Shown piece after piece: positions 1 through 57,355 of a stretch of 57,355 bases of DNA. Numbering within the stretch: position 1 is the first letter of the stretch; the number at the start of each line of letters is the position of its first letter. The stretch is taken from positions 1-57,355 of the IMG/VR virus record IMGVR_UViG_3300045020_000042; one strand, given 5' to 3'. The position numbers and the translations under genes are program-made. The notes under the pieces are model-generated. The model searched no databases. It was not told where the DNA came from and saw only the letters and a list, made by a program, of their open reading frames with translations. This stretch comes from a virus. Its lineage: Duplodnaviria > Caudoviricetes.

Positions 1-225
1 TGACGGCGCTCGCGGTCTGCTTCAAGAAGTTGGTGGAACTGTTTTAGAGGCGAACGGCCGACGACCGTGAAGTTCGGCCCACCAGACAGAGGTACGGAGG
101 CTCTATGCAACGCGCCCGTATTCAACCCGTAACAGCTGAGGACGAAATGGAAGACAAATCAAAGCAGCCAGTGGTAACCGTATCTGCGCCACCCCAGGTG
201 GAAAATCCACGCGCCCAGCGCCGCG
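1..225 (+). repeat. Terminal overlap, copy 1 (short allele)
   Basis: 1-116 = 56968-57083 and 117-225 = 57247-57355. The end copy has 163 extra bp. Consistent with a circular or terminally redundant assembly. Confidence 0.95.
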
Positions 226-563
226 TTCCACAGAGCCTGAACCGCCTCGAGCAGGCGGAGTACTTCAAGCTCTACAAGTGGATCGAGGCCGTCTGGTCCG
301 AGATCAGCAAGGAGCCCGGGATCCTTCGCGCGACGATCGCGCAACGCGCAACGGGCGCGCTCGGGTTCACGATCACCGAGCACCACATCTTCGGCGCGCT
401 CAAGAGCATGGGTCTCGAGCTTCCCGGCGTCAAGCGCGTTGTGAAGACCGACGAGGCCGTGAAGACGCTCGCGCAGACGCTCCTCATGCTGATCTCCGAG
501 ATCCCGCTGCTCGCTGCGAAGGTTCCTCAAGAGATCTTTGACGCGGTCAAGGAGCTGTCGTGA
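105..563 (+). CDS. Hypothetical early protein (N-terminus depends on allele)
   Basis: ORF with GGAGG before ATG105 and a second start at 148 after GCTGAGGAC. In the long allele it starts at 57169. Confidence 0.7.
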   Translation: MQRARIQPVTAEDEMEDKSKQPVVTVSAPPQVENPRAQRRVPQSLNRLEQAEYFKLYKWIEAVWSEISKEPGILRATIAQRATGALGFTITEHHIFGALKSMGLELPGVKRVVKTDEAVKTLAQTLLMLISEIPLLAAKVPQEIFDAVKELS

Positions 564-799
564 GCGTCCTTGAACCGTTGCCGCGCGGAGCGATCAAGCT
601 GCTGAAGGAGGCGATCGACGAGGCCGCAGGCTGGCGTGGCACGCTCGTCGGCAACCCCGACCCGCAACCGCTCGAGGAGTTTGACTCTCGGATCGCAGCC
701 ATGCGCGCGGCGCTCGAGGCCGTTCGCCTCCAGAACGCCGCGGTGAAACGGGCCGTGAGCCTCAACAAGATCGCGCTCACTGCCATCGTACCGCACTAA
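560..799 (+). CDS. Hypothetical protein
   Basis: GTGA-coupled to the upstream ORF, AGGAG RBS. Confidence 0.7.
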   Translation: MSVLEPLPRGAIKLLKEAIDEAAGWRGTLVGNPDPQPLEEFDSRIAAMRAALEAVRLQNAAVKRAVSLNKIALTAIVPH

Positions 800-808
800 G
801 GAGGGGTT

Positions 809-1042
809 ATGATGATTCACCCGTTAGTCCTGTGCGCGTTCGTCGTTGCGGTGTACGTCGTTGGATTCCTCAGCGGCGACGTGACGGTTGCGTGGCTTGT
901 AAGGGAGCCGAGACCGAGGTTCACTGAGCCGGTCGTTATCGAGAGCCCGACCGCGGTCTACCGGTTCAGTATCGCGCAGCCGGGAGACTACGAGTTCAAG
1001 GTCTACGCCGACGGCTCGACGACCTTCATGAGGGTCAGGTGA
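809..1042 (+). CDS. Hypothetical membrane protein
   Basis: AAGGAGG RBS, hydrophobic N-terminus. Confidence 0.7.
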   Translation: MMIHPLVLCAFVVAVYVVGFLSGDVTVAWLVREPRPRFTEPVVIESPTAVYRFSIAQPGDYEFKVYADGSTTFMRVR

Positions 1043-1266
1043 TGGCCAAGATCTACCGCATCGGTACCCTCGGCCGCAGCCAGGCCGCGCGGCGCGAGGA
1101 CGGCCAGTGGTTCGTCCGTGACCGGATCCGGACGCCGTTCGGCAACAAGTGGCTTCGCTGGTCGCCCGTCGCGGCCCGGCCCGATCACGCCTGGTACTGT
1201 GCGGGCGACGGCGAGGCGCGGCTTCCCCAGACTGATTCGTATCAACAACAAGGAGTTGCATCGTGA
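1039..1266 (+). CDS. Hypothetical protein
   Basis: 4-bp overlap in a tightly packed operon. Confidence 0.65.
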   Translation: MMAKIYRIGTLGRSQAARREDGQWFVRDRIRTPFGNKWLRWSPVAARPDHAWYCAGDGEARLPQTDSYQQQGVAS

Positions 1267-1550
1267 ATAGCATTAAGGTTTTCAAGCACCCGTCGAAGCT
1301 CAAGGTCGTGATCGACCCGCCGCCGGCCCCGGTCAGCATGCTGTCCGGTACCGTGAAGGGCGACACGTTCCTTCGCGAGGGCGCGCTCTGTATGCGAGTC
1401 GAATTGGGTTACCACTGTGAAAGGGAGGGAATCGTAGGGTCGCCGGCGCTCTGGATCATCAACTTGCAGACCGGTCGGGTCTGGGCCGCGGGTGACCGTG
1501 TCATCGATCACGTCAAGGCCTGCCTGACGCTGGAAGGGGGCCGGGAATGA
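1263..1550 (+). CDS. Hypothetical protein
   Basis: AAGGAG RBS, 4-bp overlaps on both sides. Confidence 0.7.
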   Translation: MNSIKVFKHPSKLKVVIDPPPAPVSMLSGTVKGDTFLREGALCMRVELGYHCEREGIVGSPALWIINLQTGRVWAAGDRVIDHVKACLTLEGGRE

Positions 1551-1849
1551 GAATCGTCCAGCTCGCCGTCGCGACCGACACCGAGAACGGCGAGGCCCTG
1601 TACGGGCTCGATGAGTTCGGCCGGTTGTACCTGTACCGCTACGTTCCTCTGGAGCCGAGGCGCTACGTCAAGCACCTGACCGACCGCAACGGTCACGCGA
1701 TCACGGGCACCGAGCACGGCGTGAACCTCTACGAGGCCGCGACCACGTGGACCTATTGCGACGGCTACACCAAGGGCTGGGAGCTGATCTGCGAGCACGA
1801 TGAGCCCCTGAGCCATCCCATCTCTCACCCGGAGGATCCTTCAAAATGA
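1547..1849 (+). CDS. Hypothetical protein
   Basis: ATGA coupling, GC3-rich codons. Confidence 0.7.
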   Translation: MRIVQLAVATDTENGEALYGLDEFGRLYLYRYVPLEPRRYVKHLTDRNGHAITGTEHGVNLYEAATTWTYCDGYTKGWELICEHDEPLSHPISHPEDPSK

Positions 1850-2226
1850 AGTTCCTGAAGAAATGGCGCCTCGAGCGACGCCTCAAGGCCCTTGCGGCCG
1901 AGCTCGACCAGCTCGACGATACCGAACGGCAGGTCACTGAGCGCAAGGGTCTCGTGATCAACGCCATGATCCGGACCCGGCACGCCCTGCTCGACTGCGA
2001 GGTCAAGTCACGCACCGAGGGTCGGACCTGGACCGTCACGCACGCGGTCGAGGGCGCAACGATGAAGAAGGGAGACACGTTCACGGTTGGCCCGTACCAT
2101 CCGGCCGTCCGGCCCGCGATCATCGTCAACTGCCCGGTCGATATCAACGTGCGGAACTGCACGTGGAATGATACGAACCCCGTCGCCTCCGGGCCCGTCG
2201 ATATCGATACGAGGAACCAGTCATGA
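1846..2226 (+). CDS. Hypothetical protein
   Basis: GGAGG RBS, ATGA coupling. Confidence 0.7.
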   Translation: MKFLKKWRLERRLKALAAELDQLDDTERQVTERKGLVINAMIRTRHALLDCEVKSRTEGRTWTVTHAVEGATMKKGDTFTVGPYHPAVRPAIIVNCPVDINVRNCTWNDTNPVASGPVDIDTRNQS

Positions 2227-2456
2227 AGCCCTGGCAAGTGGTGGCCGTAATGATCATCGTCGGGTGCGCCGTCGGCTCGCTCGTCCTTCTGGTCGGGGCG
2301 GCGACGTATCACCCGCGGCTTGAGGACGACTTCGACGCGCACTTCATCTGCTCGATCGACGGTCACGCGTACGTCGCCGCGGCCGACGACGGGGTCTCCG
2401 CCCAGAAGACTCTCACCAGGGCGCAGGAGTACGACTCCCAGTGCGCAGGGCGATGA
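2223..2456 (+). CDS. Hypothetical membrane protein
   Basis: N-terminal hydrophobic helix, ATGA coupling. Confidence 0.7.
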   Translation: MKPWQVVAVMIIVGCAVGSLVLLVGAATYHPRLEDDFDAHFICSIDGHAYVAAADDGVSAQKTLTRAQEYDSQCAGR

Positions 2457-2600
2457 TGAACCGCCGGCGACCCGGACTTCGCCGGTATCCACTGACGCGG
2501 CTGCTGCCGGCCGCGACGTCGGCGCGCCCGTTCCTGATCCGTATCCGGGGCCGGTCGCGCCGGCAGATCGTAAGGATCCTGCGCAAGGCGGGGTCTCATC
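2452..2600 (+). ncRNA. Candidate multi-branched structured RNA
   Basis: Closing pairs GATGA/TCATC and CCGCC/GGCGG. Internal hairpins CCGGCGA/TCGCCGG, CGCGGC/GCCGCG, CGGCGCG/CGCGCCG, GCAG/CTGC in a 160-bp gap. Confidence 0.35.
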
Positions 2601-2618
2601 TTTTAACCTGAGGAAATC

Positions 2619-2933
2619 ATGGCACATAACCGTATCGGGACGTTCAAGGAAGCGGAAAAGAAGTTAAACGCCCAGCTCAACCCGGCCAACCCGGTAGACG
2701 ATCCGGTCAACCATCCGGCTCATTACACGCAAGGTGCTGTAGAATGTATCGACGCGATCCGCGCGGCGCTTGGCCGGGACGGGTTTATCGCGTTCCTGCG
2801 CGGTCAGGTCATCAAGTATCAGTGGCGGCTCGGCCTGAAGGGTGTAGCGGCCGAGGACGCGGCGAAGGCGAACTGGTACGGCCAGAAGCTGGAGCAAGTC
2901 CTGAAAGAGGACCCTCTCGTTCTTGTCGATTAA
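2619..2933 (+). CDS. DUF3310 / T7 gp1.7-like nucleotide kinase domain protein
   Basis: Signature DPVNHPAHYTQGAVECIDAI...GQVIKYQWR...K...ED..KA.WY. Confidence 0.85.
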   Translation: MAHNRIGTFKEAEKKLNAQLNPANPVDDPVNHPAHYTQGAVECIDAIRAALGRDGFIAFLRGQVIKYQWRLGLKGVAAEDAAKANWYGQKLEQVLKEDPLVLVD

Positions 2934-2943
2934 GGAGTGAATC

Positions 2944-3111
2944 ATGTGTGAGGTGCTGGCGTTTCTCGTAATCTGTCTCATCGTCCTCTACCTCGGCCTG
3001 GTGCTGCTCGGCACGTGGTTCAACTGGAGATGGGAGAGGCACTGCCGGGAGTGCGAACGGTCCGTCCGCGACGGTAACGAGCTGCGCCGGAAGTTGGGGT
3101 ACGACCGGTGA
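2944..3111 (+). CDS. Small membrane protein (55 aa, not in ORF track)
   Basis: TAAGGAG RBS; MCEVLAFLVICLIVLYLGLVLLGTWFNWRW... Confidence 0.6.
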   Translation: MCEVLAFLVICLIVLYLGLVLLGTWFNWRWERHCRECERSVRDGNELRRKLGYDR

Positions 3112-3416
3112 GCCGCCTCCCGACTGACTCGCACGTGCACAGCCCGTTCGCAAAGCTGGGCCTGGCGCCGGGCGCGACGCCCGACCAGGTCAAGCAGGCC
3201 TGGCGCCGGCTCGCCGCGATCTACCACCCGGATAAGGGCGGTGACGGCGCCAAGTTCCACGAGCTCCGCCTCGCCTACGAGGCCGCGCTTGTGCAGTCGC
3301 AGCTGCCGAAGGTCTGTTCGAGGTGTAACGGGTCGGGCAAGACCGAGTACCGGAACGGCTTTAGCAGCATCATGATCGTCTGCTCGTTGTGTAACGGAAT
3401 CGGAGAAACAGCATGA
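3108..3416 (+). CDS. Minimal DnaJ-like protein (J-domain plus zinc finger)
   Basis: LGL.P.A....VKQAWRRLAAIYHPDKGG (HPD motif) and two CxxCxGxG repeats. Confidence 0.85.
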   Translation: MSRLPTDSHVHSPFAKLGLAPGATPDQVKQAWRRLAAIYHPDKGGDGAKFHELRLAYEAALVQSQLPKVCSRCNGSGKTEYRNGFSSIMIVCSLCNGIGETA

Positions 3417-3742
3417 CCGTAATTTTCAAGGACCAGGCGTTCTACGATGAGTACATCGGGCTCGACGATCGCGATTACCGCGGCTGTACGTTCCATCGCT
3501 GCACGTTCTGCTACCGCGCCGAGGGCGAGGTACGCATGGAGCGTTGTACGTTCAGCGGCTGCAACTTCATGCTCGACGGTCCGGCGAAGGCCGTGGTCGA
3601 GTTCCTGACCGTCCTTCACCAGATGAAGAACGGCGGCGACCTGCTCGTCGAGTCGTTCTTCGCGCTCGTCCGGAGCGGCGAGGTCTTGAATCCGCAATCG
3701 TTCCAGGTGGCGTCGAGCGATGGCAGCCGGACGCTGAACTAG
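3413..3742 (+). CDS. Hypothetical protein with short beta-repeat (xCTFxx) pattern
   Basis: GCTFHRCTF, ERCTFSGCNF; GGAGA RBS. Confidence 0.65.
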   Translation: MTVIFKDQAFYDEYIGLDDRDYRGCTFHRCTFCYRAEGEVRMERCTFSGCNFMLDGPAKAVVEFLTVLHQMKNGGDLLVESFFALVRSGEVLNPQSFQVASSDGSRTLN

Positions 3743-3798
3743 TTTACAGGTGGATTTTTTCGCTGTACGATCGCGCTGTCAACCTGCTGAGGACGACC

Positions 3799-4317
3799 AT
3801 GCCATTGGTTCCCAACGATATTTCAAAGAAGGCCCTTGAGCTCATCCGGGGCTTAGGCCCGGACGATCCGGACCCGTTCCTTCCCTCTGACTACGCTCGC
3901 ATGCTCGGCGGCCGACGCGCCGGCAAGTCGATGGTGCAACGTCAGTGGCTGCAGGACTTCGGCGTCGACCTGACTAAGCACGTGTTCCAGCCGCTGCTGG
4001 TCGAGAACGTCCTCTCGGTCGATGAGGGCGGGCGCGAGTATACTATCATCTCGGTCGACGAGGCCACCAGCTTCGACCATACCGCGATCGCGCGGATTGT
4101 CCGAGAGTTTACCGATTTCAAGCCCAACTCAGTGTGGTTCACTGAACTCCCCGACCCGGAGGACTGGTACCTCAAGGGCTGGCCGTACGTCGAGCAGGCA
4201 CCCGTCGACCTGGGTCCTTGGCCCTGGCCGAAGGCGCCGCCCGTTCCTCACGTCATGGGGCTCGACCCCGAGGAGATCAACCAGGCGGCGTTCGCCGCGT
4301 TCCGTCACCTGCTGTAA
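3799..4317 (+). CDS. Hypothetical protein with Walker A/B-like motifs
   Basis: Start chosen after GCTGAGGAC; LGGRRAGKS and IISVDEA. Confidence 0.55.
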   Translation: MPLVPNDISKKALELIRGLGPDDPDPFLPSDYARMLGGRRAGKSMVQRQWLQDFGVDLTKHVFQPLLVENVLSVDEGGREYTIISVDEATSFDHTAIARIVREFTDFKPNSVWFTELPDPEDWYLKGWPYVEQAPVDLGPWPWPKAPPVPHVMGLDPEEINQAAFAAFRHLL

Positions 4318-4358
4318 ACCCGTAGCACACTCACTCGTAACCCGTAAGGAGAGTAACC

Positions 4359-4763
4359 ATGGCAGTTGCCAAGAAGGCTCCCGTTTTCAAGATCCCCAAG
4401 ACCATCGGCGCGGTCGCCGACCTGCTCTACTCGACGCGCGAGGAGCGGCTCGCGCTCGCGAAGGACGTCGCCTCGCTGCAGGAGCGGGAGAACCTGCTCC
4501 GTGAGCACATCATCAACACGCTACCGAAGTCCGAGGCGACGGGCGCGGCGGGAAAGCTCGCTCGCGTGACGGTCGTCAACGACGAGGTCCCGCAGGTCAA
4601 GGACTGGGACGAGCTCTACAAGTTCATCAGCCGCACGAAGTCGTTCGAGCTCCTGAACCGCGCGCTGTCGAAGTCCGCGGCGACTGAGCGGCTCGCGGCC
4701 GGCAAAAAGATCCCCGGCGTTGAGATGTTCCCCATCGTGAAGGTCTCGATCAACAAGGTGTAG
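4359..4763 (+). CDS. Phage hypothetical protein (coiled-coil, replication module)
   Basis: AAGGAG RBS, strong codon bias. Confidence 0.8.
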   Translation: MAVAKKAPVFKIPKTIGAVADLLYSTREERLALAKDVASLQERENLLREHIINTLPKSEATGAAGKLARVTVVNDEVPQVKDWDELYKFISRTKSFELLNRALSKSAATERLAAGKKIPGVEMFPIVKVSINKV

Positions 4764-4767
4764 GCCC

Positions 4768-5418
4768 ATGACTCACTGTCTTGCGCGCCGTCACCGGCTG
4801 CTGTCGTTGCTGCCCGACGATGAGTGGAAGGTGCTCGAGCCGCTCCTGAACCTCACCGAACTGCGCGGCGGCCGGCAGCTCCTCAGCGGCGTTTTCTTTC
4901 CGACGTCCGCGACGCTCGCGGTCTTCGATCGCAGCCTTATGGAGGCCGGCGCGATCTACGGCGGGGAGGCCGCGATCGCCGGGTCGACGTTCAGCATGGC
5001 GCCGCTCGACGCCCAACTCGTCGTGCGGCACACCGGCTACGCCTGGACGATGCTTCACCACCACTACATGGAGTACGGCCTGCAGCTCGTCAGGCTGCGC
5101 AGCCTGATCGAGGGCATGGACCGGACCTACACGCGCCGGGCGCTCGCGACCCTGCGCTGTGCGGCTACGCACACGCTCGAGCGGCGTGTCGCGCGCTACC
5201 TCCTCGAGCAGGGGGAGGCCGAGCTTGACGTGACCCAGCAGTCGGTCGCTGACGCGCTTGGTATCCGTCGTGAGAGCGTTACTGAAGTGTTCGGGATGCT
5301 CGACCGCCACGGCGCAATCGCCCACGTTCGCGGGCACGTGACGGTCAACCTCACGGCGCTTCGCCCGTACTCGTGCGGCTGCGTCAGTTTCACCCGTAAC
5401 CCGTATACCAGCGTTTAA
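4768..5418 (+). CDS. Crp/Fnr-family transcriptional regulator
   Basis: HTLERRVARYLL...VTQQSVADALGIRRESVT...G.I...RG.V...L...SCGC, a Crp-type HTH with C-terminal CxC. Confidence 0.85.
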   Translation: MTHCLARRHRLLSLLPDDEWKVLEPLLNLTELRGGRQLLSGVFFPTSATLAVFDRSLMEAGAIYGGEAAIAGSTFSMAPLDAQLVVRHTGYAWTMLHHHYMEYGLQLVRLRSLIEGMDRTYTRRALATLRCAATHTLERRVARYLLEQGEAELDVTQQSVADALGIRRESVTEVFGMLDRHGAIAHVRGHVTVNLTALRPYSCGCVSFTRNPYTSV

Positions 5419-5434
5419 CCCACAAGGAGCAGTC

Positions 5435-6283
5435 ATGGCAGCACGCAAACCTAAGATGTCAGAGTCAACCGCGGTCGCGAACTGGGACGAGGAGCTCGCA
5501 GCCGCCGCAGCTGCGGCCGCCGCGCAGGAGGCGTCGACCTCATCGGGCCAGTTCTTCGGACTGCGCGCGGGCGTCCTCACGTTCAACGACGCGCCGTTGC
5601 CGAACAACGAGATGGCGGTCATCATCCTCGACGCTGTGCTCGAGAACGTGTTCTACGGCGGTGCGTACGACCCTGACACGCCCCAATCGCCGGTCTGCTT
5701 CGCGTTCGGCCGTGATGAGAAGACCATGGAGCCGCACGCGAACGTCGACTCCGAGGAGGGGTTCGACCGGCAGCACCAGTCGTGCCATGGCTGCCCGAAC
5801 AACGAGTTTGGCTCGGCCGACGTCGGTAAGGGCAAGGCATGCCGGAACACGCGCCGCCTCGCGATGATCAGCGCGGGCACGCTCGAGCGCATCGGGCGCA
5901 GCGACTCGACCACGTTCACCGCGTTCGAGGACGTCGAGCACTTCGAGACGTCGCCGATCGGGTTCATGAAGCTGCCCGTCATGTCGGTCAAGGGTTACGC
6001 CGCGTTCGTCAAGCAGGTCGCCGGCGCGCTGCAACGTCCGCCGCACGCGATCTTCACCAAGGTACGCGTTGTCCCGGACGCCAAGTCCCAGTTCCGCGTG
6101 CTGTTCGAGCCGATCGGACAGGTCCCGAACGAGCTGCTCGGCGCGGTCATGGCGCGGCATCGTGAGGCGACGGAGTCGATCGAGTTCCCGTACACCCCGC
6201 GCAGCGATGACTTCGAGCAGGCGAAGCCCGCGCCGAAGCGTGGCGGCAAGGCAGCACCGCCGGCGCGCGGGAAGAAGTATTGA
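5435..6283 (+). CDS. Phage replication-module protein (possible ssDNA-binding), Cys motif
   Basis: CHGCPNNEFGS...GKGKACRNTRRLA; AAGGAG RBS. Function inferred from context. Confidence 0.6.
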   Translation: MAARKPKMSESTAVANWDEELAAAAAAAAAQEASTSSGQFFGLRAGVLTFNDAPLPNNEMAVIILDAVLENVFYGGAYDPDTPQSPVCFAFGRDEKTMEPHANVDSEEGFDRQHQSCHGCPNNEFGSADVGKGKACRNTRRLAMISAGTLERIGRSDSTTFTAFEDVEHFETSPIGFMKLPVMSVKGYAAFVKQVAGALQRPPHAIFTKVRVVPDAKSQFRVLFEPIGQVPNELLGAVMARHREATESIEFPYTPRSDDFEQAKPAPKRGGKAAPPARGKKY

Positions 6284-6288
6284 TTTAC

Positions 6289-6410
6289 GGAGGGTTCGCC
6301 GGGCGACGGGTGTCAAGCTGTATAGGTGCGTGCCGGTAGGCATGTCGTGGTAATCAATCCATACTAGCTCAGCGGCCACGGGCGGGGTTCAACTCCTCGG
6401 CCCTCCCCCA
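6289..6410 (+). ncRNA. tRNA-like RNA with expanded central domain
   Basis: Acceptor GGAGGGT/GCCCTCC, discriminator C, CCA 6408-6410. T-arm CGGGG-TTCAACT-CCTCG. 122 nt, no canonical anticodon arm. Confidence 0.65.
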
Positions 6411-6465
6411 CTAACAGGAGCGAGTCGTGAAGATCCGCTTTTTCAAACTTATCAAAGGAATCGTC

Positions 6466-6654
6466 ATGTTTGACATCAAGGCGTTGAAGGAGTCGGTACA
6501 GAAGGAGCTCGGCGAGGAGATGGCGTCCAAGGCCAAGGCCGTGCTGAAGTCGAAGTACAAGCAGCTCGAGAGCGCGAAGGCTGTGGTGCGTAACACCGAG
6601 CGCGAGATCGCCGACCTCGAAGCGAGCATCGAAGATGGTTCCTTCACTGGTTAG
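6466..6654 (+). CDS. Small coiled-coil protein
   Basis: AAAGGA RBS before MFDIK; alternative GTG start at 6427. Confidence 0.7.
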   Translation: MFDIKALKESVQKELGEEMASKAKAVLKSKYKQLESAKAVVRNTEREIADLEASIEDGSFTG

Positions 6655-7225
6655 CCGTATCGTCTCGATCCCGCACCGCATCTTCTTTGCGGGGTGGGAG
6701 TCGACGACGACCGAGCTGCAGCAGTGCGGCTGGCGGTTCGCGGCCGAGGAGGACATCGCGCGGTACGAGGTTCGCCTGGTCTTGCGGCACGCGGTCGCCG
6801 GGCTGTACGGCGTCACCGAATCGGTAAGCCACATGTACTTTATGGGTAGGGGCGAACCGCTGAACTTTCACGTGATCTATCTGGGACCGCACTTCAGCGT
6901 TAACCCCCGGAGCTTTAACATGAATGGTGGGATGGACTTGCGCAACTTCCGTTCGATCGACGCGTACCCACAGATGATTCACGTGGACGAAGTGCAGAAC
7001 GTTGAGGACTTCAGCCACCTCTTCGCCGTCCCGCTCGTGAGGACCGAGCAGCTGATCGTCGAGCCGCACATGGTCGCAGGGCTGCTCGAGAAGATCCGGG
7101 AGGCCCAGTCGCCCGAGCAGGCCGCGATCCGCGAACGCAACAGGACCCGAGACCGTCGGGCCGAGTACCAGACCGGTGTGGAACGTCAGGTGTTTCACGC
7201 CCAGATTTTAAGCATCGCAAGTTAA
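6635..7225 (+). CDS. Hypothetical protein
   Basis: 196-aa ORF in operon. Confidence 0.7.
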   Translation: MVPSLVSRIVSIPHRIFFAGWESTTTELQQCGWRFAAEEDIARYEVRLVLRHAVAGLYGVTESVSHMYFMGRGEPLNFHVIYLGPHFSVNPRSFNMNGGMDLRNFRSIDAYPQMIHVDEVQNVEDFSHLFAVPLVRTEQLIVEPHMVAGLLEKIREAQSPEQAAIRERNRTRDRRAEYQTGVERQVFHAQILSIAS

Positions 7226-7241
7226 CCAGGAGCTGAGGACG

Positions 7242-8855
7242 ATGGAAAAGATTGCAAACGCGGCCGACCTGTTGGCCGATCACGTACATGAGTACCCGGA
7301 GCTGTTGAGGCTCATTCAAGCCCGGTTCGACATGCTGACGATCGACCCGAAGGTCCGGCTGTTCACGACGCGGGCCGATAACCTGTGGAGCATCTATCTC
7401 GACAGCCTGCCGGTCGACCGTCAGTACCACACCTGCCACTGCTGCCGCCGGTTCATCGAGACCTATGGCGGGCTCGTGACGATCGACGAGTCGGGCGTGA
7501 CCCACAGCGCGATCTGGAGCGCGGAGACCGCGGGCCCGTTCTACGGCGGCGTCGTGCAGGCGCTGTCCTCGTACGTCGAGCACCAGAGAGTCACCGGGGT
7601 CTTCGTCTCTGATGAACAGGTCTGGGGAACTCCGTCCACCGGGCCCTGGACGCACTTCGCGGTAACGCCGAGCTGGGGGCTCGTTCACCGGTCGATCCAT
7701 CAGACCGCTCACCAGGCCGCGGCCGAGAAGTTGCAGGACTACTCCCAGGTGCAGGCCGCGCTGATCGACTACGACCAGCGGACCCTCACCACCGCGATCC
7801 AGCTGCTCGAGACCGACTCGCTCTACCAGAGCGAGAAGTGCCTGGGCGTCGCGAAGTGGCTGCTCGAGCGCCGGCGTGAGCGCACGGAGTGCAAACCGTA
7901 CAGCTCGAACCTGCTCTGGCGCGCGATCGCGTCCGCGCCTCCCGGCTACGCGCACCCACGAAGCAGCATGATCGGCACGCTGCTCGACGACATCGCCGCG
8001 GGCAAGCCGTTCGAAGCGGTCGCGGCCGCGTTCAAGGCGAAGATGCACCCGCTGCGTTACCAGCGCCCGCAGGCCGCGCCGTCGCAGGGCGCGATCCAGG
8101 CCGCTGAGAAGCTCGTCTCGCAGCTGGGGATCGAGCGGTCCCTGGAACGTCGCTACGCTCGTCTTGAGGAGCTGGAGGCGGACTGGCGGCCGACACCGAG
8201 GGTCGATAGTGCGCCCAAGAGCGTGTTCGGGCACCTGAAGCCGAAGGACGAGACCGTGCCGGAGCTGAAGCTGCCGGTCAAGACGATGACCTGGTCGCTG
8301 TTCCTCGAACGCGTCCTCCCGACCGCGGACCGGATCGAGCTGCTGGTCCCGCCGTCGGGCTCGTTCGTCGCGTTCGTGACTGCACAGCACGCCGACGCGC
8401 CGCCGATCCTGCAGTGGGACCTCGAGGGCCGCCGGAACCCGATGAGCCTGTACGTCTACCACCCGTCGTCGAACGCGCACAACTGGGGCTTGCAGCCGAG
8501 CACCTGGGTGTCCGTAGAGGCGATCGCGAAGAACCCGGCGGCCTGGGGACAAAGCGACCCCGGTCATCACGGTAAGAGCGTGTCGTTCATCCTGAAGGGT
8601 GCTCGTGACAGTCGCCATGACAGTATCGGCAACGCGCTGTTTCCGGCGAATCTGAAGGCCGAGCTGCACGGCGTTCGGAGCGTCGTCGAGGCGTACTCGA
8701 AGACCGCGCGGATCGGTGGCTTCGACGAGTCGAGCGCCTGCGGCCTGGTGATCAACCAGAACGGCGGCAGGCTGTTTGGCACGCAGGTCGTCCTTCGCGT
8801 CAGGGTCAAGGACGCCGACGTGACGATGAAATACCACCTCGACCGCTGGGAGTGA
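7242..8855 (+). CDS. Large hypothetical protein (HTCHCCRRF motif)
   Basis: 537-aa ORF, GCTGAGGAC RBS, possible metal-binding Cys/His cluster. Confidence 0.8.
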   Translation: MEKIANAADLLADHVHEYPELLRLIQARFDMLTIDPKVRLFTTRADNLWSIYLDSLPVDRQYHTCHCCRRFIETYGGLVTIDESGVTHSAIWSAETAGPFYGGVVQALSSYVEHQRVTGVFVSDEQVWGTPSTGPWTHFAVTPSWGLVHRSIHQTAHQAAAEKLQDYSQVQAALIDYDQRTLTTAIQLLETDSLYQSEKCLGVAKWLLERRRERTECKPYSSNLLWRAIASAPPGYAHPRSSMIGTLLDDIAAGKPFEAVAAAFKAKMHPLRYQRPQAAPSQGAIQAAEKLVSQLGIERSLERRYARLEELEADWRPTPRVDSAPKSVFGHLKPKDETVPELKLPVKTMTWSLFLERVLPTADRIELLVPPSGSFVAFVTAQHADAPPILQWDLEGRRNPMSLYVYHPSSNAHNWGLQPSTWVSVEAIAKNPAAWGQSDPGHHGKSVSFILKGARDSRHDSIGNALFPANLKAELHGVRSVVEAYSKTARIGGFDESSACGLVINQNGGRLFGTQVVLRVRVKDADVTMKYHLDRWE

Positions 8856-8856
8856 C

Positions 8857-9399
8857 ATGGAGCAGAGAAAGCGGCCCGTTCCGGTCGTCTTCAACGTTCG
8901 GGTCGACCGCGAGCCGACCCCAACGCAGCGCGCCGCGGAGACGGTCCGGACGATCGCCGGGGGCGGATCGGTCAAGTTCGTCATCGAACCGCGCGAGCGC
9001 GCCCAGCGCGTCAAGGTGAAGAACATCGCCGACCGGCTGAAGCGCGCGAAGACGCGCGGCCGGAAGGCCTGGTGGCGGTCGGAGCCCGACAAGACCTACG
9101 CGCAGATGCGCGCCGAGCGCAAGAAGCTGAAGGAGGACCTGCTTAACCAGGGGCTCTACCGGCTCGGGATCAAGTCCTGGTTAGAGCTGCAGGACGCGCT
9201 GATGGCCGGTGACGAGCGCTACGCGTTAAAGCTCCTGAAGGTTGAACTGAACTCCCACGCCCGTCGCAGCTGGGCGATCCGGATCTACCAGCGGTTCCAC
9301 CTCCTGCGCGGTGACCGCGAGCGTCAACTAATCTGGGACCAGTGTGAAAGCAAGATCAACAGCAAGTTCCGAAAAGCTACCTCGTCCGACGACGATTGA
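8857..9399 (+). CDS. Basic hypothetical protein
   Basis: GGGAG RBS, Arg/Lys-rich. Confidence 0.7.
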   Translation: MEQRKRPVPVVFNVRVDREPTPTQRAAETVRTIAGGGSVKFVIEPRERAQRVKVKNIADRLKRAKTRGRKAWWRSEPDKTYAQMRAERKKLKEDLLNQGLYRLGIKSWLELQDALMAGDERYALKLLKVELNSHARRSWAIRIYQRFHLLRGDRERQLIWDQCESKINSKFRKATSSDDD

Positions 9400-11425
9400 T
9401 TTTGAGACATTCGGGATCGAAGACCGGCCGCATTACCCCCCGGTGCCCGTCAGCGTCTCGATCAAACGCCAGGGTGAGCCCGCGCGCAGCTACGCGTGGG
9501 GGCACCTCGAGGGCAACAACTGTACCTGGGGCGAGGCGCGACAGGCGCTCATCGACGCGTACGCGAACCCGGACGGGATCCTCTGTCAGAACGGGAAGTT
9601 CGACGTGGACGTGGCCGAGGTCCACATGGACCTGCCCGTGCCACCGTGGACCGACGTGCATGATACGATGTTCCTCCTGTTCCTCGATGACCCGCACCAG
9701 GCGGAGCTCGGACTGAAGCCCTCGGCTGAGCGGCTGCTGGGCGCGGCGCCCGACGAACGGGACGAGGTCGTTGAGTGGCTCGTTGCGAACCAGCCCGTGC
9801 CCGGGGTCAAGGTCAGCAAGTCGAAACAGTCTGACCACTACGCGATGAAGTACCTGCCCTACGCCCCGGGCGACCTGGTCGGCACGTACGCGAACGGCGA
9901 CGTGGACCGCACCGAGGACCTGTTCCACCTACTCTACCCGAAGACGGTCGAGCGCGGGATGCTTGAGGCGTACGAGCGCGAACGGCGCCTCATGCCGATC
10001 CTGCTACGGATGGAACGGCGCGGGATCCCGGTCGATCTCGGCCGGCTTCGTGCGGACGTCCGGCAGCTGACTGAATGGCGGGTGAAGGTCGACGACTGGG
10101 TCATCAAGAAGCTGAAGGCGCCGGCCGGCATCAACCTCGACAGCGGCGATCAGGTCATGGCTGCGATGCTGGCCGCTGGTCTGGTCGATGAGTCGAAGGC
10201 CCTGAGGACCGCTACGGGCAAGTTCCAGACGAACAAGGACGCGCTCCTGGTCGCTGTCAAGGATCGCACGCTGCTCGCGATGCTGCGTTACCGCGCGGCG
10301 CTCAAGACGTGTCTCGGGACATTCATGGGGCCGTGGCTGCACATGGCTGAGGAGACGGGTGGAAAGATCCATACGACCTGGAACCAGGTGCGCAGCCCGA
10401 AGGGCGACGATACGAGCGGCGCGCGGACGGGCCGCCTGAGCGCGACGTGGTTCATGAACATGCCGAAGCCGTTCGAGAAGCTCTGGGTTCACCAGAAGAC
10501 GGCCGAGACGAAACCCGACGACGCGAAAAAGCTCGTCAAGTGCCCGATCGTCGGCCTGCCCGACCTGCCGGAGTGCCGGTCGTACATCGTACCGGGCGAC
10601 GGCCGCGTGCTGATCGATCGTGACTACTCGCAGCAGGAGCCTCGGATCCTCGCGCACTTCGACGGCGGCGCGCTGATGCAGTCGTACCTCGATGACCCGT
10701 GGATCGACTTCCATGACTCGGCGCGTGACAAGCTCGCCGCGGTCGGCAAGCACTACGAGCGCAAGCCGGTGAAGAACACGAACCTCGGCCTGATCTACGG
10801 GATGGGCGTCGGTAAGCTCGCGATGAAGAACGACATGACCGTGAACGAGGCGGGGGACCTGAAGAAGGCGATCCTGACGCTCTACCCGGGGCTGAAGGAC
10901 ATGTACAAGGACATGAAGCTGCGGGCCCGGACGAACACGCCGATTCGCACCTGGGGTGGCCGTGAGATCTACTGCGAGGAGCCGAGGATCGTGGACGGCA
11001 AGCTCCGCCAGTTCGACTACAAGCTCGTGAACATGCTGATTCAGGGCTCGGCTGCGGACTGCACGAAGGAGGCGATTATCCGCTTCGACGCGAAGTGCAA
11101 GGACGACTGGTGGCTGCTGCTGAACGTCCACGACCAGCTGACCGCGTCCGTCCCGCTGTACGATACGACTGAGGCCATGGGGGTCATGCGCAGTTGCATG
11201 GAGTCCGTGGAATTTGATGTACCAATCCTGTCCGAAGGGTCGATCTCAGACACAAACTGGGCCGAACTGAAGGACATCGACAAGAAGGGCAAGGAACTCT
11301 CATGGCCGCTAAAATCGCGCCCGGGATCATCCCGGTCAAACCGCTCACTAGCTGGTCGTTCAGCCGGTACAGCGACTACAAGCAGTGCCCGGCGAAGGCT
11401 AAGTACAAGCACGTCCTTAAGCTGA
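9344..11425 (+). CDS. polA: Family A DNA polymerase with 3'-5' exonuclease domain
   Basis: ExoI DFET, ExoII NGKFD, RTGRLS, motif A DYSQQEPR, motif B RKPVKNTNLGLIYG, IQGSAAD, motif C VHDQ. Start uncertain. Confidence 0.95.
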   Translation: MKARSTASSEKLPRPTTIDFETFGIEDRPHYPPVPVSVSIKRQGEPARSYAWGHLEGNNCTWGEARQALIDAYANPDGILCQNGKFDVDVAEVHMDLPVPPWTDVHDTMFLLFLDDPHQAELGLKPSAERLLGAAPDERDEVVEWLVANQPVPGVKVSKSKQSDHYAMKYLPYAPGDLVGTYANGDVDRTEDLFHLLYPKTVERGMLEAYERERRLMPILLRMERRGIPVDLGRLRADVRQLTEWRVKVDDWVIKKLKAPAGINLDSGDQVMAAMLAAGLVDESKALRTATGKFQTNKDALLVAVKDRTLLAMLRYRAALKTCLGTFMGPWLHMAEETGGKIHTTWNQVRSPKGDDTSGARTGRLSATWFMNMPKPFEKLWVHQKTAETKPDDAKKLVKCPIVGLPDLPECRSYIVPGDGRVLIDRDYSQQEPRILAHFDGGALMQSYLDDPWIDFHDSARDKLAAVGKHYERKPVKNTNLGLIYGMGVGKLAMKNDMTVNEAGDLKKAILTLYPGLKDMYKDMKLRARTNTPIRTWGGREIYCEEPRIVDGKLRQFDYKLVNMLIQGSAADCTKEAIIRFDAKCKDDWWLLLNVHDQLTASVPLYDTTEAMGVMRSCMESVEFDVPILSEGSISDTNWAELKDIDKKGKELSWPLKSRPGSSRSNRSLAGRSAGTATTSSARRRLSTSTSLS

Positions 11426-12039
11426 AGGAGCCGAGCAACGACGCGATGGCTCGGGGCGCGCTGATCCACACGATCGCCGAGCAGTACATCAAGGGGGTCT
11501 TGCCGGCGAAGATCCCGCCTGAGCTCAAGGCGTTCGCCGCGGACTTCAAGGAGCTGCGCGCGATGTACAAGAAGATCGCGTACAGCATGGTCGTGGAGGA
11601 TAACTGGGCGTTCACCAAGGGCTGGGACGAGACGGCCTGGAACGACTGGGTCGGCTGCTGGGTCCGGATCAAGCTCGACTGCGCGTTCCACTTCGACGGG
11701 ACGACGCTGCGCGTCCGCGACTGGAAGACGGGCAAGTTCCGCGAGGAGAAGAACGAGGAGTACCTCGAGCAGCTCGAGCTCTATGCTCTGTCGGCGCTCC
11801 TGCTGCACGAGCACATCCAGGAGGTGCGGCCCGACCTGGTGTACCTCGACGTCGGGGTCGTCTACCCGCCCGCGGACGCGCCGCTCGTCTATACGCGCGC
11901 TGACATCCCGCGGCTGAAGAAGCTCTGGGAGAAGCGCGTCAAACCGATGCTGACCGATACGGTCTTCGCGCCGCGGCCGAACAACCTGTGCAAGTGGTGC
12001 CACTTCCGGAAGGATAACGGCGGGCCTTGCCAATACTAG
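11302..12039 (+). CDS. PD-(D/E)XK (RecB/Cas4-like) exonuclease
   Basis: SFSR...Y.QCP, RG..IH, KLD, DWKTGK, QLELY, C-terminal CKWCHF...C. Confidence 0.9.
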   Translation: MAAKIAPGIIPVKPLTSWSFSRYSDYKQCPAKAKYKHVLKLKEPSNDAMARGALIHTIAEQYIKGVLPAKIPPELKAFAADFKELRAMYKKIAYSMVVEDNWAFTKGWDETAWNDWVGCWVRIKLDCAFHFDGTTLRVRDWKTGKFREEKNEEYLEQLELYALSALLLHEHIQEVRPDLVYLDVGVVYPPADAPLVYTRADIPRLKKLWEKRVKPMLTDTVFAPRPNNLCKWCHFRKDNGGPCQY

Positions 12040-12048
12040 GAGGGAGCC

Positions 12049-12777
12049 ATGCTTCCGCAGAAGCAGAAGTTTCGTCACCGCCCTGATGAGGGGATGATCG
12101 GTGACTGTCACAGGACCGCGATTGCGTGCCTGTTAGACCTGCCGGCTGAGTTCGTACCTCATTTCGGTGAGGTCCATTGGAACGAACCAGAGAAGTTTAA
12201 CGCCGCGTTTGAGGACTGGCTTGCCCAGAGGGGACTCAGGACGATAGTCATCCCCTATGACTGTGAACTCCAGCACGTTCAAGCCTGTATCGACGCGCAG
12301 AACAAAGGCGCGTACTACCTGCTTGGCGGGATGAGTCGAACAGGCGTAAATCATACGGTCGTCGGATGCGGCGGAGTAATAGCCTGGGACCCGTCGTTAG
12401 ACGACGCTGGTATCGTCGGCCCGTGCGATGACGGGTACTACTGGGTGACGTTCATCGTTCCCGACTTCATGTACAGGAGCTCAGATCGCCGTTCCGTTGT
12501 GGGACGAGACCAATGGGACTTCCTCCAGCACGACCGCGTCGAGGAAGCCAGATCCATGAGTCACCACTGTCACTGGCCCGGGTGCACGACGGAAGTGCCA
12601 CCCGCGATGTGGGGCTGCAAGCAGCACTGGTTCAAGCTGCCGTTGCGGCTGCGTAACAAGATCTGGGCCGCGTACCGGCCCGGGCAGGAAATTACCAAGA
12701 CCCCGTCGAAGGAGTACCTCGAGGTGGCGAACGAGGTCCAGCGCTACATCAAGGAGAACTTCAATGTCTCTGCGTAA
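12049..12777 (+). CDS. Hypothetical protein, probably two domains
   Basis: N-terminal GDCHRTAIACLLD...H; second domain from internal MSHHCHWPGC...CKQHW with its own GAGGA RBS. Confidence 0.65.
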   Translation: MLPQKQKFRHRPDEGMIGDCHRTAIACLLDLPAEFVPHFGEVHWNEPEKFNAAFEDWLAQRGLRTIVIPYDCELQHVQACIDAQNKGAYYLLGGMSRTGVNHTVVGCGGVIAWDPSLDDAGIVGPCDDGYYWVTFIVPDFMYRSSDRRSVVGRDQWDFLQHDRVEEARSMSHHCHWPGCTTEVPPAMWGCKQHWFKLPLRLRNKIWAAYRPGQEITKTPSKEYLEVANEVQRYIKENFNVSA

Positions 12778-13090
12778 CAAGGAGATCCTCCTGTGCTACC
12801 TCGAGGAGGACCTGAACATGGAGCAGCTGGCCAGGCGCTTCGACATCAGCCACTCGCGCGTCGGCCAGACTATCTCTCAGGAGCTGCACAGGTTGCGGTG
12901 CTCCGACGTCTCGACGCCCTCGCGGCGGATCGAGGCCCGGCAGCGCCTGCACAGCCTGATCATCGATAACGCGCAGTACGAGCCCGACTGGACGAGCACG
13001 CCGGCCGGGTTTTATCACATGGAGCGTGGGCTTAGCAACGAGAACGAACTCGCTAAAGCCTACGGCCGTAAACTACCGGAGTACCTATGA
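12764..13090 (+). CDS. HTH DNA-binding protein
   Basis: LNMEQLARRFDISHSRVGQTI, a sigma-4-like HTH. Confidence 0.6.
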   Translation: MSLRNKEILLCYLEEDLNMEQLARRFDISHSRVGQTISQELHRLRCSDVSTPSRRIEARQRLHSLIIDNAQYEPDWTSTPAGFYHMERGLSNENELAKAYGRKLPEYL

Positions 13091-13974
13091 ACGACGTAAT
13101 GGTTGACCTTGAGACCCTGGACTCTGTCCCGGGCGGCGTGATCGTGAGCATCGGCGCGATCTTCTTCAACGAACTCGGCGAGATGGGACGCCACTTCTAC
13201 CAGGTCGTGAACGTCGGGTCGTGCATCCGCGCGGGCCTGACGACGAGCGACGACACGGTCGACTGGTGGGGGCGCCAGGCGTCTGAGGTCCAGCAGACCC
13301 TGTCGGACGCATACCGCACGTCGAAGTCGGCGATCCTGCCTGTTGCGTTGCAACTGTTCGACGACTGGCTGGGAGACGCGTCTGACCTGAAGATCTGGGG
13401 CAACGGGTCGGACTTTGACAACGCGTTCCTGATCAAGGCCTACCAGTCGGTCGGCCGAACCCCGCCGTGGAAGTTCTATAACAACCGGTGCTACCGGACG
13501 TTAAAGAACCTGCCCGGGGTGCGCGAAGCGGTCCCGGCCCCGAAGCGTACTGGGGTTCACCACAACGCACTCTCTGACGCCGAGTTCCAGGCCGAGCACG
13601 CAAGCGCGATCCTGTTTCACCTTGGCCCGAAGACCGTGAAGTTCAACGACCCGAGAGACAAGCAGGTGCTCGACGAGGCGTATCGCCGCCGGGCCGCGGG
13701 CGAGCCGCCGCTTACCAAGGCTCAGGTCACCCATCAAGAACCGTTCCCCTTCCCGACGTCGGATCAGGCCGCGGCCGCGCTCGCGAACGTCCAGGCCACG
13801 GAGGACGCCGCGCTCGTCGATCGCAGCGAGGGCCTGACTTCGTTTAACCCGCTCAACGCTGCGAGTAACGTTCAAAGCGGGGCGAGGCAGAAGGCCTGGC
13901 CGAGCTGCCCGATCTGCGGCTCTGCGATGGGAACAGTTGCCGAGGGCCTCATCTGTCCGAACAAGCATGGCTGA
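13087..13974 (+). CDS. DEDDh 3'-5' exonuclease (DUF5051/exo VIII-like) with C-terminal zinc ribbon
   Basis: VMVDLETL, IWGNGSDFD, RCYRT, HNALSDA; CPICG...CP. Confidence 0.9.
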   Translation: MNDVMVDLETLDSVPGGVIVSIGAIFFNELGEMGRHFYQVVNVGSCIRAGLTTSDDTVDWWGRQASEVQQTLSDAYRTSKSAILPVALQLFDDWLGDASDLKIWGNGSDFDNAFLIKAYQSVGRTPPWKFYNNRCYRTLKNLPGVREAVPAPKRTGVHHNALSDAEFQAEHASAILFHLGPKTVKFNDPRDKQVLDEAYRRRAAGEPPLTKAQVTHQEPFPFPTSDQAAAALANVQATEDAALVDRSEGLTSFNPLNAASNVQSGARQKAWPSCPICGSAMGTVAEGLICPNKHG

Positions 13975-14359
13975 GGAAAGCGCGATCGAGCGCTGGGTGA
14001 CGAAGCACGCGCTCGAGGACTACGGCGTCGAGAGCACGAAGTTCGGTTACGACGGCTGGCCGGACCGCCTGTTCTGGGTCCCGGCCCCGCTGCTCCTCAT
14101 CGAGTTCAAGGCGCCGGGTGAGCAGCCAGGCCCCCGGCAGTCGTACCGTATCAACAAACTGAAGAGGCTAGGTTATGACGTCGAGGTCCACAACAATCGC
14201 GAATCCGCGCTCGAAGCGATCATCAAAAGAGTCAAGCGAGCCCGTCATCACGCCCGAGGAACTGTTCAAACCGCAACCGCAGAAGTGGGCACCGCACGCG
14301 TACCAGAAGAAGGCGGTCAAGTTCCTCATCGAGCACGCGTGCGCCGCCCTGTTCCTTGA
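13967..14359 (+). CDS. VRR-NUC nuclease
   Basis: ESAIE, GWPDR, IEFKAPG, Q; sits before an SNF2 helicase. Confidence 0.85.
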   Translation: MAEESAIERWVTKHALEDYGVESTKFGYDGWPDRLFWVPAPLLLIEFKAPGEQPGPRQSYRINKLKRLGYDVEVHNNRESALEAIIKRVKRARHHARGTVQTATAEVGTARVPEEGGQVPHRARVRRPVP

Positions 14360-15755
14360 CCCGGGGCTGGGGAAGACGAGCGTCACGTACGGCGCGCTGA
14401 AGCTGATGTTCAAACGGCAACTCGTCAGCAAGGTCCTGATCATCGCCCCGCTGCGCGTCTGTCACCTGGTCTGGCCGAAGGAGCAGCAGAAGTGGATGGA
14501 CTTCGCGGAGCTGCGTGTCGTCGTCCTGCACGGCGCGAAGAAGGACGAACTGCTGAAGCAGGACGCCGACATCTACGTGATCAACCCCGAGGGCCTCGAC
14601 TGGCTGCTCGACACGCACAAGACGAAGACGCCGAAGGGCAAGACGAAGGTCGAGGTCGACCTGCGGCGCTGGCGGCTCTTGGGGTTCGATACGCTCATCA
14701 TCGATGAGCTGAGCAAGTTCAAGCATGTATCGACGAACCGCTTCAAGGCGCTGAAGCTCGTGTTGCACACCTTCGGCCGCCGCTGGGGCCTGACCGGGAG
14801 CCCGGCCGCGAACGGGCTGCTCGACCTGTTCGGGCAGTGCTACATCCTCGACCAGGGGCGGAGCCTCGGGCCGTTCATCACTCACTACCGGAGCAAGTAC
14901 TTCGAGACCGTGGACAAGGAGGGGTTCGTCTGGGTCCCGAAGCCTGGCGCGGAGGAGGCGATCTACGAGCGTGTTGCGCCGCTGGCCCTTCGCATGGCTG
15001 CGGAGGACTACCTGGAGCTGCCGGAGCTCGTCCAGAACGTCGTCAAGCTCGATCTGCCGCCCGACGTCCGTAAGGTTTACGACCAGCTCGAGGAGGACCT
15101 TATAACGCGTCTTGACGAGGGCGTCGTCGTCGCGCAGAACGCGGCCGCGGCGTCGGTCAAGTGCCGGCAGGTCGCTAACGGAGGGATCTACCTGACGCCC
15201 GACCTCGAGATCACCGGGTTCAAGCTCCCGAAGGTCAAGCGGGAGTGGGTGAACCTGCACACGGTCAAGGTCGACGCGCTGGCCGACCTGATCGACGAAC
15301 TCCAGGGGTCGCCGCTGCTCGTTGCGTACGACTTTGAGCACGACCTCGACCGGCTCCGGGTCAAGCTGGGAACCGATCTGCCGTACATCGGCGGCGGCGT
15401 CAGCACGACCCGGAGCAAGGAGCTCGAGCGCCTCTGGAACGCGGGGAAGCTGCCCGTCCTCGCGGCGCACCCGCAGGCGATCGCGCACGGGCTGAACCTC
15501 CAGGAGCTGGGGAACCACGTCTGCTGGCACTCGATGACGTTCGACTATGAGCTGTACGACCAGTTCATCCGGCGCGTGCTTCGGCAGGGGAACAAAGCGA
15601 AACGGGTCTTCGTCCACCACCTGCTGATGAGAAACACCGTAGATGAGGTGATGCTGCTTGCGGTGAAACGGAAGGCGAAGGGCCAGAACGCGCTGTTTGA
15701 AGCGCTCCAGCTCTTGGCGCGCCACCGCAAAAAAGGTGTTTACATCGACCAGTGA
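14175..15755 (+). CDS. SNF2-family helicase
   Basis: DPGLGKT, IIDELS, LTGSP, HGLNLQ, QFIRRVLRQG. Confidence 0.92.
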   Translation: MTSRSTTIANPRSKRSSKESSEPVITPEELFKPQPQKWAPHAYQKKAVKFLIEHACAALFLDPGLGKTSVTYGALKLMFKRQLVSKVLIIAPLRVCHLVWPKEQQKWMDFAELRVVVLHGAKKDELLKQDADIYVINPEGLDWLLDTHKTKTPKGKTKVEVDLRRWRLLGFDTLIIDELSKFKHVSTNRFKALKLVLHTFGRRWGLTGSPAANGLLDLFGQCYILDQGRSLGPFITHYRSKYFETVDKEGFVWVPKPGAEEAIYERVAPLALRMAAEDYLELPELVQNVVKLDLPPDVRKVYDQLEEDLITRLDEGVVVAQNAAAASVKCRQVANGGIYLTPDLEITGFKLPKVKREWVNLHTVKVDALADLIDELQGSPLLVAYDFEHDLDRLRVKLGTDLPYIGGGVSTTRSKELERLWNAGKLPVLAAHPQAIAHGLNLQELGNHVCWHSMTFDYELYDQFIRRVLRQGNKAKRVFVHHLLMRNTVDEVMLLAVKRKAKGQNALFEALQLLARHRKKGVYIDQ

Positions 15756-15767
15756 ACGCAATACAAT
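15739..15767 (+). promoter_or_regulatory. Sigma70-like promoter
   Basis: TTTACA-17 bp-TACAAT. Confidence 0.7.
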
Positions 15768-15815
15768 GCTCCTACGGTCAACGAGGACCGTAACCCGCTG
15801 AGGACGACTGATCAC

Positions 15816-16859
15816 ATGGATAAACGCTGGCTGACCGCCTTCGCGTTCAGAGGGAGCCTCCGTCGCTACGACGAGACGGTCCTGACTGGGTTCGAAGCGT
15901 TGGTGCTCGCGGCCGATGACGATAAGGTCACGGTCGCGACGCACGACCTGTATAAAACCTATGTCGAAAACCTGCCGTGGCCAACGTTCGTTGACCGGTT
16001 CGTGTTCGACCCCGTCTGGACGCCCGAGAACATGGGGCGCCAGCTGCTGAACACCGGACGCACGATCGCAATGAAGCATGACAAAGACGTCTTGCCCGCG
16101 ATCGCGAGATGCATCGAAAACCACGCTGACCTCGACGAGGTACCCATGAAGAAAAAATCGAAGGAGCCGCCGGTCTCATCGGCCGTCACCGTCTGCCAGG
16201 ACTACTATCGGCACAGCTGTATCGTGCTGCGTCGCGGCGAGTCGTCGGTCGATTACATCGCGTTGAACCGGCCCGGCGGCCTCGACGTCGAGGCAAAAGA
16301 TTCCGCGACGTTCGACGAGTACTGGGTCCCGTCAGACACCTACCCGGCCGAGAAAGCAGCTCGGCTGTACGTTGAATTCGCCCAGCACCTGGGCGCTACC
16401 CCCGAGGCCATGCGCGAGCTGGCCAAGTTAACCACCGTAAGTGAGAAGGAGCAACAGATGGCAACCGCAAAGGCACCGACCGCAGCAGACGCAAAGACGA
16501 AACCCACCCCGGCCGTGAAGAACGTGCCGGCCGCGAAGAAGGCCACAGTCACCGCGGCGAAGCCCGATGCGAAGGCGGCACCCGCAGCGGCGAAGAAGCC
16601 TGCCAAGCCGCCCGTAACTGCGAAGGCTGACCCGAAGGCAGCAAAGGTGGACAAGGCCCCGAAGGAGAAGAAGCCGTCGGCCGCGTCACGCTTCCAGGAG
16701 CTGATCATGGAAGGCAAGCTGACGGACGACAACATCTTCGCGACCGTGAAGAAGGAGTTCGGGCTGTCGGACGACAAGCGTGGTTACGTGACGTGGTATC
16801 GCAACCACCTGAAGAAAAACGGCAAGAACCCGCCGGCTGCGATCGAAGCGAAGAAGTAA
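15816..16859 (+). CDS. Hypothetical protein with Ala/Lys/Pro-rich linker and small C-terminal helical domain
   Basis: Histone-like AKP tract; internal RBS/ATG at 16146 and 16458; C-terminus resembles that of 51424-52236. Confidence 0.75.
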   Translation: MDKRWLTAFAFRGSLRRYDETVLTGFEALVLAADDDKVTVATHDLYKTYVENLPWPTFVDRFVFDPVWTPENMGRQLLNTGRTIAMKHDKDVLPAIARCIENHADLDEVPMKKKSKEPPVSSAVTVCQDYYRHSCIVLRRGESSVDYIALNRPGGLDVEAKDSATFDEYWVPSDTYPAEKAARLYVEFAQHLGATPEAMRELAKLTTVSEKEQQMATAKAPTAADAKTKPTPAVKNVPAAKKATVTAAKPDAKAAPAAAKKPAKPPVTAKADPKAAKVDKAPKEKKPSAASRFQELIMEGKLTDDNIFATVKKEFGLSDDKRGYVTWYRNHLKKNGKNPPAAIEAKK

Positions 16860-16899
16860 GAAGGGGCGGGGTCGCTCGGGCTGAGGACCCCTTCTTTTA
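16860..16899 (+). terminator. Putative rho-independent terminator
   Basis: GAAGGGG..GGTC / GACCCCTTC stem followed by TTTT. Confidence 0.5.
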
Positions 16900-16918
16900 C
16901 TCCACCAGGAGTCTCACC

Positions 16919-17689
16919 ATGGGACTAGAAGTCAAGCGCGAGAAGAAGCGCGACACGGACGCGTTCGACACGACGCAGCTCCACGAATCACAGCACGGGC
17001 AGATCCTTCACCGCGACTACTCGGCGCACTTCTTTCGCTGGTCGTTCGCTAAGCGGCTGATCGGGAAGACCGCGCACGTCCTCGACGTCGGGTGCGGTCA
17101 GGACCAGCCGCTGCAGAAGATCCTGTTCCGGAACGCCGCGCCGTACGCTGCGTCCTGGACCGGGGTCGACCTGAACAAGCTCAAGCCGACTCGTCATCAG
17201 CACTCGACGATCTTCCCCGAAACGGACTTCACGTCACCGGCCGGGTTCAAGGCTGTCATGGCCTCGCGCCCGGAGGGATTCGATGTGATCGTGCACTTCG
17301 AGATCATCGAGCACATGCCCGTTGACGCGGGCAAGCGGTTGCTGGCGAACTGCTTCAAGGCGCTGAAGCCGGGCGGGATCATGATCACGTCGACCCCGGT
17401 CTACGACGGAGTGCGGCACGCGGCGAACCACATCCATGAGTACACGGTACCTGAGCTGCAGGTCGCGATTGAGAAGGCGAAGTTCGTGATCGAGCAGCGG
17501 TTCGGCACGTTCATGGATATCAAGCACATCGGTCGGGCGGAGTCGGGCGCTGCGTCCTCGCTGGCGATCAAGGCGGTCAAGGACGCGCTCATGCAGTACT
17601 TCGATAACGACGCGATCTCGAACATCTTCGGCCCGCTCTACCCTGACCACGCGCGCAACAACCTCTGGGTCTGCCGGAGGCCTGCATGA
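16919..17689 (+). CDS. Class I SAM-dependent methyltransferase
   Basis: VLDVGCG, GVD, FDVIVHFEIIEHM, LKPGG, STP; AGGAG RBS. Confidence 0.9.
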   Translation: MGLEVKREKKRDTDAFDTTQLHESQHGQILHRDYSAHFFRWSFAKRLIGKTAHVLDVGCGQDQPLQKILFRNAAPYAASWTGVDLNKLKPTRHQHSTIFPETDFTSPAGFKAVMASRPEGFDVIVHFEIIEHMPVDAGKRLLANCFKALKPGGIMITSTPVYDGVRHAANHIHEYTVPELQVAIEKAKFVIEQRFGTFMDIKHIGRAESGAASSLAIKAVKDALMQYFDNDAISNIFGPLYPDHARNNLWVCRRPA

Positions 17690-18262
17690 TGTCCCGGCAT
17701 ACACTGCCCGACGTGATTCGGGCCATCCGCGACGCGTTCGAGGTCACCGCTGGTGAGAACGGCCATCAGCTGATGGCACGCAACCAGCTGGTCGTTGAGG
17801 CCGGTTACGTGTCAGACTCCAGTAAGTACCGGTTTACGATCTCGTACCTGGGTGTCATGCGCGTGTCGGGTCTGGTCGATCTCAACGACGAGCTCCCTCT
17901 CGACCGGATCATCGCTCGTGACGTTGGTAGTGCTATCGGCACCGTTGCGAAGTTGACCGCGCCGAACACCGTCATTGACGAGTTCAACAAGCTCCCAGTT
18001 GATAACGGCTCCTGGGGCTTTACCGGCAGCACCGAGCCGAGACCCAAGGCCTCGGTTGAACCGCTGCTCCGGAACGGCGCGCCGAACACCTTGTTCACGA
18101 ACCTCCTCGAGCTGGCGAACGACGGAGAGATCAAGGAAGCCTACGTCGTGACGCTCAGCACGAACGGCAAGAGCTACCGTCACCACTGGACGAACTGTGA
18201 GAGCCCGATGCAGGCGATCGGCCTCATCGAGTCGCTCAAGCGGGCCTTCCTGGAGAGTCTCG

Positions 18263-18270
<8 letters not shown>
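17686..18270 (+). CDS. Hypothetical protein
   Basis: Coupled ORF in operon. Confidence 0.65.
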
Positions 18271-19306
<1,036 letters not shown>

Positions 19307-19310
19307 TCAT

Positions 19311-19826
19311 ATGAGCGAAATTAAAGACGTTTTAGTGTTTCACAAGAAGTTCAACCAGATCCACGCTGACAGCCCGGTGTTTGTCAGCCAACGCCTCATG
19401 AAGGAGCGCTTCAACTTCCTGATGGAGGAACTGAACGAATTCTGGTCGAAGGGCGTAGTGCCGAGCAACATGGAGGAAATCGCCGACGGCCTGGTCGACC
19501 TCGTCTACGTCGCGAAGGGGACGGCCGTCATGCTGGGACTCGCGCCGGCGTGGAAGGACCTCTGGGACGACGTGCAGCGCGCGAACATGGCGAAGGTACC
19601 GAAGGTCACGCATCGCGGCACCTCGCACGACGTCGGCAAGCCCGAGGGCTGGGTGGGGCCGAAGACGCTCGAGATCCTCATGGCGCACGGCTTCAACCCC
19701 TGCCGGCCGATCACCGGTGTCGACTACCCGGAGTTCCGTGACCAGCCTGGTCAGGCCCTGAACGTGAGGATGGTGGACGGTGCCGAGGTACTGACTAACC
19801 CGAACGGCAACATGGGAGAGCGTTGA
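19311..19826 (+). CDS. MazG-like / all-alpha NTP pyrophosphohydrolase
   Basis: FLMEELNE...EIADGLVDLVYV...V..ANM.K...KPEGW. Confidence 0.85.
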   Translation: MSEIKDVLVFHKKFNQIHADSPVFVSQRLMKERFNFLMEELNEFWSKGVVPSNMEEIADGLVDLVYVAKGTAVMLGLAPAWKDLWDDVQRANMAKVPKVTHRGTSHDVGKPEGWVGPKTLEILMAHGFNPCRPITGVDYPEFRDQPGQALNVRMVDGAEVLTNPNGNMGER

Positions 19827-20743
19827 TGTTCAGCAAGAAAGTAACCATCTTCGAGGGCTGCGACGGGTCGGGCAAGTCGACCGCGGCCCAGCGCTTCGCA
19901 GCCGACACGGGCGCGCGCTACGTGCACCTGGGGCCATTCCCACGGGTCTACACCGGCCTGCCGCGCCTCTACGCGGAGGCGATGCTTCCCGCGCTCCTGG
20001 GGTACCAGGACGTTGTCATGGACCGGTCGTGGCTCAGCGAGCCGATCTACGGCGCCGCGTATCGCAACGGGACGGACCGGGTCGGCGGGGTCAGCCGCAT
20101 GATGCTCGAGCGCCTGGCGCTGCGCTGCGGCGCGATCGTCGTCCGCTGCGACCCGGGCGACGAGGCGTGCGTCAGCGCGTGGGCTGCACGGAAGGGTGAC
20201 GAGTACCTGAAGACCGAGAAGCAGCTCCGGCAGGTTCACTCTGACTACCGCGGCCCGTTCTGGCACACCCAGCTGCTGACGGTCGACTACGACTACATGA
20301 ACCAGCCCGAGTTCCACGCACCCGAGGTCCTGGACAACTTCCGCGCGCCGCTGCACCCGCTCGGCGTCGCGTCGGCCGGCAACTGGCTGGGTAACATCGT
20401 CCTGGTCGGCGAGGCATTCGCGGAGGTGAAGAACGACGACTTGGTGTACCAGTGGCCGTTCGCGTCGTTCTCTAACCAGGGGTGCAGCCGCTGGCTGACC
20501 GCGAAGCTCTGGGAGGCCGGGATCAACGAGAACAACCTGGCGTGGATCAACGCAGACCAGCTCGACCGGTTCGTCATCCCGCCCGACGCTGCGGTCGAGG
20601 TCATCGCGCTCGGTGGCGAGGCGTCGAAGACCCTGACCGCCTGCGGCCTGAAGCACCACACCGTCGCCCATCCCTCATACTGGCACCGGTTTCACAACGG
20701 AAGTCCGTACGAACTGACGACGTTGATCAAGGAGCTGGTATGA
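19826..20743 (+). CDS. Nucleotide kinase fused to a UDG-like domain
   Basis: IFEGCDGSGKST and DRSWLSE (dTMP-kinase-like); C-terminal LVGEA, WPF, VIALG..A, HPS (UDG-superfamily pattern). Confidence 0.8.
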   Translation: MFSKKVTIFEGCDGSGKSTAAQRFAADTGARYVHLGPFPRVYTGLPRLYAEAMLPALLGYQDVVMDRSWLSEPIYGAAYRNGTDRVGGVSRMMLERLALRCGAIVVRCDPGDEACVSAWAARKGDEYLKTEKQLRQVHSDYRGPFWHTQLLTVDYDYMNQPEFHAPEVLDNFRAPLHPLGVASAGNWLGNIVLVGEAFAEVKNDDLVYQWPFASFSNQGCSRWLTAKLWEAGINENNLAWINADQLDRFVIPPDAAVEVIALGGEASKTLTACGLKHHTVAHPSYWHRFHNGSPYELTTLIKELV

Positions 20744-21543
20744 ATCCGGTCGAAGTGAACTTCGCGTGGTTTCACCTCATCAACCAGATCCTGCAGTTCG
20801 GGACTGAGGTGTCACCACGCGGCATGCGGACGAAGGAGCTGCCACAACGGACGATCGCGGTCGACATGCGCTTCCCGCTGCTGACCGTCCCCGAGCGCCG
20901 GCTGTCGTTCCAGGGTGCGGCCGCGGAGGCGTTCTGGATCTGTAACGGCGACGACACGGTCGACGGGATCGTGCCGTGGCTGCCGCGCATGCGAGACTTC
21001 AGCGATAACGGAGCCACGTTCTTCGGCGCGTACGGCCCGCGAATCGCCCAGCAGCTCGAGTATGTGGTCGAGAAGCTGCGCGCGGACCCGGACACGCGTC
21101 AGGCAACGCTCGTCACGTGGCGTCCGAATCCGCAGCCGACGAAGGACTGCCCGTGCACGGTCGCGATGGACTTCAAGATCCGTGACGGCAAACTGAACAT
21201 GCACGTGTTCATGCGCTCGTCCGACGCCTGGCTCGGGATCCCGTACGATGTGTTCTCGTTCTCGATGGTCGCGCACATGGTCTGCTGCCGGCTGAACTTC
21301 CGCGGCTGGACCATGGCGAAGGGTGACCCACCGAAGGTCATCGAGCCGGGCGCGCTGTACCTGACCGCGGCCAGCAGTCACCTGTACGAGGCGAACTGGG
21401 CCGCGGCCGACGAGGTGATGACGCTCAGCCTGCCGGTCAAGGCGGTGCCGGCACAGTTCCACCTGTCCGAGGAGACCCTGCTCCTCGCGCTGCGCTGCCT
21501 GCGCAACACGAAGCCCGGCGACCCGCTACGCTGGTGGGAGTGA
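20740..21543 (+). CDS. Thymidylate synthase homolog, dCMP-type (Asp at specificity site)
   Basis: PRG, YGPR, DTRQA, DCPCT, MRSSDAWLGIPYD, SSHLYE. Confidence 0.9.
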   Translation: MNPVEVNFAWFHLINQILQFGTEVSPRGMRTKELPQRTIAVDMRFPLLTVPERRLSFQGAAAEAFWICNGDDTVDGIVPWLPRMRDFSDNGATFFGAYGPRIAQQLEYVVEKLRADPDTRQATLVTWRPNPQPTKDCPCTVAMDFKIRDGKLNMHVFMRSSDAWLGIPYDVFSFSMVAHMVCCRLNFRGWTMAKGDPPKVIEPGALYLTAASSHLYEANWAAADEVMTLSLPVKAVPAQFHLSEETLLLALRCLRNTKPGDPLRWWE

Positions 21544-21546
21544 TCC

Positions 21547-21744
21547 ATGGACTACGGCTGGCAGATCGTCACGAGCCCGACGGATGACGAGACCCACATA
21601 ATACCCACACTCGATACTGAGCCGCACGTGATGGAGGATACCTGCCACTGTAGACCTACGTGGCACGACGACGCGTGTGCCTTTGTTCACAACAGCTTCG
21701 ACGGCCGCGAGGCCTTCGAGCACGGAGGGAGGAAGAAGTCATGA
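21547..21744 (+). CDS. Hypothetical protein
   Basis: H...CHCRP...VHNSFDGRE; GGGAG RBS. Confidence 0.7.
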   Translation: MDYGWQIVTSPTDDETHIIPTLDTEPHVMEDTCHCRPTWHDDACAFVHNSFDGREAFEHGGRKKS

Positions 21745-22091
21745 ATGAACCGTTCAGCAAGTTGTCCCCGGCCGAGGTCGAACGATTGGCGAAGCTCAGC
21801 GAGGAGCTGGGAGAGACCCAGCAGGAGATCGGTAAGATCCAGCAGACCATCGGCAAGATATTGATTCATGGCTACGATTCTCATCACCCTGATGATCCGA
21901 TGACTCATAACAGGAACGCGCTCCAGTATGAGCTCGCGGACGTCATCGCCATTTCCATGTTTATGGCCATTAAGGGCGATATCTCTCGTGGAGATCTTGA
22001 CATCCTGGCTGCGCAGAAGCTCGACAAATTGATGACTAACAGGTGCTATCTTCACCATCAGGAGCTGCTCGATGACTCGTCCGACACGTGA
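21741..22091 (+). CDS. Second MazG-like pyrophosphohydrolase
   Basis: LSEELGE.QQ.IGK...GY...N...L..ELADV. Confidence 0.7.
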   Translation: MNEPFSKLSPAEVERLAKLSEELGETQQEIGKIQQTIGKILIHGYDSHHPDDPMTHNRNALQYELADVIAISMFMAIKGDISRGDLDILAAQKLDKLMTNRCYLHHQELLDDSSDT

Positions 22092-22569
22092 CGCCTGGGC
22101 CATGGCGGTCGCCCGTGAGACCGCGAAGCGCGCGACCTGCCTTCGCCGTTCGGTCGGCTGCGTCCTGGTCGACCGGCGCGGCCACGTCCTGTCGACCGGG
22201 TACAACGGGGTCGCGGCCGGCCTGCCGCATTGCAACGAGCCACGGTTTGACCGGTGGCCTGATGGACTTATCATTAGCGGGCCACACTTCCCAGATGCAT
22301 GTCCCGGTCACGCCTCGCCCAGCGGGACGAACCTGGACGCGTGCCAGGCCGTACACGCGGAGCAGAACGCGCTGCTGCAGTGCCGGGACCCATGGGAGAT
22401 CGACACCTGCTACGTGACGGCCAGCCCGTGCGTCACGTGCACGAAGCTGCTCCTGAACACGTCCTGCAGTCGGATCATCTTCGCTGAGGAGTACCCACAG
22501 CCGGCTGCGAAGCAGTTGTGGCTCGGCGCCAAGCGCCCGGTGTGGGAGCAGTACAAGGAGGGAACGTGA
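22072..22569 (+). CDS. dCMP deaminase
   Basis: RATCLRRSVG, TGYNG, HAEQNA, SPCVTC. Confidence 0.95.
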   Translation: MTRPTRDAWAMAVARETAKRATCLRRSVGCVLVDRRGHVLSTGYNGVAAGLPHCNEPRFDRWPDGLIISGPHFPDACPGHASPSGTNLDACQAVHAEQNALLQCRDPWEIDTCYVTASPCVTCTKLLLNTSCSRIIFAEEYPQPAAKQLWLGAKRPVWEQYKEGT

Positions 22570-22841
22570 AGTATATCGTGTTCGAAACGAAGGGCAGGCT
22601 GCCGCGCTCGTTCCCGATCATCTTCCCAGACGACTTGACGCACGCAGACGTCGCGAAGGCGCTGCTGTCGGTCTGCCCCGAGCTCGCGAAGGCGTTCGTC
22701 GCTGGAGCCGGCTTCCTGTCCTGCACCGACCTGCATAGCGTTGAGTGTCATGGGGAGAGCGAGTCGCTGAAGGTCAAGAGCCGCGGCGCAAAGGACGACG
22801 CCGCTTTCATCATGAGGGACTACACCCACGGGATCCTATGA
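22566..22841 (+). CDS. Hypothetical protein
   Basis: AAGGAGG RBS with GTG start; KYIVF...PIIFP...H...GAGF...GESESL. Confidence 0.7.
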   Translation: MKYIVFETKGRLPRSFPIIFPDDLTHADVAKALLSVCPELAKAFVAGAGFLSCTDLHSVECHGESESLKVKSRGAKDDAAFIMRDYTHGIL

Positions 22842-23029
22842 AACAGAACCTCCAGGTAACCAAGCCCCGGGCGCGGCCGTTCTACGCCGACCAGAACAGG
22901 ACCGTTTTCTGGTATTGGTTAGTCAGCGGCAACGGCCATTCTGTCACCGGCTTCGAGCTTGACCGCGCGGTCAAGTTCTGGTACAGCGCCGAGCTGGAGT
23001 CCCAGACGAGACGACGGGTGGAACAGTGA
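22838..23029 (+). CDS. Hypothetical protein
   Basis: ATGA-coupled ORF. Confidence 0.55.
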   Translation: MKQNLQVTKPRARPFYADQNRTVFWYWLVSGNGHSVTGFELDRAVKFWYSAELESQTRRRVEQ

Positions 23030-23427
23030 AAACAACTAACGGCGGCGGAACGCCCACCAAGACCTGGCCCGAGCGGGCCCGCGGGATGTTCAGAGCACAC
23101 GGCCCGCTTGATATCACCGCGCTCGCGCGATATCTCGGCAACAGCGTGGGGGAGTGCAGGGAGCTCCTCGATGGACCGCTGGCAGGCGAGATCGGCGAGC
23201 GGTTGGTGAAGACTCGCACGAAGCCGAAGCGGGTGTACTTCCTGCTCGACGATCGACGCGTCGAGGACCTGGAACCCGCGGAGCTGGTGAGGTACCGGGC
23301 CGCTGAGACGCTCGAGGCGTTCCAGCGGCATGCGGCTAGGCTGGTAAGAGCGCGGCGAGACGGGAAAGGACCAAACCCATATCGTGGTCCGATGGCCATC
23401 GACCTCCAGGCCACTGATCTGGGGTGA
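23026..23427 (+). CDS. Hypothetical protein, possible HTH
   Basis: LDITALARYLGNS; last + strand gene, overlaps the convergent lipase. Confidence 0.5.
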   Translation: MKTTNGGGTPTKTWPERARGMFRAHGPLDITALARYLGNSVGECRELLDGPLAGEIGERLVKTRTKPKRVYFLLDDRRVEDLEPAELVRYRAAETLEAFQRHAARLVRARRDGKGPNPYRGPMAIDLQATDLG

Positions 23428-24040
23428 TCAGCTGGTAGCCCGAGTCTTGAAGCCACACCTGAGTCCTCAGGGGGTGGCTGTACTCACTGATGAACGGCCA
23501 GCTGACCCAGAGGTCACGACCGTTCACCACCGACGTGAGCTTGTCCATCTCCCAGGCGTACTCCGACCAGAACGCGGCGTTCGCGAACTTCGGCGACTCG
23601 AACGAGTACATTGCACCGAGCTCCGCGGGACTGAGGAACAGCGGCGCGAACCGCGCCCGGCCGCCGCCCAGTGAGTGACCCTCGACCGTCCAGATCGTTC
23701 CAGCGGGCGCGAGCGACTTCGCCCAGGCGTAGACGTCGACCAGACCGCCGTACGCTCCAGCGGCGACCTTCGCGCCGAGCGCTGGGTCGCCGACCGGTAC
23801 GGCCGTCGTGTCGAGGTCGTCGAACAGGTCTCCCCACTCCTTCAGGAACCGCGTCCCCGAGATCGACAGGAAGAACTGCCCGGCAGCGTCGTGCGAGACG
23901 ACGGCCTGGTGGCTGTCGTTCTGGTAGAGCCCCAGGTGCGTGAGGCCAAGCGCTGCGAACCCGGCCACCGAGGCGACCGGGTTCATCTCATACGCCGCGT
24001 TCGCGCGCTGAGCCGCGGCATAGGTCAGCGCCAGGTTCAC
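23336..24040 (-). CDS. Class 3 lipase (alpha/beta hydrolase)
   Basis: SISGT, VEGHSLGG, SFESPK, VNGRDLW, DHDM. Confidence 0.88.
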   Translation of the reverse strand: MNLALTYAAAQRANAAYEMNPVASVAGFAALGLTHLGLYQNDSHQAVVSHDAAGQFFLSISGTRFLKEWGDLFDDLDTTAVPVGDPALGAKVAAGAYGGLVDVYAWAKSLAPAGTIWTVEGHSLGGGRARFAPLFLSPAELGAMYSFESPKFANAAFWSEYAWEMDKLTSVVNGRDLWVSWPFISEYSHPLRTQVWLQDSGYQLITPDQWPGGRWPSDHDMGLVLSRLAALLPA

Positions 24041-24408
24041 TTCGCGCTCGCCGCAGCTGGCGCAGTGGGTACGGCGGCCGGTGCGACAGGAGCCGAGGCT
24101 GCAGTCGCAGCGCTTGCGGCTTGAGCGGCCACAACGGCGCTGGCTGCGCTCGTCGCCACGTCAGCGGTCGCGCAGACGACGCCGTTCACGGCCGCAGCGG
24201 TTGCGACCTGCGGGCTCGCGACACCGGCCGCCATCAGCGTGGGCTGCACGATCTTGCACCCGTTGCTGATCGTCTGCAGCGCGATCAGGTTCGTCTGGTT
24301 CAGGTTCGCCAGCGTGGTGTTGAGGTTTCCTTGCTGAGCGGCCGAACAGGCTGCGAGACCGACAGTCGCAGCGGCGAGCACGAGTACTGCAATGATAGCA
24401 CGTTTCAT
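24037..24408 (-). CDS. Lipoprotein, spanin candidate
   Basis: Signal peptide with lipobox LAAC, Ala-rich tail, lysis cassette position. Confidence 0.7.
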   Translation of the reverse strand: MKRAIIAVLVLAAATVGLAACSAAQQGNLNTTLANLNQTNLIALQTISNGCKIVQPTLMAAGVASPQVATAAAVNGVVCATADVATSAASAVVAAQAASAATAASAPVAPAAVPTAPAAASAK

Positions 24409-24419
24409 GGTTAAAGTCC

Positions 24420-24593
24420 TCAGGTTTTGCTCAGGGTGAGCGGGAGGTTAGTCACGAGGTGACCACCGGTAATAAGCCCGAAGACCGAAAACAGCGCATA
24501 GCGCAGCATAGGGTCGTTGAGCTTCAGCAGGTCCATCGCGAGCAGACCCGCGACGGTCAGCGTTCCAGCAATGATCTTCTCAGTCGGATTCAT
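24420..24593 (-). CDS. Small two-TM membrane protein (holin or antiholin candidate)
   Basis: MNPTEKIIAG..., two hydrophobic segments, GGAGA RBS. Confidence 0.65.
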   Translation of the reverse strand: MNPTEKIIAGTLTVAGLLAMDLLKLNDPMLRYALFSVFGLITGGHLVTNLPLTLSKT

Positions 24594-24594
24594 C

Positions 24595-25113
24595 TCAGTT
24601 CTCCGCAACGACCTGGAGGTTCGTCGCACCACGGCCGGTCCACCCGTTGCCCTCGTTCGGCCAGTTACTGAGCGAGCGCCAGTAGTTGAACCGTGACGCC
24701 ATGAACTGCATGCACAGCTTCAGCGGGTCGGCCTGGCGGACCGCGGCGATCGTCTGCGCGCCGATGATCCCGTCCTGGGCGACCGCGACGGCCTCCTGCA
24801 GCCACAGGGCCGGGTGGCCGCCATTATACGCCGAATCGAAGATCAGGTAACCTATCCTGATATCGAACTGGTCGCACTGGTACGGGTCCCAGTACCGGCT
24901 CTTTGCGAGTGCCTGTGCCTGCGCGTAGGTGAGCGTTGCAAAGTTCACGTTCGGGAACCACTCAGCGCTGATCCCGTAGCGCGAACCGACGAACTTTCCC
25001 GAGCCGACCGCGCCACCGGTCCAGTTGCCCGGGTCGTTGACGTCGGTGCTAAGCGCCGTGCCCTCAGTGCCGACGACCGCGGCGAAGACGTCATTGAAGG
25101 TGATCATGGTCAC
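24595..25113 (-). CDS. Endolysin, glycosyl hydrolase 108 with PG-binding domain
   Basis: EG...DPGNWTGG, YGIS, YW, FD.AYN.G, DGIIG.QT, GW..R. Confidence 0.9.
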   Translation of the reverse strand: MTMITFNDVFAAVVGTEGTALSTDVNDPGNWTGGAVGSGKFVGSRYGISAEWFPNVNFATLTYAQAQALAKSRYWDPYQCDQFDIRIGYLIFDSAYNGGHPALWLQEAVAVAQDGIIGAQTIAAVRQADPLKLCMQFMASRFNYWRSLSNWPNEGNGWTGRGATNLQVVAEN

Positions 25114-25288
25114 GATGCTTCCTCCTGTGCTTGATGACCTTGTCCCTCATGAGGATGTAGATCTGCAGCACGGTAAACACAAACGTTGAAAACAGCACCA
25201 GCCGAGACAGGGTAATCTGCTCGACGAAGTGCCCGATGACGGTCCCGAGCCAGGAGATCGCGACCATCCACCAAGAGTTTTTGTCCAT
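25091..25288 (-). CDS. Holin candidate
   Basis: 65 aa with TM segments and basic C-terminus, directly upstream of the endolysin. Confidence 0.7.
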   Translation of the reverse strand: MDKNSWWMVAISWLGTVIGHFVEQITLSRLVLFSTFVFTVLQIYILMRDKVIKHRRKHRDHDHLQ

Positions 25289-25313
25289 GAATCATCCCCG
25301 TTGACTGCTTGTT

Positions 25314-26024
25314 TTAACGCCGGCGACGCGCTGCGATAAATCCTTGAGCCGCCATTGTGCTGACAGAGAACTGCACGTCCGCAACCAGATAGAAGGTGGT
25401 CGTGGACGTGATGTTGTACCTGGAAACGGGCGGCGCGTTTGTGAAGATCTGTCCAGTCAGTACGTTATAGTTGGTAATGCTTTTCGAAGGAGAGGCAGGG
25501 AGAGTCGCCGAGACAGAGTTGACCCCAACGACAGAGGTCGACGCGGTCGTGCTGGCCGCCGGGTCGAACTCGACGTTACCCCAGATCTCCCAGTCGCCGG
25601 CCGTCAGTGTGATTGACGTGATGTTTGCGGGGACACTAGCGGTCATTCCAATCGAGCCGCTCGTACCTATCACGATCTCGCCAATGCTTCCCGCGTTCGC
25701 GTTGTCACCCGCAGTCGTGCCTTTGATCCCGTTCGTCGTGGACGGCGAGATAAGACCGGTCGCGCTGATCGTCGTTGCGGCGACCGGCTCAGGCGTCGTG
25801 CTGCCGTAACCGGTCGAGGGCGGCGACGCGAACGTAGCGCCGTTGAGCGTAGCCGCGTTGATCGTGGTCCACGCAGGCGCCGAACCCGAGCCGGTCGAGA
25901 CGATCGCCTGGCCCGAGGATGACCCGGACGGGTTGATCAGCTGGACCGGAAGGGTCGTTGCGCTCAGCGCGAGGGTCGAGTAAAGAAGGGCCAGACACGC
26001 AAAGAGTTTTTTCATGTGGTTCAC
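25314..26024 (-). CDS. Fiber-like Ser/Thr/Gly-rich protein with signal-peptide-like N-terminus
   Basis: MKKLFACLALLYSTLALSA; GTTAGDNANAGSIGE, SITLTAGDWEIWG, terminal ARRRR. Confidence 0.7.
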   Translation of the reverse strand: MNHMKKLFACLALLYSTLALSATTLPVQLINPSGSSSGQAIVSTGSGSAPAWTTINAATLNGATFASPPSTGYGSTTPEPVAATTISATGLISPSTTNGIKGTTAGDNANAGSIGEIVIGTSGSIGMTASVPANITSITLTAGDWEIWGNVEFDPAASTTASTSVVGVNSVSATLPASPSKSITNYNVLTGQIFTNAPPVSRYNITSTTTFYLVADVQFSVSTMAAQGFIAARRRR

Positions 26025-26025
26025 C

Positions 26026-28059
26026 TTAGAGGTTAGATGTTGAGTTAGCGAGACCAGCGGCGAGGAACGTCATCCCGTCGAGCGACAGGTACTGGTTCTG
26101 ACCGGCCTGGATCGTGACGTTGCCCGCCGTATCGATCCAGACCTCGCCCGCGACGATCGAACCGCCACCGCGTGTAAGCGCCGGGAGCTTCACCTGCTGG
26201 TCCGGCTGGAACCCGGCGGGCAGCGTGAACATCAGCGTGCCGGGCGTCGTCGTGCCGTTCGCGAGCGTGCCAGCCAGGTGAACGACACCGTTCGCGTCCT
26301 TCATGAACCGGCCAGTAGACGTGGGAGCGGTCGGGCTGTTCGCCCAGGCGTTTGCGAACGTCGTAATGGACTTGATGACACCCATCGTACCGATGCCGTT
26401 ATCGATCACCGGAGCGGCGACGCTCGACCCGTACGTGTTCGGGCCGATCCGGGTATTGACCGCGGTTGTGTCAACCACGATCCCGGCAGAACCCGCGTTC
26501 GCGTTGAGGATCACGTTGTCCTCGACGTGTACGCCGATACAGTTGTTCAGGTGAACCACACCGGCGTTTGAGACCCCGCTGAAGATCGAGATCAGGTTAC
26601 CGCGGATCTCACCCGTCGACATGGTGCCGTTCTGACCCCGGATATCCACCGCGTACTGCTGCGCCCCGGTGAACGCTCCGCTCTGTTCGCAGTTGTTCCG
26701 CAGGAACTTGAACCGGGACCCCGAGTCGATCTGAAGCGCGCCGCCCGTGTTCGTGATGTTGTTGTTTTCCATCGTGAGCAGCGAGGCGCCGGCGGTGAGC
26801 GACGCGTAGATCCCAGTGTTTGCGCCACTGATCACGTTCTTATGGATCGTGTTCGAGTCCCCAGACGACTGCAGGTTGACGCCACCGATCAGCGTGCTGT
26901 GCTCAATAGCCGAGCCGAACATCGCGCCGTTCACGTTGTTCGCCGGGTTGTTGATGTGTAGAAACGCGGCGCCGCCTGCCTGGTCGGCCCCCATGATGTT
27001 CATACGCGAGAAAACTTTCTTCTTGACCGTGCACCCTACGGCCGACGTATTGATGTAGATCCCGTTCAGTCCATGCCGCGTACCGGTGTCTGGGTCGCCG
27101 AGTGCGAGACCGTTCCACTCCGTGCAGATATCGGGGTTGTTCGGGTCCGGGTTGTACTGGATCGTTGATACTATGGTTCCAGCGACCGGAAAGATGGATC
27201 CGAACGCTCCGTCTGCGTAGATGTTAACGGGTTCAGTGATAGGGATACAGTAGGGATTCGCGACGTCTTGCGACACTACGTAGGAGTTCGCCGCCGTCGC
27301 AAAGATGTTCGCCTTCCCGTAGGCCGGGATCGCAGCGAACATGGCCCTGAAGGCCGCGGAATCGTCGGTCGACCGGTTCCCCACGGCACCGTAGTCCTTC
27401 ACATCGTAGATGTCGAAGATCCGGTTGTAGAGCCGGCTGCTCGACGAGACGCTCGAGTCCGTTACGGTGCCCGCGCCAGGCGCGCCGATCGTCAGTACGG
27501 TCCCGCCCTTCACGTAGAGCTTCTGGGTACCGACCGGGATGCCGGCCGGGAACGTCAGGGTCTCGTTGTTCGCGCCGCCGAGCGTGAAGGTGTCTCCGCC
27601 CTGGGAGGCCGCGTCGAACTGGACCCAGAGGTTCCCCGCCGAGCCGTAGTTCTGAGAAAGCGTGACCGACGTCGGTCCCGGGCCGGCGACGAAGTCGACG
27701 CCTGCCACGAAGCCGACCTGACCGCCCGACCCCTTCTCATCGGTCTCGTTCCCGACGGCCGGACCGGAGTTCGAGGTGATGTTATTGACGGTCCAGTACG
27801 GGTTCGTCGGTGGGTTCGTATCGGTCGCTGGCGACAGGACGAACTTGTACGCGACAGACGGGAGCAGCCAGATCGACGCCTGGCCGTTCGCGTCGAGAAT
27901 GATTGGGTTCGCGTTCGCCACCAGCCCGGTCGAGTCCGTGTAGGTCGCGATCGGGTTCGTGGTGCCGGCAGCGTAGGTGAACAGCTGGCCACCAGCGACG
28001 GGCGAGCCGTTCTGGTTGAACTGTTGCAGCGCAAGCGGTGCAAGTTGGACGGTTGACAT
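26026..28059 (-). CDS. Tailspike / beta-helix depolymerase
   Basis: N-terminal FTYAAGTTNP.ATYTD...NPIILDA.G anchor; DVKDYGAVG...DDSAAF; Asn-rich beta-helix; C-terminal FTLPAGFQP domain. Confidence 0.9.
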   Translation of the reverse strand: MSTVQLAPLALQQFNQNGSPVAGGQLFTYAAGTTNPIATYTDSTGLVANANPIILDANGQASIWLLPSVAYKFVLSPATDTNPPTNPYWTVNNITSNSGPAVGNETDEKGSGGQVGFVAGVDFVAGPGPTSVTLSQNYGSAGNLWVQFDAASQGGDTFTLGGANNETLTFPAGIPVGTQKLYVKGGTVLTIGAPGAGTVTDSSVSSSSRLYNRIFDIYDVKDYGAVGNRSTDDSAAFRAMFAAIPAYGKANIFATAANSYVVSQDVANPYCIPITEPVNIYADGAFGSIFPVAGTIVSTIQYNPDPNNPDICTEWNGLALGDPDTGTRHGLNGIYINTSAVGCTVKKKVFSRMNIMGADQAGGAAFLHINNPANNVNGAMFGSAIEHSTLIGGVNLQSSGDSNTIHKNVISGANTGIYASLTAGASLLTMENNNITNTGGALQIDSGSRFKFLRNNCEQSGAFTGAQQYAVDIRGQNGTMSTGEIRGNLISIFSGVSNAGVVHLNNCIGVHVEDNVILNANAGSAGIVVDTTAVNTRIGPNTYGSSVAAPVIDNGIGTMGVIKSITTFANAWANSPTAPTSTGRFMKDANGVVHLAGTLANGTTTPGTLMFTLPAGFQPDQQVKLPALTRGGGSIVAGEVWIDTAGNVTIQAGQNQYLSLDGMTFLAAGLANSTSNL

Positions 28060-28081
28060 CAGAGTTTTACCCCGTTATTAG

Positions 28082-28519
28082 TTAGTAGCTGAGATTCGCA
28101 TCGACCGAGATTGTCATGTTTGGAGTCGTTGCGCCGACGAGCTGCACCCGCCAAACTGCGGGCAGAAAATCCGATGCGGACAGGTTCGCAGCCACGGTCT
28201 CACCCGGATAGACCTTAAGGACCACGACCCCGGTCGCTGCGAGCGCGGTACTCGAGAGGATGGTATAGTAGTTGCCGAACGCGTCCTTGCCCTGCAGGTT
28301 CACCGTGTAGGTGCCTGAGGTGAACGCGCTGACATTGACGACTAGGTGCAACCCCTTCCAGCTAGCGTTCTGCTGGTCGTTCGAATTCACGGTCGTTGCG
28401 GTCTGAACAGCCGCGGGGAAGATCGTGACCTGCTGGTTCGGGGCCTGCTGGGCCTGAGCGGGCGCCGACAGGAGACAGGCAGCGATCGTGAGAACGAGTG
28501 CGGTAAGCAGTGCTTTCAT
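28082..28519 (-). CDS. Beta-rich protein with signal-peptide-like N-terminus
   Basis: MKALLTALVLTIAACLLSAPAQA; AAGGAG RBS. Confidence 0.7.
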   Translation of the reverse strand: MKALLTALVLTIAACLLSAPAQAQQAPNQQVTIFPAAVQTATTVNSNDQQNASWKGLHLVVNVSAFTSGTYTVNLQGKDAFGNYYTILSSTALAATGVVVLKVYPGETVAANLSASDFLPAVWRVQLVGATTPNMTISVDANLSY

Positions 28520-28529
28520 GGTACTCTCC

Positions 28530-29870
28530 TTAGAAGTCGGGCAGTTCTTTGAAACCCAGCGACTTGGCCTTCGGGATCAGCTTCTCGAGATCCTTGCCGA
28601 CGTCGGTGCGCAGGATACGGTCCTGGTACTTGATCCGTTCGGCGGCCGCGTACGCCTCAGCGATCGCGTCGTGAACGTCTGACCCCTGGGCGGTCACCGT
28701 GCAGACGTACGGCCCCGAGGTCTTGTAAACCATGTCTTTGATCACCTTGCCGTGGCTCATGCACGGGCCCTCCTCGATGATCATTGCGGCCGGGGAGACG
28801 TACTCCCACACCTCCTCGATCCCGGTAATCAGCGAGCCAACGGCCTCCATGTGGTCATGCGTCGGCTGCGGGTACGGCGGCTTCGCCATGACGAGACAGA
28901 TAGCGGGCCGCTCATCAACGACCAGCGAGTCGTAGCCGTTAGCGAGATCGCTCATCCACTCGATCGGGTCGCAGCGGTGGCAATGAAGGAACGCGAAGAT
29001 CTCCGGGTAGCCGAAGCGCGCGCTGACCTCGAACGGGACGTACTTCCCCTTCTTCGTGACTGCGCCGCCGACCGCGAAGTCACCGACGTGACCCATCTCA
29101 ACGAGCGTCTCCTCGAACCGCATGAGATGGTCAGACAGCACGCTCTCGGCCGTGTCGGTGTAGTATTTCGTGAGATCTCCCATCTCACCGGTCGACGGGC
29201 CGTAGTTCTCGTTCATGAGCTTCTTGTACTCAACGCTCACGTTATGCGCCTTCGAGAACCCGTTCGGGCCGCACCAGGCCGAGACACCAAGCTCCATGAG
29301 CAGGTCTGCCTTCTCCTGCAGCATGAGTTGACCCTTGATCTTCGCGCCCTGGGTCTTCTTCGACTCGAGAAACGCGACCAGGTCGGCCGGATCGTGCGCG
29401 ACGTAGGTGAGACTCTTGTCCTCCTCGTCGCCCATCGGCTTCATGACCATCGGGTCCTGGCACTTCCACGCGTACGCGATCGTGGCGTCGAGCGTCGGGA
29501 AGATCTTGTACTCGGGAACTTCGAAGCCGAACTTCTCAAAGAGCTTCATCCCGGCCCCGCGATCGTGCTCGAGCGTCATGCTCTTGACGGTCGGCCCGAA
29601 GACCCGCCAGCCGCGATTCTTCCACTTCTCGAGCGCGGTCGTGACCTGCCGGTCGTTGAACATGTTCACGACCAGGCCGTCCTTACCGACCCAGAGCATA
29701 GCCTTCGGCCAGTCCTTCACCTTGGTGATACCGGCGAAGCCCTTTCCGTCAAGCGGCTGCATCCCGCCGTCGCCGGGTCGTTGCCACCACTGGACCTCAT
29801 GGCCTCCTTCGGCCGCACGGTACGCGAGGTCCAGGCCCATGCAGTCGGGGTCGACAATCAGCACTCGCAT
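28530..29870 (-). CDS. PurD (GAR synthetase)-like ATP-grasp ligase
   Basis: VFGPT...LE.DR..G, VMKP, LQEK, EYKKL...GPSTGEMG (PurD: GPNTGGMG), EVSARFGYPE (PurD: EFNARFGDPE), RTDVG. Confidence 0.85.
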   Translation of the reverse strand: MRVLIVDPDCMGLDLAYRAAEGGHEVQWWQRPGDGGMQPLDGKGFAGITKVKDWPKAMLWVGKDGLVVNMFNDRQVTTALEKWKNRGWRVFGPTVKSMTLEHDRGAGMKLFEKFGFEVPEYKIFPTLDATIAYAWKCQDPMVMKPMGDEEDKSLTYVAHDPADLVAFLESKKTQGAKIKGQLMLQEKADLLMELGVSAWCGPNGFSKAHNVSVEYKKLMNENYGPSTGEMGDLTKYYTDTAESVLSDHLMRFEETLVEMGHVGDFAVGGAVTKKGKYVPFEVSARFGYPEIFAFLHCHRCDPIEWMSDLANGYDSLVVDERPAICLVMAKPPYPQPTHDHMEAVGSLITGIEEVWEYVSPAAMIIEEGPCMSHGKVIKDMVYKTSGPYVCTVTAQGSDVHDAIAEAYAAAERIKYQDRILRTDVGKDLEKLIPKAKSLGFKELPDF

Positions 29871-29871
29871 G

Positions 29872-30054
29872 TTACTTCTTCCCTTTGATCTTCGAACCCG
29901 ACTGGCGCGACTTGCTGTACGCGATCGCGACATCGATCTTCTGCGCCTTCGCCTTCCCGAACTTCTTCTCCATCTTTGCGTGGTGAGGACCCTTTGACAG
30001 CTCGGAGATGTTCGAACTGATCGTTTTCTTCGACTTTCCCGCTTTGAGTGGCAT
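29872..30054 (-). CDS. Small Lys-rich protein
   Basis: MPLKAGKSKKTISSNISEL...VAIAYSK; AGGAG RBS. Confidence 0.75.
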   Translation of the reverse strand: MPLKAGKSKKTISSNISELSKGPHHAKMEKKFGKAKAQKIDVAIAYSKSRQSGSKIKGKK

Positions 30055-30129
30055 GATCTTCTCTCCTGATGACGCCAAAATCACACTGGCAGCATGAGAC
30101 GTCGCGGCCGCAGAGTCCGCAATCCATGG

Positions 30130-30273
30130 TTAATACCTCTTCTTGCGTGGCTTGTCGACGTTCTTCAACGCCGTCTTCACGATCTTAGTCTTCAACCCCT
30201 TCGCGGGGTTCGGCTCGGCCTGAGGTTTCGGAGACTTCATCTGTTTCACGCTTTTCATTCCGATCTTCTTCAT
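30130..30273 (-). CDS. Small Lys-rich protein (47 aa, not in ORF track)
   Basis: MKKIGMKSVKQMKSPKPQAEPNPAKGLKTKIVKTALKNVDKPRKKRY; TGATG coupling to the upstream gene. Confidence 0.65.
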   Translation of the reverse strand: MKKIGMKSVKQMKSPKPQAEPNPAKGLKTKIVKTALKNVDKPRKKRY

Positions 30274-33185
30274 CACTGACCCTCAGCTGGTTGAGGTTGA
30301 GCGGCCTGGTTCGCTGACCGGAGCGCGGCGGCCGCGGCCTGCGCTGGTTTCTTCCCACTGATGATATTCGCGACGATCTGCAGCGCACCCGGGCTCTTGG
30401 TATCAAGGTTCGCGAGGTCTTGCATCTCACGCACCGAGAAGTCGCTCGTCATCACGCTAGCGAGCTTCCCGTACGCGCCCCTGCGCGTGAAGTCCGTGAT
30501 CGCGTTCAAGATCGTCTTCTTCGCCCCCACTGAGACCGCGTCAACGGCGGCGTTTGCGGCGTTCTTAGCCGCTTCCTCTCCGACGTCGCCGACTCGCGCA
30601 GCCTTCGGCGCACCGAGGCGTCCTGTCGCGTCAAGGACGTCGAGGAACCGGCCGAAGCCCTGGTAGACCTTCGTCGGGTCGGCGCCTTGCGCCTCGGCGG
30701 ACTTCTGGATCATGGTGCGCAGGTTCGCTGCCTCCTTCGGGTTCGGCTCGAGCGCGTCGCGCAGCGTCGTCCCACGCGTCGTCAGCGTCTCGCCGCGGCT
30801 CGGCTTCAGCGCGGAATTCAGCTTGTCCTCGAGGTACGAGCGTACCACGTTCGGGAACGTGGTTTTATCGCTCTTGTTGAACGCGTCGGCGATCGTTGCG
30901 ATCCGCTCGGGGGTGGCGTTCTTTCCCTGCAGCTCGCTCGCGACCCTGCTAGCAACCGCTTCCTTCTGCGCGTCCGCGCCTCGGCCGGCCAGCTTACCGA
31001 TCGGCCCCTTCATCATCGGGTCGATGACCTCCTTGCTGATCTGCTCGTAGATCTGACGGCCGTTGCGGATCGCCGGTGACACGTCCTTGATCAGGTTATC
31101 AAGGTCCGAGATGTGGCTGCCGATCACACCGGCCTGGGTACGCTGCTCCGGGGTCGGGTTCAGGCCGAGCATGGTCTTGTCGCGGTTCGCCTTGTAGATG
31201 CTCTCGAGCTGTGACGGCAGGACGATCGGACGCCCACCGGGCGCGAGCTCGTCCCGGTACTGCTGAAGGATCTTGCCCTCGGGCGTGTCGCCAGCGAGCC
31301 GGATCTGACTGTCGATCTTTGACAAGAGGCCGCTGACCTTCGTCTGGATCTGCGGCAGGTTCTTCTGGGCGAGCCGGTCTGCGGCGTTCTCGAGGTCGCG
31401 TTGCGACGCATCGAGCTGCGCGCGGAACTGGTTCGCACGGTTCACGGCCTCGTAGGTGCCCGACTTGCCCTCGTCGGCGCGCATATCGTGACGCTCGGCC
31501 TTCGTGCGTTGAGTCCACGTCGTCTGCGTGTTGCCTTCCTCGTCCTTGTACGCACCCTTCCTGATCGCCTTGTTCATCAGGTTAATCTGCTCGTTCGCGA
31601 ACTGATGCAGCTTACCAGCGACTTGCACCGCGCTGTTGCGCGAGTCGCTGAGCGCCACGATCTTCGACGGCAGCGACTTCACCGTGTCGGTCAGGTCAAG
31701 CGCCTCGGTGTCGCTCGCGCGCTGACCCTGATAGTGCGGCCCTGCGGCCTCCGTACGGTACTCCTGAGCGTCGCGGATGACCTTGTCCGCGGCCTCCTGC
31801 GCGGCGTTCGCGGCCTCCTGGGTCCCGGTGTTCGTCCCGCCGATCTTCGCGAGGTTGTTCCGCGCGGCGTCCTCGACCTGCTGCGGTCGCTCGGCGAGCG
31901 CGTTCTGGATCTTGTTCCCGCTTGCAGGCGCCGCGGCGACGTCAGACGTAAGGGTGTGCAGCTGCTGGCTGCCGGCAAGCGCCTCCGGGCCCAGCAGCGG
32001 GATCCCCTGCCGTTGCGACTCGGTCAGCAGCTCCCGGGCCTTGTTCCAGTCCTCGGGTGAGTTGGCCTGTACCGCCTTCTGGAGGAGCCTCGCGGCGTTG
32101 ACCGTCGCACGGTCCGACGACTGCAGGAGGTTCGCGACGCTCAACGGCGCCATGCCGCCCGTCAGGCCGATGATGAACTGACCGAGCGGGCTGGCGCCGC
32201 TCTCCCGGGCCGTTCCCGCTGCGCCTGCGCCCGTCGCGGCCGCTGCAGCCTGCTGAACGGGCTGTTGGCTCAGTTGGGCGAGCGCGTTCTGAGCGATCGG
32301 GTTCGCCACGACCTTGCTGGCCTGACCAGCGAGCCCAGCGCCCGTGAGCGTGCTTGCGACGCCGCCTTGAACGTCGGAGAGGACGCGCTCGGTCGGCGTC
32401 GCAGGCTGCGGCAGCCCAGCCGCGGTCAGCGCGTTCTGCGTCACCTGGGACGGCAGCGCGAGCTGAGGGATGTTCGTACTGGCCAGCGCGTTGACGCCAC
32501 GGATTCCAGCGTTGATCCCCGTGTTCAGTAGATCGCCGATCCCGGTGATTGGGCTCGCTGCGCCAGCCGCGACCGCCCGAGTCCCCAGCCCGACGCCTCG
32601 GACGTCTGACTGCAGCTGGGTGGGTTCCTGATAGTCGTCGGCCGGCGCCGCAGCGGCCGGCGTGTCGGTGACACCGTCGAACTGGTCAAACGGGTTCGTG
32701 GTCTTCGAGCCAGGCACGCCGGCGACGGTCGCGGCCGAAGCGGCGACCTTCGTAGCATACTGGTTATCCTCAGCGTAACCCTTCAGCCCGGTCGTGAACT
32801 TCTTGACGTCGTTACCTGCGTCGACCGCGTTCGGGTATTTCGTCTTGACCAGGTCGACGTAGTGGTCCGCGAACGCGTCTGGGCTCTCGAACTTCGCGTA
32901 TGAGTCGGTCGACCCGGTCTGGTTGTCCTTTGCCGCTACCCCCGTCTTTGACTTGATATTTCCCAGGTTGTTCGTCCCTGGGATGATTGACTTGCCCCAT
33001 CGCGTTTCTTCGCCCCATTGGCCCAGGATCAGGTCGGGGTCGATGCCCAGCGCCTTGCCGGCCTTCTCCGCGGCTGCGCCGTACTTCGCCTTGAACGACG
33101 CGGGGTCTCCGGACATGCCGGTAGTGTCCGGAGTCGACGTGGTCGAGCCGGTAGTGCCGTCAAACTGGTCGAAGACGTTTGCCAT
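30273..33185 (-). CDS. Large ejection (DNA transfer) protein with N-terminal glucosaminidase/FlgJ-like domain
   Basis: ILGQWGEETRWG...NNLGNIK...Y.KF.S...GYAED.QY; Ala/Gly-rich hydrophobic region; position after gp7/gp20-like genes. Confidence 0.8.
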   Translation of the reverse strand: MANVFDQFDGTTGSTTSTPDTTGMSGDPASFKAKYGAAAEKAGKALGIDPDLILGQWGEETRWGKSIIPGTNNLGNIKSKTGVAAKDNQTGSTDSYAKFESPDAFADHYVDLVKTKYPNAVDAGNDVKKFTTGLKGYAEDNQYATKVAASAATVAGVPGSKTTNPFDQFDGVTDTPAAAAPADDYQEPTQLQSDVRGVGLGTRAVAAGAASPITGIGDLLNTGINAGIRGVNALASTNIPQLALPSQVTQNALTAAGLPQPATPTERVLSDVQGGVASTLTGAGLAGQASKVVANPIAQNALAQLSQQPVQQAAAAATGAGAAGTARESGASPLGQFIIGLTGGMAPLSVANLLQSSDRATVNAARLLQKAVQANSPEDWNKARELLTESQRQGIPLLGPEALAGSQQLHTLTSDVAAAPASGNKIQNALAERPQQVEDAARNNLAKIGGTNTGTQEAANAAQEAADKVIRDAQEYRTEAAGPHYQGQRASDTEALDLTDTVKSLPSKIVALSDSRNSAVQVAGKLHQFANEQINLMNKAIRKGAYKDEEGNTQTTWTQRTKAERHDMRADEGKSGTYEAVNRANQFRAQLDASQRDLENAADRLAQKNLPQIQTKVSGLLSKIDSQIRLAGDTPEGKILQQYRDELAPGGRPIVLPSQLESIYKANRDKTMLGLNPTPEQRTQAGVIGSHISDLDNLIKDVSPAIRNGRQIYEQISKEVIDPMMKGPIGKLAGRGADAQKEAVASRVASELQGKNATPERIATIADAFNKSDKTTFPNVVRSYLEDKLNSALKPSRGETLTTRGTTLRDALEPNPKEAANLRTMIQKSAEAQGADPTKVYQGFGRFLDVLDATGRLGAPKAARVGDVGEEAAKNAANAAVDAVSVGAKKTILNAITDFTRRGAYGKLASVMTSDFSVREMQDLANLDTKSPGALQIVANIISGKKPAQAAAAALRSANQAAQPQPAEGQ

Positions 33186-33187
33186 GA

Positions 33188-34657
33188 TCAGGGGAGGTAT
33201 CCGTATTTAGCCTTGAACTGGTCCTTTGCTTCCGGGTGCGCCTTCAAGTAGTCGATCGCGGCCTGCGGAGCCTTTTCTTTACCCCCGCCTGAGCTGGCCT
33301 CCTGCTTCTTGACGAAGTCCTTCAACGTCGCCTTCGGATTCTTGCTCGCCTGCAGGTTATCGATGTCCTCGACCGTGAACGGCACGGCTTGCTTCGTCTG
33401 GTTCACGATCTTCGTGGCCAGGTCCTTCGCCGACTGCGGCGCGCGATCGTTCGACTGGATCACGTCCATGGCGCCTTCGACGATCTGCCGGGTCTCAGCG
33501 AGCTTGTAGGCCTTCGTCAGGTTCGTGTCGCCTTCCTTGAAGACGATCGCGTCCATCTGGTGCGTGAGCGAACCGCTCGGCGCCAGGCCCTGGGACTCGA
33601 GCGTGGCTAGGTTCCGCTGCAGGCCCGCGATCTTCACGTTGTACGTCTGTGCCTCTTGCGACGTCACTGTGTTTGCAAGCACGTTCTTCGGTGCGTCAAG
33701 CAGCGATGGTCCAGCGGTCGAACCACCGAAGATCCCGGAGCTGGAGGTCGTCGGTCCGCGTGCGATGTTCGAGATGTCGCGCATCGCCAGACCGGCCGAC
33801 GACAGCGCACGGTTCACGTACACGGCCTCTCGGGCGCCAAACGGCGTGCCCTTGGCACCGCCCGGAGCTGTCTCCTTAGCCACGTGGTCGGCGACCGCCT
33901 TCTTGTACTCAGGCGTGTCCTTGCCGTACGTCGCCGCGGCCTCCTTCATGAACGGCGTCTCCTGCGCAGCCTCGGTGCGAGTGTTGTCGTTATTCTCGAG
34001 CCGGACCTCGCGATCCTGCTGGACCTGCAGCGCGCTCTGCTGACGACGCTCATCGAGCACGCGCTTGTACCCCGGAGCGGCTGCGACAAACGCACGGTTC
34101 ATGTCCGGGTTAAACGGCCCCTGGAACCGCTGCGCCTGCTGCGGTAGCAGCGTGCCGTCCTGCTGCGCCTGGTTGACCGCGTCGTTCCGTTCCTTCGACA
34201 CGATCTTCGTGGCCTCAGCGGCCGGCGTCCCGCTCGCGACCAGGTCGTCATACCGGACCTGCGCGTTCGTGGCGATCTCCTGGAGCCGGTCGGTCTGGTT
34301 ATCGTTCACCTGCAACCCGAGCAGCCGTTGGTGGATCTGGTTCGTCAGCGCCGCCTGGCGTTGCTGCTCGTACCGCGCCAGGTTGTTCTGTAGAGTTATC
34401 CCCGCCTCGGGGTTGATCGTCGTGATCTTCCCGATAGTCTCTTGGGTCGGCAGTCCGTTGTCACCAACGGCCCCCGGCTGCCTCAGGATGTCGAGCATCG
34501 CGTTCTTCTGCTGGGCCTGTTGCTGGGCATCGGCGACCTGCAGCTGCGTGAGCTGGTTCTTGTACTGCAGCTGCTGCAGCGCAGCCTGGCCCTGAGGCGT
34601 GAGAGCCTCAGGGAATTTGTACCCCAGAGGGATGCTTGCATCAACGGTATCAGCCAT
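33188..34657 (-). CDS. Ejection protein (P22 gp20-like position)
   Basis: Gln/Ala-rich helical protein, synteny. Confidence 0.65.
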   Translation of the reverse strand: MADTVDASIPLGYKFPEALTPQGQAALQQLQYKNQLTQLQVADAQQQAQQKNAMLDILRQPGAVGDNGLPTQETIGKITTINPEAGITLQNNLARYEQQRQAALTNQIHQRLLGLQVNDNQTDRLQEIATNAQVRYDDLVASGTPAAEATKIVSKERNDAVNQAQQDGTLLPQQAQRFQGPFNPDMNRAFVAAAPGYKRVLDERRQQSALQVQQDREVRLENNDNTRTEAAQETPFMKEAAATYGKDTPEYKKAVADHVAKETAPGGAKGTPFGAREAVYVNRALSSAGLAMRDISNIARGPTTSSSGIFGGSTAGPSLLDAPKNVLANTVTSQEAQTYNVKIAGLQRNLATLESQGLAPSGSLTHQMDAIVFKEGDTNLTKAYKLAETRQIVEGAMDVIQSNDRAPQSAKDLATKIVNQTKQAVPFTVEDIDNLQASKNPKATLKDFVKKQEASSGGGKEKAPQAAIDYLKAHPEAKDQFKAKYGYLP

Positions 34658-34659
34658 GA

Positions 34660-35442
34660 TCAGTTCCCACTATAGTTAGCGATGAGATCTTGCGGCGTGT
34701 TACCGTTCTGGCTGTACACGGACGCGTTAGCGGCCCCGTTATTGTTGTTCGCCAGGCCCTGCAGCGAGTTGATGAGCCCCGAGTTGCTGAAGATGCTTTG
34801 CAGCCCGCTCGAGAACGCGTTAGCCGATCCGATCGTGCCGGCGGCTTGGGCGTTGCCCGCACCGATGGTATTGCTTCCGATCTCGCCAGCGACGTTCGTA
34901 CCGATGCCGGCGACCCCGGCCGCGGCGTTTGCGCCCTGTCCAGAGATGCCCGACAGGCGCGAAAACACGTTGTTAAGCTGCGTGTTCCAGTTGTTGAACT
35001 CGGTCTGATAGGCCGACTGAGCGGTCTGCTGACCATAGTTCGTCAATGCCTCGAGCGTCGCCCCTGAGTTCACACCACCGAGCGAGCTCGCATTGTTCAG
35101 GATCGCGTTCTCACCAGTCTGGAGCTGGAAGTTGTACAGCGGGTCGTTCGCAGGGTTCCACTGGAAGTTTGCGACGCCCGGCGCCGTGCCCGTCCCGTTG
35201 ACACCAGTACCGTTGTTCAGACCGAGGAACGACTGCAGCGCGGTAAGCGCGTTGTTGCCCGCACCCATGTACGGTTGCAGGTTCGCCTCGTTCTGGTTGT
35301 ACATCTGCAGTTCGGCCGCGGTTGCACTATTCGCAGCATTGGCCTGTGTATTCGCCGCGCTCTGCGAGGCGTTTGAACCGATCACCGAGCTACCGATCGC
35401 CCCGACCGCGCCGACCGCGGCAGCTGCAACTCCCCATGGCAT
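34660..35442 (-). CDS. Ejection protein (P22 gp7-like)
   Basis: Hydrophobic N-terminus, QPYM.AG..AL, P.Y.F....G, SGATL.AL..YGQ. Confidence 0.8.
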   Translation of the reverse strand: MPWGVAAAAVGAVGAIGSSVIGSNASQSAANTQANAANSATAAELQMYNQNEANLQPYMGAGNNALTALQSFLGLNNGTGVNGTGTAPGVANFQWNPANDPLYNFQLQTGENAILNNASSLGGVNSGATLEALTNYGQQTAQSAYQTEFNNWNTQLNNVFSRLSGISGQGANAAAGVAGIGTNVAGEIGSNTIGAGNAQAAGTIGSANAFSSGLQSIFSNSGLINSLQGLANNNNGAANASVYSQNGNTPQDLIANYSGN

Positions 35443-35443
35443 T

Positions 35444-35818
35444 TCAGCTCTCCTTGATCAGGACTCGGTCGATCGTTTCAGGATCGGTCTCATCGGTTGC
35501 GTGGACGCACAGCCAGATTGAGTCGGTCAGTGCATAGATACGATGTTTCTTACCTGCCGCGATGTTAATCACGTTAAAGCCTTGGTAAAGGGTCTTTTCG
35601 CCATCGATCATGACCTCTACCACGCCAGAAGCGAGCACGGACATGTGATCATACTTGTGTTCGTGCGTATCTGCGTACCACCCGGCCGGAAGGTGCATCT
35701 CTTTGCCGTAAACACCCGGTGAAAAGTGGTGTTTTATCCCCAGGTCAGCCTCGAGCCGAGCCTTTTCCGTCTCACGCGCAATCGCGGAAGCCGCAAGACC
35801 AAAGAATTGAACCGTCAT
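35444..35818 (-). CDS. Cupin-domain protein
   Basis: HHFSPGVY.KEM.LPAG, HEHKYDH, AGKKH, CVHAT. Confidence 0.8.
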   Translation of the reverse strand: MTVQFFGLAASAIARETEKARLEADLGIKHHFSPGVYGKEMHLPAGWYADTHEHKYDHMSVLASGVVEVMIDGEKTLYQGFNVINIAAGKKHRIYALTDSIWLCVHATDETDPETIDRVLIKES

Positions 35819-36390
35819 TTCATCCTCCGGATGCAGATGATCATCGTAATGCGGTCAATATCGCTTCCATTCACGACCCAGTGGTTCTTTTTGTTGTCAA
35901 ACAGCCAGATTTCACCAGTTTTCGGGTTCAGCTGCTCGATTATACCACCGTCGTCGCACCCGAAGATCGATCCTGGCGCGCTTTGGATCGAAAGGTAGAA
36001 CTTTTCGTAGTATTCAACGTGCCAGCCATAGTCTAGGTGGGGCGCGATACGTCCACCGGGGGGGATCTTCGTGATAAGTACGCCACCAAGCATCTCGCCC
36101 TCGACCCTGGCCATCAGTTCGGCGATGACCGGCCGTACAAACGGAGCCAGGACGTCATAGGCGGGGTACCAGATGGGCACGTGCACGTCGTTAAAGCGCC
36201 GGTAATCGCCTGAGGACTCGTAAGGAGCGACGTCGTTATAGCGAACCCAGATATCAGACATCTGAGCATGCGGCGATCCTGGCGACTCCTTGCGGATCCG
36301 GTGCGTATTCCACAGGTCTGGACGAGAGTCGAGCAGCATCGCGAGCGGCTCGACGTCGACTCCTTCGCAGATAAGTTCGAAGTGGTTCAT
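35815..36390 (-). CDS. Aspartyl/asparaginyl beta-hydroxylase family 2OG-Fe(II) oxygenase
   Basis: IPPGGRIAPHLD (HxD), GEIWLFDNKKNHWVVN...RITMII. Confidence 0.85.
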   Translation of the reverse strand: MNHFELICEGVDVEPLAMLLDSRPDLWNTHRIRKESPGSPHAQMSDIWVRYNDVAPYESSGDYRRFNDVHVPIWYPAYDVLAPFVRPVIAELMARVEGEMLGGVLITKIPPGGRIAPHLDYGWHVEYYEKFYLSIQSAPGSIFGCDDGGIIEQLNPKTGEIWLFDNKKNHWVVNGSDIDRITMIICIRRMK

Positions 36391-36734
36391 GAGTTTGAGA
36401 TCTGGTTCGCTGAAACGGTAAGGGTCACGACGTTCACAACGCTGGCGTTCGCATACAGCTCGTCGCCTGTGACCATGGTCAGGCCGGCGAGTTCGGTCGA
36501 GACGTAGGTCTCTCCGGGCTGCAGCGTTCGGCCCGGAATCATCGTGTTACCCGTAAGGGGGGCTCCAGATGCGGCCACGCAGTTCGCCGTGATCGTGCGC
36601 GGCACGGTATCCGTGTTGACAAAGACCGCCCGGGTGATCGACCAGGTGACTCCTGATGGGACTGATCCACCGTACGGCGCTGAGACGTTGCTCAGTGCCT
36701 GCGTTGGTACCGGCTTGATGTTCTGTACAGTCAT
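36387..36734 (-). CDS. Putative virion protein
   Basis: Beta-rich, tail module position. Confidence 0.65.
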   Translation of the reverse strand: MTVQNIKPVPTQALSNVSAPYGGSVPSGVTWSITRAVFVNTDTVPRTITANCVAASGAPLTGNTMIPGRTLQPGETYVSTELAGLTMVTGDELYANASVVNVVTLTVSANQISNS

Positions 36735-36737
36735 TGC

Positions 36738-37247
36738 TCACCTCGGAAAGAAGGCCATCGACGGTACGGTCGTGTACGTGACCGTGACGATGTCGAGGCG
36801 AGATACCGGGACCGCGCCGCCGCCCAGCAGCCCGGTGTTGTACGTGTTATTCCTCGTCAGGTCGATCTCAGTCACGATCCCACCACTGACTAGCACCGTT
36901 CCGTCAAACGGTGCCTGAAACTGAAACGGCGATGCACCCACAGTGATCGCCGATTCTGGCTGAGCCCGGGTCGATTGTGGAGGGTCGGATCGGGTCACGA
37001 TCAGGGTATGCAGGCTGTTGAGCTTCGCAATCACGCTCTCGATCGCCGCCCCCTCGTACAACAGCCCAGGAATGGTCGCAAGCAACGCCTCGGCGACGGG
37101 GTCGGTAACTGACGCGGGAGGTGGAATCGACCCGCCCGTCGTCGACACGCTTCCGAGCAGCGCGTCCAGGTTCTGCAGGAAAATGAACCACGGACCGTTG
37201 ATCGTCCGACCGTCGGGACCGAGCCATGGAACCTGGTTGCTGATCAC
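36738..37247 (-). CDS. Putative virion (tail) protein
   Basis: ITVGASPF motif, follows the gp10-like gene. Confidence 0.65.
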   Translation of the reverse strand: MISNQVPWLGPDGRTINGPWFIFLQNLDALLGSVSTTGGSIPPPASVTDPVAEALLATIPGLLYEGAAIESVIAKLNSLHTLIVTRSDPPQSTRAQPESAITVGASPFQFQAPFDGTVLVSGGIVTEIDLTRNNTYNTGLLGGGAVPVSRLDIVTVTYTTVPSMAFFPR

Positions 37248-38680
37248 GTTGGACCCCCATCGAGGTCAACGGCGACGATCGCCTGCGGCACCGGGTCGGT
37301 ACCCGAGAGTTCAAAGATCCGGTCCAGGCCGGCCGAGCGCTTCGTCGACCCCAGACGCTGGTAGATGATCCGTGAGGTAGTCGCTCCGATCTTGTTTCCA
37401 TCGGTCCACCACTCGTTCGACCAGGTGTAACCACCGTCGTCAGACCAGCGAAGCATGAACTGCGGGTCGAGACCGGGCGGGATGTTGAACCCAGTCATGC
37501 AGTCGATGAACAGTGAGTCGAACCGGAACGGAACGTACGACCGGGTGTTAGGCGGGAACGCGCGCCATGACCGCAGCCACTTACGGACGTTGCCGTTGTC
37601 CGTGTAGGTGTTGTTATCGAACGCGTACAGGTTGCCGTTCTGAAAGTCTCCGATCACCTGCTTGCCGTACGCAAACGCATGGCTGTTCCCGATGTGACGG
37701 CTAAACGCTCCGTTCGAGAACGCGGCCCGCTCATGCCACAGCTTCGTCGTGTAGTCGTACACGAAGGTCTGGTTACCGGACGGGAACGTCAGCACGTAGA
37801 AGATGTGGCCGGTGTCCTGGTACGTGTAGGCGATCGCGTCGGAGATCGTTGAGTACTGCGAAATGACGTACTCGATCGCATGAGTCGAGATCCGCGCAGC
37901 CTGGTAGCCGGCCGACATGTACACGATTCCCTGCCCCTGCTCGTCGCCGCCCAGCCACACGATGCTGTCGCCGATCCGCGAGACCGAGGACGGCGCGATA
38001 CAGCCGTTAGGGATCTGCACGCCTTGCAGGCGCTGGAACGCGAAGTTCGGGAGGCCAGCGTTGATCCATACCTCGATCCGATCAGACTTGAACAGCCAGA
38101 CCTCGCGGTGCAGGTCGTACATCGTAACGATCCCGAACGGCGTCGAGTCGGCCGACGAGAAGTTGAGTGCGCTCCACGTGGTGAAGTCGTTCAGGTTCGA
38201 CTGGTACCACTGGTTCGTTCCCACGAAGTTGACCAGTCCGAACCCGTCCTGATACGCGAGCACCATTGGAACTACACCGATCAGCGCGGGCAGCACGTTG
38301 ATGAACGCTCCGGTCACAAACACCAGGCACCAAGCCTTTTGTCCATCCACAAGAAGCAGCTGCTTCCCGTTATCAACCATCTGCACGGGACCCGTCGTCG
38401 TGCCGATGATTCCGAGAGGCGTTGCCACCCAGGTCGAGCTGACACTGAACAGCTGGTTACCGCTGACTACGTAAAGCACCCCGTTCGACGCGAAGTACGA
38501 CCCCCGTTGCGGTCCCGTACCGGCGCTGCCGAGCAGGTCCAGACCGGGGCATCCGTAAAGCGCACCGACAGCCTTCCCGTCCTTCGTATCAACAAACTCA
38601 GGAAAGAGGTTGATGCATCGGTTATCGGCTATCTCACGCGACCGGCCGACGTAGAATCCACCGAAGAACGGAGTGTCCAT
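37244..38680 (-). CDS. P22 gp10-like tail hub / packaged-DNA stabilization protein
   Basis: NLFPE, MVDNG, GCIAP.S, RISTHAIE, LWHER, LRWSDDGG.TWS. Confidence 0.9.
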   Translation of the reverse strand: MDTPFFGGFYVGRSREIADNRCINLFPEFVDTKDGKAVGALYGCPGLDLLGSAGTGPQRGSYFASNGVLYVVSGNQLFSVSSTWVATPLGIIGTTTGPVQMVDNGKQLLLVDGQKAWCLVFVTGAFINVLPALIGVVPMVLAYQDGFGLVNFVGTNQWYQSNLNDFTTWSALNFSSADSTPFGIVTMYDLHREVWLFKSDRIEVWINAGLPNFAFQRLQGVQIPNGCIAPSSVSRIGDSIVWLGGDEQGQGIVYMSAGYQAARISTHAIEYVISQYSTISDAIAYTYQDTGHIFYVLTFPSGNQTFVYDYTTKLWHERAAFSNGAFSRHIGNSHAFAYGKQVIGDFQNGNLYAFDNNTYTDNGNVRKWLRSWRAFPPNTRSYVPFRFDSLFIDCMTGFNIPPGLDPQFMLRWSDDGGYTWSNEWWTDGNKIGATTSRIIYQRLGSTKRSAGLDRIFELSGTDPVPQAIVAVDLDGGPT

Positions 38681-38704
38681 GCTTTTAGCTCAGTTAAGCT
38701 CAGT

Positions 38705-39016
38705 TTAGCCTGCGATCTTTGCCAGTTCTTCCAACTTCTTCTTCGCCACGGCCTTCGCTTCAGCGTGACGCTTTGGGTGAGCGTGGATCTCTGCAGCCCG
38801 CGCGAGCGTGTGCATGTCGCTGTGCGGGTCGTAGTACTCACGAATATCCTCACGCTTCGCCAGCGTCGGGACCGACGCGGCCTTGATCTTCGTGTTTCGC
38901 TCCTGCGCGTAACGTTCCATCGCAGACTTTCCCTGACCGTTCTTCTTGTCCACCTTCTTCGGAGCGTCAGGCTTGACTTCCTTTTTCCGCATCTGCATCG
39001 GGGTCGATTTCTTCAT
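38705..39016 (-). CDS. Basic hypothetical protein
   Basis: Lys-rich, AGGAG RBS. Confidence 0.7.
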   Translation of the reverse strand: MKKSTPMQMRKKEVKPDAPKKVDKKNGQGKSAMERYAQERNTKIKAASVPTLAKREDIREYYDPHSDMHTLARAAEIHAHPKRHAEAKAVAKKKLEELAKIAG

Positions 39017-39025
39017 GACGAGCTC

Positions 39026-39763
39026 CTATTGGTAACGGCCAGAGTAGATGTTGAAGTTCGGCATCCCGGACTTCGTGATTTCACGGTCAAACTTCGCCAC
39101 GTTGTTCCGCTTGTTCGCCCGCTTGATGGCCGCGAGTGACTTCGCCGCGATCTTGACCACGTCGGTCGAGACCGTTGCGTTCTTGCAGAACGGCGCGAGG
39201 TGAATCGCCAGGTTCGACTGGATCGCAAGCTCGTACCCGGGCGGCAGCATGAACTGCTGCGTGATCGACGACATGTCAACGAGCTGCTGGTACGAGTCCC
39301 AGAACAGCGTGTAACCCAGGGTCGGGTACGGCCAGATGTTGATCACACCAAGCGGGAACTGCGGGTCATACCACAGCGTGTCGGGAATGTCCGAGACCGT
39401 CGTCGAGCTGCGGTTCGCGATCTGGTTCCAATCCTCCTTCGTCACGACGTCAACCCGGTAGTTATTCCCGTTAAAGTCCTGGAGGTACGCCGCGCCGGGG
39501 CCCTCCATGATGCGGATCGGCCGCTGTTGCGCGATCACCGCCCCTCCGGTCAGTCCGATCGTGTAAGCGGCAAGGCCGGGTTGCAGCGGAAAGCTCTGCT
39601 CGAGGATCGCAAAGCACGCCTGCGGCTCGTTCGACCATGAGTCGAGCATCTTGTTCAGCTGGTCGAGACCCAGCAGCGCGTCACCACCGTTCATGGTCTC
39701 GTTTGACGCGAGATACCCAATCATCTGGTACGCGGACTTGATGATAGCGCCTGAGGTTGACAT
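39026..39763 (-). CDS. Head-tail adaptor (P22 gp4-like)
   Basis: II..A...IG, LN.MLDSW, LPPGYELAI..NLA..LAP. Confidence 0.8.
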   Translation of the reverse strand: MSTSGAIIKSAYQMIGYLASNETMNGGDALLGLDQLNKMLDSWSNEPQACFAILEQSFPLQPGLAAYTIGLTGGAVIAQQRPIRIMEGPGAAYLQDFNGNNYRVDVVTKEDWNQIANRSSTTVSDIPDTLWYDPQFPLGVINIWPYPTLGYTLFWDSYQQLVDMSSITQQFMLPPGYELAIQSNLAIHLAPFCKNATVSTDVVKIAAKSLAAIKRANKRNNVAKFDREITKSGMPNFNIYSGRYQ

Positions 39764-39778
39764 GAACGGCTCCTGGGG

Positions 39779-40258
39779 TTAACGCTTCTTCTTGACGCTA
39801 GTCGCTGCAGCCTCGGCCTCGCCTTCGGACGCTCCAGCGCCGGTCTCAGGCTCCCCTGGATCGTCGCCAGCGTCTCGCGCATCGTCGGGCGTAGCGTACC
39901 AGAAGCCGTCGAGCTTGTCCTGCGCTGCCTGGTCCTTGACGAGCTGGCTTACGACCTCGCCGTCCTCGCTCCGGTACAGGTACTTCGGGAACTCGACGTG
40001 CTTGTGGTGCACGGGCGTGCCGACTCCGGCCACGGCCGCGGCGTACGCCTCGGGGTCCGGGGTACCATTCGGAACGTAACCACGTGACGCGTAGAGCTGT
40101 TCCTGGTCGATGTTATTCACATAGACGGGCGGGAACTGGGCGGGTGAGCCAGGCGGCGCCTTGGTGATGGACTTGTCAGCGTTGACAATGTCTTGCGACA
40201 GGACGGCGGGCCGGTAGTTCGGGTGGCTCATCGCCTTCGGATATTCGGAAAAGGACAT
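39779..40258 (-). CDS. Hypothetical head-region protein
   Basis: Repeated EYPK/EFPK motif, GAGG RBS. Confidence 0.7.
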   Translation of the reverse strand: MSFSEYPKAMSHPNYRPAVLSQDIVNADKSITKAPPGSPAQFPPVYVNNIDQEQLYASRGYVPNGTPDPEAYAAAVAGVGTPVHHKHVEFPKYLYRSEDGEVVSQLVKDQAAQDKLDGFWYATPDDARDAGDDPGEPETGAGASEGEAEAAATSVKKKR

Positions 40259-40284
40259 CTCACACCTCGTGACGAGTTAAGGGC

Positions 40285-40530
40285 TTACGACGCGAAGAAC
40301 TCTTTGAGCTTGTCAAAGACCTCTTGAGTCATGTTGTGGAACTCGACCGGAATCTCGTTCACGAGCTTGTTGAACTTCGCGGTCTCGTTGTCCAGCTGAG
40401 CCTGGATCGCGTCACGCTGAGCCTGCAACTGAACGATTTTGGCTTCGATCTCTGCTTTCATGATGCTGCCTCCAATAGTTGGCATCGGGTACTGCGGTTT
40501 GAGGTTAAGATTCCACTTGATGCCGAACAT
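40285..40530 (-). CDS. Small coiled-coil protein
   Basis: Start at 40530 or at 40461 (GGAGG). Confidence 0.6.
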   Translation of the reverse strand: MFGIKWNLNLKPQYPMPTIGGSIMKAEIEAKIVQLQAQRDAIQAQLDNETAKFNKLVNEIPVEFHNMTQEVFDKLKEFFAS

Positions 40531-40534
40531 GGAT

Positions 40535-40726
40535 TCACCCCGCTTCGACTTGCAGCACGTGAGCGTCGCGCCAGCCATGAATCCGACCCTTGACAACCGC
40601 GAGATTCACCTGTTCGGCGAACGGGTAGAGCGCCTCGGGGTTATCCATCGCCGGCCCGATCGGGATCTCCTGGCTTACAGCGGTATCCGTCACATAGACC
40701 TGGAACAGCGGTACGTTCTTCTTCAT
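40535..40726 (-). CDS. Hypothetical protein
   Basis: AGGAG RBS, ATGA coupling. Confidence 0.65.
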   Translation of the reverse strand: MKKNVPLFQVYVTDTAVSQEIPIGPAMDNPEALYPFAEQVNLAVVKGRIHGWRDAHVLQVEAG

Positions 40727-41043
40727 TGCGGGTCTCCTACAAGACCTACAAGACCGACCACGGCGTCACGACGGATCAACGTCAGTTCTTGACCGTCGAT
40801 GACCTGTGTCACGCTGCAGACCGGGCTGAACTTCACCACATGACCGGGCCGGAGGTCCCACATCGAGTCGCGCCGGCGCGCGCTGAGCTTCAGACCCGGG
40901 CCGACAGCGAGCACCTCACCTTCCACGATCTCTTTCGTGAAACCCTCATCGACGTGCTCGCCGATGAAGATTCCGCTCTTTGTCTCAACCGGGTCCTTGT
41001 GCAACCGAACCACGATCCGGTCATGAAGTGGAGTTACTTTCAT
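40723..41043 (-). CDS. groES: GroES/Cpn10-like co-chaperonin
   Basis: MKVTPLHDRIVV, TKSGI, GEVLAVGPG, G..V.F. Confidence 0.88.
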   Translation of the reverse strand: MKVTPLHDRIVVRLHKDPVETKSGIFIGEHVDEGFTKEIVEGEVLAVGPGLKLSARRRDSMWDLRPGHVVKFSPVCSVTQVIDGQELTLIRRDAVVGLVGLVGDPQ

Positions 41044-41091
41044 CTCAGCCCTCAAGGGTTATGGGCCGCCAGACTGGCCGGCCCGCGTGTG

Positions 41092-41397
41092 TTACAGAGC
41101 GATCAGGCCCAGGTTCTTCAAAGCGATCACAAGGTCACCGATCGTGTAAGCGGTCGTGCCGATCGACCCATCGAACGTCGTGTTCACAAAAACGGCCGTA
41201 GTTGAACCGACGGTCGGGGTGTGAACGTTACCCGTCGGGCTGGCCGGCTGGGTGACCGGCGTCGCTCCGAAGAACGAGATTTTGTCTCCAACTCCGGACG
41301 ACGACATGATACCGGCCAGTCCAAGCGTGGTACCAACGGAATTGCCGTCCGACAACTGCTTGGGGATGTCGTTGGCAAGAGTAGTGCCTTCACTCAT
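41092..41397 (-). CDS. Putative capsid decoration protein
   Basis: KISFFGATPVTQP...ALKNLGLI, directly after the coat gene. Confidence 0.65.
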   Translation of the reverse strand: MSEGTTLANDIPKQLSDGNSVGTTLGLAGIMSSSGVGDKISFFGATPVTQPASPTGNVHTPTVGSTTAVFVNTTFDGSIGTTAYTIGDLVIALKNLGLIAL

Positions 41398-41439
41398 GAT
41401 ACTCTCCTTTACAAGGTCAGGTGTGCAGAACCGTTCCGA

Positions 41440-42624
41440 TCAGTTCGTGAGACGAACCGCGAGCTCCGGATAGTACGTCGTGGTACCGTACAAGATGTCA
41501 ATCCGGCAGGGGAACACATAGTTCTGGATGTCGAAGGCACGGATGATCGCCATCGAAATCCCCTTGTATTCCTGACGGGCCTTGAAGTCCACGCCTTCCG
41601 GCAGCTCGAGCGGCACGGTCACCAGGCCGAACGCGTCCTTCACGAACGCCAGGTTCTGCGCGTACTGCGTCGAAGCCGTTCCCAACACCGTGATCGCGGC
41701 ACCGTTCGCCGGCGAGTTCGACACGGTCTGGTACGCACCGGAGGTCGTGATTGCCGGGTAGATCGGAATCGTTGCAGCGCCACCGGCCGAGTTGACCGTT
41801 GCGGTGACCACGAAGTTCTGCAACACGCCCGTCGACTGGCGGTTCTTCGGGTTCACCGAGAACACGCCTGCGATGGTGAACACGTCGCCAACGTTCAGCA
41901 GGCCGTTGACCGAACCGGTCCAGCCGTTCGTGACGAGTGACGAGCCAGTCTGTGCTGCGCCGTTGACCACACCAGCACCGACGTACGCGCCAACCGTCTG
42001 GTTCTGGATGTTCTGGTCCTCGTAGATCTCCATGTTCGCAATCTTCGCGAGGAAACCCTTGAGGGCCGGTTCTGCGACCGACGTTACAAACAGCCCGGTC
42101 AGGCCCGAAGCGAGCGACCAGTACGCGGCCGGGTTCAGCATGACCACGCGGCCGTCTTGCGGCACCGAGCCTTCATCCATACGGCGACCGATCAGCGCGA
42201 CCGAGTTCGCGAACGAGCTCGGAACGGTGCCAGGCGTGCCAACTTCGTTGAACACCGACGTGAAGTTGCTGATCACGTCATAGTCCAGCTGGTTGGCAAG
42301 TTCGGCAGCGGCCGGCTTCAGGTAACGCTCGCTGAACTCCTCGATGACCAGCGTGAGTTCCTGGTTCGAAAACTGGAAATCCACGTGCTTCTGGTTGCTG
42401 ATCGTGATGCTGGTCGACGGTTCGACAACGTCCTGGATCTGCAGGCCCGGGCCCGACACGACCTTGAAACGGTTCGGTTTACGGACCGTCAGCGTCGAAC
42501 CAATCTTCACGAACTGGTTCTCGAACTGGCGGTTGACCTTGCCGGCCGCGACAAGGTTGTTCTCCAGCATCACGAGCGTTTCCTTCGAGATGATGGAGGG
42601 GGTGAGAACGGCATTGTTACTCAT
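41440..42624 (-). CDS. Major capsid protein (P22 gp5-like)
   Basis: LENNLV...NR...KIG.TL.VRKP, RYLKPA...LAN, GDVFTIAGV, NLAF.KDAF, RIDILYG. Confidence 0.92.
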   Translation of the reverse strand: MSNNAVLTPSIISKETLVMLENNLVAAGKVNRQFENQFVKIGSTLTVRKPNRFKVVSGPGLQIQDVVEPSTSITISNQKHVDFQFSNQELTLVIEEFSERYLKPAAAELANQLDYDVISNFTSVFNEVGTPGTVPSSFANSVALIGRRMDEGSVPQDGRVVMLNPAAYWSLASGLTGLFVTSVAEPALKGFLAKIANMEIYEDQNIQNQTVGAYVGAGVVNGAAQTGSSLVTNGWTGSVNGLLNVGDVFTIAGVFSVNPKNRQSTGVLQNFVVTATVNSAGGAATIPIYPAITTSGAYQTVSNSPANGAAITVLGTASTQYAQNLAFVKDAFGLVTVPLELPEGVDFKARQEYKGISMAIIRAFDIQNYVFPCRIDILYGTTTYYPELAVRLTN

Positions 42625-42669
42625 GATTCATGCTCCTTGTGTTGCGGCCGGGTAGAGTTAACGACCGCG

Positions 42670-43626
42670 TTACTTTTTACGTGCGTTGCGCTTCGCCGCG
42701 TATTCTTCCATCGACAATTCATCATCAGACTTCAGATTCGGCTCAGACGACCCTGTGAGCGGCTTGATCGGTGGCGTCGCCTTCGAGACCGGGACCTTGG
42801 GTGGCTTGTTCAGTTCCACCTTCAGCATGCCGAGTTCCATCAACTGGAGCTGCGGCGGCAGCTTCGAAATGCGTTCAGCGAGTTCCGGGTTCTTGCCAAG
42901 GTGGTACGCGAGCTTCGGCCCGGCATCGTCCGTCGAGATCGCCATGGCCATTGCAGGACTGATGTGCAGGTTCGGGTCCTCGGCAACTTCCACATAGTCA
43001 GGGGTCTCCTCGATCGCCTTCTGGCGGCGAGTCGCCCATGCCTGCTTATGCTGTTCCTGAGTGTTCCTTGCTGCCGTCTCAGTCTCCTCACGCTTACGGT
43101 TCGCTTCGGCCGCAGCAAGCTGCAGCTTCACGGTCCGTTCGGTGACCTTTTGCGTGTACACAGCCATGTCGCGCTGGTACTGCTCGGGGTCCTCGAAAGT
43201 CGGCGGCGTCGGCTCAGGATCCTCAACTACAGTCTCCTTCTTCACCGGCGCTACCGTCGTGGGATTGACCTTGTTCAACGCCTCGAGTGCAAGTTGCAGC
43301 TTCGCATCTGCGTCACGCTGGCGTCGGACGGCCTCGTCGCGCTCCTTCGTGATCTGACTGAAACGAACCTTGACCTTGTCCTCGGGTGTCGTTTCGGGCG
43401 TGCCTGCTCCCGTGCCACCCTCGCCAGCACCTGCGCCGCCACCTTCACCACCGGCTTCGCCCGTGCCAGATCCACCCTCGCCACCAGCAGTCTCGGTCCC
43501 CGACAGCTCGGTTGTTTCACCGCCAGTCGTGCCGGCACCGCCAGCTCCACCACCTGCACCACCCGCTCCTGCCTCGGCTTCTTCCTGCAGATAACGACCG
43601 AGAACCTTCGTCAACAAAATACTCAT
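42670..43626 (-). CDS. Scaffolding protein
   Basis: Gly/Glu-rich N-terminus, coiled coil, GP.LAYHLGKNP, MEEYAAKR; lies between portal and coat. Confidence 0.85.
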   Translation of the reverse strand: MSILLTKVLGRYLQEEAEAGAGGAGGGAGGAGTTGGETTELSGTETAGGEGGSGTGEAGGEGGGAGAGEGGTGAGTPETTPEDKVKVRFSQITKERDEAVRRQRDADAKLQLALEALNKVNPTTVAPVKKETVVEDPEPTPPTFEDPEQYQRDMAVYTQKVTERTVKLQLAAAEANRKREETETAARNTQEQHKQAWATRRQKAIEETPDYVEVAEDPNLHISPAMAMAISTDDAGPKLAYHLGKNPELAERISKLPPQLQLMELGMLKVELNKPPKVPVSKATPPIKPLTGSSEPNLKSDDELSMEEYAAKRNARKK

Positions 43627-43716
43627 GGCTGTTCTCCAAGGCCTTACAGCTCACGACCGCTGCCACGCGATCGCGCCAGTAAGGCTGGGTTGCCGGGAAA
43701 ACCGTCCCGGAGTCGG

Positions 43717-46065
43717 TTACATCTGCGCTGGGTTCCCGACCGGCGAAACGGGCAGAGCGGCCCCGTTCGGCGGTACTTGCGGGCTTCCCGGCGGTACGCC
43801 TCCGCTCGAGCCATCGGGCACGGGCGGACGAGTCTGATCCGTGATCGCTACGGCGGCCCGGACATCCTCGGACCCGATCTGTAGCGCCTTGCTCTTTGCG
43901 TCGACAAAAACCTTCATGATCTTGGCCTCGAAGTCCCGGTCGATCTTCAGCTGACGCACCGCGCGATCGGCCTTCTGGTCCGTGAGGTCCTTGAGCATCT
44001 GCATCCGTTCGGCCGCGAGCGTCGAGACCTGGGTCGTCAACGACTTGACGAACGACGCGATGGCCGGAGGCAGGTCGCGAGGGTCCGGTGCCAGCAGCTG
44101 CGGCGGCAGCGCCTTGACGAGGATCTTGTACGCCTCGTCCGCGCCGGGCCAGTCGCTGTACTTCGCGATCAGGTGAGCGATCAGCTGACCTTTCTCCGGG
44201 ATCACCCGGGCGAACTGCATCAGCTGTTCCATCGCCTCGATCCGTTTCGTTGCGTAGGACGGCCCGATCGTGACCGTTACCCCGTACTCGCCGACCGTCG
44301 GGTCGAAGATCTTGCGTGCCTGCGGGTTCTTCGCCGATGAGTTGTGCGTGAACGGCTGGCCCTGTTCGGGGTTCAGCATGATCTGCTCCTCGCTATCGTC
44401 CTCCTGGAGGATCGTGATCACGCGAGGCGTGTCATAAACCTTCGGAATCAGGTCGACGAGGATCCGTCCGACGTGCCGCAACGACCGGCACGAGTTGTCC
44501 ATGAAGTGATACGAGCCGATATCGACGTTCCGGCGGATCTCCTTCAGTGCCTTGCCCGACTCATCGTACAGCCGGTCCTGCGCGGTCGCGTCGAACCGGA
44601 CGCCGGTCGTCGCCATCATGTCTTGCTGGCTCGACTGCTCAGCCTGCACGATCCCCTCAGGGATCCCGACCATCGGCTGGCGCTGCGGCGGCGGCACGGG
44701 AACACCCTCGAGGCTCACCGGGTTGTACTCAAGCACCGTGAACGTCTTGACGTGCGCGTTCTCCCACTCGTACTCGTGGCCTTCCTTCTGGCCCTCAGCC
44801 ATGACCCACGGGGCTTTCGGTGCGAGCGCGACCATCTCGGTCTTCGCCGTTGCCCAGTAGTTCTTCATGCGCTGGGCGTCTTTCACGTTGCGGATCATCC
44901 CGCTACGAAGCACCTTGCCCTGGACGTCGATCTCCTCGCCCAGGAACTCGATCACTGGAATCCAGCGGCCCATCCACGGGATCGTCTCGAGTACCTCGAG
45001 CCCCGTGATCTTCCGCCACATGACGCGTTGCACCTCGCTCATGCGCTCGTTCAGGATCTCGACTTCGCCGTCCTCGATCTGCTTCTTGATGTCGTCGTGC
45101 AGCTCCTCATAGAACCCGGTGTGACCGGTCGACAGCTGCACGAGCCGCTTCAGGTCGTGCTCGATCGTGAAGTACTCGGCGACGCGCACGAACTCCTTCT
45201 GGATCCATTGCTGGAGGTCGTCTCCCGAGCCGCGTTCGGTCCAGCCGAGCGGGTCGGCGTTCGGGTACTTCTCATCGTACTCGCTGCGCTCGAGCAGGTC
45301 GGAGATAAACGCGAACTTCGCATCGCAGCCGTCCGGCTCCTGGCGCTCTGGGTCCATGTACACGCGGAATGCGTTACGGATCCGCTGGATCATGATGATC
45401 TGGTTGAACGAATCCTGCCGTTCATACTCGGTAATCACGCGGCAGTAGCCGAACCCGATGTTCACGGCCGATGAAATGGCGGTGTCGTATGCGATGTCGG
45501 CCTGGCAGTCACGCTCGATCCCGTTGATCATCCCGGCGAACGCCTTTGCGCCTTCCTTATCGGCGACCATGCCGACGGGCGAGATGTTGATCGCGGGCCG
45601 GTTCTGGCGCAAGTCGTTCGACACCTGGTGAGTCAGCGTCGGCACGGTGTTAATCGTCAGGCACGGGCGCTTGTCGTTCGAGCGCTGCTGCGCGACGTCG
45701 GCGGGCCACTGGTCGCCGGCGAGGAACTTCAGGTCCTCGAGCGCTTTCTTCCGGTTCTCGTCCTCGGCCTCGATGCACCGCTTGAACCGTTTGCGCGCAG
45801 TCTCGACGATCTTATCGTCCAAGCGACGCTGCTTCGCCCGTTCCTTGTCGCGCTCGGCCTGTTCGTCCTTAGCGACGTCCTCCGCGCTCCTGACCGGTCC
45901 TTGATCGTCGTCTCCGGGCTTCTTCTTGTCCGGGTCGCGTTTAGACCCGCCCTTTGCCGTGCCGGGCGGCTTCATCGACTTGGAATAGGTCTTGTTCATC
46001 CCGGGTTCCTGCTTCGGGATGCCGATCTTGCCGCTGTCGCGAGGTTTCGTTGGGTCTTGCGCCAC
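43717..46065 (-). CDS. Portal protein (P22-like)
   Basis: DLKFLAGDQWP, RPCLTIN, KDAQR..NYW, ESGKA, GPSYATKR. Confidence 0.92.
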   Translation of the reverse strand: MAQDPTKPRDSGKIGIPKQEPGMNKTYSKSMKPPGTAKGGSKRDPDKKKPGDDDQGPVRSAEDVAKDEQAERDKERAKQRRLDDKIVETARKRFKRCIEAEDENRKKALEDLKFLAGDQWPADVAQQRSNDKRPCLTINTVPTLTHQVSNDLRQNRPAINISPVGMVADKEGAKAFAGMINGIERDCQADIAYDTAISSAVNIGFGYCRVITEYERQDSFNQIIMIQRIRNAFRVYMDPERQEPDGCDAKFAFISDLLERSEYDEKYPNADPLGWTERGSGDDLQQWIQKEFVRVAEYFTIEHDLKRLVQLSTGHTGFYEELHDDIKKQIEDGEVEILNERMSEVQRVMWRKITGLEVLETIPWMGRWIPVIEFLGEEIDVQGKVLRSGMIRNVKDAQRMKNYWATAKTEMVALAPKAPWVMAEGQKEGHEYEWENAHVKTFTVLEYNPVSLEGVPVPPPQRQPMVGIPEGIVQAEQSSQQDMMATTGVRFDATAQDRLYDESGKALKEIRRNVDIGSYHFMDNSCRSLRHVGRILVDLIPKVYDTPRVITILQEDDSEEQIMLNPEQGQPFTHNSSAKNPQARKIFDPTVGEYGVTVTIGPSYATKRIEAMEQLMQFARVIPEKGQLIAHLIAKYSDWPGADEAYKILVKALPPQLLAPDPRDLPPAIASFVKSLTTQVSTLAAERMQMLKDLTDQKADRAVRQLKIDRDFEAKIMKVFVDAKSKALQIGSEDVRAAVAITDQTRPPVPDGSSGGVPPGSPQVPPNGAALPVSPVGNPAQM

Positions 46066-46066
46066 C

Positions 46067-46288
46067 TCAAACCTCCTCTGTCAGCCGGACTTCGCCGGCC
46101 GGGTGACCGGTTGCGAGCGCCTCGTCGAGCGTCTCGAGCGCCTTCGTGCGCCATGCGCGGTTCTCGCTGCCCCTTCCGTTCTGCGGTACGATCGCAAACA
46201 ACTCATCACCGTGCGAGTTATGAACCGAGAACCGGGCCACGTTGCACCCGTGCACGATCGAGTAGTAGCGGAACTGGGTGAAGGTCAT
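46067..46288 (-). CDS. Hypothetical protein
   Basis: Coupled ORF between terminase and portal. Confidence 0.65.
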   Translation of the reverse strand: MTFTQFRYYSIVHGCNVARFSVHNSHGDELFAIVPQNGRGSENRAWRTKALETLDEALATGHPAGEVRLTEEV

Positions 46289-46566
46289 ATCACCTTCCTC
46301 CGCTCACGCCAGATCCTGTCCTGGATGAAGTGAGCCAGCGGCACGATGAACCGTGCACTGAACTCGTCAAGGCTCATGGCCAGATCGCTCATCCTCACTC
46401 TCGACTCGGTGACGCCGGTCCGGTGAAACAGGAGCATCATCGGCGGCGAGACGAACGCGGTGATATGGTCATCCTGGAATCCGGGCTCGTCGAACAGGCT
46501 CGCGAGCACGCGCTTCGTCTCGCAGGCGATCACATGGTTTGACAGGAGGTGCCTCATCTCACTCAT
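46285..46566 (-). CDS. Hypothetical protein
   Basis: Starts immediately after the terL stop, GGGAG RBS. Confidence 0.6.
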   Translation of the reverse strand: MSEMRHLLSNHVIACETKRVLASLFDEPGFQDDHITAFVSPPMMLLFHRTGVTESRVRMSDLAMSLDEFSARFIVPLAHFIQDRIWRERRKVI

Positions 46567-46567
46567 C

Positions 46568-47977
46568 TCAGACTCCCAGCCAGGCGCTCGAGCCACCCGC
46601 GCGGCCCGACGTCGTACGTGCACGGGCCTCCTTGCGGACAGTCTTCGCGATCCCTGGAAACAGTTCGGTCATGGCCCAGACGAACGCGTCCGCGCGGTTC
46701 GGCGACGAGGCACCCAGGTACCCGCCGGTCGTGAACGCGCACAGCTCGTCCTCGAGGTCGTTAAAGGTCCCGGCGAACCGGATCTTCCCCCGTTCAGTCA
46801 GGCTCGAAATGGGTTCGGCGCGGACCGCCTTGCCGCGGCTGGCCGTCACCTTCTTGAACGGCACGTCGGGCTTCGCGGTCCGCACGACAAACTTCACCAT
46901 GTCGCCGCCGTAGTTCGTCTCCGCGACGATCAGGTCCGCCGCGTGCCGGTCGTAGGCGGTCGTCGCGACCTCGCCCCAGGTCTTTGGACCCGCATTGATC
47001 GTCAGGTCCTCGAGCACGTAACCCCGCCCGTCGACACCCAGGCCCGCCACTATGATCCCGATCGGGTCGTGTCCGGCGTTGTCCTCATCGGACGAGCCCG
47101 ACGGGTCGACCGCGACGACGATCCGTTGCATGTCGGGCAGCTCGGTCTCGCGCGCAACGTCGAGCATCTCGATCGTCCACAGCGCGTTCTCAGTCACGTC
47201 AGCGAACTTCCCGTCCCGGAACCGTAGGCGCATGCGTGACGGCAGGCTGTCAAGCGTGTTCAGGTAGTCGTCGGGCAAGTTCTCCTTGTTATCGACCGGG
47301 TTCAGCTGGATCGACGCGTAGCGCGCACGATCGACCGGCTTCTTGTCGACCGGGTCGATGCCGCGCTCGAACAGCTGGTACGTCCAGTGCGCCTGCGACG
47401 GCGGGTTGCAGTCGTACAGCATCTTCCGGCGCAGCTCGTGCTGTTCGCCGTCGCGCCAGTACTTCGCACGTTGGGCCAGGCGTGTCACGGCGAGGTTTCT
47501 CGACGCGTACGGGATCTGGCTGCACTCATTCAGTGCTATGGTCGCGTATTCCTGGCCGAGGATCTTCTCGGTCCGCTCCTTATCGTCGAGCCCGCCGAAC
47601 CACAGCTGCGACCCGTTCGGGAACTCCGCGTACCAGTCGGTCTTGTCCATCCGGTACGTCACGCCCGGGAAGCACTTCTGCATCACCTTCGGGAACGTGT
47701 CAAGGATGACCGACGTCTTCACGTGGTTAAACCGGAGCCGGAGCAGCGCGTGCCGGCTGCCGGGCGCAGCGAGCGCACGCAAGACGAGGATCCGCACGAT
47801 CAGGAACGTCTTGCCGCTGCGGCTGCCGCCGAACAGCATGACGTGTTGCGCGTGGCCGCCGATCAGCCGGACGGCTTCTTCCTGTTTCGCGTTCAGCCGG
47901 AACGGCGCGTCATCGATCGCCGCCTCACCGGTGAGGTGAGGTTCGACCTTCGCGACCGGGACCGACCGGGTAGCCAT
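46568..47977 (-). CDS. terL: Terminase large subunit
   Basis: GGSRSGKT, LNECSQ, DCNPP, VAVDPS, ETNYGG, SPNRADA. Confidence 0.95.
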   Translation of the reverse strand: MATRSVPVAKVEPHLTGEAAIDDAPFRLNAKQEEAVRLIGGHAQHVMLFGGSRSGKTFLIVRILVLRALAAPGSRHALLRLRFNHVKTSVILDTFPKVMQKCFPGVTYRMDKTDWYAEFPNGSQLWFGGLDDKERTEKILGQEYATIALNECSQIPYASRNLAVTRLAQRAKYWRDGEQHELRRKMLYDCNPPSQAHWTYQLFERGIDPVDKKPVDRARYASIQLNPVDNKENLPDDYLNTLDSLPSRMRLRFRDGKFADVTENALWTIEMLDVARETELPDMQRIVVAVDPSGSSDEDNAGHDPIGIIVAGLGVDGRGYVLEDLTINAGPKTWGEVATTAYDRHAADLIVAETNYGGDMVKFVVRTAKPDVPFKKVTASRGKAVRAEPISSLTERGKIRFAGTFNDLEDELCAFTTGGYLGASSPNRADAFVWAMTELFPGIAKTVRKEARARTTSGRAGGSSAWLGV

Positions 47978-48540
47978 CAGAGGACCCCGGCGTCGTCAGC
48001 GGTGATGTTTAGCGTCACCGGCTTCTGCTTGTTATCCTTCTCGTACGCGCCGAGGTGCTTCATGGCCTTGTCGATGGCCGAGTTCTTGTCCCACATCTTG
48101 ACCTTCGCGGTGCGGCCAATCGATACCCGGCTGCCGTCCTTGCCCGGTTGGCCGACGTAGAGCTCCTCGACCTCGAACGAACTGACCATTGAAGCCGTCT
48201 CGTCGTCGAGCTCGACGATCGCCTTCAGCGTCCCGTCGGCGCGGAACAGCTTCCGCGGATCGGCCATCACGAGCCGGCGCAGCGACTCGATAACGTTTTC
48301 AATGGTGAGTCCGGTCTTCGCCTCGAGCTCCGCGGCGACCCGGTCCTTGTGGTCCTGCAACAGCTGTTGCGTATAGGCGTGAGCGAGGCACGCACGGCCG
48401 AGTTGCGCGGCCCCTGTCCGCCCCTTCTTCTTCAGCTCGGGCCGTGCCTCGAGGATGGCCGCCGCGGCGTTCCCGCCGTTCGCGAGGTACGCCGCGGCGA
48501 ACCGTTCGCACCGTTCCTTCACGTCAAGACGGATCCTCAT
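47977..48540 (-). CDS. terS: Terminase small subunit
   Basis: FAAAYLANGGNAAAA, DPRKLF..DG.LK...ELD, KVKMWDKNSA...KHLG. Confidence 0.88.
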   Translation of the reverse strand: MRIRLDVKERCERFAAAYLANGGNAAAAILEARPELKKKGRTGAAQLGRACLAHAYTQQLLQDHKDRVAAELEAKTGLTIENVIESLRRLVMADPRKLFRADGTLKAIVELDDETASMVSSFEVEELYVGQPGKDGSRVSIGRTAKVKMWDKNSAIDKAMKHLGAYEKDNKQKPVTLNITADDAGVL

Positions 48541-48755
48541 GGCTGGCTCCAGGTTCGCAGGGTGGCCGTGACCGCAAGCGAGATGGGTGTCGGACGCAGC
48601 CGCGCCGTGAGGACCTGGCGCAACCACTCGTCGAACGTGAGGTACCAGCCCTCGCGTCCTACGCGCACAAGATCGTCTGGCGCGGCCCGATACGCGGCCT
48701 CGTAAGCTCTGAGCGCTCGGGCCGCGTCTGGACGCACTTGATCGATTCTGGGCAT
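48537..48755 (-). CDS. Hypothetical protein
   Basis: ATGA-coupled to terS. Confidence 0.5.
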   Translation of the reverse strand: MPRIDQVRPDAARALRAYEAAYRAAPDDLVRVGREGWYLTFDEWLRQVLTARLRPTPISLAVTATLRTWSQP

Positions 48756-48756
48756 G

Positions 48757-48954
48757 TCAGCTCAGCGCACCCTTGGGCTTCCGGCCGTCCAGGCCGTAGG
48801 GATCCATCGGGGCGGACGACTCGATCGGGATCGAGCTGCGCGTCGGGCGCGAGCCGGAGCCGACCGAGGTGTTCTGCGGGGCCGAGCCGCCCTTCGACGG
48901 GGGTTGGACGCCTTTCGGGACGGAGTGAAACAGACCACCAGACGACTTTGCCAT
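48757..48954 (-). CDS. Small basic protein, first late gene
   Basis: GGAG RBS; MAKSSGGLFH... Confidence 0.6.
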   Translation of the reverse strand: MAKSSGGLFHSVPKGVQPPSKGGSAPQNTSVGSGSRPTRSSIPIESSAPMDPYGLDGRKPKGALS

Positions 48955-48959
48955 GACCA

Positions 48960-49990
48960 GGCTCCATGTGAGGATGAGAAAATCGGTGGCTGACCCACGC
49001 GACTACCAAGATTCTACTCCAAAGTAAACTGTTTTTGAAAACATTTTGAAGTGGCGGTAAACACATATTTAAAAGACTTTTTCACCGCGCGTTTCTTCTG
49101 GGTGCAGGGGTGGCACGGTGCACGGAGCCGGGCTCCGAAGGGTCCAATGAACGGGATCACTAGTCACCAATAATCAAGCTCCAAGCTCCAAGCTCCGTGC
49201 ACCAAGTCTGTAATCATAATGTAATCTTATGGAATGTGGTTTTGTTCCTTTGGCAAAATTTCCCCAGGCAAAATTTTTTGCGTTTGCTGTCGCGGTTTTA
49301 GTTCCTGGCGCGCAGAGCCAGGTGCGCACCATTGGACAGCCGGCACACGACGAGCAGAGCGCCGGGCACCAGGTACTACGCACTACGAACAACAGTGAAG
49401 TACTACGCACCACGTATCATCGTCGTCGCGACGCGTATGGACTGATAGCAGATATTACGTAAAGTCGCGCCGGTCGGCTGCCGTGTGCCGAGCGCTCAGC
49501 GCCGGGCTCGATGCTCTCACTCGAGAACGTTCGACGTCGTATGATACATGGTGATATGGTGCGGTGTGGTACGTGGGTGGCTGTGGAAATCTGGAGATTA
49601 GGGCCTAGCACCGAGCCCAACGGTGTTGTGTGACATTATAACATCTCATTGTGATCATTTGTTCAATCACGAAACATTTGCTCATGAGATGTTATAACAT
49701 AACAAAGTTGTGAATCCGTCTCACAATATGAAACATTCAGAATCACGCCTGTGACGACCATGACGATGTGTCCATACGTTGATATCAACCCGGTCACAAA
49801 CGTGATAGAGACGCGCTACGTGAGTCTAAGCATGTGCGATCGGCCGGCGCGTGAACGATCGACGTCGAACGGTGACTCACACTGGTACAAGACATAGATA
49901 TCTTCACACGTATAATTCACACTAACGCGTGTGTGCACGATATAATGTAATCTAGTTCGGCGCACCACGCGGCGAACACGGCTGAGAACG
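48960..49990. promoter_or_regulatory. Divergent control region (about 1 kb) between late and early arms
   Basis: AT-richer, no credible CDS, TATAAT at 49911 and 49941, inverted and direct repeats. Confidence 0.75.
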
Positions 49991-50000
49991 GAGATTGGAA

Positions 50001-50159
50001 ATGCTCGGATACCACGCTCAATGGATTATCTGTTTGATCGAACGTCGCGCTGCTGCACTGGCACGCGGTGAAAACCACGCAGCACGTTTGATCGAAAACA
50101 AACTACGTCGCACGGTTCGTTCGATGTTTAACGACGACGATCAAATATCATACGATTAA
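50001..50159 (+). CDS. First early gene (52 aa, not in ORF track)
   Basis: GGAGA RBS; MLGYHAQWIICLIERRAAALARGEN... Confidence 0.65.
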   Translation: MLGYHAQWIICLIERRAAALARGENHAARLIENKLRRTVRSMFNDDDQISYD

Positions 50160-50161
50160 CA

Positions 50162-50215
50162 GATCGAAACGTCGCGCGAGCGGCGTTCGTACGTTACGCG
50201 TACGCTGATGAGATC
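50162..50215 (+). ncRNA. Type II hammerhead ribozyme HH1
   Basis: GATC-GAAA-CGTCGC(GCGA)GCGGCG-TT-CGTACG(TTACG)CGTACG-CTGATGA-GATC; predicted cleavage after GUU at 50187. Confidence 0.93.
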
Positions 50216-50235
50216 AACCGCTGAGGACAAAAATC

Positions 50236-50556
50236 ATGGCAAAGTTTAACTTCAAGAAGTTCAACGAACAAGAGCGCGTTGCGCTCGAACGCGCTCGCGA
50301 GAATCATCCCGGCGAGTTCTATGTTGAGATCGACTTCGCAACCGGACAGACTGACGGCGCACCGAACGACGAGACGAAAGAAATCACGCAGTATTTCGCA
50401 GCGCGCGGTCTCGACTCCGAGATCATTACGTTGAATGGTCCCGGCGGCGGTTGGCCGTCCGTGTTCGTCGTCGGAACGTTCGACAAAATTACCGCGTGGG
50501 CAAACAGCGCGGAATGGAAAGATTCAATTGATCTTGGTTTTATCAAGCCGCTGTAA
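50236..50556 (+). CDS. Early hypothetical protein
   Basis: GCTGAGGAC RBS; GPGGGWP motif. Confidence 0.8.
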   Translation: MAKFNFKKFNEQERVALERARENHPGEFYVEIDFATGQTDGAPNDETKEITQYFAARGLDSEIITLNGPGGGWPSVFVVGTFDKITAWANSAEWKDSIDLGFIKPL

Positions 50557-50565
50557 ACCAGACCA

Positions 50566-50619
50566 GATCGAAACGTCGCGCGAGCGGCGTCCGTACGTTA
50601 CGCGTACGCTGATGAGATC
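50566..50619 (+). ncRNA. Type II hammerhead ribozyme HH2
   Basis: Identical to HH1 except at the cleavage nucleotide (GUC, cut after 50591). Confidence 0.95.
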
Positions 50620-50636
50620 AACCGCTGAGGACAATC

Positions 50637-50843
50637 ATGAAAATCACGCAAATCAAGTTTGAAGTTCCGTCTGAGCAGATCGACGCAATTGAAGAACTGC
50701 TTGGTAATGAATGCGCGTTGTACGACACGTCGCTCGGCGCAGCGCTCGATAACAACGTTTTCACTGTAACTCTGCACTTCGACCCAAATATGGTCGATCG
50801 CGATACGATCAACAGTTTGCTCGACGCGATCGAATCCGTTTAA
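50637..50843 (+). CDS. Acidic early protein
   Basis: GCTGAGGAC RBS, Asp/Glu-rich. Confidence 0.75.
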   Translation: MKITQIKFEVPSEQIDAIEELLGNECALYDTSLGAALDNNVFTVTLHFDPNMVDRDTINSLLDAIESV

Positions 50844-50918
50844 CCCAGATCGAAACGCACTATACGGGCAAACCGCTAGCTCCCGATTGCTACCGCTTTT
50901 ACGCTTGAGGACAGAATC

Positions 50919-51116
50919 ATGGTCATGGTCAAATATTTCCATAACGGAAACCCAGTTACCACAGAACGCGCGTGGGAAATTATTACGCACGAGTCGGTCG
51001 ATATCGACCCAGAAGAACTTGCCGTACTCTGGCTTCATTCTCAATTTTCCGAAGAAGCACGTGACACGATTTTTGACTTGAGCGACTGCACTCTGGAGAT
51101 CGTCGTTGATGAATAA
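50919..51116 (+). CDS. Acidic early protein
   Basis: TGAGGAC RBS, Asp/Glu-rich. Confidence 0.7.
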   Translation: MVMVKYFHNGNPVTTERAWEIITHESVDIDPEELAVLWLHSQFSEEARDTIFDLSDCTLEIVVDE

Positions 51117-51222
51117 AATCGACTGGCGCGCTGTCGGCGTCGCGGTCATGGCGATCGTCGGCTGCGCGCTCGGCGCGGCCACGATCATCCTGACGTCGAT
51201 CGATCCGGACTTCATTTTGTAA
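51109..51222 (+). CDS. Small membrane protein (37 aa)
   Basis: GGAGA RBS; MNKIDWRAVGVAVMAIVGCALGAATIILTSIDPDFIL. Confidence 0.6.
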   Translation: MNKIDWRAVGVAVMAIVGCALGAATIILTSIDPDFIL

Positions 51223-51423
51223 CTTTATTACGATTCAAGATTTACATATTTTTGTACATAAGTTAGCACACCTCGTACTTCACACTATACAATGTAATCA
51301 CTGCAGTCTAACACGCCGCAGCAACGGAAATGGAAATCAAAGCTAGACGTCGTTGATGACGCTGCTGTACCAGGACCGGCACTCGTAACTGACTTTCTAA
51401 CTTTCTCGTATTGGAGATTTATC

Positions 51424-52236
51424 ATGATCGCTCAAACTGTCAAGACTTTCAAAGCGCGCTCGTCCGCGACGGACGTTCTTCGCGCTATCGGCGTACCCAC
51501 GCGTGATTACAACCTCTTCATCGAACCGGTCGACGGCGGCGTCGCATGCAAGATCGGACTCGCTCAGTCTCACGTCGAAGCGCTGAAGATCCAGACCCAG
51601 GTCGGCGGCGGCGCGCTCGTAACGACAGCAGCACCGAAGAAGTCGAGACGCGCGGTCAAGAGCGACCCAGTCGGAAAGTCGATCGCGCAGACCGCCGCGG
51701 GCATTACGAACGCTCTCAGCGACGTCGGCGCCGAAGCGGCCGCGAGCGCGATCGTCGAAGCAGCGGAGAAAGCCGTAACGCTCGTCAACCCGGCCGCGTG
51801 GCCGTTTCCGACTACGAAAGCGCTGCAGATCGCGAAGAACGCTGCCGAAGCGGGTCGCGGTCAGCGCGCGAGCGACGCGCAGACTTCCGCGAGCGTTCGT
51901 GCGACCGGACAGAACGGATCGACGGTCGTTGTTCCGAAGAACGTTGCGAAGAACGCTGGACTGAAAATCCACAAAGACGAACGTCCGTCGAAACTGAACC
52001 GCGCCGACGCGGCCGCGTTCGTGAAGAAGTCCGGGTCGACGCCGGTCACCGCGCCGGCGAAGAAGGCCGACGAGAAGCGGACCGTCTCGTCCGTCGCTCG
52101 CGCGCTGATCGTCGCGGGCAAGACGAACGAGGAGGTATGGGACGCTTTGGTCAAGGAATTCAAGCTCGACGACAGCAAGAAATCCTATCCGGCGTGGTAC
52201 CGCCGTGAATGCAAGAACAAGGGATTGATCAAGTGA
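51424..52236 (+). CDS. Ala/Lys-rich protein with C-terminal helical domain
   Basis: GGAGA RBS; C-terminus ARALIVAGKTNEEVW..LVKEFKLDDSKKSYPAWYR. Confidence 0.85.
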   Translation: MIAQTVKTFKARSSATDVLRAIGVPTRDYNLFIEPVDGGVACKIGLAQSHVEALKIQTQVGGGALVTTAAPKKSRRAVKSDPVGKSIAQTAAGITNALSDVGAEAAASAIVEAAEKAVTLVNPAAWPFPTTKALQIAKNAAEAGRGQRASDAQTSASVRATGQNGSTVVVPKNVAKNAGLKIHKDERPSKLNRADAAAFVKKSGSTPVTAPAKKADEKRTVSSVARALIVAGKTNEEVWDALVKEFKLDDSKKSYPAWYRRECKNKGLIK

Positions 52237-52276
52237 TCGATCCGACTCCGCACCTCTTGATGGGGTGCGATGACCA

Positions 52277-52315
52277 CAACTCAGAGCGAAGTTCTGGGCT
52301 CTGGGTTGCTTTTTC
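52277..52315 (+). terminator. Rho-independent terminator
   Basis: CAACTCAGAGC/GCTCTGGGTTG stem followed by CTTTTT. Confidence 0.7.
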
Positions 52316-52319
52316 ACTT

Positions 52320-52610
52320 ATTTTCACCTGTTACAGACCGTCTGTTACGAAACAGGTTACAGACGTTTTTTAAACCTCTCTAAGAAAATTCTCTCTTTCT
52401 CTCTTCTCTATCGTTTCTACTATATACTTATTTAGTAACAGTAACAGTAGTTGGTAACAGAGAGAAAGTGATGAATATTCCACATTTCCCTTACGGATCA
52501 AGAGCTTAGCGCTCGGCGCTCGGCCTTTTATCGTCTCGTCATTTCACACTGCCAATCTGTAACTGCCGTAGTTACGCTCTGCGTCCTGCGCTCGTCGTCG
52601 CGTTACGGTT
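52320..52610. other. Putative replication origin
   Basis: Three GTTAC then three GTAAC flanking an AT/CT-rich core, upstream of the primase-helicase. Confidence 0.6.
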
Positions 52611-52637
52611 TACTTTCATGAGCGCGCGCTATACTAT
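52609..52637 (+). promoter_or_regulatory. Sigma70-like promoter for primase-helicase
   Basis: TTTACT-17 bp-TACTAT. Confidence 0.5.
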
Positions 52638-52836
52638 CTTCTGGCCGGCGTCTGCCGCAGTATCCTCCGAAGTCACGCTCGTGGCTTGGCCGCATCTTCC
52701 CGGCCGATCTCTGCAAAACGTCCTCAGCCCACCTAGGACGCCGGCGCCTTTACCTGGGGCAATGGGCTGAACGCGTAGGAAACCTTGGCTGAGGACGACG
52801 CGAGAGAGGATCCGGGACTGACAGGAAGAAGTACCC

Positions 52837-54984
52837 ATGACTACTAAACGTTCGCGTTCTCCCGCGAAACCCGTTATCGACCCGTCACTTGAACTGGCCG
52901 TGACGGAGAAACTTCGATCTTCGGGGCTCGACTTCGACGACGCGCGCGCGCTCGGGATCGACGTACTCGACAAGCACGCGGTCAGGTCGCTGCACCCATC
53001 GTTCGATCTCCGTCCGGCCATCAAGATTCCCTATTTTCGTCCCGACGATCCCATATCCGCGCTTCGTTGCGGGCAGCGGCCGCCGTTCTACCGGCTCCGC
53101 TATCTGACCGACCCCCCGGCCGGCCCGTTCGGTGAACGTGAGCTGAAGCCGCGACGTTACACGAACGAACCGCGCATGGGTGTCTGCGCATACTTCCCTC
53201 GGCTGACCGATTGGCCCGCGCTGATCGCTGACGTCGACCGGCCGCTGATCATTACCGAGGGAGAACTGAAAGCAGCGTGCGCGACGAAGCACGGATTTCC
53301 TACGATCGGGCTCGGCGGCGTGTTTAACTACGCGTCGAAGGAGCTCGACTTGCCGTTTCTCGACGAGCTCGACCTGGTTTGCTGGCTCGGCCGCGCGGTC
53401 TATATCGTGTACGACTCGGACCTCGCTTCGAACAGCAACGTCTGTCTCGCGCTGAACCGGCTCGCGCGCAAGCTGCAGCAACACGGCGCGAACGTTCTCG
53501 TTGGGTTTCTCCCGTCCGTTACGGAAGGCGGCAAGACGGGGCTCGACGACTTCATCGTTCATCAAGGTTCCGACGAACTGAAGAAACTGCTCGCGGCCGC
53601 GTCTCCGATGACGACCGAGCAGGTCCTTCACCAGATGAATGATCACAACGTTTTCATCTACGAATCGGCCTCGATCTGGTCTACACTCACGTTGACGAAC
53701 CAGCCCGTGAAAGGTTTCTTTGACGCGTACGCCGCGAAGGTGTTCGAACGTCGCGAGGTCAAAGTCGATAAGGACGGACTGCCAGTACTCACGCGCAAGC
53801 CGATGCCCGCAGCGAAGGCCTGGATTGAGTGGCCGTTGAGACGTGAGGCGGGGAAACTGTCCTACGAGCCCGGCATGCCGCCCGGTCTGGTCGACCACGA
53901 AAGCGGGTACCCAGAGATGCGGAGATGGAACGTCTGGTCGGGCTGGCCGGTTGAGCCGCAACGCGGCGACATCGACCCGTTCATGACGCTGATCGATCAC
54001 GTGTTCAAGGATGTCGATGAGTCAGTCAAGCGATGGTTCTTGAGTTGGGTCGCGTGGCCGCTGCAGTTTCCGGGGACTAAGCTCTACAGCGCCGTCGTCA
54101 TTCACGGTCGACTTCACGGAACGGGCAAGTCGTTGCTCGGTGAGACAGTTGGAAAGCTGTACGGGGAGAACTTTACCATCATCGGTAATGAGGAACTTCA
54201 CGGCAAGTATAACGGCTGGGCCGCGCGTAAGCAGTTCATTCTCGGCGATGAGATTACCGGCTCGGACCGTCGCACGCTGCAGGACAAGATCAAGCGGATG
54301 ATTACCCAGACGCGGATCCGGATCGACAACAAGTACGAGAAAGCGTACGAGCTGCGTGACTGCGTTAATTACCTTTTCACGTCGAACCGTGCGAACGCGT
54401 TCATGATCGACGACGACGACCGCCGGTTGCTGATCCATGAGATGCCAGAGGATGTGGTGCTTGACGAGGAGAAGTTTTTCAAACGTGAATACGAAACGTG
54501 GATCGATTCGCGCCAGGGCCAAGCCGCGCTGCTTGACTATCTCCTGAAGTATGACGTCTGCGACTTTAACCCGAACGGACGTGCGCCGATGACGGTCGCG
54601 AAGCAGCAGATGATCTATCATTCGAAGTCCGACCTCGGCGCGTGGGTCATGCAGCTTCGCGAGTCGCCCGACCAGCTGCTGCTCGGCGCCGCTCAAGACC
54701 TGTTCACGAACGGCGAGCTGCTCGCGTACTATCAGGGCGCGGACGTCAGCGGGCGGGATAAGGTCACCGCTCAGGGGATGGGAAACGCGTTGCGTGACGC
54801 CGGCTTCGTCATGGCGAATAAGGGACAGCCGATGCGCGGGCCCGGCAGCGTCGGCCGATATTACGTCATCCGGAACCCTGAGAAATGGCGTTCGGCCTCG
54901 GTCTCGGAGCTGGGTGCTCACTTAAAGGATCCGAAACCCGTGCCGCGTGAGAAAGTCACGCCGATCAAGAAGACGAAGTACTGA
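52837..54984 (+). CDS. Toprim primase (DUF3854-like) fused to SF3 helicase
   Basis: IITEGELKA, IGLGGV, IVYDSD, KTGLDD; HGTGKS, GDEI, FTSN...DDRR. Confidence 0.9.
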   Translation: MTTKRSRSPAKPVIDPSLELAVTEKLRSSGLDFDDARALGIDVLDKHAVRSLHPSFDLRPAIKIPYFRPDDPISALRCGQRPPFYRLRYLTDPPAGPFGERELKPRRYTNEPRMGVCAYFPRLTDWPALIADVDRPLIITEGELKAACATKHGFPTIGLGGVFNYASKELDLPFLDELDLVCWLGRAVYIVYDSDLASNSNVCLALNRLARKLQQHGANVLVGFLPSVTEGGKTGLDDFIVHQGSDELKKLLAAASPMTTEQVLHQMNDHNVFIYESASIWSTLTLTNQPVKGFFDAYAAKVFERREVKVDKDGLPVLTRKPMPAAKAWIEWPLRREAGKLSYEPGMPPGLVDHESGYPEMRRWNVWSGWPVEPQRGDIDPFMTLIDHVFKDVDESVKRWFLSWVAWPLQFPGTKLYSAVVIHGRLHGTGKSLLGETVGKLYGENFTIIGNEELHGKYNGWAARKQFILGDEITGSDRRTLQDKIKRMITQTRIRIDNKYEKAYELRDCVNYLFTSNRANAFMIDDDDRRLLIHEMPEDVVLDEEKFFKREYETWIDSRQGQAALLDYLLKYDVCDFNPNGRAPMTVAKQQMIYHSKSDLGAWVMQLRESPDQLLLGAAQDLFTNGELLAYYQGADVSGRDKVTAQGMGNALRDAGFVMANKGQPMRGPGSVGRYYVIRNPEKWRSASVSELGAHLKDPKPVPREKVTPIKKTKY

Positions 54985-54997
54985 GGAGGCCACGTTT

Positions 54998-55345
54998 ATG
55001 TCCGCTTCAAGTTTCAATGATCACCGTCCTACGGTCTGGTACGTCCTCGCTCCGTCCCAGCGGCTCGCGACGTACGCGGCCCAGGAGTTCCGGCAGATTC
55101 TCAGCGACTGCGAGACGTCGAGCCGGGAGTTCAAGGCCTGGACGTGGCTCGACGCTCGCGACGTTCACGCGATCTGCTCGCCCGCCACGGTTCGCGTGCT
55201 CTATGTCGACTCGCCGCGGCCGTTCGCGTGTCTTGACCAGGCGTACAAGCGGGAGAACTGGGCCCGCGCGATGGAGGTTCTCGAGGCCGAGATGACGAAG
55301 AACCGGTCGAAAGACCACTGGTACGTCCGGCTCGTCCTGCCGTAA
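54998..55345 (+). CDS. Hypothetical protein
   Basis: GAGGAGG RBS. Confidence 0.7.
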   Translation: MSASSFNDHRPTVWYVLAPSQRLATYAAQEFRQILSDCETSSREFKAWTWLDARDVHAICSPATVRVLYVDSPRPFACLDQAYKRENWARAMEVLEAEMTKNRSKDHWYVRLVLP

Positions 55346-55354
55346 CCGCATTCC

Positions 55355-55392
55355 ATTATGTACATTCACATTCGACATACTATAATCTAGTT
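55355..55392 (+). promoter_or_regulatory. Promoter candidate
   Basis: TATAAT at 55381 in an AT-rich gap; TAATCTAGTT shared with the promoter at 49941. Confidence 0.55.
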
Positions 55393-55436
55393 ACGGTCAC
55401 TCACGACCGCAAGCGAACTCTCTGGCTGAGGACAAC

Positions 55437-55847
55437 ATGAAACTTGAACGTTTTGACAAGCTGACCGCGAACGCGCTGGTCGCACGGCTGAACGCGGCCC
55501 TGAAGGGGCTGGGCGAAATGTACGGCGTTACGTTGAATATCAACGGCGGTTCGATCCAGACGCCGACCGCGATGAAGCTGAACCTCGAAGCAACGATCGC
55601 CGGTACGGCTTCGGTCCGCCTGCAGCGCGCCAGCGACGACCTGCGCCGCTACCGCGACCTGTACCTGCCCGGCGTCGACCTGGAACAGCTCTACGCGCAC
55701 TTGACGCTCGGCTTGGTCCGGATCACCGGATTTAACGCGCGCGCGCCGAAACTGCCCGTGCTCGTTACGGCCGAAGACGGGAAGGTTTACCGCATGACCG
55801 TCGACTCCGTCAAACGCATGACCGCTCACGCCCCGAGGACAGCATGA
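55437..55847 (+). CDS. Hypothetical protein
   Basis: GCTGAGGAC RBS; ITGFNARAPKLPV...DGKVYR. Confidence 0.8.
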   Translation: MKLERFDKLTANALVARLNAALKGLGEMYGVTLNINGGSIQTPTAMKLNLEATIAGTASVRLQRASDDLRRYRDLYLPGVDLEQLYAHLTLGLVRITGFNARAPKLPVLVTAEDGKVYRMTVDSVKRMTAHAPRTA

Positions 55848-56005
55848 AAACTTTCACTATCGTTTACAAGCGGCTTGGGTTCAAGACGAACCTGCGCGCT
55901 CACGTTCCCGCGCTGTCGGCACTCGACGCACAGGACATCTTTCTCACCGACATCGCGCCGCGCATCATGATCGAGCGTCTCGACGTCTTTCACGGACTGG
56001 TCTGA
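55844..56005 (+). CDS. Small hypothetical protein
   Basis: GAGGAC RBS, ATGA coupling; MKTFTIVYKRLG... Confidence 0.65.
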   Translation: MKTFTIVYKRLGFKTNLRAHVPALSALDAQDIFLTDIAPRIMIERLDVFHGLV

Positions 56006-56007
56006 CC

Positions 56008-56160
56008 GTGAGCAAGCGGTATCGCGTCATCGTTGAGATCGGAGGACAGAGGTTGTTCTCCGGGTCTCTTTCGCAGTGCGAGCAGTACATCAGGGACAAT
56101 GGTCTTGTTCTTGAGTACCGCTCGTCTGCTCACCCGCACCTTTACGTGAGCGGAGTCTGA
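56008..56160 (+). CDS. Small hypothetical protein
   Basis: GTG start, fills the gap exactly. Confidence 0.5.
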   Translation: MSKRYRVIVEIGGQRLFSGSLSQCEQYIRDNGLVLEYRSSAHPHLYVSGV

Positions 56161-56161
56161 C

Positions 56162-56350
56162 ATGTTCAAGATCCTGATTACCACCCGGTACTGGTCATCG
56201 TCCGGGTGCAACGTTCATACCATCGTCGAGTCATTCGATACCGAGCACGACGCGTTGACGGCCGTGCGGGTCATCAACACCTGCGCGAAGTCGGGCATGG
56301 ACTCCTCGGTCAACCGCGAAGCGATCGCGCTGTTTGAGGTACGGTTATGA
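56162..56350 (+). CDS. Hypothetical protein
   Basis: GGAG RBS. Confidence 0.7.
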   Translation: MFKILITTRYWSSSGCNVHTIVESFDTEHDALTAVRVINTCAKSGMDSSVNREAIALFEVRL

Positions 56351-56529
56351 GTCCGGTCCAGTTCACACCGCCGTCGCGGCCCGTGCATACCGAGCTCGTC
56401 ATGCTCGCGCACGGTTACATGGAAGTCACGGTCGTCAACGCCGACGAGCCCAACCCGCTCAAGCGTGTCGCGGTCCTGCGCCGCACGGTCGACTATCGCG
56501 ACGTCTGCATCGAGGGCTGGGTGTCATGA
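56347..56529 (+). CDS. Hypothetical protein
   Basis: GAGGT RBS, ATGA coupling. Confidence 0.65.
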   Translation: MSPVQFTPPSRPVHTELVMLAHGYMEVTVVNADEPNPLKRVAVLRRTVDYRDVCIEGWVS

Positions 56530-56624
56530 TCTGGCTCTTTGTCCTCGGCTCATACTGCGCCGTGTCCGTTACCGCGGCCGCGGCATTCTCGCTGTTGTTT
56601 ATCGGCTCGCGCCTGAGGGACTGA
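56526..56624 (+). CDS. Small membrane peptide
   Basis: MIWLFVLGSYCAVSVTAAAAFSLLFIGSRLRD, coupled. Confidence 0.5.
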   Translation: MIWLFVLGSYCAVSVTAAAAFSLLFIGSRLRD

Positions 56625-56626
56625 CG

Positions 56627-56893
56627 ATGGAGATCCTTTACTCTCACAACCTGGGCGGGAACGTACACGCCGCCGTTGCCTGGGTGAACAAGTTCGACCT
56701 CGCCGAGCGCGTGATCCAGATCGTCCCGGTCGATAGCTGCGCGACGATCATCGTCTTGCGGATGAACCTGCGGGACTACGTGTATTACGTGTACGACCGC
56801 AAGCGCCTGTCCTCACGCACGAACCTCGACGACTTGGCGAGGAAGCACGGCCTGCTCGCGTTCGACATGCGGCAAGGCCATTACATCGTTTAG
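56627..56893 (+). CDS. Hypothetical protein
   Basis: GAGGG RBS before MEILYSH. Confidence 0.65.
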   Translation: MEILYSHNLGGNVHAAVAWVNKFDLAERVIQIVPVDSCATIIVLRMNLRDYVYYVYDRKRLSSRTNLDDLARKHGLLAFDMRQGHYIV

Positions 56894-56903
56894 GAGCGCG
56901 CTC

Positions 56904-57014
56904 ATGATTGCGACGCTGCAGGAGCTTGGAGTCATCGCGGTCGACGCCGTAGCCGTACTCGGGTTCGTGACGGCGCTCGCGGTCTGCTTCAAGAAGTTGG
57001 TGGAACTGTTTTAG
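56904..57014 (+). CDS. Small membrane peptide (36 aa)
   Basis: TAGGAG RBS, hydrophobic. Confidence 0.6.
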   Translation: MIATLQELGVIAVDAVAVLGFVTALAVCFKKLVELF

Positions 57015-57099
57015 AGGCGAACGGCCGACGACCGTGAAGTTCGGCCCACCAGACAGAGGTACGGAGGCTCTATGCAACGCGCCGGGGAAAGCCCGGTCA

Positions 57100-57152
57100 G
57101 GTCGAAAAGGTCGGGAGGACCTTCGCAGCGTGAGGCGCTGCCTGATGAGACC
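57100..57152 (+). ncRNA. Type II hammerhead ribozyme HH3
   Basis: GGTC-GAAA-AGGTC(GGGAG)GACCT-TC-GCAGCG(TGAGG)CGCTGC-CTGATGA-GACC; predicted cleavage after UUC at 57124. Confidence 0.92.
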
Positions 57153-57168
57153 CTAACCGAGGTGCCGC

Positions 57169-57355
57169 ATGGCCCGACTGATCAAGGTATCAAAGCTGCA
57201 GGCCCAGATGCTGAGTCGTGTCGGCGTCGCCACGGTCCGCGTAACTCGTATTCAACCCGTAACAGCTGAGGACGAAATGGAAGACAAATCAAAGCAGCCA
57301 GTGGTAACCGTATCTGCGCCACCCCAGGTGGAAAATCCACGCGCCCAGCGCCGCG
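57169..57355 (+). CDS. 5' part of the long-allele version of the gene ending at 563
   Basis: GAGGT RBS; MARLIKVSKLQAQMLSRVGVATVRVT-RIQPVTAEDEMEDK..., in frame with 117-563. Confidence 0.65.
   Translation, partial: MARLIKVSKLQAQMLSRVGVATVRVTRIQPVTAEDEMEDKSKQPVVTVSAPPQVENPRAQRR

What the first reader, a model, noticed from the sequence alone, without database searches (positions are those of the whole stretch)
50160..57160. Three type II hammerhead ribozymes punctuate the early region: a candidate self-processing mRNA system
Seen: three complete hammerhead cores (CUGAUGA, GAAA, NUH) with full stems I-III at 50162-50215, 50566-50619 and 57100-57152, all sense to the early genes. Each is followed within a few nt by AACCG, then an RBS and ATG. 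HH1 and HH2 begin within about 10 nt of the previous stop codon. HH3 has different stem sequences but the same geometry (4-bp open stem II, 6-bp stem I, 5-nt loop I starting with U), which is covariation inside one genome. Established: hammerheads self-cleave to give 2',3'-cyclic phosphate and 5'-OH ends, 5'-OH RNAs are poor substrates for 5'-monophosphate-stimulated RNase E, and isolated type II hammerheads are known in phages with unclear roles. Inference: a reusable ribozyme-plus-RBS cassette cuts the early polycistron into stabilised units without protein, analogous to the RNase III sites of T7 early RNA.
Basis: partly seen in the sequence, partly recalled or inferred. Interest (0 to 1): 0.93.

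Follow-up and report, generated by a model that had tools for sequence, protein, structure and literature searches.

The report
Three phage hammerhead ribozymes between genes
Three genuine self-cutting hammerhead RNA motifs sit between early genes of an uncultured soil phage, an arrangement already described for phages, and one of them lies on a short stretch that only part of the phage population carries.

Summary
Window 50162-50215, 50566-50619 and 57100-57152 (+ strand) each carry a complete type II hammerhead. All conserved core positions are present, with a 4-bp open stem II, a 6-bp stem I with a 5-nt loop, and a closed stem III. The predicted cuts fall after 50187, 50591 and 57124. Chance gives about 0.007 such motifs per genome. 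A covariance model built only from 145 hammerheads of other viral contigs scores the three sites at 57-62 bits, and the next best match scores 13.7. Rfam's own model misses them at its threshold.

Clustered hammerheads that flank single genes in prophages, and the idea that they cut polycistronic RNA, were published in 2011, with cleavage shown in vitro and in vivo. This same sub-architecture is abundant in viral contigs: at least 159 copies in 116 of 120 loci, typically arranged stop codon, ribozyme, ribosome-binding site, ATG.

Three points may be new. HH3 lies on a 163-bp stretch that is present in one copy of the overlapping contig ends and absent from the other, and both forms occur in the likely source run. 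HH1 and HH2 belong to a 71-nt repeat that flanks one gene. Rfam under-detects this subclass. Cleavage and mRNA stabilisation remain untested.

The parts
49889..49916 (+). Sigma-70-like promoter candidate (AAGACA-16-TATAAT) for the rightward early operon
   Evidence: Consensus scan. This is a match to a pattern only, not proof of function.
49995..50159 (+). First small ORF of the operon. An in-frame ATG lies at 50001 with GGAG 7 nt upstream. The TAA stop is at 50157-50159, 2 nt before HH1.
   Evidence: No family match.
50160..50230 (+). Copy 1 of the 71-nt direct repeat, made of HH1 plus AACC plus the RBS GCUGAGGAC
   Evidence: family D3
50162..50215 (+). HH1, a type II hammerhead. The cleavage triplet is GUU and the predicted cut is after 50187.
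   Evidence: Model R2 scores it at 57.0 bits, E 1.7e-18. Rfam RF02276 gives 20.4 bits, below the gathering score of 37.
50236..50556 (+). 106-aa ORF flanked by HH1 and HH2, function unknown
   Evidence: PHROG 5922, unknown function, E 7e-7. No Pfam match. No named relative in the protein atlas.
50564..50634 (+). Copy 2 of the 71-nt direct repeat
   Evidence: It is 99% identical to copy 1; the single difference is H17 (C at 50591 against T at 50187).
50566..50619 (+). HH2, a type II hammerhead. The cleavage triplet is GUC and the predicted cut is after 50591.
   Evidence: Model R2 scores it at 62.3 bits, E 2e-20.
50637..50843 (+). 68-aa acidic ORF directly downstream of HH2
   Evidence: No family match.
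52837..54984 (+). Primase/helicase gene, which marks this block as the replication (early) module
   Evidence: PHROG 1156, E 3.7e-40. 931 relatives in the protein search.
57084..57246 (+). 163-bp stretch present in the end copy of the contig overlap and absent from the start copy. It carries a short hairpin, HH3, an RBS (GAGG), an ATG at 57169 and 26 codons.
   Evidence: The likely source run holds both forms: a joint from 57083 to 57247 at depth 8.7, and a 223-nt contig with the insert at depth 12.6.
57100..57152 (+). HH3, a type II hammerhead with different stem sequences. The cleavage triplet is UUC and the predicted cut is after 57124.
   Evidence: Model R2 scores it at 61.1 bits, E 5.2e-20. 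No Rfam hammerhead hit.
57169..57355 (+). Reading frame that opens at the cassette's ATG and runs in frame into the downstream gene (MEDKSK...)
1..225 (+). Start copy of the contig-end overlap (short allele). Positions 1-116 equal 56968-57083 and positions 117-225 equal 57247-57355.
   Evidence: both at 100% identity
105..563 (+). Gene downstream of the HH3 site. Possible starts are ATG 105 (GGAGG upstream) or ATG 147 (GAGGA upstream). The insertion point is after its 12th base if ATG 105 is used.
   Evidence: The only database entry is its own 138-aa form.

Best explanation
The window is a complete, circularly assembled genome of about 57 kb from an uncultured soil phage. Its rightward early/replication operon carries three type II hammerhead ribozymes.

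Shown from sequence: each motif has every conserved core position, namely C3-A9 (CUGAUGA), G12-A14, the A15.1-U16.1 pair, H17 that is not G, and the G10.1-C11.1 pair. Each has three helices, of which only the 4-bp stem II is open.

Inferred mechanism:
- As RNA polymerase finishes each motif, the RNA folds and cuts itself after H17. This gives a 2',3'-cyclic phosphate on the upstream piece and a 5'-OH on the downstream piece.
- In the type II topology the two products are held together only by the 4-bp stem II, so they should separate easily.
- The upstream mRNA then ends in the G+C-rich stem III hairpin. The downstream mRNA begins with the stem I hairpin, followed 16-20 nt after the motif by an ATG preceded by an RBS.
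- The polycistron is therefore split into units whose translation and decay no longer depend on the neighbouring cistron. The units are the 52-aa ORF, the 106-aa ORF, and the 68-aa ORF with everything downstream. In the genomes that carry HH3, the distal part of the operon is split off again.
- Whether the net effect is stabilisation is not known.

HH1 and HH2 are a recent 71-nt duplication of ribozyme plus RBS around one gene. HH3 is a separate acquisition or loss: it lies on a 163-bp indel for which the sampled population is polymorphic.
For: Motif and chance: searches give 3 observed against about 0.007 expected.

Independent model: R2 was built from 145 hammerheads of other viral contigs. 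It scores the three sites at 62.3, 61.1 and 57.0 bits, and the next best match in the whole genome on both strands scores 13.7 bits.

Fold: the three-way junction is the minimum-free-energy structure of each isolated motif.

Stem variation: HH3 keeps all pairs with different letters. Across the 3 window motifs and 4 motifs from three related phages, 99% of cells pair, and 13 of 17 pairs change on both sides.

Related phages:
- The closest relative found (L081, primase 62% identical) has the same kind of ribozyme directly after a stop codon and before the homologue of window ORF 51424-52236.
- L114 (2 copies) and L118 (1 copy) have the same layout.

For 149 copies with usable flanks:
- an ORF of at least 50 codons ends within -45 to +8 nt of the motif in 133;
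- an ORF of at least 40 codons starts within 90 nt after it in 142;
- the antisense control gives 48 and 80;
- the median gap from stop codon to ribozyme is 1 nt, and from ribozyme to start codon 23.5 nt;
- stem II is exactly 4 bp in 143.

Operon direction: the promoter-like site and the gene content.

Published precedent for activity:
- passages of PMC3088659 report triple hammerhead clusters that cleave in vitro and in vivo;
- abstract and passages of PMC8782182 report three type II hammerheads of Desulfovibrio vulgaris, near phage-like genes, that cleave in vivo.

Indel.
Against: - No RNA data exist for this phage, so transcription of the + strand and cleavage are both inferred.
- Rfam's curated Hammerhead_II model does not reach its gathering score for any of the three sites.
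- HH1 has U at H17. None of the 149 viral copies has U there (137 have C, 12 have A), so HH1 may be slower or a decaying copy.
- HH3 has C at the first position after stem II, where 139 of 149 copies have A or G.
- The pseudoknot reported as important for fast cleavage in many type II hammerheads (PMC3088659 passages) has no support in this subclass. The tertiary contact is therefore only guessed.
- In longer context the predicted minimum-energy fold of the HH2 region pairs upstream sequence with the CUGAUGA segment. This could compete with the active fold.
- The covariation count is partly circular, because the sequences were picked by a scanner that demands pairing.
- The run that shows both indel alleles is probably the sample the contig was assembled from, so it is not independent support.
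Confidence: 0.8

Rival explanations
1. The ribozymes are active, but they serve timing or down-regulation rather than stabilisation. Cleavage would disconnect cistrons from the protected 5' end of the primary transcript, or its rate would be modulated. One possible modulator is a ribosome terminating at the stop codon that abuts the ribozyme and transiently unfolds stem II and the GAAA strand.
For: The stop codon lies a median of 1 nt from the ribozyme in 133 viral copies. The conserved A just before stem II is often part of that stop codon. In the window the gaps are 2 and 9 nt. The discussion of PMC3088659 raises regulated cleavage for phage hammerheads. The longer HH2 context has a predicted competing fold.
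Against: The tight spacing may simply reflect genome compaction. Nothing here measures rates or RNA half-lives. HH3 does not abut a stop codon.
Confidence: 0.15
2. The ribozyme-plus-RBS units are mainly selfish or recombination-prone modules that spread or are exchanged within and between phage genomes. On this view their effect on expression is neutral or secondary.
For: - HH3 sits on a 163-bp indel without microhomology at its ends, and both alleles are present at comparable depth.
- HH1 and HH2 are a 71-nt near-perfect repeat around one gene.
- Copies within one viral locus resemble each other more (0.61 identity at variable columns, 115 pairs) than copies from different loci (0.36, 10,325 pairs).
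- Only 3 of 160 loci of related phages carry such ribozymes.
Against: - No terminal repeats, target duplication or associated enzyme were seen.
- No second copy of the 163-bp stretch occurs in the genome or in the phage collection.
- The strict sense orientation and fixed geometry across 149 copies point to selection for function.
Confidence: 0.12
3. Cuts at HH1 and HH2 release a 404-nt RNA carrying the 106-aa ORF. Its 5'-OH and cyclic-phosphate ends are brought together by the GAUC/GAUC stem II, and it is ligated into a circular mRNA, either by the ribozyme itself or by a host RtcB-type ligase.
For: The two identical ribozymes lie in direct orientation 404 nt apart, so joining the two ends would recreate a full hammerhead. 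Circular products were considered for such clusters in PMC3088659. Retrozymes in plants work this way; for PMC4918200 I saw only the title and abstract in the listing.
Against: PMC3088659 states that spliced or circular products were looked for and not detected. No RNA data exist here.
Confidence: 0.05
4. The motifs are inactive relics or chance look-alikes.
For: All three fall below Rfam's threshold. HH1 has the rare U at H17 and HH3 the rare C after stem II.
Against: The chance expectation is about 0.007 per genome. All core positions are intact. The sites score 57-62 bits with an independent model. HH3 has fully compensated stems.
Confidence: 0.04

Closest known systems
Clustered hammerhead ribozymes flanking genes in prophages (Agrobacterium tumefaciens ardA cluster, Azorhizobium caulinodans, Clostridium scindens; PMC3088659, passages read)
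   Same: Several hammerheads lie within a few kb, sense to the genes, flanking single genes or short blocks in phage DNA. Processing of a long phage transcript into single-gene mRNAs was proposed. Type II topology is among those described.
   Different: The published type II consensus has a pseudoknot between loop I and the 3' tail. The copies here and their viral relatives show no pseudoknot potential above chance. Instead they have a fixed 4-bp stem II flanked by A and by A or G. Activity is shown for the published clusters and not for this phage. I could not see that paper's supplementary figures and alignments, so this sub-architecture may already be listed there.
Three type II hammerheads of Desulfovibrio vulgaris near phage-like genes (PMC8782182, abstract and passages read)
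   Same: Type II topology and a phage-gene neighbourhood. Both cleavage fragments were captured from cellular RNA, which shows that such motifs cut in vivo.
   Different: Those three lie at separate places in a bacterial chromosome. Here the motifs lie in one operon of a free phage genome, and two of them flank one gene.
HHphage of haloviruses HF1 and HF2 (PMC3088659 discussion)
   Same: The ribozyme lies a few nt (13) upstream of the start codon of an early gene, and the mapped 5' end of the transcript lies next to the cleavage site.
   Different: It is an archaeal virus, the ribozyme has a core variant that needs high salt, and there is a single copy.
RNase III processing sites of the phage T7 early transcript (recalled, no call)
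   Same: An early polycistron is cut between cistrons, and hairpins are left at the new ends.
   Different: That system depends on a protein (host RNase III) and leaves 5'-phosphate and 3'-OH ends. Here the RNA itself would cut and leave 5'-OH and cyclic-phosphate ends.
RiboJ-type synthetic ribozyme insulators (recalled, no call)
   Same: A hammerhead is placed just upstream of an RBS. It removes the upstream context and leaves a 5' hairpin.
   Different: RiboJ is an engineered part derived from a satellite-RNA hammerhead of another topology. The copies here are natural and use the type II topology.

Membership tests
Hammerhead ribozyme | Conserved core: C3 U4 G5 A6 N7 G8 A9 and G12 A13 A14 | tested here: met
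   CUGAUGA and GAAA are present in all three sites.
Hammerhead ribozyme | A15.1-U16.1 pair, H17 not G, and standard pairs next to the core (10.1-11.1 and 1.1-2.1) | tested here: met
   A-U closes stem III in all three sites. H17 is U, C and C. G10.1-C11.1 and the first pair of stem I (C-G, C-G, G-C) are present. These are the acceptance rules described in the methods passage of PMC3088659.
Hammerhead ribozyme | Three helices around the core, supported by compensatory changes | tested here: met
   The three-way junction is the minimum-energy fold. 13 of 17 pairs change on both sides in 7 sequences, with the caveat that the sequences were chosen by pairing. Model R2, which excludes the window, scores the sites at 57-62 bits.
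Hammerhead ribozyme, type II (Rfam RF02276) | Stems I and III closed, stem II open | tested here: met
Hammerhead ribozyme, type II (Rfam RF02276) | Score at or above Rfam's gathering threshold (37 bits) | tested here: not met
   No hit at gathering score. HH1 scores 20.4 bits and HH3 gets no hit. The model also finds only 3 of 35 same-subclass copies in 10 other loci (counts). The miss therefore reflects the model's coverage of this subclass.
Hammerhead ribozyme, type II (published consensus) | Pseudoknot of at least 4 bp between loop I and the 3' tail | tested here: not met
   In 149 viral copies of this subclass the longest loop-tail helix averages 2.55 bp, against 2.52 +/- 0.06 for permuted partners. 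Helices of at least 4 bp occur in 19 copies, against 21 expected. The window copies can form only 2-3 bp, by my own reading. PMC3088659 states that about 40% of all hammerheads use a pseudoknot, so this is not an obligatory feature.
Hammerhead ribozyme | Site-specific, Mg2+-dependent self-cleavage giving 2',3'-cyclic phosphate and 5'-OH ends | not testable with these tools
   No RNA run holds this stretch.
Clustered phage hammerheads that process polycistronic RNA | Several copies in one transcription unit, sense to the genes, between ORFs | tested here: met
   for the window. One search gives the same layout in 127 of 149 viral copies, against 30 of 149 in the antisense control.
Clustered phage hammerheads that process polycistronic RNA | Processed single-gene mRNAs observed | not testable with these tools
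   No RNA data

The most novel reading that the evidence does not exclude
Ribozyme-plus-RBS units in phages are discrete modules that are gained and lost, and they drive gene-cassette turnover.

- The 163-bp HH3 unit carries a ribozyme, an RBS, an ATG and 26 codons that read in frame into the next gene. It would be a recent insertion still segregating in a natural population.
- The 71-nt HH1/HH2 repeat would be the footprint of a single-gene cassette inserted by recombination at such a unit.
- The near-universal abutment of these ribozymes to the upstream stop codon would couple cleavage to translation termination.
Probability: 0.15. Interest if true: 0.6.

Novelty: new member of a known kind. 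Interest (0 to 1): 0.3.

Why it matters
The biological role of the thousands of hammerheads in phage DNA has been open since 2011, and the 2019 review passages still call it undefined. This genome adds nothing new in kind.

It does offer a compact natural case. Two identical ribozymes bracket one small early gene within 700 nt of a likely promoter. A third is present in only part of the population, which amounts to a natural with/without comparison.

Two practical points follow:
- Rfam's type II model at its gathering score found only 3 of the 35 copies of this pseudoknot-free subclass in the 10 loci tested. Phage annotations that rely on it may therefore under-report these ribozymes.
- The type II topology leaves a hairpin at both new RNA ends and only 4 bp holding the products together. 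This gives a testable reason why this form is placed between cistrons.

Tried and rejected
Rfam scans:
- The whole window at gathering score gave nothing.
- The 8.4-kb region at E<=10 gave only chance matches to RNA-OUT and two microRNA families.

Close relatives:
- blastn of 49900-57355 against the phage collection gave one 98-nt match of no relevance.
- The primase alone against viral contigs gave none.
- The exact HH1/HH2 pattern in viral contigs gave none.
- blastn of the 163-bp stretch gave three 26-nt matches at E 0.5, taken as chance.
- blastn of the HH1-HH2 unit gave no match.

Related loci: the strict scanner on 80 primase-related viral loci found 0 hammerheads. Model R1 on 160 related loci found only its own training sequences, plus two weak matches at E 0.11 and 0.92. 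The ribozymes are therefore sporadic in this phage group, not a conserved feature of it. Some of the 160 loci are the same contig fetched from two collections.

Proteins: the HH-flanked ORFs have no Pfam family and no homologue in any fetched locus. The gene after HH3 has no relative in the protein database other than itself. I therefore could not tell from relatives whether the 163-bp stretch is a gain or a loss.

Pseudoknot between loop I and the tail: rejected for this subclass.

RNA evidence: no RNA holder was listed. The part 50231-50604 had no laid contig, which that tool says proves nothing.

Direct terminal repeat: I considered that the contig-end overlap is a physical direct terminal repeat with two unlike copies, and rejected it. 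The source run's contigs run unbroken through the overlap borders, and the shared flanks are at single depth (16.8 and 15.6). This fits a circular map with one two-allele bubble.

Supplementary files of PMC3088659 (figures S1-S6 and the alignments) were not seen, and they may already contain this sub-architecture and its gene contexts.

Papers:
- PMC3088659: passages.
- PMC6765202: passages.
- PMC8782182: abstract and passages.
- PMC4918200 and PMC13725137: search listing only.
- The search was badly worded and gave nothing useful.
- The phrase 'type II hammerhead' occurs in 4 papers of the library.
- 'Stop codon' does not occur in the main text of PMC3088659. That is my only basis for saying the stop-codon abutment may be undescribed.

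Full report
What the window is. The window is the whole record: one contig of 57,355 bases with G+C near 62%.

- Positions 1-116 repeat 56968-57083 and positions 117-225 repeat 57247-57355, both at 100% identity. The contig is therefore a circular map that was assembled a little more than once round.
- The + strand, from about 49.9 kb across the junction to about 24 kb, carries a primase/helicase (52837-54984; PHROG 1156, E 3.7e-40), a DNA polymerase and a helicase.
- The - strand between 26 and 48 kb carries the terminase, portal, connector and tail genes.
- The two blocks diverge from a low-G+C spacer at 49.4-50.0 kb. This spacer holds a promoter-like site, AAGACA-16-TATAAT, at 49889-49916 on the + strand.

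The observation. All three motifs are present exactly where stated.

- Each has CUGAUGA, GAAA with its last A paired to U16.1, an H17 that is not G (U in HH1, C in HH2 and HH3), and G10.1-C11.1.
- Each has a closed stem III, a closed 6-bp stem I with a 5-nt loop starting with U, and an open 4-bp stem II.
- A scanner I wrote for all three hammerhead topologies, on both strands, returns these three sites and no others. In 300 first-order Markov shuffles it returned 2 type II hits in total.
- Each isolated motif folds into the three-way junction as its minimum-energy structure.
- HH1 and HH2 are not independent. They belong to a 71-nt direct repeat (50160-50230 and 50564-50634) that also includes AACC and the RBS GCUGAGGAC. 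They differ only at H17.
- HH3 has different letters in all three stems and keeps every pair.

Rfam.

- No family reaches its gathering score.
- HH1 reaches RF02276 at only 20.4 bits, against a gathering score of 37, in a 101-nt search.
- HH3 gets no hammerhead match at E<=10.
- This is a limit of the model and not of the motifs. In ten other loci that hold 35 hammerheads of the same build (counts), Rfam reports 3.

Relatives. No close relative is in the phage collection.

- Through primase alignments I fetched 160 loci of related phages, 36-62% identical in the primase. Some are the same contig fetched from two collections.
- Only three loci carry this ribozyme: L081 (the closest, 62%), L114 (two copies) and L118. 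L049 has a possible type I copy.
- In every case the ribozyme follows a stop codon directly and precedes an RBS and an ATG.
- In L081 the gene after the ribozyme is the homologue of window ORF 51424-52236, not of the genes after HH1 or HH2. The ribozymes are therefore sporadic and not positionally conserved in this phage group.
- AACCG is not conserved in these relatives.

The wider class. Of these, 116 hold at least one copy that passes the stem tests: 159 copies in all, up to 9 per locus.

A covariance model built from 145 of them, from the first 100 of the 120 loci and with no window sequence, scores the three window sites at 62.3, 61.1 and 57.0 bits. The next match in the genome scores 13.7 bits with filters off.

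Among 149 non-redundant copies with usable flanks:
- 133 have an ORF of at least 50 codons ending within -45 to +8 nt of the motif;
- 142 have an ORF of at least 40 codons starting within 90 nt after it;
- the antisense control gives 48 and 80;
- the median gap from stop codon to ribozyme is 1 nt (quartiles -1 and 3), and from ribozyme to start codon 23.5 nt;
- stem II is exactly 4 bp in 143;
- the base before it is A in 144, and the base after it is A in 122 and G in 17.

The pattern itself fixed the C before GAAA, U16.1, H at 17, the G-C pair closing stem I, the first loop letter U, and CUGAYGAG. Those positions therefore carry no information. The context, the length of stem II and its flanking bases were free.

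Pseudoknot potential between loop I and the tail is no higher than with permuted partners. This subclass therefore does not use the pseudoknot of the published type II consensus. The flanking A and purine may stand in for the first and last letters of a stem II loop, which is my guess.

Against this background HH1's U17 is unusual (0 of 149), as is HH3's C after stem II (6 of 149).

How it most likely works.
- Shown: intact ribozyme motifs in sense orientation, between cistrons, each followed by an RBS.
- Established elsewhere: such motifs cleave in vitro and in cells (PMC3088659 passages; PMC8782182).
- Inferred:
  - Each motif cuts itself after H17 during or soon after transcription.
  - In the type II form the two products share only the 4-bp stem II, so they part.
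  - The upstream RNA ends in the stem III hairpin with a cyclic phosphate. The downstream RNA starts with 5'-OH and the stem I hairpin, just before its RBS.
  - This uncouples each cistron from its neighbours.

The 163-bp indel. Positions 57084-57246 are present in the end copy of the overlap and absent from the start copy. The flanks are identical and there is no microhomology at the junctions.

- In the contigs of run X1, which is probably the source sample and so not independent, a contig joins 57083 to 57247 at depth 8.7. A 223-nt contig carries the insert at depth 12.6. The long flanking contigs are at 16.8 and 15.6. This is the picture of a two-allele bubble in one circular genome.
- The stretch holds a small hairpin, HH3, GAGG, an ATG at 57169 and 26 codons that continue in frame into the next gene.
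- In the short allele an ATG at 105, with GGAGG upstream, reads into the same frame.
- The database's own gene call starts further down, at MEDKSK, so the in-frame fusion may be incidental.
- The gene has no relatives, so the direction of the event is unknown.
- Copies within one viral locus are more alike than copies from different loci (0.61 against 0.36 identity at variable columns). This fits duplication or conversion within genomes, as with HH1 and HH2.

Comparison with what is known. [quoted passage not shown] They state that this implies processing of long phage transcripts into operon-length or single-gene mRNAs, and that three such clusters cleave in vitro and one in vivo. They also state that circular or spliced products were sought and not found. 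The 2019 review repeats the processing hypothesis and says the purpose is still undefined. The finding is therefore a new member of a known kind.

Verdict. What may be worth keeping:
- the segregating HH3 allele;
- the ribozyme-plus-RBS duplication around one gene;
- the stop-codon abutment statistics;
- the poor coverage of this subclass by Rfam.

Interest is 0.3.

Noticed in passing
window 1-225 and 56968-57355: The contig ends overlap: 1-116 equals 56968-57083 and 117-225 equals 57247-57355. The true circular map is therefore 56,967 bp (short allele) or 57,130 bp (long allele), not 57,355 bp.
   Followed up: yes
window 49629-49704: A 21-nt inverted repeat (86% complementary, 34 nt between the arms) lies in the low-G+C spacer between the divergent operons, overlapping a second promoter-like site at 49630-49658. 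It may be an operator or another regulatory site. Rfam gives only chance-level matches here (RNA-OUT, 19.4 bits).
   Followed up: partly
window 50535-50650: In longer context the predicted minimum-energy fold pairs UGGUUUUAUCAAGC, upstream of HH2, with the CUGAUGAGAUCA segment. This would compete with the active hammerhead fold. It is a prediction only.
   Followed up: no
window 50236-50556: The 106-aa protein between HH1 and HH2 has a weak structural resemblance (TM 0.50, below the tool's bar) to a viral S-adenosylmethionine lyase cluster, among other unrelated rows. This is a lead only. The neighbouring 68-aa and 65-aa proteins look strongly acidic by my own reading of their sequences; I did not compute charge.
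   Followed up: partly
L049:13732-13782: A possible type I hammerhead (stems of 5, 6 and 3 bp) lies downstream of the primase in a related viral contig. It was not examined further.
   Followed up: no
L182 (11 copies), L163 (6), L194 (4): Some viral contigs carry very dense arrays of this ribozyme, with up to 11 matches to model R1 in 8.5 kb and one between almost every pair of small genes. In ten such loci Rfam's RF02276 reaches its gathering score for only 3 of 35 copies.
   Followed up: partly
L167:4534-4583 and L255 (minus strand, 2502-2551): Two related viral contigs have near-identical flanks, but the ribozyme differs by compensated changes in stem I (UAGCCG/CGGCUA against CAGUCG/CGACUG). 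This is covariation between orthologous copies.
   Followed up: no

Follow-up and report, generated by a model that had tools for sequence, protein, structure and literature searches.

Clusters of hammerhead ribozymes that flank single genes have been described in prophages (Perreault et al. 2011, PMC3088659). In the available text of that report, three tandem arrangements cleaved as predicted in vitro, one of them also in vivo in E. coli, and the role proposed for them is the processing of long phage transcripts to gene-length mRNAs. The same text describes a pseudoknot between loop I and the 3' tail, used for fast cleavage, in most type II hammerheads. Besides, three type II hammerheads of Desulfovibrio are described as active in vivo in the excerpted part of PMC8782182.

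The window, that is, the whole 57,355-nucleotide stretch analyzed here, is a complete 57-kb phage record with terminase and primase genes beside an operon of small genes. As in the clusters described in PMC3088659 (available text), its hammerheads are of type II, sit on the coding strand in the intergenic gaps of a phage transcription unit, occur several to a genome, and bracket genes of varying identity. We found three on one strand, two of which, HH1 and HH2, bracket one ORF of 106 aa (Table 1). Both the layout and the ideas of processing and of a possible circle have been in print since 2011, and as a phage hammerhead pair the locus is ordinary. It differs from the descriptions in that text in that the two copies are 70/71 identical, that the repeat includes a ribosome-binding site, and that stems I and II are fixed, the former as a hairpin of 17 nt and the latter as a 4-bp GAUC; furthermore, the pseudoknot ascribed there to most type II hammerheads is undetectable in the window. 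The source is a soil phage, and the modules lie in an early operon.

The PeSL cassettes of T4-type phages, reportedly treated by Comeau et al. in 2014, offer a second comparison. According to the excerpted part of Arbiol et al. (2010, PMC2839356), these mobile regulatory cassettes are short repeated modules that lie in variable early regions and flank single genes of unknown function. The window is similar: single ORFan genes are flanked by a module that recurs between genes, and the variable region in question is not shared with the nearest relatives. PeSL, as described in the same excerpt, consist of a promoter and a terminator stem-loop and act on transcription, whereas the module of the window is a predicted ribozyme with a ribosome-binding site and would act on RNA. 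Recombination at PeSL shuffles, inserts, or deletes genes and can give DNA mini-circles (PMC2839356, excerpt), whereas recombination at hammerhead modules is deduced from mosaic junctions in other phages.

Table 1. Features of the small-gene operon and the third hammerhead of the window
Feature	Position	Strand	Details and basis
Promoter-like region	49889..49952	+	AAGACA-16-TATAAT at 49889-49916; consensus scan; putative function
Second TATAAT within motif ending AATGTAATC	49944-49952	+	Consensus scan; upstream of small-gene operon
First small operon gene, 52 aa from ATG	50001..50159	+	ORF list; stop TAA 50157-50159 abuts copy 1
Repeat copy 1 (HH1, spacer, and Shine-Dalgarno GAGGA)	50160..50230	+	Whole intergenic module
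HH1, type II hammerhead, GUU	50162..50215	+	Predicted cleavage U50187/C50188
Bracketed gene, 106 aa	50236..50556	+	ORF list
Repeat copy 2 (HH2, spacer, and Shine-Dalgarno)	50564..50634	+	Repeat search
HH2, type II hammerhead, GUC	50566..50619	+	Predicted cleavage C50591/C50592
Gene downstream of HH2, 68 aa, pI 4.1	50637..50843	+	ORF list
Third intergenic spacer	50845..50918	+	Alignment to HH modules
Fourth small gene, 65 aa, pI 4.2	50919..51116	+	ORF list
HH3, third type II hammerhead	57100..57152	+	Stem II GGUC/GACC, GUC-type site UC; predicted cleavage C57124/G57125

Repeat, hammerheads, and genes of the operon

A repeat search of the window recovered a direct repeat of 71 nt whose copies are 70/71 identical (99%) and lie 404 nt apart from start to start. 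Read directly from the sequence, the sole mismatch is T50187 versus C50591, which is hammerhead position 17; the earlier note's description of a 71-bp repeat with one difference at that position is thus borne out. Its statement that both triplets, GUU in HH1 and GUC in HH2, obey the NUH rule is also correct, as is its arithmetic for the product of double cleavage, a 404-nt RNA (50188-50591) carrying the ORF at 50236-50556, the only sizeable plus-strand ORF between the predicted cleavage sites in the ORF list. The repeat spans the whole intergenic region and none of the flanking genes, and the proteins flanking the modules are not related to one another.

From its 5' end, the motif reads CA, GAUC (the 11.x strand of stem II), GAAA (G12 A13 A14 A15.1), the stem III hairpin CGUCGC-GCGA-GCGGCG, U16.1, and H17, which is U in copy 1 and C in copy 2. 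It continues with the stem I hairpin CGUACG-UUACG-CGUACG, CUGAUGA, GAUC (the 10.x strand of stem II), and AACCGCUGAGGACAA. CUGAUGA lies at 50205-50211 and 50609-50615 and GAAA at 50166-50169 and 50570-50573, so that the conserved core (C3 U4 G5 A6 N7 G8 A9 with G12 A13 A14) is present in both copies. The G10.1-C11.1 and A15.1-U16.1 pairs are also present. Both the minimum free energy (MFE) and the centroid fold of each 71-nt copy predict a three-way junction with looped stems I and III and an open stem II. A covariance model, R1, built from 20 other phage contigs with the window excluded, was run over the whole window and scored HH2 at 58.3 bits (E = 1.3e-17), HH1 at 54.1 (E = 4e-16), and HH3 at 50.4 (E = 7.5e-15), and the alignment to it contains no non-standard pair. 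The motif is thus well beyond chance; both copies are genuine hammerhead motifs of type II, and the earlier note was right to read them as hammerheads. A further R1 match at 15596-15636 (13.8 bits, E = 0.05) was set aside as chance, since its stems are rudimentary and a 526-aa ORF runs through the site.

Rfam returned no match at gathering over the window, and at E <= 10 over 1.4 kb it gave three chance-level matches to unrelated families and no hammerhead. Compared directly, Hammerhead_II (RF02276) has the same permutation and core, and its model positions 1-66 align end to end with HH1, although the score of 20.4 bits (E = 0.022, 91 nt searched) is below the gathering score of 37. This model departs from the window motif in calling for a longer stem I and, to form the pseudoknot, an AGCC tail. 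At gathering it recognized none of 19 GAUC-type elements in 11 related loci, its sole match being a hammerhead of a different kind (L082). Since RF02276 also misses these related elements, the Rfam miss says more about the scope of the model than about the motif.

Stem II has only 4 bp and is open-ended, and a longer-context fold of HH1 predicts alternative pairings in its place. A pseudoknot between loop I and the 3' tail reaches 3 bp at most in the window, short of the 4 bp or more expected of most type II hammerheads, and in 95 relatives its distribution equals that of shuffled tails. Pairing with the 5' flank, tried as a substitute, also stays at the chance level (27 observed versus 23-25 expected). 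As the pseudoknot used for fast cleavage is absent, activity of the predicted hammerheads at physiological Mg2+ is not guaranteed. Among the matches listed, U is found at loop I position 7 in 109/109 elements and A on both sides of stem II in 101/109, and these conserved bases may provide another tertiary contact.

A promoter-like region precedes the operon and was aligned with a promoter-like stretch before 51424. The motif AATGTAATC occurs three times in the window, all on the plus strand in the AT-rich early region, against an expectation of 0.06. The product of the first small gene has no Pfam or PHROG match, and the 68-aa protein belongs to no known family (Pfam, PHROG) and has no relatives in viral contigs. 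The bracketed 106-aa product is acidic (pI 4.7), carries an NGPGGGWPxV motif, and matches phrog_5922, of unknown function, at E = 7e-7. A full HMMER search of 1.84 billion representatives gave only five distant, weak relatives of it. We found no Pfam family and no named Atlas cluster for this protein and no relatives in viral contigs, the word-indexed protein search returning the protein itself alone. Its AF2 model has a pLDDT of 80, with no PDB match at E <= 0.001.

The third intergenic spacer shares its first 13 nt, CCAGATCGAAACG, and its end from Shine-Dalgarno to ATG with the hammerhead modules, without the CUGAUGA core; the 13-mer is present only at 50563 and 50845. Taken as a candidate degenerate hammerhead, the spacer was not recognized by R1 at E <= 10. 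It is, in our reading, a relative or relic of the module that lacks the hammerhead. Downstream of HH3, after 16 nt, an ORF opens at 57169 and is truncated by the end of the record.

Related elements in other phages

The pattern GATCGAAA-N25-55-CTGATGAGATC matched at least 118 viral contigs. Among the matches listed, the same architecture was found in 107 of 126, versus 4 of 25,200 shuffled interiors passing the simple structure filter, which both window copies pass. Prokaryote genome contigs, where chance matches are expected, had the architecture in only 5 of 120 cases. In an ungapped alignment of 20 sequences (A3), 100% of the cells pair, and both sides change in 10 of the 16 pairs. Its covariation score is 0.728, versus 0.147 when shuffled, and none of 500 shuffles was as high. 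Stem II is fixed by the search pattern and is therefore uninformative on covariation. Among the matches listed, standard pairing is seen at stem I pair 6 in 88/88 distinct relatives, at stem III pair 4 in 85/88, and at stem III pair 5 in 65/68, and none of these three pairs is imposed by the filter.

The placement of these elements is also regular. Among the matches listed, an ATG lies within 40 nt downstream of 106 of the 109 structure-passing elements, mostly 18-29 nt past stem II, and a stop triplet occurs in the 25 nt upstream of 108 of them. The window copies fit this layout of stop codon, module, GAGGA, and ATG.

Closer relatives of the window were sought in several ways. Its own stem I and core, used as a pattern, had no match in viral contigs or in metagenome contigs, and blastn of 49900-51200 against 50,697 phage records gave none. 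The nearest cultured relatives by TerL are Synechococcus phages, at 50% identity, and the hammerhead pattern is absent from Synechococcus phage Ssp-JY42. None of 80 TerL-related loci (<=77% identity) carried a type II hammerhead by descriptor or a homologue of the four small proteins, and Rfam at gathering found nothing on six of these loci (L124-L129).

Proposed processing of the early message and rival readings

The motif, its family, its placement, and its repetition are, in our reading, probably explained by one intergenic module, present in two copies, in which a compact type II hammerhead, with the ribosome-binding site of the next gene directly after it, would cut the early operon message into linear pieces. 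This is the role proposed for the prophage clusters in the available text of PMC3088659. In the cell, each ribozyme would fold during polycistronic transcription, its CUGAUGA-GAUC part being transcribed last, and would cut itself after position 17. The expected pieces are the gene at 50001-50159, the 404-nt RNA with the 106-aa gene, and the downstream genes. Upstream pieces would finish in the stem III hairpin with a 2',3'-cyclic phosphate, and downstream pieces would begin with a 5'-OH directly at the stem I hairpin. Going by what is known of bacterial RNA decay, such hairpin ends would protect each cistron and uncouple its stability and translation from those of its neighbors. The near-identity of the two modules is no functional requirement; confined to the intergenic region, it probably marks a recent duplication, insertion, or conversion by DNA recombination between modules. 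The U17 of HH1 would slow its cleavage without abolishing it. The products are most likely linear gene-sized pieces rather than circular RNA.

The earlier note went further and proposed that the cleavage rates are tuned. In adaptive terms, selection would have favored the U17/C17 difference to make HH1 the slower cutter of the two; some of the message would then keep the first gene and the 106-aa gene together, the latter being cleanly cut from the genes downstream. The lone difference does fall on one of the few core positions that tolerate change, and HH1 scores 4.2 bits under HH2 in R1 from this base alone. In the MFE fold of HH1, U17 is predicted to be able to pair with A14. The excerpted part of PMC3138052 ranks GUC and GUA highest in intrinsic rate among natural triplets and counts GUU among the active ones. 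However, the proposal hinges on one base in one genome, and a useful U17 should recur. Among the matches listed, position 17 is C in 100, A in 14, and U in none of 114 distinct related elements (U17 is 1/109 when the window's own two copies are counted). Besides, about 20 of the 71 positions (loops, N7, H17, and tails) are free to vary, as estimated from structure, so a lone neutral change at H17 is unremarkable. We therefore consider tuning unlikely. Since none of these 114 elements has U17, HH1 looks like a recent variant, most likely a C-to-U change in one of two freshly duplicated or homogenized copies.

Gain or loss of the gene by recombination between the repeats, as suggested at first reading, finds indirect support in other phage lineages. 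It is also conceivable that the modules act mainly as conserved intergenic DNA linkers for the exchange, gain, or loss of single genes by homologous recombination, with ribozyme activity secondary or lost. Identical modules of hammerhead and Shine-Dalgarno sequence, 72-77 nt long, bracket exactly one gene in other phages (one-gene bracketing in L013/L089/L204, L046, and L080), as the 71-nt modules do in the window. One exact 52-nt hammerhead recurs 14 times over 10 contigs, where the genes before it fall into 7 families and those after it into 6, and homology between related contigs begins or ends within 5-23 nt of a hammerhead. In another phage lineage, indels or replacements are bounded by modules, and identical modules at mosaic junctions bracket the swapped genes. 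The third spacer of the window, which retains only the two ends of the module, is consistent with a linker, and T4-type phages provide a precedent in their PeSL cassettes (PMC2839356, excerpt). Against this stand the strong covariation in stems I and III and the invariant catalytic core, which indicate selection on the RNA fold and not merely on DNA identity. Furthermore, adjacent hammerhead pairs in arrays are identical in only 5 of 36 cases, so most arrays offer little homology, and phage mosaic joints often fall at gene boundaries with no linker present. A search of this phage for SSAP recombinases (RecT, ERF, or Rad52) found none; such an absence says little either way. Nothing relevant turned up in a literature search for phage hammerheads acting as recombination linkers. 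A mainly DNA-level function is accordingly improbable in our judgment, and processing of the message remains the preferred reading.

Cleavage at HH1 and HH2 would leave 5'-OH and cyclic-phosphate ends, a chemistry that suits RtcB-type ligation. The earlier note envisaged that the 404-nt RNA could circularize as retrozyme RNAs do; the joining could come from the reverse reaction of the ribozyme or from host RtcB. Through GAUC/GAUC, the halves that stay on the excised RNA could in principle rebuild a single nicked hammerhead, and a circle was raised for such arrangements in the available text of PMC3088659. According to the same text, however, circular and spliced products were looked for and neither was detected. 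Because the hammerheads are of type II, only this 4-bp helix holds the excised ends, closing a loop of about 350 nt. In MFE and centroid folds of the 404-nt RNA, CUGAUGAGAUC is predicted to pair with the coding region, so the ribozyme is not re-formed. The fold has an unremarkable energy, matched in stability by 40 of 100 shuffles (z = -0.23), and the hammerhead equilibrium strongly favors cleavage (PMC3138052, excerpt).

What the locus shares with retrozymes and viroid-like hammerhead RNAs is a pair of hammerheads in direct orientation, which would set free an RNA of unit length whose ends are a 5'-OH and a 2',3'-cyclic phosphate (PMC6765202, in part). By common knowledge and the same partial text, those hammerheads are of type III or I and their RNAs are non-coding, whereas here the hammerheads are of type II and the RNA is coding. 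Those elements rely on a tRNA ligase, and retrozymes also on a reverse transcriptase (PMC6765202, in part). In the window, 50188-50591 is a normal Shine-Dalgarno-led coding message rather than a structured non-coding rod, no more structured than its shuffles, with its ends predicted to stay unjoined; the host is bacterial, and RVT_1, RtcB, and RNA_ligase had no match in the phage record. A literature search on circular RNA from phage hammerheads gave nothing beyond general circRNA reviews. With type II topology, an unremarkable fold, no encoded reverse transcriptase or ligase, and a published null result against it, retrozyme-like circularization is very improbable.

An assembly artefact, in which the duplicated module or the T/C difference stems from mis-assembly or sequencing error, is hardly credible: de Bruijn contigs of the sole run do break exactly at the repeat, with the gene-bearing piece unlisted, but a 31,755-nt contig (mean depth 18) extends out of the unique upstream flank past T50187 as far as 50217 with no difference, which links the T to HH1's own flank, the 71-nt repeat is short enough that reads of usual length could bridge it, and the same arrangement recurs in independent contigs. 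This run, the sole one found, is a DNA run possibly from the source sample, no RNA run being listed with the stretch; it may be the source of the record and thus gives no independent confirmation. Its contigs stop at the repeat with no joint reported (one run), and the depth of a collapsed 43-nt piece (28.4 versus 18.1 and 16.8) is too noisy for copy number.

Compact hammerhead modules in phage early regions

The elements described here form a compact subclass of type II hammerheads, with a 4-bp GNNC stem II, a 17-nt stem I, and no pseudoknot. The subclass is abundant, with 107 structure-passing matches in the first 118 viral loci listed, and it scores below the Rfam gathering threshold, so that routine annotation misses it. 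HH1 (U17) and HH2 (C17) are a ready matched pair for the effect of position 17 in its native context. Since the module always carries the ribosome-binding site of the next gene, it is a natural "insulator" unit.

Gene shuffling in phage early regions may be one role of the modules, as identical copies at mosaic junctions suggest, and we tentatively raise the possibility that modules of hammerhead and ribosome-binding site are portable junctions that parallel the PeSL cassettes of T4-type phages but are built on a ribozyme. If this is true, short, strongly conserved modules at many gene boundaries would let homologous recombination insert, delete, or swap exact ORFs in early operons, and an inserted gene would arrive ready for expression, since each module would supply its ribosome-binding site as well as a cleavage site and a hairpin protecting the 5' end. 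The 70/71 pair would then be the scar of a recent single-gene insertion, possibly from a one-module circle, which would also be the product of the reverse deletion, and the third spacer, which lacks the hammerhead, would be what decay has left of an older junction.

The repeat pair and its operon

The window, a 57,355-bp virus record estimated to be complete, has an AT-richer region between the terminase gene and the primase that holds a small-gene operon on the + strand. Its order is a 52-aa gene, HH1 (the predicted hammerhead in repeat copy 1), a 106-aa gene, HH2 (that in copy 2), a 68-aa gene, a third spacer, and a 65-aa gene. The four proteins are mutually unrelated, and three are acidic.

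Features of the hammerhead operon and other elements in the window
Feature	Position	Strand	Details
Terminase gene		-	related phage terminases found
AATGTAATC copies	49218-49226, 49944-49952, 51291-51299	+	AT-rich early region
Inverted repeat	49629-49704		21-nt arms, 86% complementary, 34 nt apart
Repeat copy 1 (HH1)	50160-50230		position 17, U
106-aa ORF	50236-50556	+	between repeat copies; GAGGA upstream; copy 2 starts 7 nt downstream
Repeat copy 2 (HH2)	50564-50634		position 17, C
Predicted excised RNA	50188-50591		404 nt
Third spacer	50845-50918		after 68-aa gene
Primase	52837-54984		
HH3 (predicted, type II)	about 57100-57152	+	stem II GGUC/GACC; site UC; stem I GCAGCG-UGAGG-CGCUGC; 50.4 bits with R1

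A repeat search of the window found the two 71-nt direct copies at 99% identity and with a spacing of 404 nt; they span the entire intergenic module and no part of the flanking genes. Direct reading of the sequence confirmed the earlier note's claim that they differ at one base alone (T50187 vs C50591), which is hammerhead position 17, the base at the cleavage site. Random read error does not account for this difference: T50187 is tied to the unique flank of HH1 by a contig of 31.7 kb at depth 18, which comes from the only available run, possibly the record's own source.

Each copy starts with CA, GAUC, and GAAA, continues with a stem III hairpin (CGUCGC-GCGA-GCGGCG), U, and H (U in copy 1, C in copy 2), followed by a 17-nt stem I hairpin (CGUACG-UUACG-CGUACG), CUGAUGA, and GAUC, and ends with AACCGCUGAGGACAA. 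Each is thereby a predicted circularly permuted hammerhead of type II, in which loops close stems I and III and stem II is left open. The core is complete in both copies, including the G10.1-C11.1 and A15.1-U16.1 pairs, and each 71-mer gave exactly the type II junction in its MFE fold as well as in its centroid fold. The last 15 nt of each copy contain the Shine-Dalgarno (SD) sequence of the next gene. Cuts are predicted after 50187 and after 50591, so that double cleavage would release the 404-nt piece enclosing the 106-aa ORF, as had been proposed.

The third spacer has the same first 13 nt (CCAGATCGAAACG) and the same SD-to-ATG end as the HH2 module. Its interior is unrelated to the module and contains neither CUGAUGA nor a ribozyme, and it resembles a module whose ribozyme was lost or was never there. 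The only family match of the 106-aa protein was one PHROG of unknown function, and five distant relatives (P0002-P0006) have a common NGPGGGWPxV motif. This motif is invariant in the small domain family to which the protein belongs, whose domain is present in two copies in a 217-aa relative and is also part of a 733-aa protein; a confident model of the 106-aa protein (pLDDT 80) had no PDB counterpart at E <= 0.001.

Besides, AATGTAATC occurs three times in the window (0.06 expected), and two copies lie within promoter-like stretches that resemble each other (CAC-NATA-Y-AATGTAATC), one ahead of the hammerhead operon and the other ahead of a 270-aa gene at 51424. It is probably a phage early-promoter consensus. 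The inverted repeat lies in AT-rich DNA that separates the divergent terminase genes from the early operon, and it might serve as an operator or some other regulatory site.

Assignment to a type II subclass

At gathering, Rfam had no match in the window; Hammerhead_II reached 20.4 bits (E = 0.022; gathering score, 37) only with 91 nt searched. Because the same model at gathering also reported 0 of 19 GAUC-type elements in 11 related loci, we infer that this silence reflects the model's scope. The subclass with a GAUC stem II and a 17-nt stem I scores under Rfam gathering; it is common among viral contigs and seldom seen in the listed matches from prokaryote genomes.

The pattern GATCGAAA-N25-55-CTGATGAGATC matched at least 118 viral contigs. 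Of the 126 matches listed, 107 contain, in this order, a hairpin for stem III, the bases U-H, and a stem I hairpin whose length is exactly 17 nt; the same was true of only 4 of 25,200 shuffled interiors. In prokaryote genome contigs, used as a negative control, the 120 matches listed were close to our estimate of chance for that DNA, and 5 of them passed the structure filter. At pairs not imposed by the filter, 88 distinct relatives showed four to six pair types per position, with standard pairing in 88/88 (stem I pair 6), 85/88 (stem III pair 4), and 65/68 (stem III pair 5). When 20 sequences were aligned without gaps, each of the 320 cells was paired, both sides changed in 10 of 16 pairs, and the covariation score was 0.728 vs 0.147 shuffled, a value as high being reached in 0 of 500 shuffles. 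Furthermore, R1, a covariance model made from these 20 sequences, all of them from phage contigs other than the window, gave three strong matches in the window: HH2 (58.3 bits; E = 1.3e-17), HH1 (54.1 bits), and HH3, near the record end (matched at 57099-57153). A weak match at 15596-15636 (13.8 bits; E = 0.05), with very short stems and inside a 526-aa ORF (14175-15755), is probably due to chance.

Downstream of HH3, after a gap of 16 nt, an ORF begins at 57169 and is still open where the record ends. Since none of the + strand frames is open where the window begins, this ORF appears to be cut by the record end, not continued at position 1. A much larger set is found in the viral contig L092, where eight type II hammerheads, all mutually different, stand in a row (3034-6290, + strand; spacings, 273-858 nt).

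In the subclass, A precedes stem II in 109/109 elements and follows it in 101/109, and loop I position 7 is always U. The relatives are placed as in the window: a stop triplet lies upstream of the hammerhead in 108/109, with ATG downstream, mostly 18-29 nt on. The loop I/3'-tail pseudoknot reported for most type II hammerheads (PMC3088659) was not detectable, with 3 bp at most in the window and the shuffled distribution in 95 relatives; the 5' flank was no better as a partner. It is mainly for this reason that fast cleavage should be assumed with caution.

Cleavage rates and the predicted excised RNA

When position 17 was not constrained, 114 distinct elements (106 loci) had C in 100 cases, A in 14, and U or G in none, which sets HH1 apart. 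The predicted fold of HH1 joins U17 to A14, so that stem III is one pair longer. According to a review, GUC and GUA have the highest intrinsic rates of the natural triplets, and GUU is among the active sites (PMC3138052). On these grounds HH1 is probably slower than HH2. A single change in one genome is, however, no evidence that the rates are tuned, as the earlier note had supposed.

Its suggestion of retrozyme-like circularization fared no better. The excised RNA would have stem I at its extreme 5' end and stem III at its extreme 3' end, and would depend on the 4-bp GAUC/GAUC helix alone to keep these ends together; in the predicted fold, the CUGAUGAGAUC strand is paired with the coding region instead. 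This fold was no more stable than shuffles (z = -0.23), and the phage encodes no RT, RtcB, or RNA ligase. The circular-RNA idea was raised in a 2011 paper, in whose account of it circular or spliced products were not detected (PMC3088659).

Possible gene exchange at hammerhead modules

Similar arrangements were found in other phages: identical 77-nt repeats with 534-nt spacing around a 152-aa gene (L013 and L089), 72-nt repeats with 380-nt spacing around a 100-aa gene (L046), and 75-nt repeats with 284-nt spacing around a 68-aa gene (L080). Identical pairs are a minority: in arrays that contain up to 8 hammerheads, only 5 of the 36 neighboring pairs are identical, and three of the five represent one lineage. 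A single 52-nt hammerhead sequence recurs without change at 14 places in 10 contigs, with 7 different gene families on its upstream side and 6 on its downstream side. Between the related contigs L013 and L205, homology stops 23 nt past the hammerhead, at the start codon, and the ORF is replaced; between L019 and L208 it stops 17 nt past the hammerhead, and between L019 and L209 it resumes 5 nt before it.

These mosaic junctions fit an exchange of genes at the modules similar to that reported for PeSL cassettes, mobile regulatory cassettes of T4-type phages (PMC2839356); in the hammerhead case the likeness is read from junctions in other phages. They could also reflect ordinary mosaicism, the ribozyme being merely the sole conserved stretch there. 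For the window's own operon region, phage records gave no DNA match, a pattern search of viral and metagenome contigs found none with its stem I, and in the nearest relatives by TerL (77%) the early region is a different one and has no hammerheads. The contigs of the one available run break at the repeat.

Examples of type II hammerheads were active in vivo in Desulfovibrio (PMC8782182), and polycistronic processing is still only a suggestion where a 2019 review treats it (PMC6765202). The window's pair belongs to a known class, the clustered type II hammerheads flanking single phage genes described in PMC3088659, and is a clean new example of it. Tuning and circular RNA are unsupported, and recombination is the one of the earlier readings worth following.

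What the first reader, a model, noticed from the sequence alone, without database searches (positions are those of the whole stretch)
57084..57246. A 163-bp hammerhead-containing segment is present in one terminal copy and cleanly absent in the other, switching a gene's N-terminus
Seen: the start copy reads ATG CAA CGC GCC|CGT ATT CAA, giving MQRA-RIQPV in frame. The end copy has 163 bp between the same bases, with no target-site duplication or junction microhomology. The insert holds most of a CCGGG-GAAAG-CCCGG hairpin, HH3, an RBS and a new ATG (57169) giving MARLIKVSK...VT-RIQPV, while the upstream ATG is diverted into a 65-aa out-of-frame ORF. Both alleles therefore encode the protein (unit genome 57130 vs 56967 bp). 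Inference: either a population indel that removes the ribozyme yet keeps the gene expressed, a mobile ribozyme cassette, or an intron-like element. An assembly artefact is also possible.
Basis: partly seen in the sequence, partly recalled or inferred. Interest (0 to 1): 0.85.

Follow-up and report, generated by a model that had tools for sequence, protein, structure and literature searches.

The report
Ribozyme-removing deletion variant in soil phage
A soil phage population holds two versions of one gene region, the original and a copy that has lost 163 bases carrying a self-cutting RNA and the gene's conserved first 26 codons; this is ordinary strain variation, not a jumping element or an intron.

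Summary
Window 1-116 equals 56968-57083 and 117-225 equals 57247-57355, so 57084-57246 (163 bp) is extra in the end copy.

The window is a whole IMG/VR phage record. Its ends overlap because a circular assembly walked through both branches of a variant. In the probable source run, k=31 contigs show both branches: long form depth 12.6, short junction depth 8.7, flanks 16.8 and 15.6. It is therefore not a one-read chimera.

The segment holds a consensus type II hammerhead (57100-57152), then a ribosome-binding site, ATG 57169 and 26 codons. Two more hammerheads of the same design lie at 50162 and 50566. Eight of 17 pairs covary, and 0 of 200 simulated windows gave any hit. Rfam does not score any of them.

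Decisive point: the 26 codons inside the segment are homologous to the N-termini of distant relatives. BLASTP to P0003 gives E 3e-11, and the alignment runs across the right junction. The long allele is therefore ancestral. The short allele is a deletion with no microhomology, no target duplication and no terminal repeats.

A start that recurs in relatives, ATG 147/57277, lies downstream of the indel.

Mobile-cassette and intron readings are not supported. Interest is low to moderate.

The parts
1..116 (.). Start copy of the terminal overlap, left of the junction (short allele)
   Evidence: Identical to 56968-57083
117..225 (.). Start copy of the terminal overlap, right of the junction (short allele)
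   Evidence: Identical to 57247-57355
56968..57083 (.). End copy of the overlap, left flank of the 163-bp segment
   Evidence: The Logan contig of 6479 b ends exactly at 57083
57084..57246 (+). 163-bp segment present only in the long allele, deleted in the short allele
   Evidence: A 223-b contig 57054-57276 at depth 12.6 carries it, and a joint 57083->57247 at depth 8.7 skips it
57247..57355 (.). End copy of the overlap, right flank
   Evidence: The Logan contig of 18372 b begins at 57247
57082..57096 (+). 5-bp hairpin that straddles the left junction (first two bases in the flank)
57100..57152 (+). Type II hammerhead HH3. Stem II 57100-57103 with 57149-57152. GAA 57104-57106. Stem III hairpin 57107-57123. 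C17 at 57124, with the predicted cut between 57124 and 57125. Stem I hairpin 57125-57141. CUGAUGA 57142-57148
   Evidence: Descriptor scan, MFE fold, covariation with HH1/HH2. Rfam does not score it
57159..57171 (+). Ribosome-binding site (GAGG 57159-57162) and ATG 57169 of the long form
   Evidence: The distance from hammerhead end to ATG (16 nt) matches HH1 (20 nt) and HH2 (17 nt)
57169..57246 (+). 26 codons of the conserved N-terminal motif of the gene, lost in the short allele
   Evidence: Homologous N-termini in relatives
57063..57074 (+). GGAGG plus ATG 57072 (= 96-107 in the start copy). It opens a 65-aa out-of-frame ORF in the long allele and the in-frame 152-aa ORF in the short allele
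   Evidence: The frame of the 65-aa ORF has the lowest GC3 of the three frames (0.56 against 0.67 and 0.65)
57266..57279 (+). Internal start context CTGAGGA plus ATG 57277 (= 136-149 in the start copy), downstream of the indel
   Evidence: 11 of 24 CTGAGGA sites in the window precede an ATG that opens 40 or more codons. The gene caller's product P0001 (138 aa) starts here. A Met stands in or near this place in 7 of 9 long forms (by eye)
105..563 (+). The affected gene (short-allele ORF, 152 aa). Small helical protein of unknown function with no Pfam or PHROG family
56904..57014 (+). Upstream 36-aa hydrophobic ORF of the same operon
   Evidence: L004 has small hydrophobic ORFs in the same place
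50162..50215 (+). HH1, a type II hammerhead 20 nt upstream of ATG 50236
50566..50619 (+). HH2, a type II hammerhead 17 nt upstream of ATG 50637
55359..55386 (+). Promoter-like site, candidate start of the operon that runs through HH3
   Evidence: This is a consensus match only (1 found, 0.6 expected)

Best explanation
This is a real presence/absence polymorphism inside one soil phage population, and it was caught because a circular assembly passed through both variants.

The long allele is the ancestral state. In it, a polycistronic early-region transcript carries a type II hammerhead (HH3). HH3 would cut itself between C57124 and G57125. That cut would free an mRNA with a 44-nt leader, a ribosome-binding site and ATG 57169. 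This ATG opens the full-length gene, including a conserved 26-residue N-terminal motif.

The short allele arose by one illegitimate 163-bp deletion with no microhomology. It removed HH3, that ribosome-binding site and ATG, and the N-terminal motif.

The rest of the protein can still be made in two ways. One is the internal start ATG 147/57277, which has the phage's usual ribosome-binding context and matches a Met seen in relatives. The other is ATG 105, which the deletion happens to leave in frame.

Shown: the two DNA forms and their depths, the hammerhead consensus and covariation, and the homology of the N-terminal motif across the junction.

Inferred: ribozyme activity, which starts are used, the direction of the event, and that the short form is viable.
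For: (1) Both forms are in the reads. In run X1, a 6479-b contig (depth 16.8) ends at 57083 and an 18372-b contig (depth 15.6) starts at 57247. A 223-b contig, 57054-57276, carries the segment at depth 12.6. One contig joins 57083 to 57247 at depth 8.7 with 30 letters on the shorter side. This is the shape of a k=31 bubble.

(2) The long allele is ancestral. The 62 aa read from ATG 57169 align to relative P0003 at 24/48 identities, E 3e-11. The alignment covers query residues 3-47, so it runs across the junction between residues 26 and 27. The motif also matches the L004 ORF at E 1e-4. By eye, 7 of the 35 other representatives carry it (P0011 only weakly), and so does the ORF of L004, upstream of its called start.

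(3) Hammerhead. Three descriptor hits in the window against 0 of 200 simulated windows with any hit. All 50 cells pair, and 8 of 17 pairs change on both sides between HH3 and HH1/HH2. The three-way junction also forms in the 221-nt context fold.

(4) The hammerhead, ribosome-binding site, ATG order recurs. The distances are 20, 17 and 16 nt in the window. The same order shows in most of the 19 hammerheads found in 12 of 35 fetched viral loci (read by eye).

(5) No sign of an element. No repeats at the boundaries, a single copy in the window, and 0 hits for the HH3-specific pattern in viral contigs and genome contigs.

(6) An internal start is plausible.
Against: X1 may be the very sample the record was assembled from, so it is not independent support. 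Only contigs were laid, not raw reads, so allele counts, read duplicates and linkage to other variants are unknown. The branch depths sum to 21.3 against about 16 in the flanks.

The direction of the event rests on protein homology to distant relatives (28 to 54% identity to P0003). The only relative whose DNA I could read (L004) has no hammerhead upstream, so the age of HH3 at this site is unknown.

The strong GGAGG plus ATG at 57063-57074 has no evident role in the long allele. That would be easier to explain if the short form were older.

GC3 does not separate the frames inside the segment (0.73 against 0.69).

Rfam's models do not score any of the three hammerheads. I also saw at most a 3-bp version of the loop I to 3' tail pseudoknot that Perreault et al. 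2011 report for most type II hammerheads (by eye). Activity is therefore unproven.
Confidence: 0.75

Rival explanations
1. Insertion by recombination. The short form is the older state in this lineage, and the long form arose when a related phage donated the hammerhead, ribosome-binding site, ATG and N-terminal motif block. This would have been homologous exchange on the right side and illegitimate joining on the left.
For: The GGAGG plus ATG at 57063-57074 looks like a working start that the long allele leaves stranded in front of a 65-aa out-of-frame ORF. The hammerhead, ribosome-binding site, ATG block behaves as a module, found three times in this genome and many times in other phage contigs.
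Against: The residues just right of the junction continue the homology with P0003 without a break. So the short form would have had to lose the motif earlier and then regain it in exact register. No donor or second copy was found. One deletion is simpler.
Confidence: 0.12
2. Mobile ribozyme cassette or intron-like element. The 163 bp would move as a unit at the DNA level, or be removed from RNA so that ATG 57072 reads through to the gene.
For: The presence/absence is clean, with no microhomology, and removal leaves ATG 57072/105 in frame. A 5-bp helix (57077-57081 with 57238-57242) can bring the ends near each other in the MFE fold.
Against: The last 78 bp are conserved coding sequence of the host gene. 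There is no target duplication, no terminal inverted repeat and no second copy. No group I or II signal was found: the best row is 10.6 bits against a gathering score of 49, E 7.3. The single hammerhead cuts 41 nt from the left junction and 122 nt from the right. Both forms exist in a run whose 57-kb cover is even, as DNA would be. The context fold is no more stable than shuffles (z 0.57).
Confidence: 0.03
3. Artefact. The short junction is a chimeric or misassembled join with no biological counterpart.
For: The contig ends are an assembler's product. IMG/VR itself classed the record as linear. Only contigs from the probable source sample were available.
Against: An independent reassembly of the run (Logan, k=31) reproduces the short junction at word depth 8.7 beside 12.6 for the long branch. 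The join is exact and keeps a reading frame.
Confidence: 0.04

Closest known systems
Type II hammerhead ribozymes that flank genes in phages and prophages (Perreault et al. 2011, PMC3088659; passages read)
   Same: [quoted passage not shown] Several copies lie close together between genes of one transcription unit. The paper suggests that long phage transcripts are processed into single-gene mRNAs.
   Different: None of the three copies reaches any Rfam hammerhead threshold. The loop I to 3' tail pseudoknot described for most type II examples is not evident (at most 3 bp, by eye). Here one copy is also polymorphic in the population.
HHphage of haloviruses HF1/HF2, 13 nt upstream of a helicase start codon (same paper)
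   Same: A hammerhead sits immediately upstream of the start codon of an early gene. In that case the mapped 5' end lies next to the cut site.
   Different: That is an archaeal virus with a variant hammerhead. No RNA ends are known for the present phage.
Indel microdiversity in uncultivated phage populations, seen as assembly-graph bubbles (recalled general knowledge, no paper read)
   Same: Two co-existing forms differ by one indel, with identical flanks in the assembled sequence.
   Different: This indel happens to remove a ribozyme and a conserved protein motif while leaving the gene translatable.
Presence/absence of self-splicing group I introns in phage genes (recalled; not tested beyond Rfam)
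   Same: Clean presence/absence without target duplication, and an open frame once the segment is removed.
   Different: There is no group I fold, the size is too small, the segment's own 3' part is exon-like conserved coding sequence, and both forms are DNA.

Membership tests
Hammerhead ribozyme, type II | Catalytic core: CUGANGA, GAA, A15.1-U16.1, a non-G at position 17, G10.1-C11.1 | tested here: met
   All are present at 57100-57152, and also at 50162-50215 and 50566-50619
Hammerhead ribozyme, type II | Three-way junction with stems I and III closed by loops and stem II open | tested here: met
   The MFE fold of 57095-57158 gives exactly this (-26 kcal/mol, z -2.33). It is kept in the 221-nt context
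Hammerhead ribozyme, type II | Stems supported by compensatory changes | tested here: met
   17 pairs, 50 of 50 cells paired, 8 pairs changed on both sides, and 0 of 500 shuffles reach this. There are only 3 sequences, two of them nearly identical
Hammerhead ribozyme, type II | Score at or above Rfam's gathering threshold for a hammerhead model | tested here: not met
   0 hits at gathering. The only hammerhead row is Hammerhead_3 at 13.4 bits against 48.5. Focused scans found none
Hammerhead ribozyme, type II | Tertiary contact: pseudoknot of 4 or more bp between loop I and the tail after stem II, reported for a majority of type II examples (PMC3088659) | tested here: inconclusive
   I could draw at most 3 bp by eye. 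No tool was run for this
Hammerhead ribozyme, type II | Self-cleavage | not testable with these tools
   No RNA run holds the stretch
Self-splicing intron (group I or II) | Conserved catalytic fold and splice-site features | tested here: not met
   The only row is group-II-D1D4-4 at 10.6 bits against 49, E 7.3. There is no group I row
Self-splicing intron (group I or II) | The inserted segment is foreign to the host gene's coding sequence | tested here: not met
   The last 26 codons of the segment are homologous to the N-termini of relatives
Transposable element or miniature derivative | Target-site duplication or terminal inverted repeats | tested here: not met
   None at 57083/57084 or 57246/57247
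Transposable element or miniature derivative | More than one copy, or copies in other contexts | tested here: not met
   A single copy in the window. 0 matches of the HH3-specific pattern in viral contigs and genome contigs. No relative of the segment's peptide in viral contigs. Metagenome contigs was not scanned for the segment itself
Complete circular or terminally redundant phage contig (end overlap) | Identical sequence at both contig ends | tested here: met
   225 of 225 shared bases are identical and are interrupted only by the 163-bp indel. CheckV completeness is 100

The most novel reading that the evidence does not exclude
The gene family has a conserved two-start design: a long form with the N-terminal motif and a short form from an internal start. 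In this phage the hammerhead serves the long form only. The 163-bp loss would then be a recurrent or selected switch that turns off the ribozyme-dependent long isoform while keeping the short one. That would give a natural isogenic ribozyme-plus and ribozyme-minus pair in one population.
Probability: 0.1. Interest if true: 0.5.

Novelty: new member of a known kind. Interest (0 to 1): 0.25.

Why it matters
What phage and bacterial hammerheads do is still described as unresolved in the 2019 review (PMC6765202; passages read). A natural pair of phage genomes, identical in the assembled sequence, that differ by one hammerhead and its start codon would make a convenient test case. It asks whether the ribozyme, and the long protein form it precedes, matter for fitness.

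The variant itself is ordinary strain-level variation, and no new mechanism is needed to explain it.

Two practical points follow. First, such an indel hides a complete, circularly assembled genome from end-repeat detection: IMG/VR calls this record linear. Second, Rfam's models miss all three well-formed type II hammerheads of this phage.

Tried and rejected
Relatives by DNA. blastn of 50000-57355 against GenBank phages gave one irrelevant 98-bp match.

Relatives by protein.
- Viral contigs gave none with the 152-aa protein, the primase, the 62-aa long N-terminus or alignment A1.
- Genome contigs gave none.
- tblastn against GenBank phages gave none, with the window protein or with P0003.
- The word-index protein search found only the protein itself.
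- The full phmmer scan gave 36 representatives.
- Metagenome contigs gave one locus, L004.

Function of the gene.
- No Pfam or PHROG family.
- The ESM Atlas gave scores of 0.83 or less, a lead only.
- Foldseek against PDB had nothing at E 0.001 or better.
- VIA wide search gave only helical-hairpin rows with Z 7.1 or less. These are common arrangements, so they are uninformative.

Deletion at the base of a DNA or RNA structure. The context fold is no more stable than shuffles (z 0.57 for RNA, 0.01 for DNA), and the breakpoints do not sit at the foot of the closing helix. Rejected.

Expression. No RNA holder is listed.

Run X2 (share 0.05). Only short low-depth pieces and no joint at the site, so it says nothing about the junction.

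Hole in X1 cover at 50246-50491. This is between the HH1 and HH2 repeats, and I draw no conclusion from it.

Codon-position GC inside the segment does not separate the frames.

The DNA around P0002 to P0036 could therefore not be read, except L004. Supplements of PMC3088659 (its hammerhead alignments) were not seen and may hold close relatives of these ribozymes.

Full report
WHAT THE WINDOW IS. The window is one complete IMG/VR virus record of 57,355 b. It is classed 'linear', with CheckV completeness 100. GC is 61.8%. PHROG hits to portal, large terminase, major head protein, head closure, DNA polymerase, primase, exonuclease, thymidylate synthase and methyltransferase mark it as a tailed dsDNA phage. 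By my crude ORF map, structural genes lie on the minus strand at about 24-49 kb. Early and replication genes lie on the plus strand from about 50 kb, across the contig ends, to about 21 kb.

THE OBSERVATION. Positions 1-116 equal 56968-57083 and 117-225 equal 57247-57355, base for base. So 57084-57246 (163 bp) is extra in the end copy. The junction letters share nothing on either side. No direct or inverted repeat sits at the boundaries.

ARE BOTH FORMS REAL? One public soil-metagenome run, X1, holds 99% of the sampled words of 50000-57355 and may be the source sample. A second run, X2, holds 5%. I laid Logan's k=31 contigs of both on 50000-57355. X1 gives the following.
- A 6479-b contig (depth 16.8) stops exactly at 57083.
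- An 18372-b contig (depth 15.6) starts exactly at 57247.
- A 223-b contig covers 57054-57276, which is 30 + 163 + 30 bases, at depth 12.6.
- One contig joins 57083 directly to 57247 at depth 8.7, with 30 letters on the shorter side.

This is the picture of a two-branch bubble, and both branches have substantial depth. The duplicated contig ends therefore come from a circular assembly that took the short branch at one end and the long branch at the other. That also explains why end-repeat detection failed. Three caveats apply: these are contigs and not reads, X1 is probably not independent of the record, and X2 says nothing about the site.

THE RIBOZYME. Rfam reports no hammerhead at gathering score in the window. 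With loose thresholds the only hammerhead row is a 13.4-bit Hammerhead_3 alignment that needs a 114-nt insertion. Focused scans gave nothing.

Read directly, 57100-57152 has every element of a type II hammerhead:
- a 4-bp open stem II;
- GAA;
- a 6-bp stem III hairpin that begins with A and ends with U;
- C at position 17;
- a 6-bp stem I hairpin;
- CUGAUGA, followed by G pairing with C.

A descriptor with these rules finds exactly three sites in the window, all on the plus strand (50162-50215, 50566-50619, 57100-57152). It finds none in 200 second-order Markov simulations. On an alignment of the three sites, all 50 cells of 17 pairs are paired, 8 pairs differ on both sides between HH3 and HH1/HH2, and slid controls collapse. 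The MFE fold gives the three-way junction both alone and in a 221-nt context.

Each hammerhead ends 20, 17 or 16 nt before an ATG with a purine-rich ribosome-binding site. I scanned viral contigs for the core plus the short tail motif shared by the three sites. That scan fetched 35 loci, and my descriptor found 19 hammerheads in 12 of them. Read by eye, most are again followed by a ribosome-binding site and an ATG.

This arrangement is known. Perreault et al. 2011 (PMC3088659, passages read) describe type II hammerheads, several of them flanking single genes in prophages, and one 13 nt before a start codon in haloviruses. The loop I to 3' tail pseudoknot they report for most type II examples is not evident here (at most 3 bp, by eye). 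That may be why the Rfam model is silent. Activity is therefore inferred and not shown.

WHICH ALLELE IS OLDER? This is the decisive result. A full phmmer scan with the 152-aa short-allele protein found 36 representatives at E 0.001 or better. The conserved domain starts near residue 40 of the query, so the region touched by the indel lies before it.

Several relatives have a longer N-terminus with a basic stretch and a short helix motif. That motif matches the 26 residues encoded inside the 163-bp segment. By eye it is present in 7 of the 35 other representatives: P0003, P0005, P0008, P0009, P0017, P0019 and, weakly, P0011.

BLASTP of the 62 aa read from ATG 57169 against P0003 gives 24/48 identities, E 3e-11. 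The alignment covers residues 3-47, so it runs straight across the right junction, which lies between residues 26 and 27.

The only relative whose DNA I could fetch is L004, which shows the same thing. The called protein, which begins like P0004, starts at an internal ATG. The frame is open upstream, however, and encodes the motif (BLASTP E 1e-4). L004 has no hammerhead core upstream of that long start.

An AlphaFold model of P0003 built on 33 family members has mean pLDDT 87.8, and the motif appears as a confident short helix at residues 11-19.

So the 3' 78 bp of the 'insert' are an original part of the gene. The long allele is the intact arrangement, and the short allele is a deletion whose right end lies inside the coding sequence.

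WHICH STARTS ARE USED? ATG 147/57277 lies downstream of the indel. It follows CTGAGGA, a context that precedes an ATG opening 40 or more codons at 11 of the 24 sites of that word in the window. The product on record for this gene, P0001 (138 aa), starts there. In 7 of the 9 long forms aligned, a Met stands in or near this place, and two short-form relatives begin at it (by eye). The short allele can therefore still make the domain without using ATG 105.

That ATG 105 ends up in frame has a one-in-three chance. The 65-aa ORF from ATG 57072 in the long allele has the lowest GC3 of its three frames (0.56), and the ribozyme would cut its mRNA, so I do not take it for a gene. The strong GGAGG in front of it remains unexplained, and it is the main point in favour of the insertion rival.

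REJECTED READINGS.
- Mobile cassette: no duplication or terminal repeats, a single copy in the window, no copy of the HH3-specific sequence in viral contigs or genome contigs, and the segment is part of the host gene.
- Intron: both forms are DNA, there is no group I or II signal, and the cut site 57124/57125 is 41 nt from the left junction and 122 nt from the right.
- Structure-guided slippage: the context fold is not unusual.

FUNCTION OF THE GENE. Unknown. It is a small helical protein with no Pfam or PHROG family and no convincing fold match.

VERDICT. The best reading, at about 0.75, is a within-population deletion that removes a hammerhead together with the long start and N-terminal motif of an early gene. 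The ribozyme is a new member of a known kind, and the polymorphism is ordinary microdiversity. Its modest value is as a natural ribozyme-plus and ribozyme-minus pair, in a field where the role of phage hammerheads is still open (PMC6765202, passages read). Interest is 0.25.

Noticed in passing
window 50155-50646: HH1 and HH2, with their tails and ribosome-binding sites, form two nearly identical repeats of about 70 nt. They bracket a 106-aa gene (50236-50556, weak hit to phrog_5922). Within the hammerhead they differ only at position 17 (U against C). A 43-b Logan contig over the repeat has about double depth (28.4).
   Followed up: partly
window 136, 2608, 3787, 7233, 15798, 50221, 50625, 54981, 55426 (+); 24423, 32773 (-): The word CTGAGGA, often preceded by AACC and a few bases, recurs just upstream of start codons: 11 of 24 sites precede an ATG that opens 40 or more codons. 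The conserved part is longer than a plain Shine-Dalgarno match would need.
   Followed up: partly
window 56842 to 57123: In run X1 one contig (depth 3.52) joins 56842 to 57123 with five other letters in between. Position 57123 is one base from the predicted hammerhead cut site. This could be a third variant, a foldback artefact or another organism. I could not see the contig.
   Followed up: no
window 51186 to 54407: A joint in X1 skips 3220 bases (depth 4.77, only 21 letters on the shorter side). It is probably spurious at the likeness threshold of 85 that I used.
   Followed up: no
window 147-149 / 57277-57279; L004 529-531: The gene family seems to keep an internal Met with a ribosome-binding site about 20-35 residues before the conserved domain. 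Gene callers pick it in at least three cases (P0001, P0004, P0014) while the frame stays open upstream. This points to a possible two-isoform design.
   Followed up: partly
L013 6053-8161; L024 4792-6330; L031 10194-11879: Other IMG/VR phage contigs carry three or four type II hammerheads within 1-2 kb, each just before a ribosome-binding site and an ATG. L006/L030, L007/L036 and L026/L039 are duplicate or near-duplicate loci.
   Followed up: partly
whole window: IMG/VR classes the record as linear because the 163-bp indel breaks the end repeat. The genome is in fact closed, with a 225-b overlap. Rfam 15 also misses all three well-formed type II hammerheads.
   Followed up: yes
window 57247-57354: The poorly conserved linker after the junction has GC3 of 0.50 in the gene's frame, against 0.88 in the gene body, while another frame reaches 0.75.
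   Followed up: no
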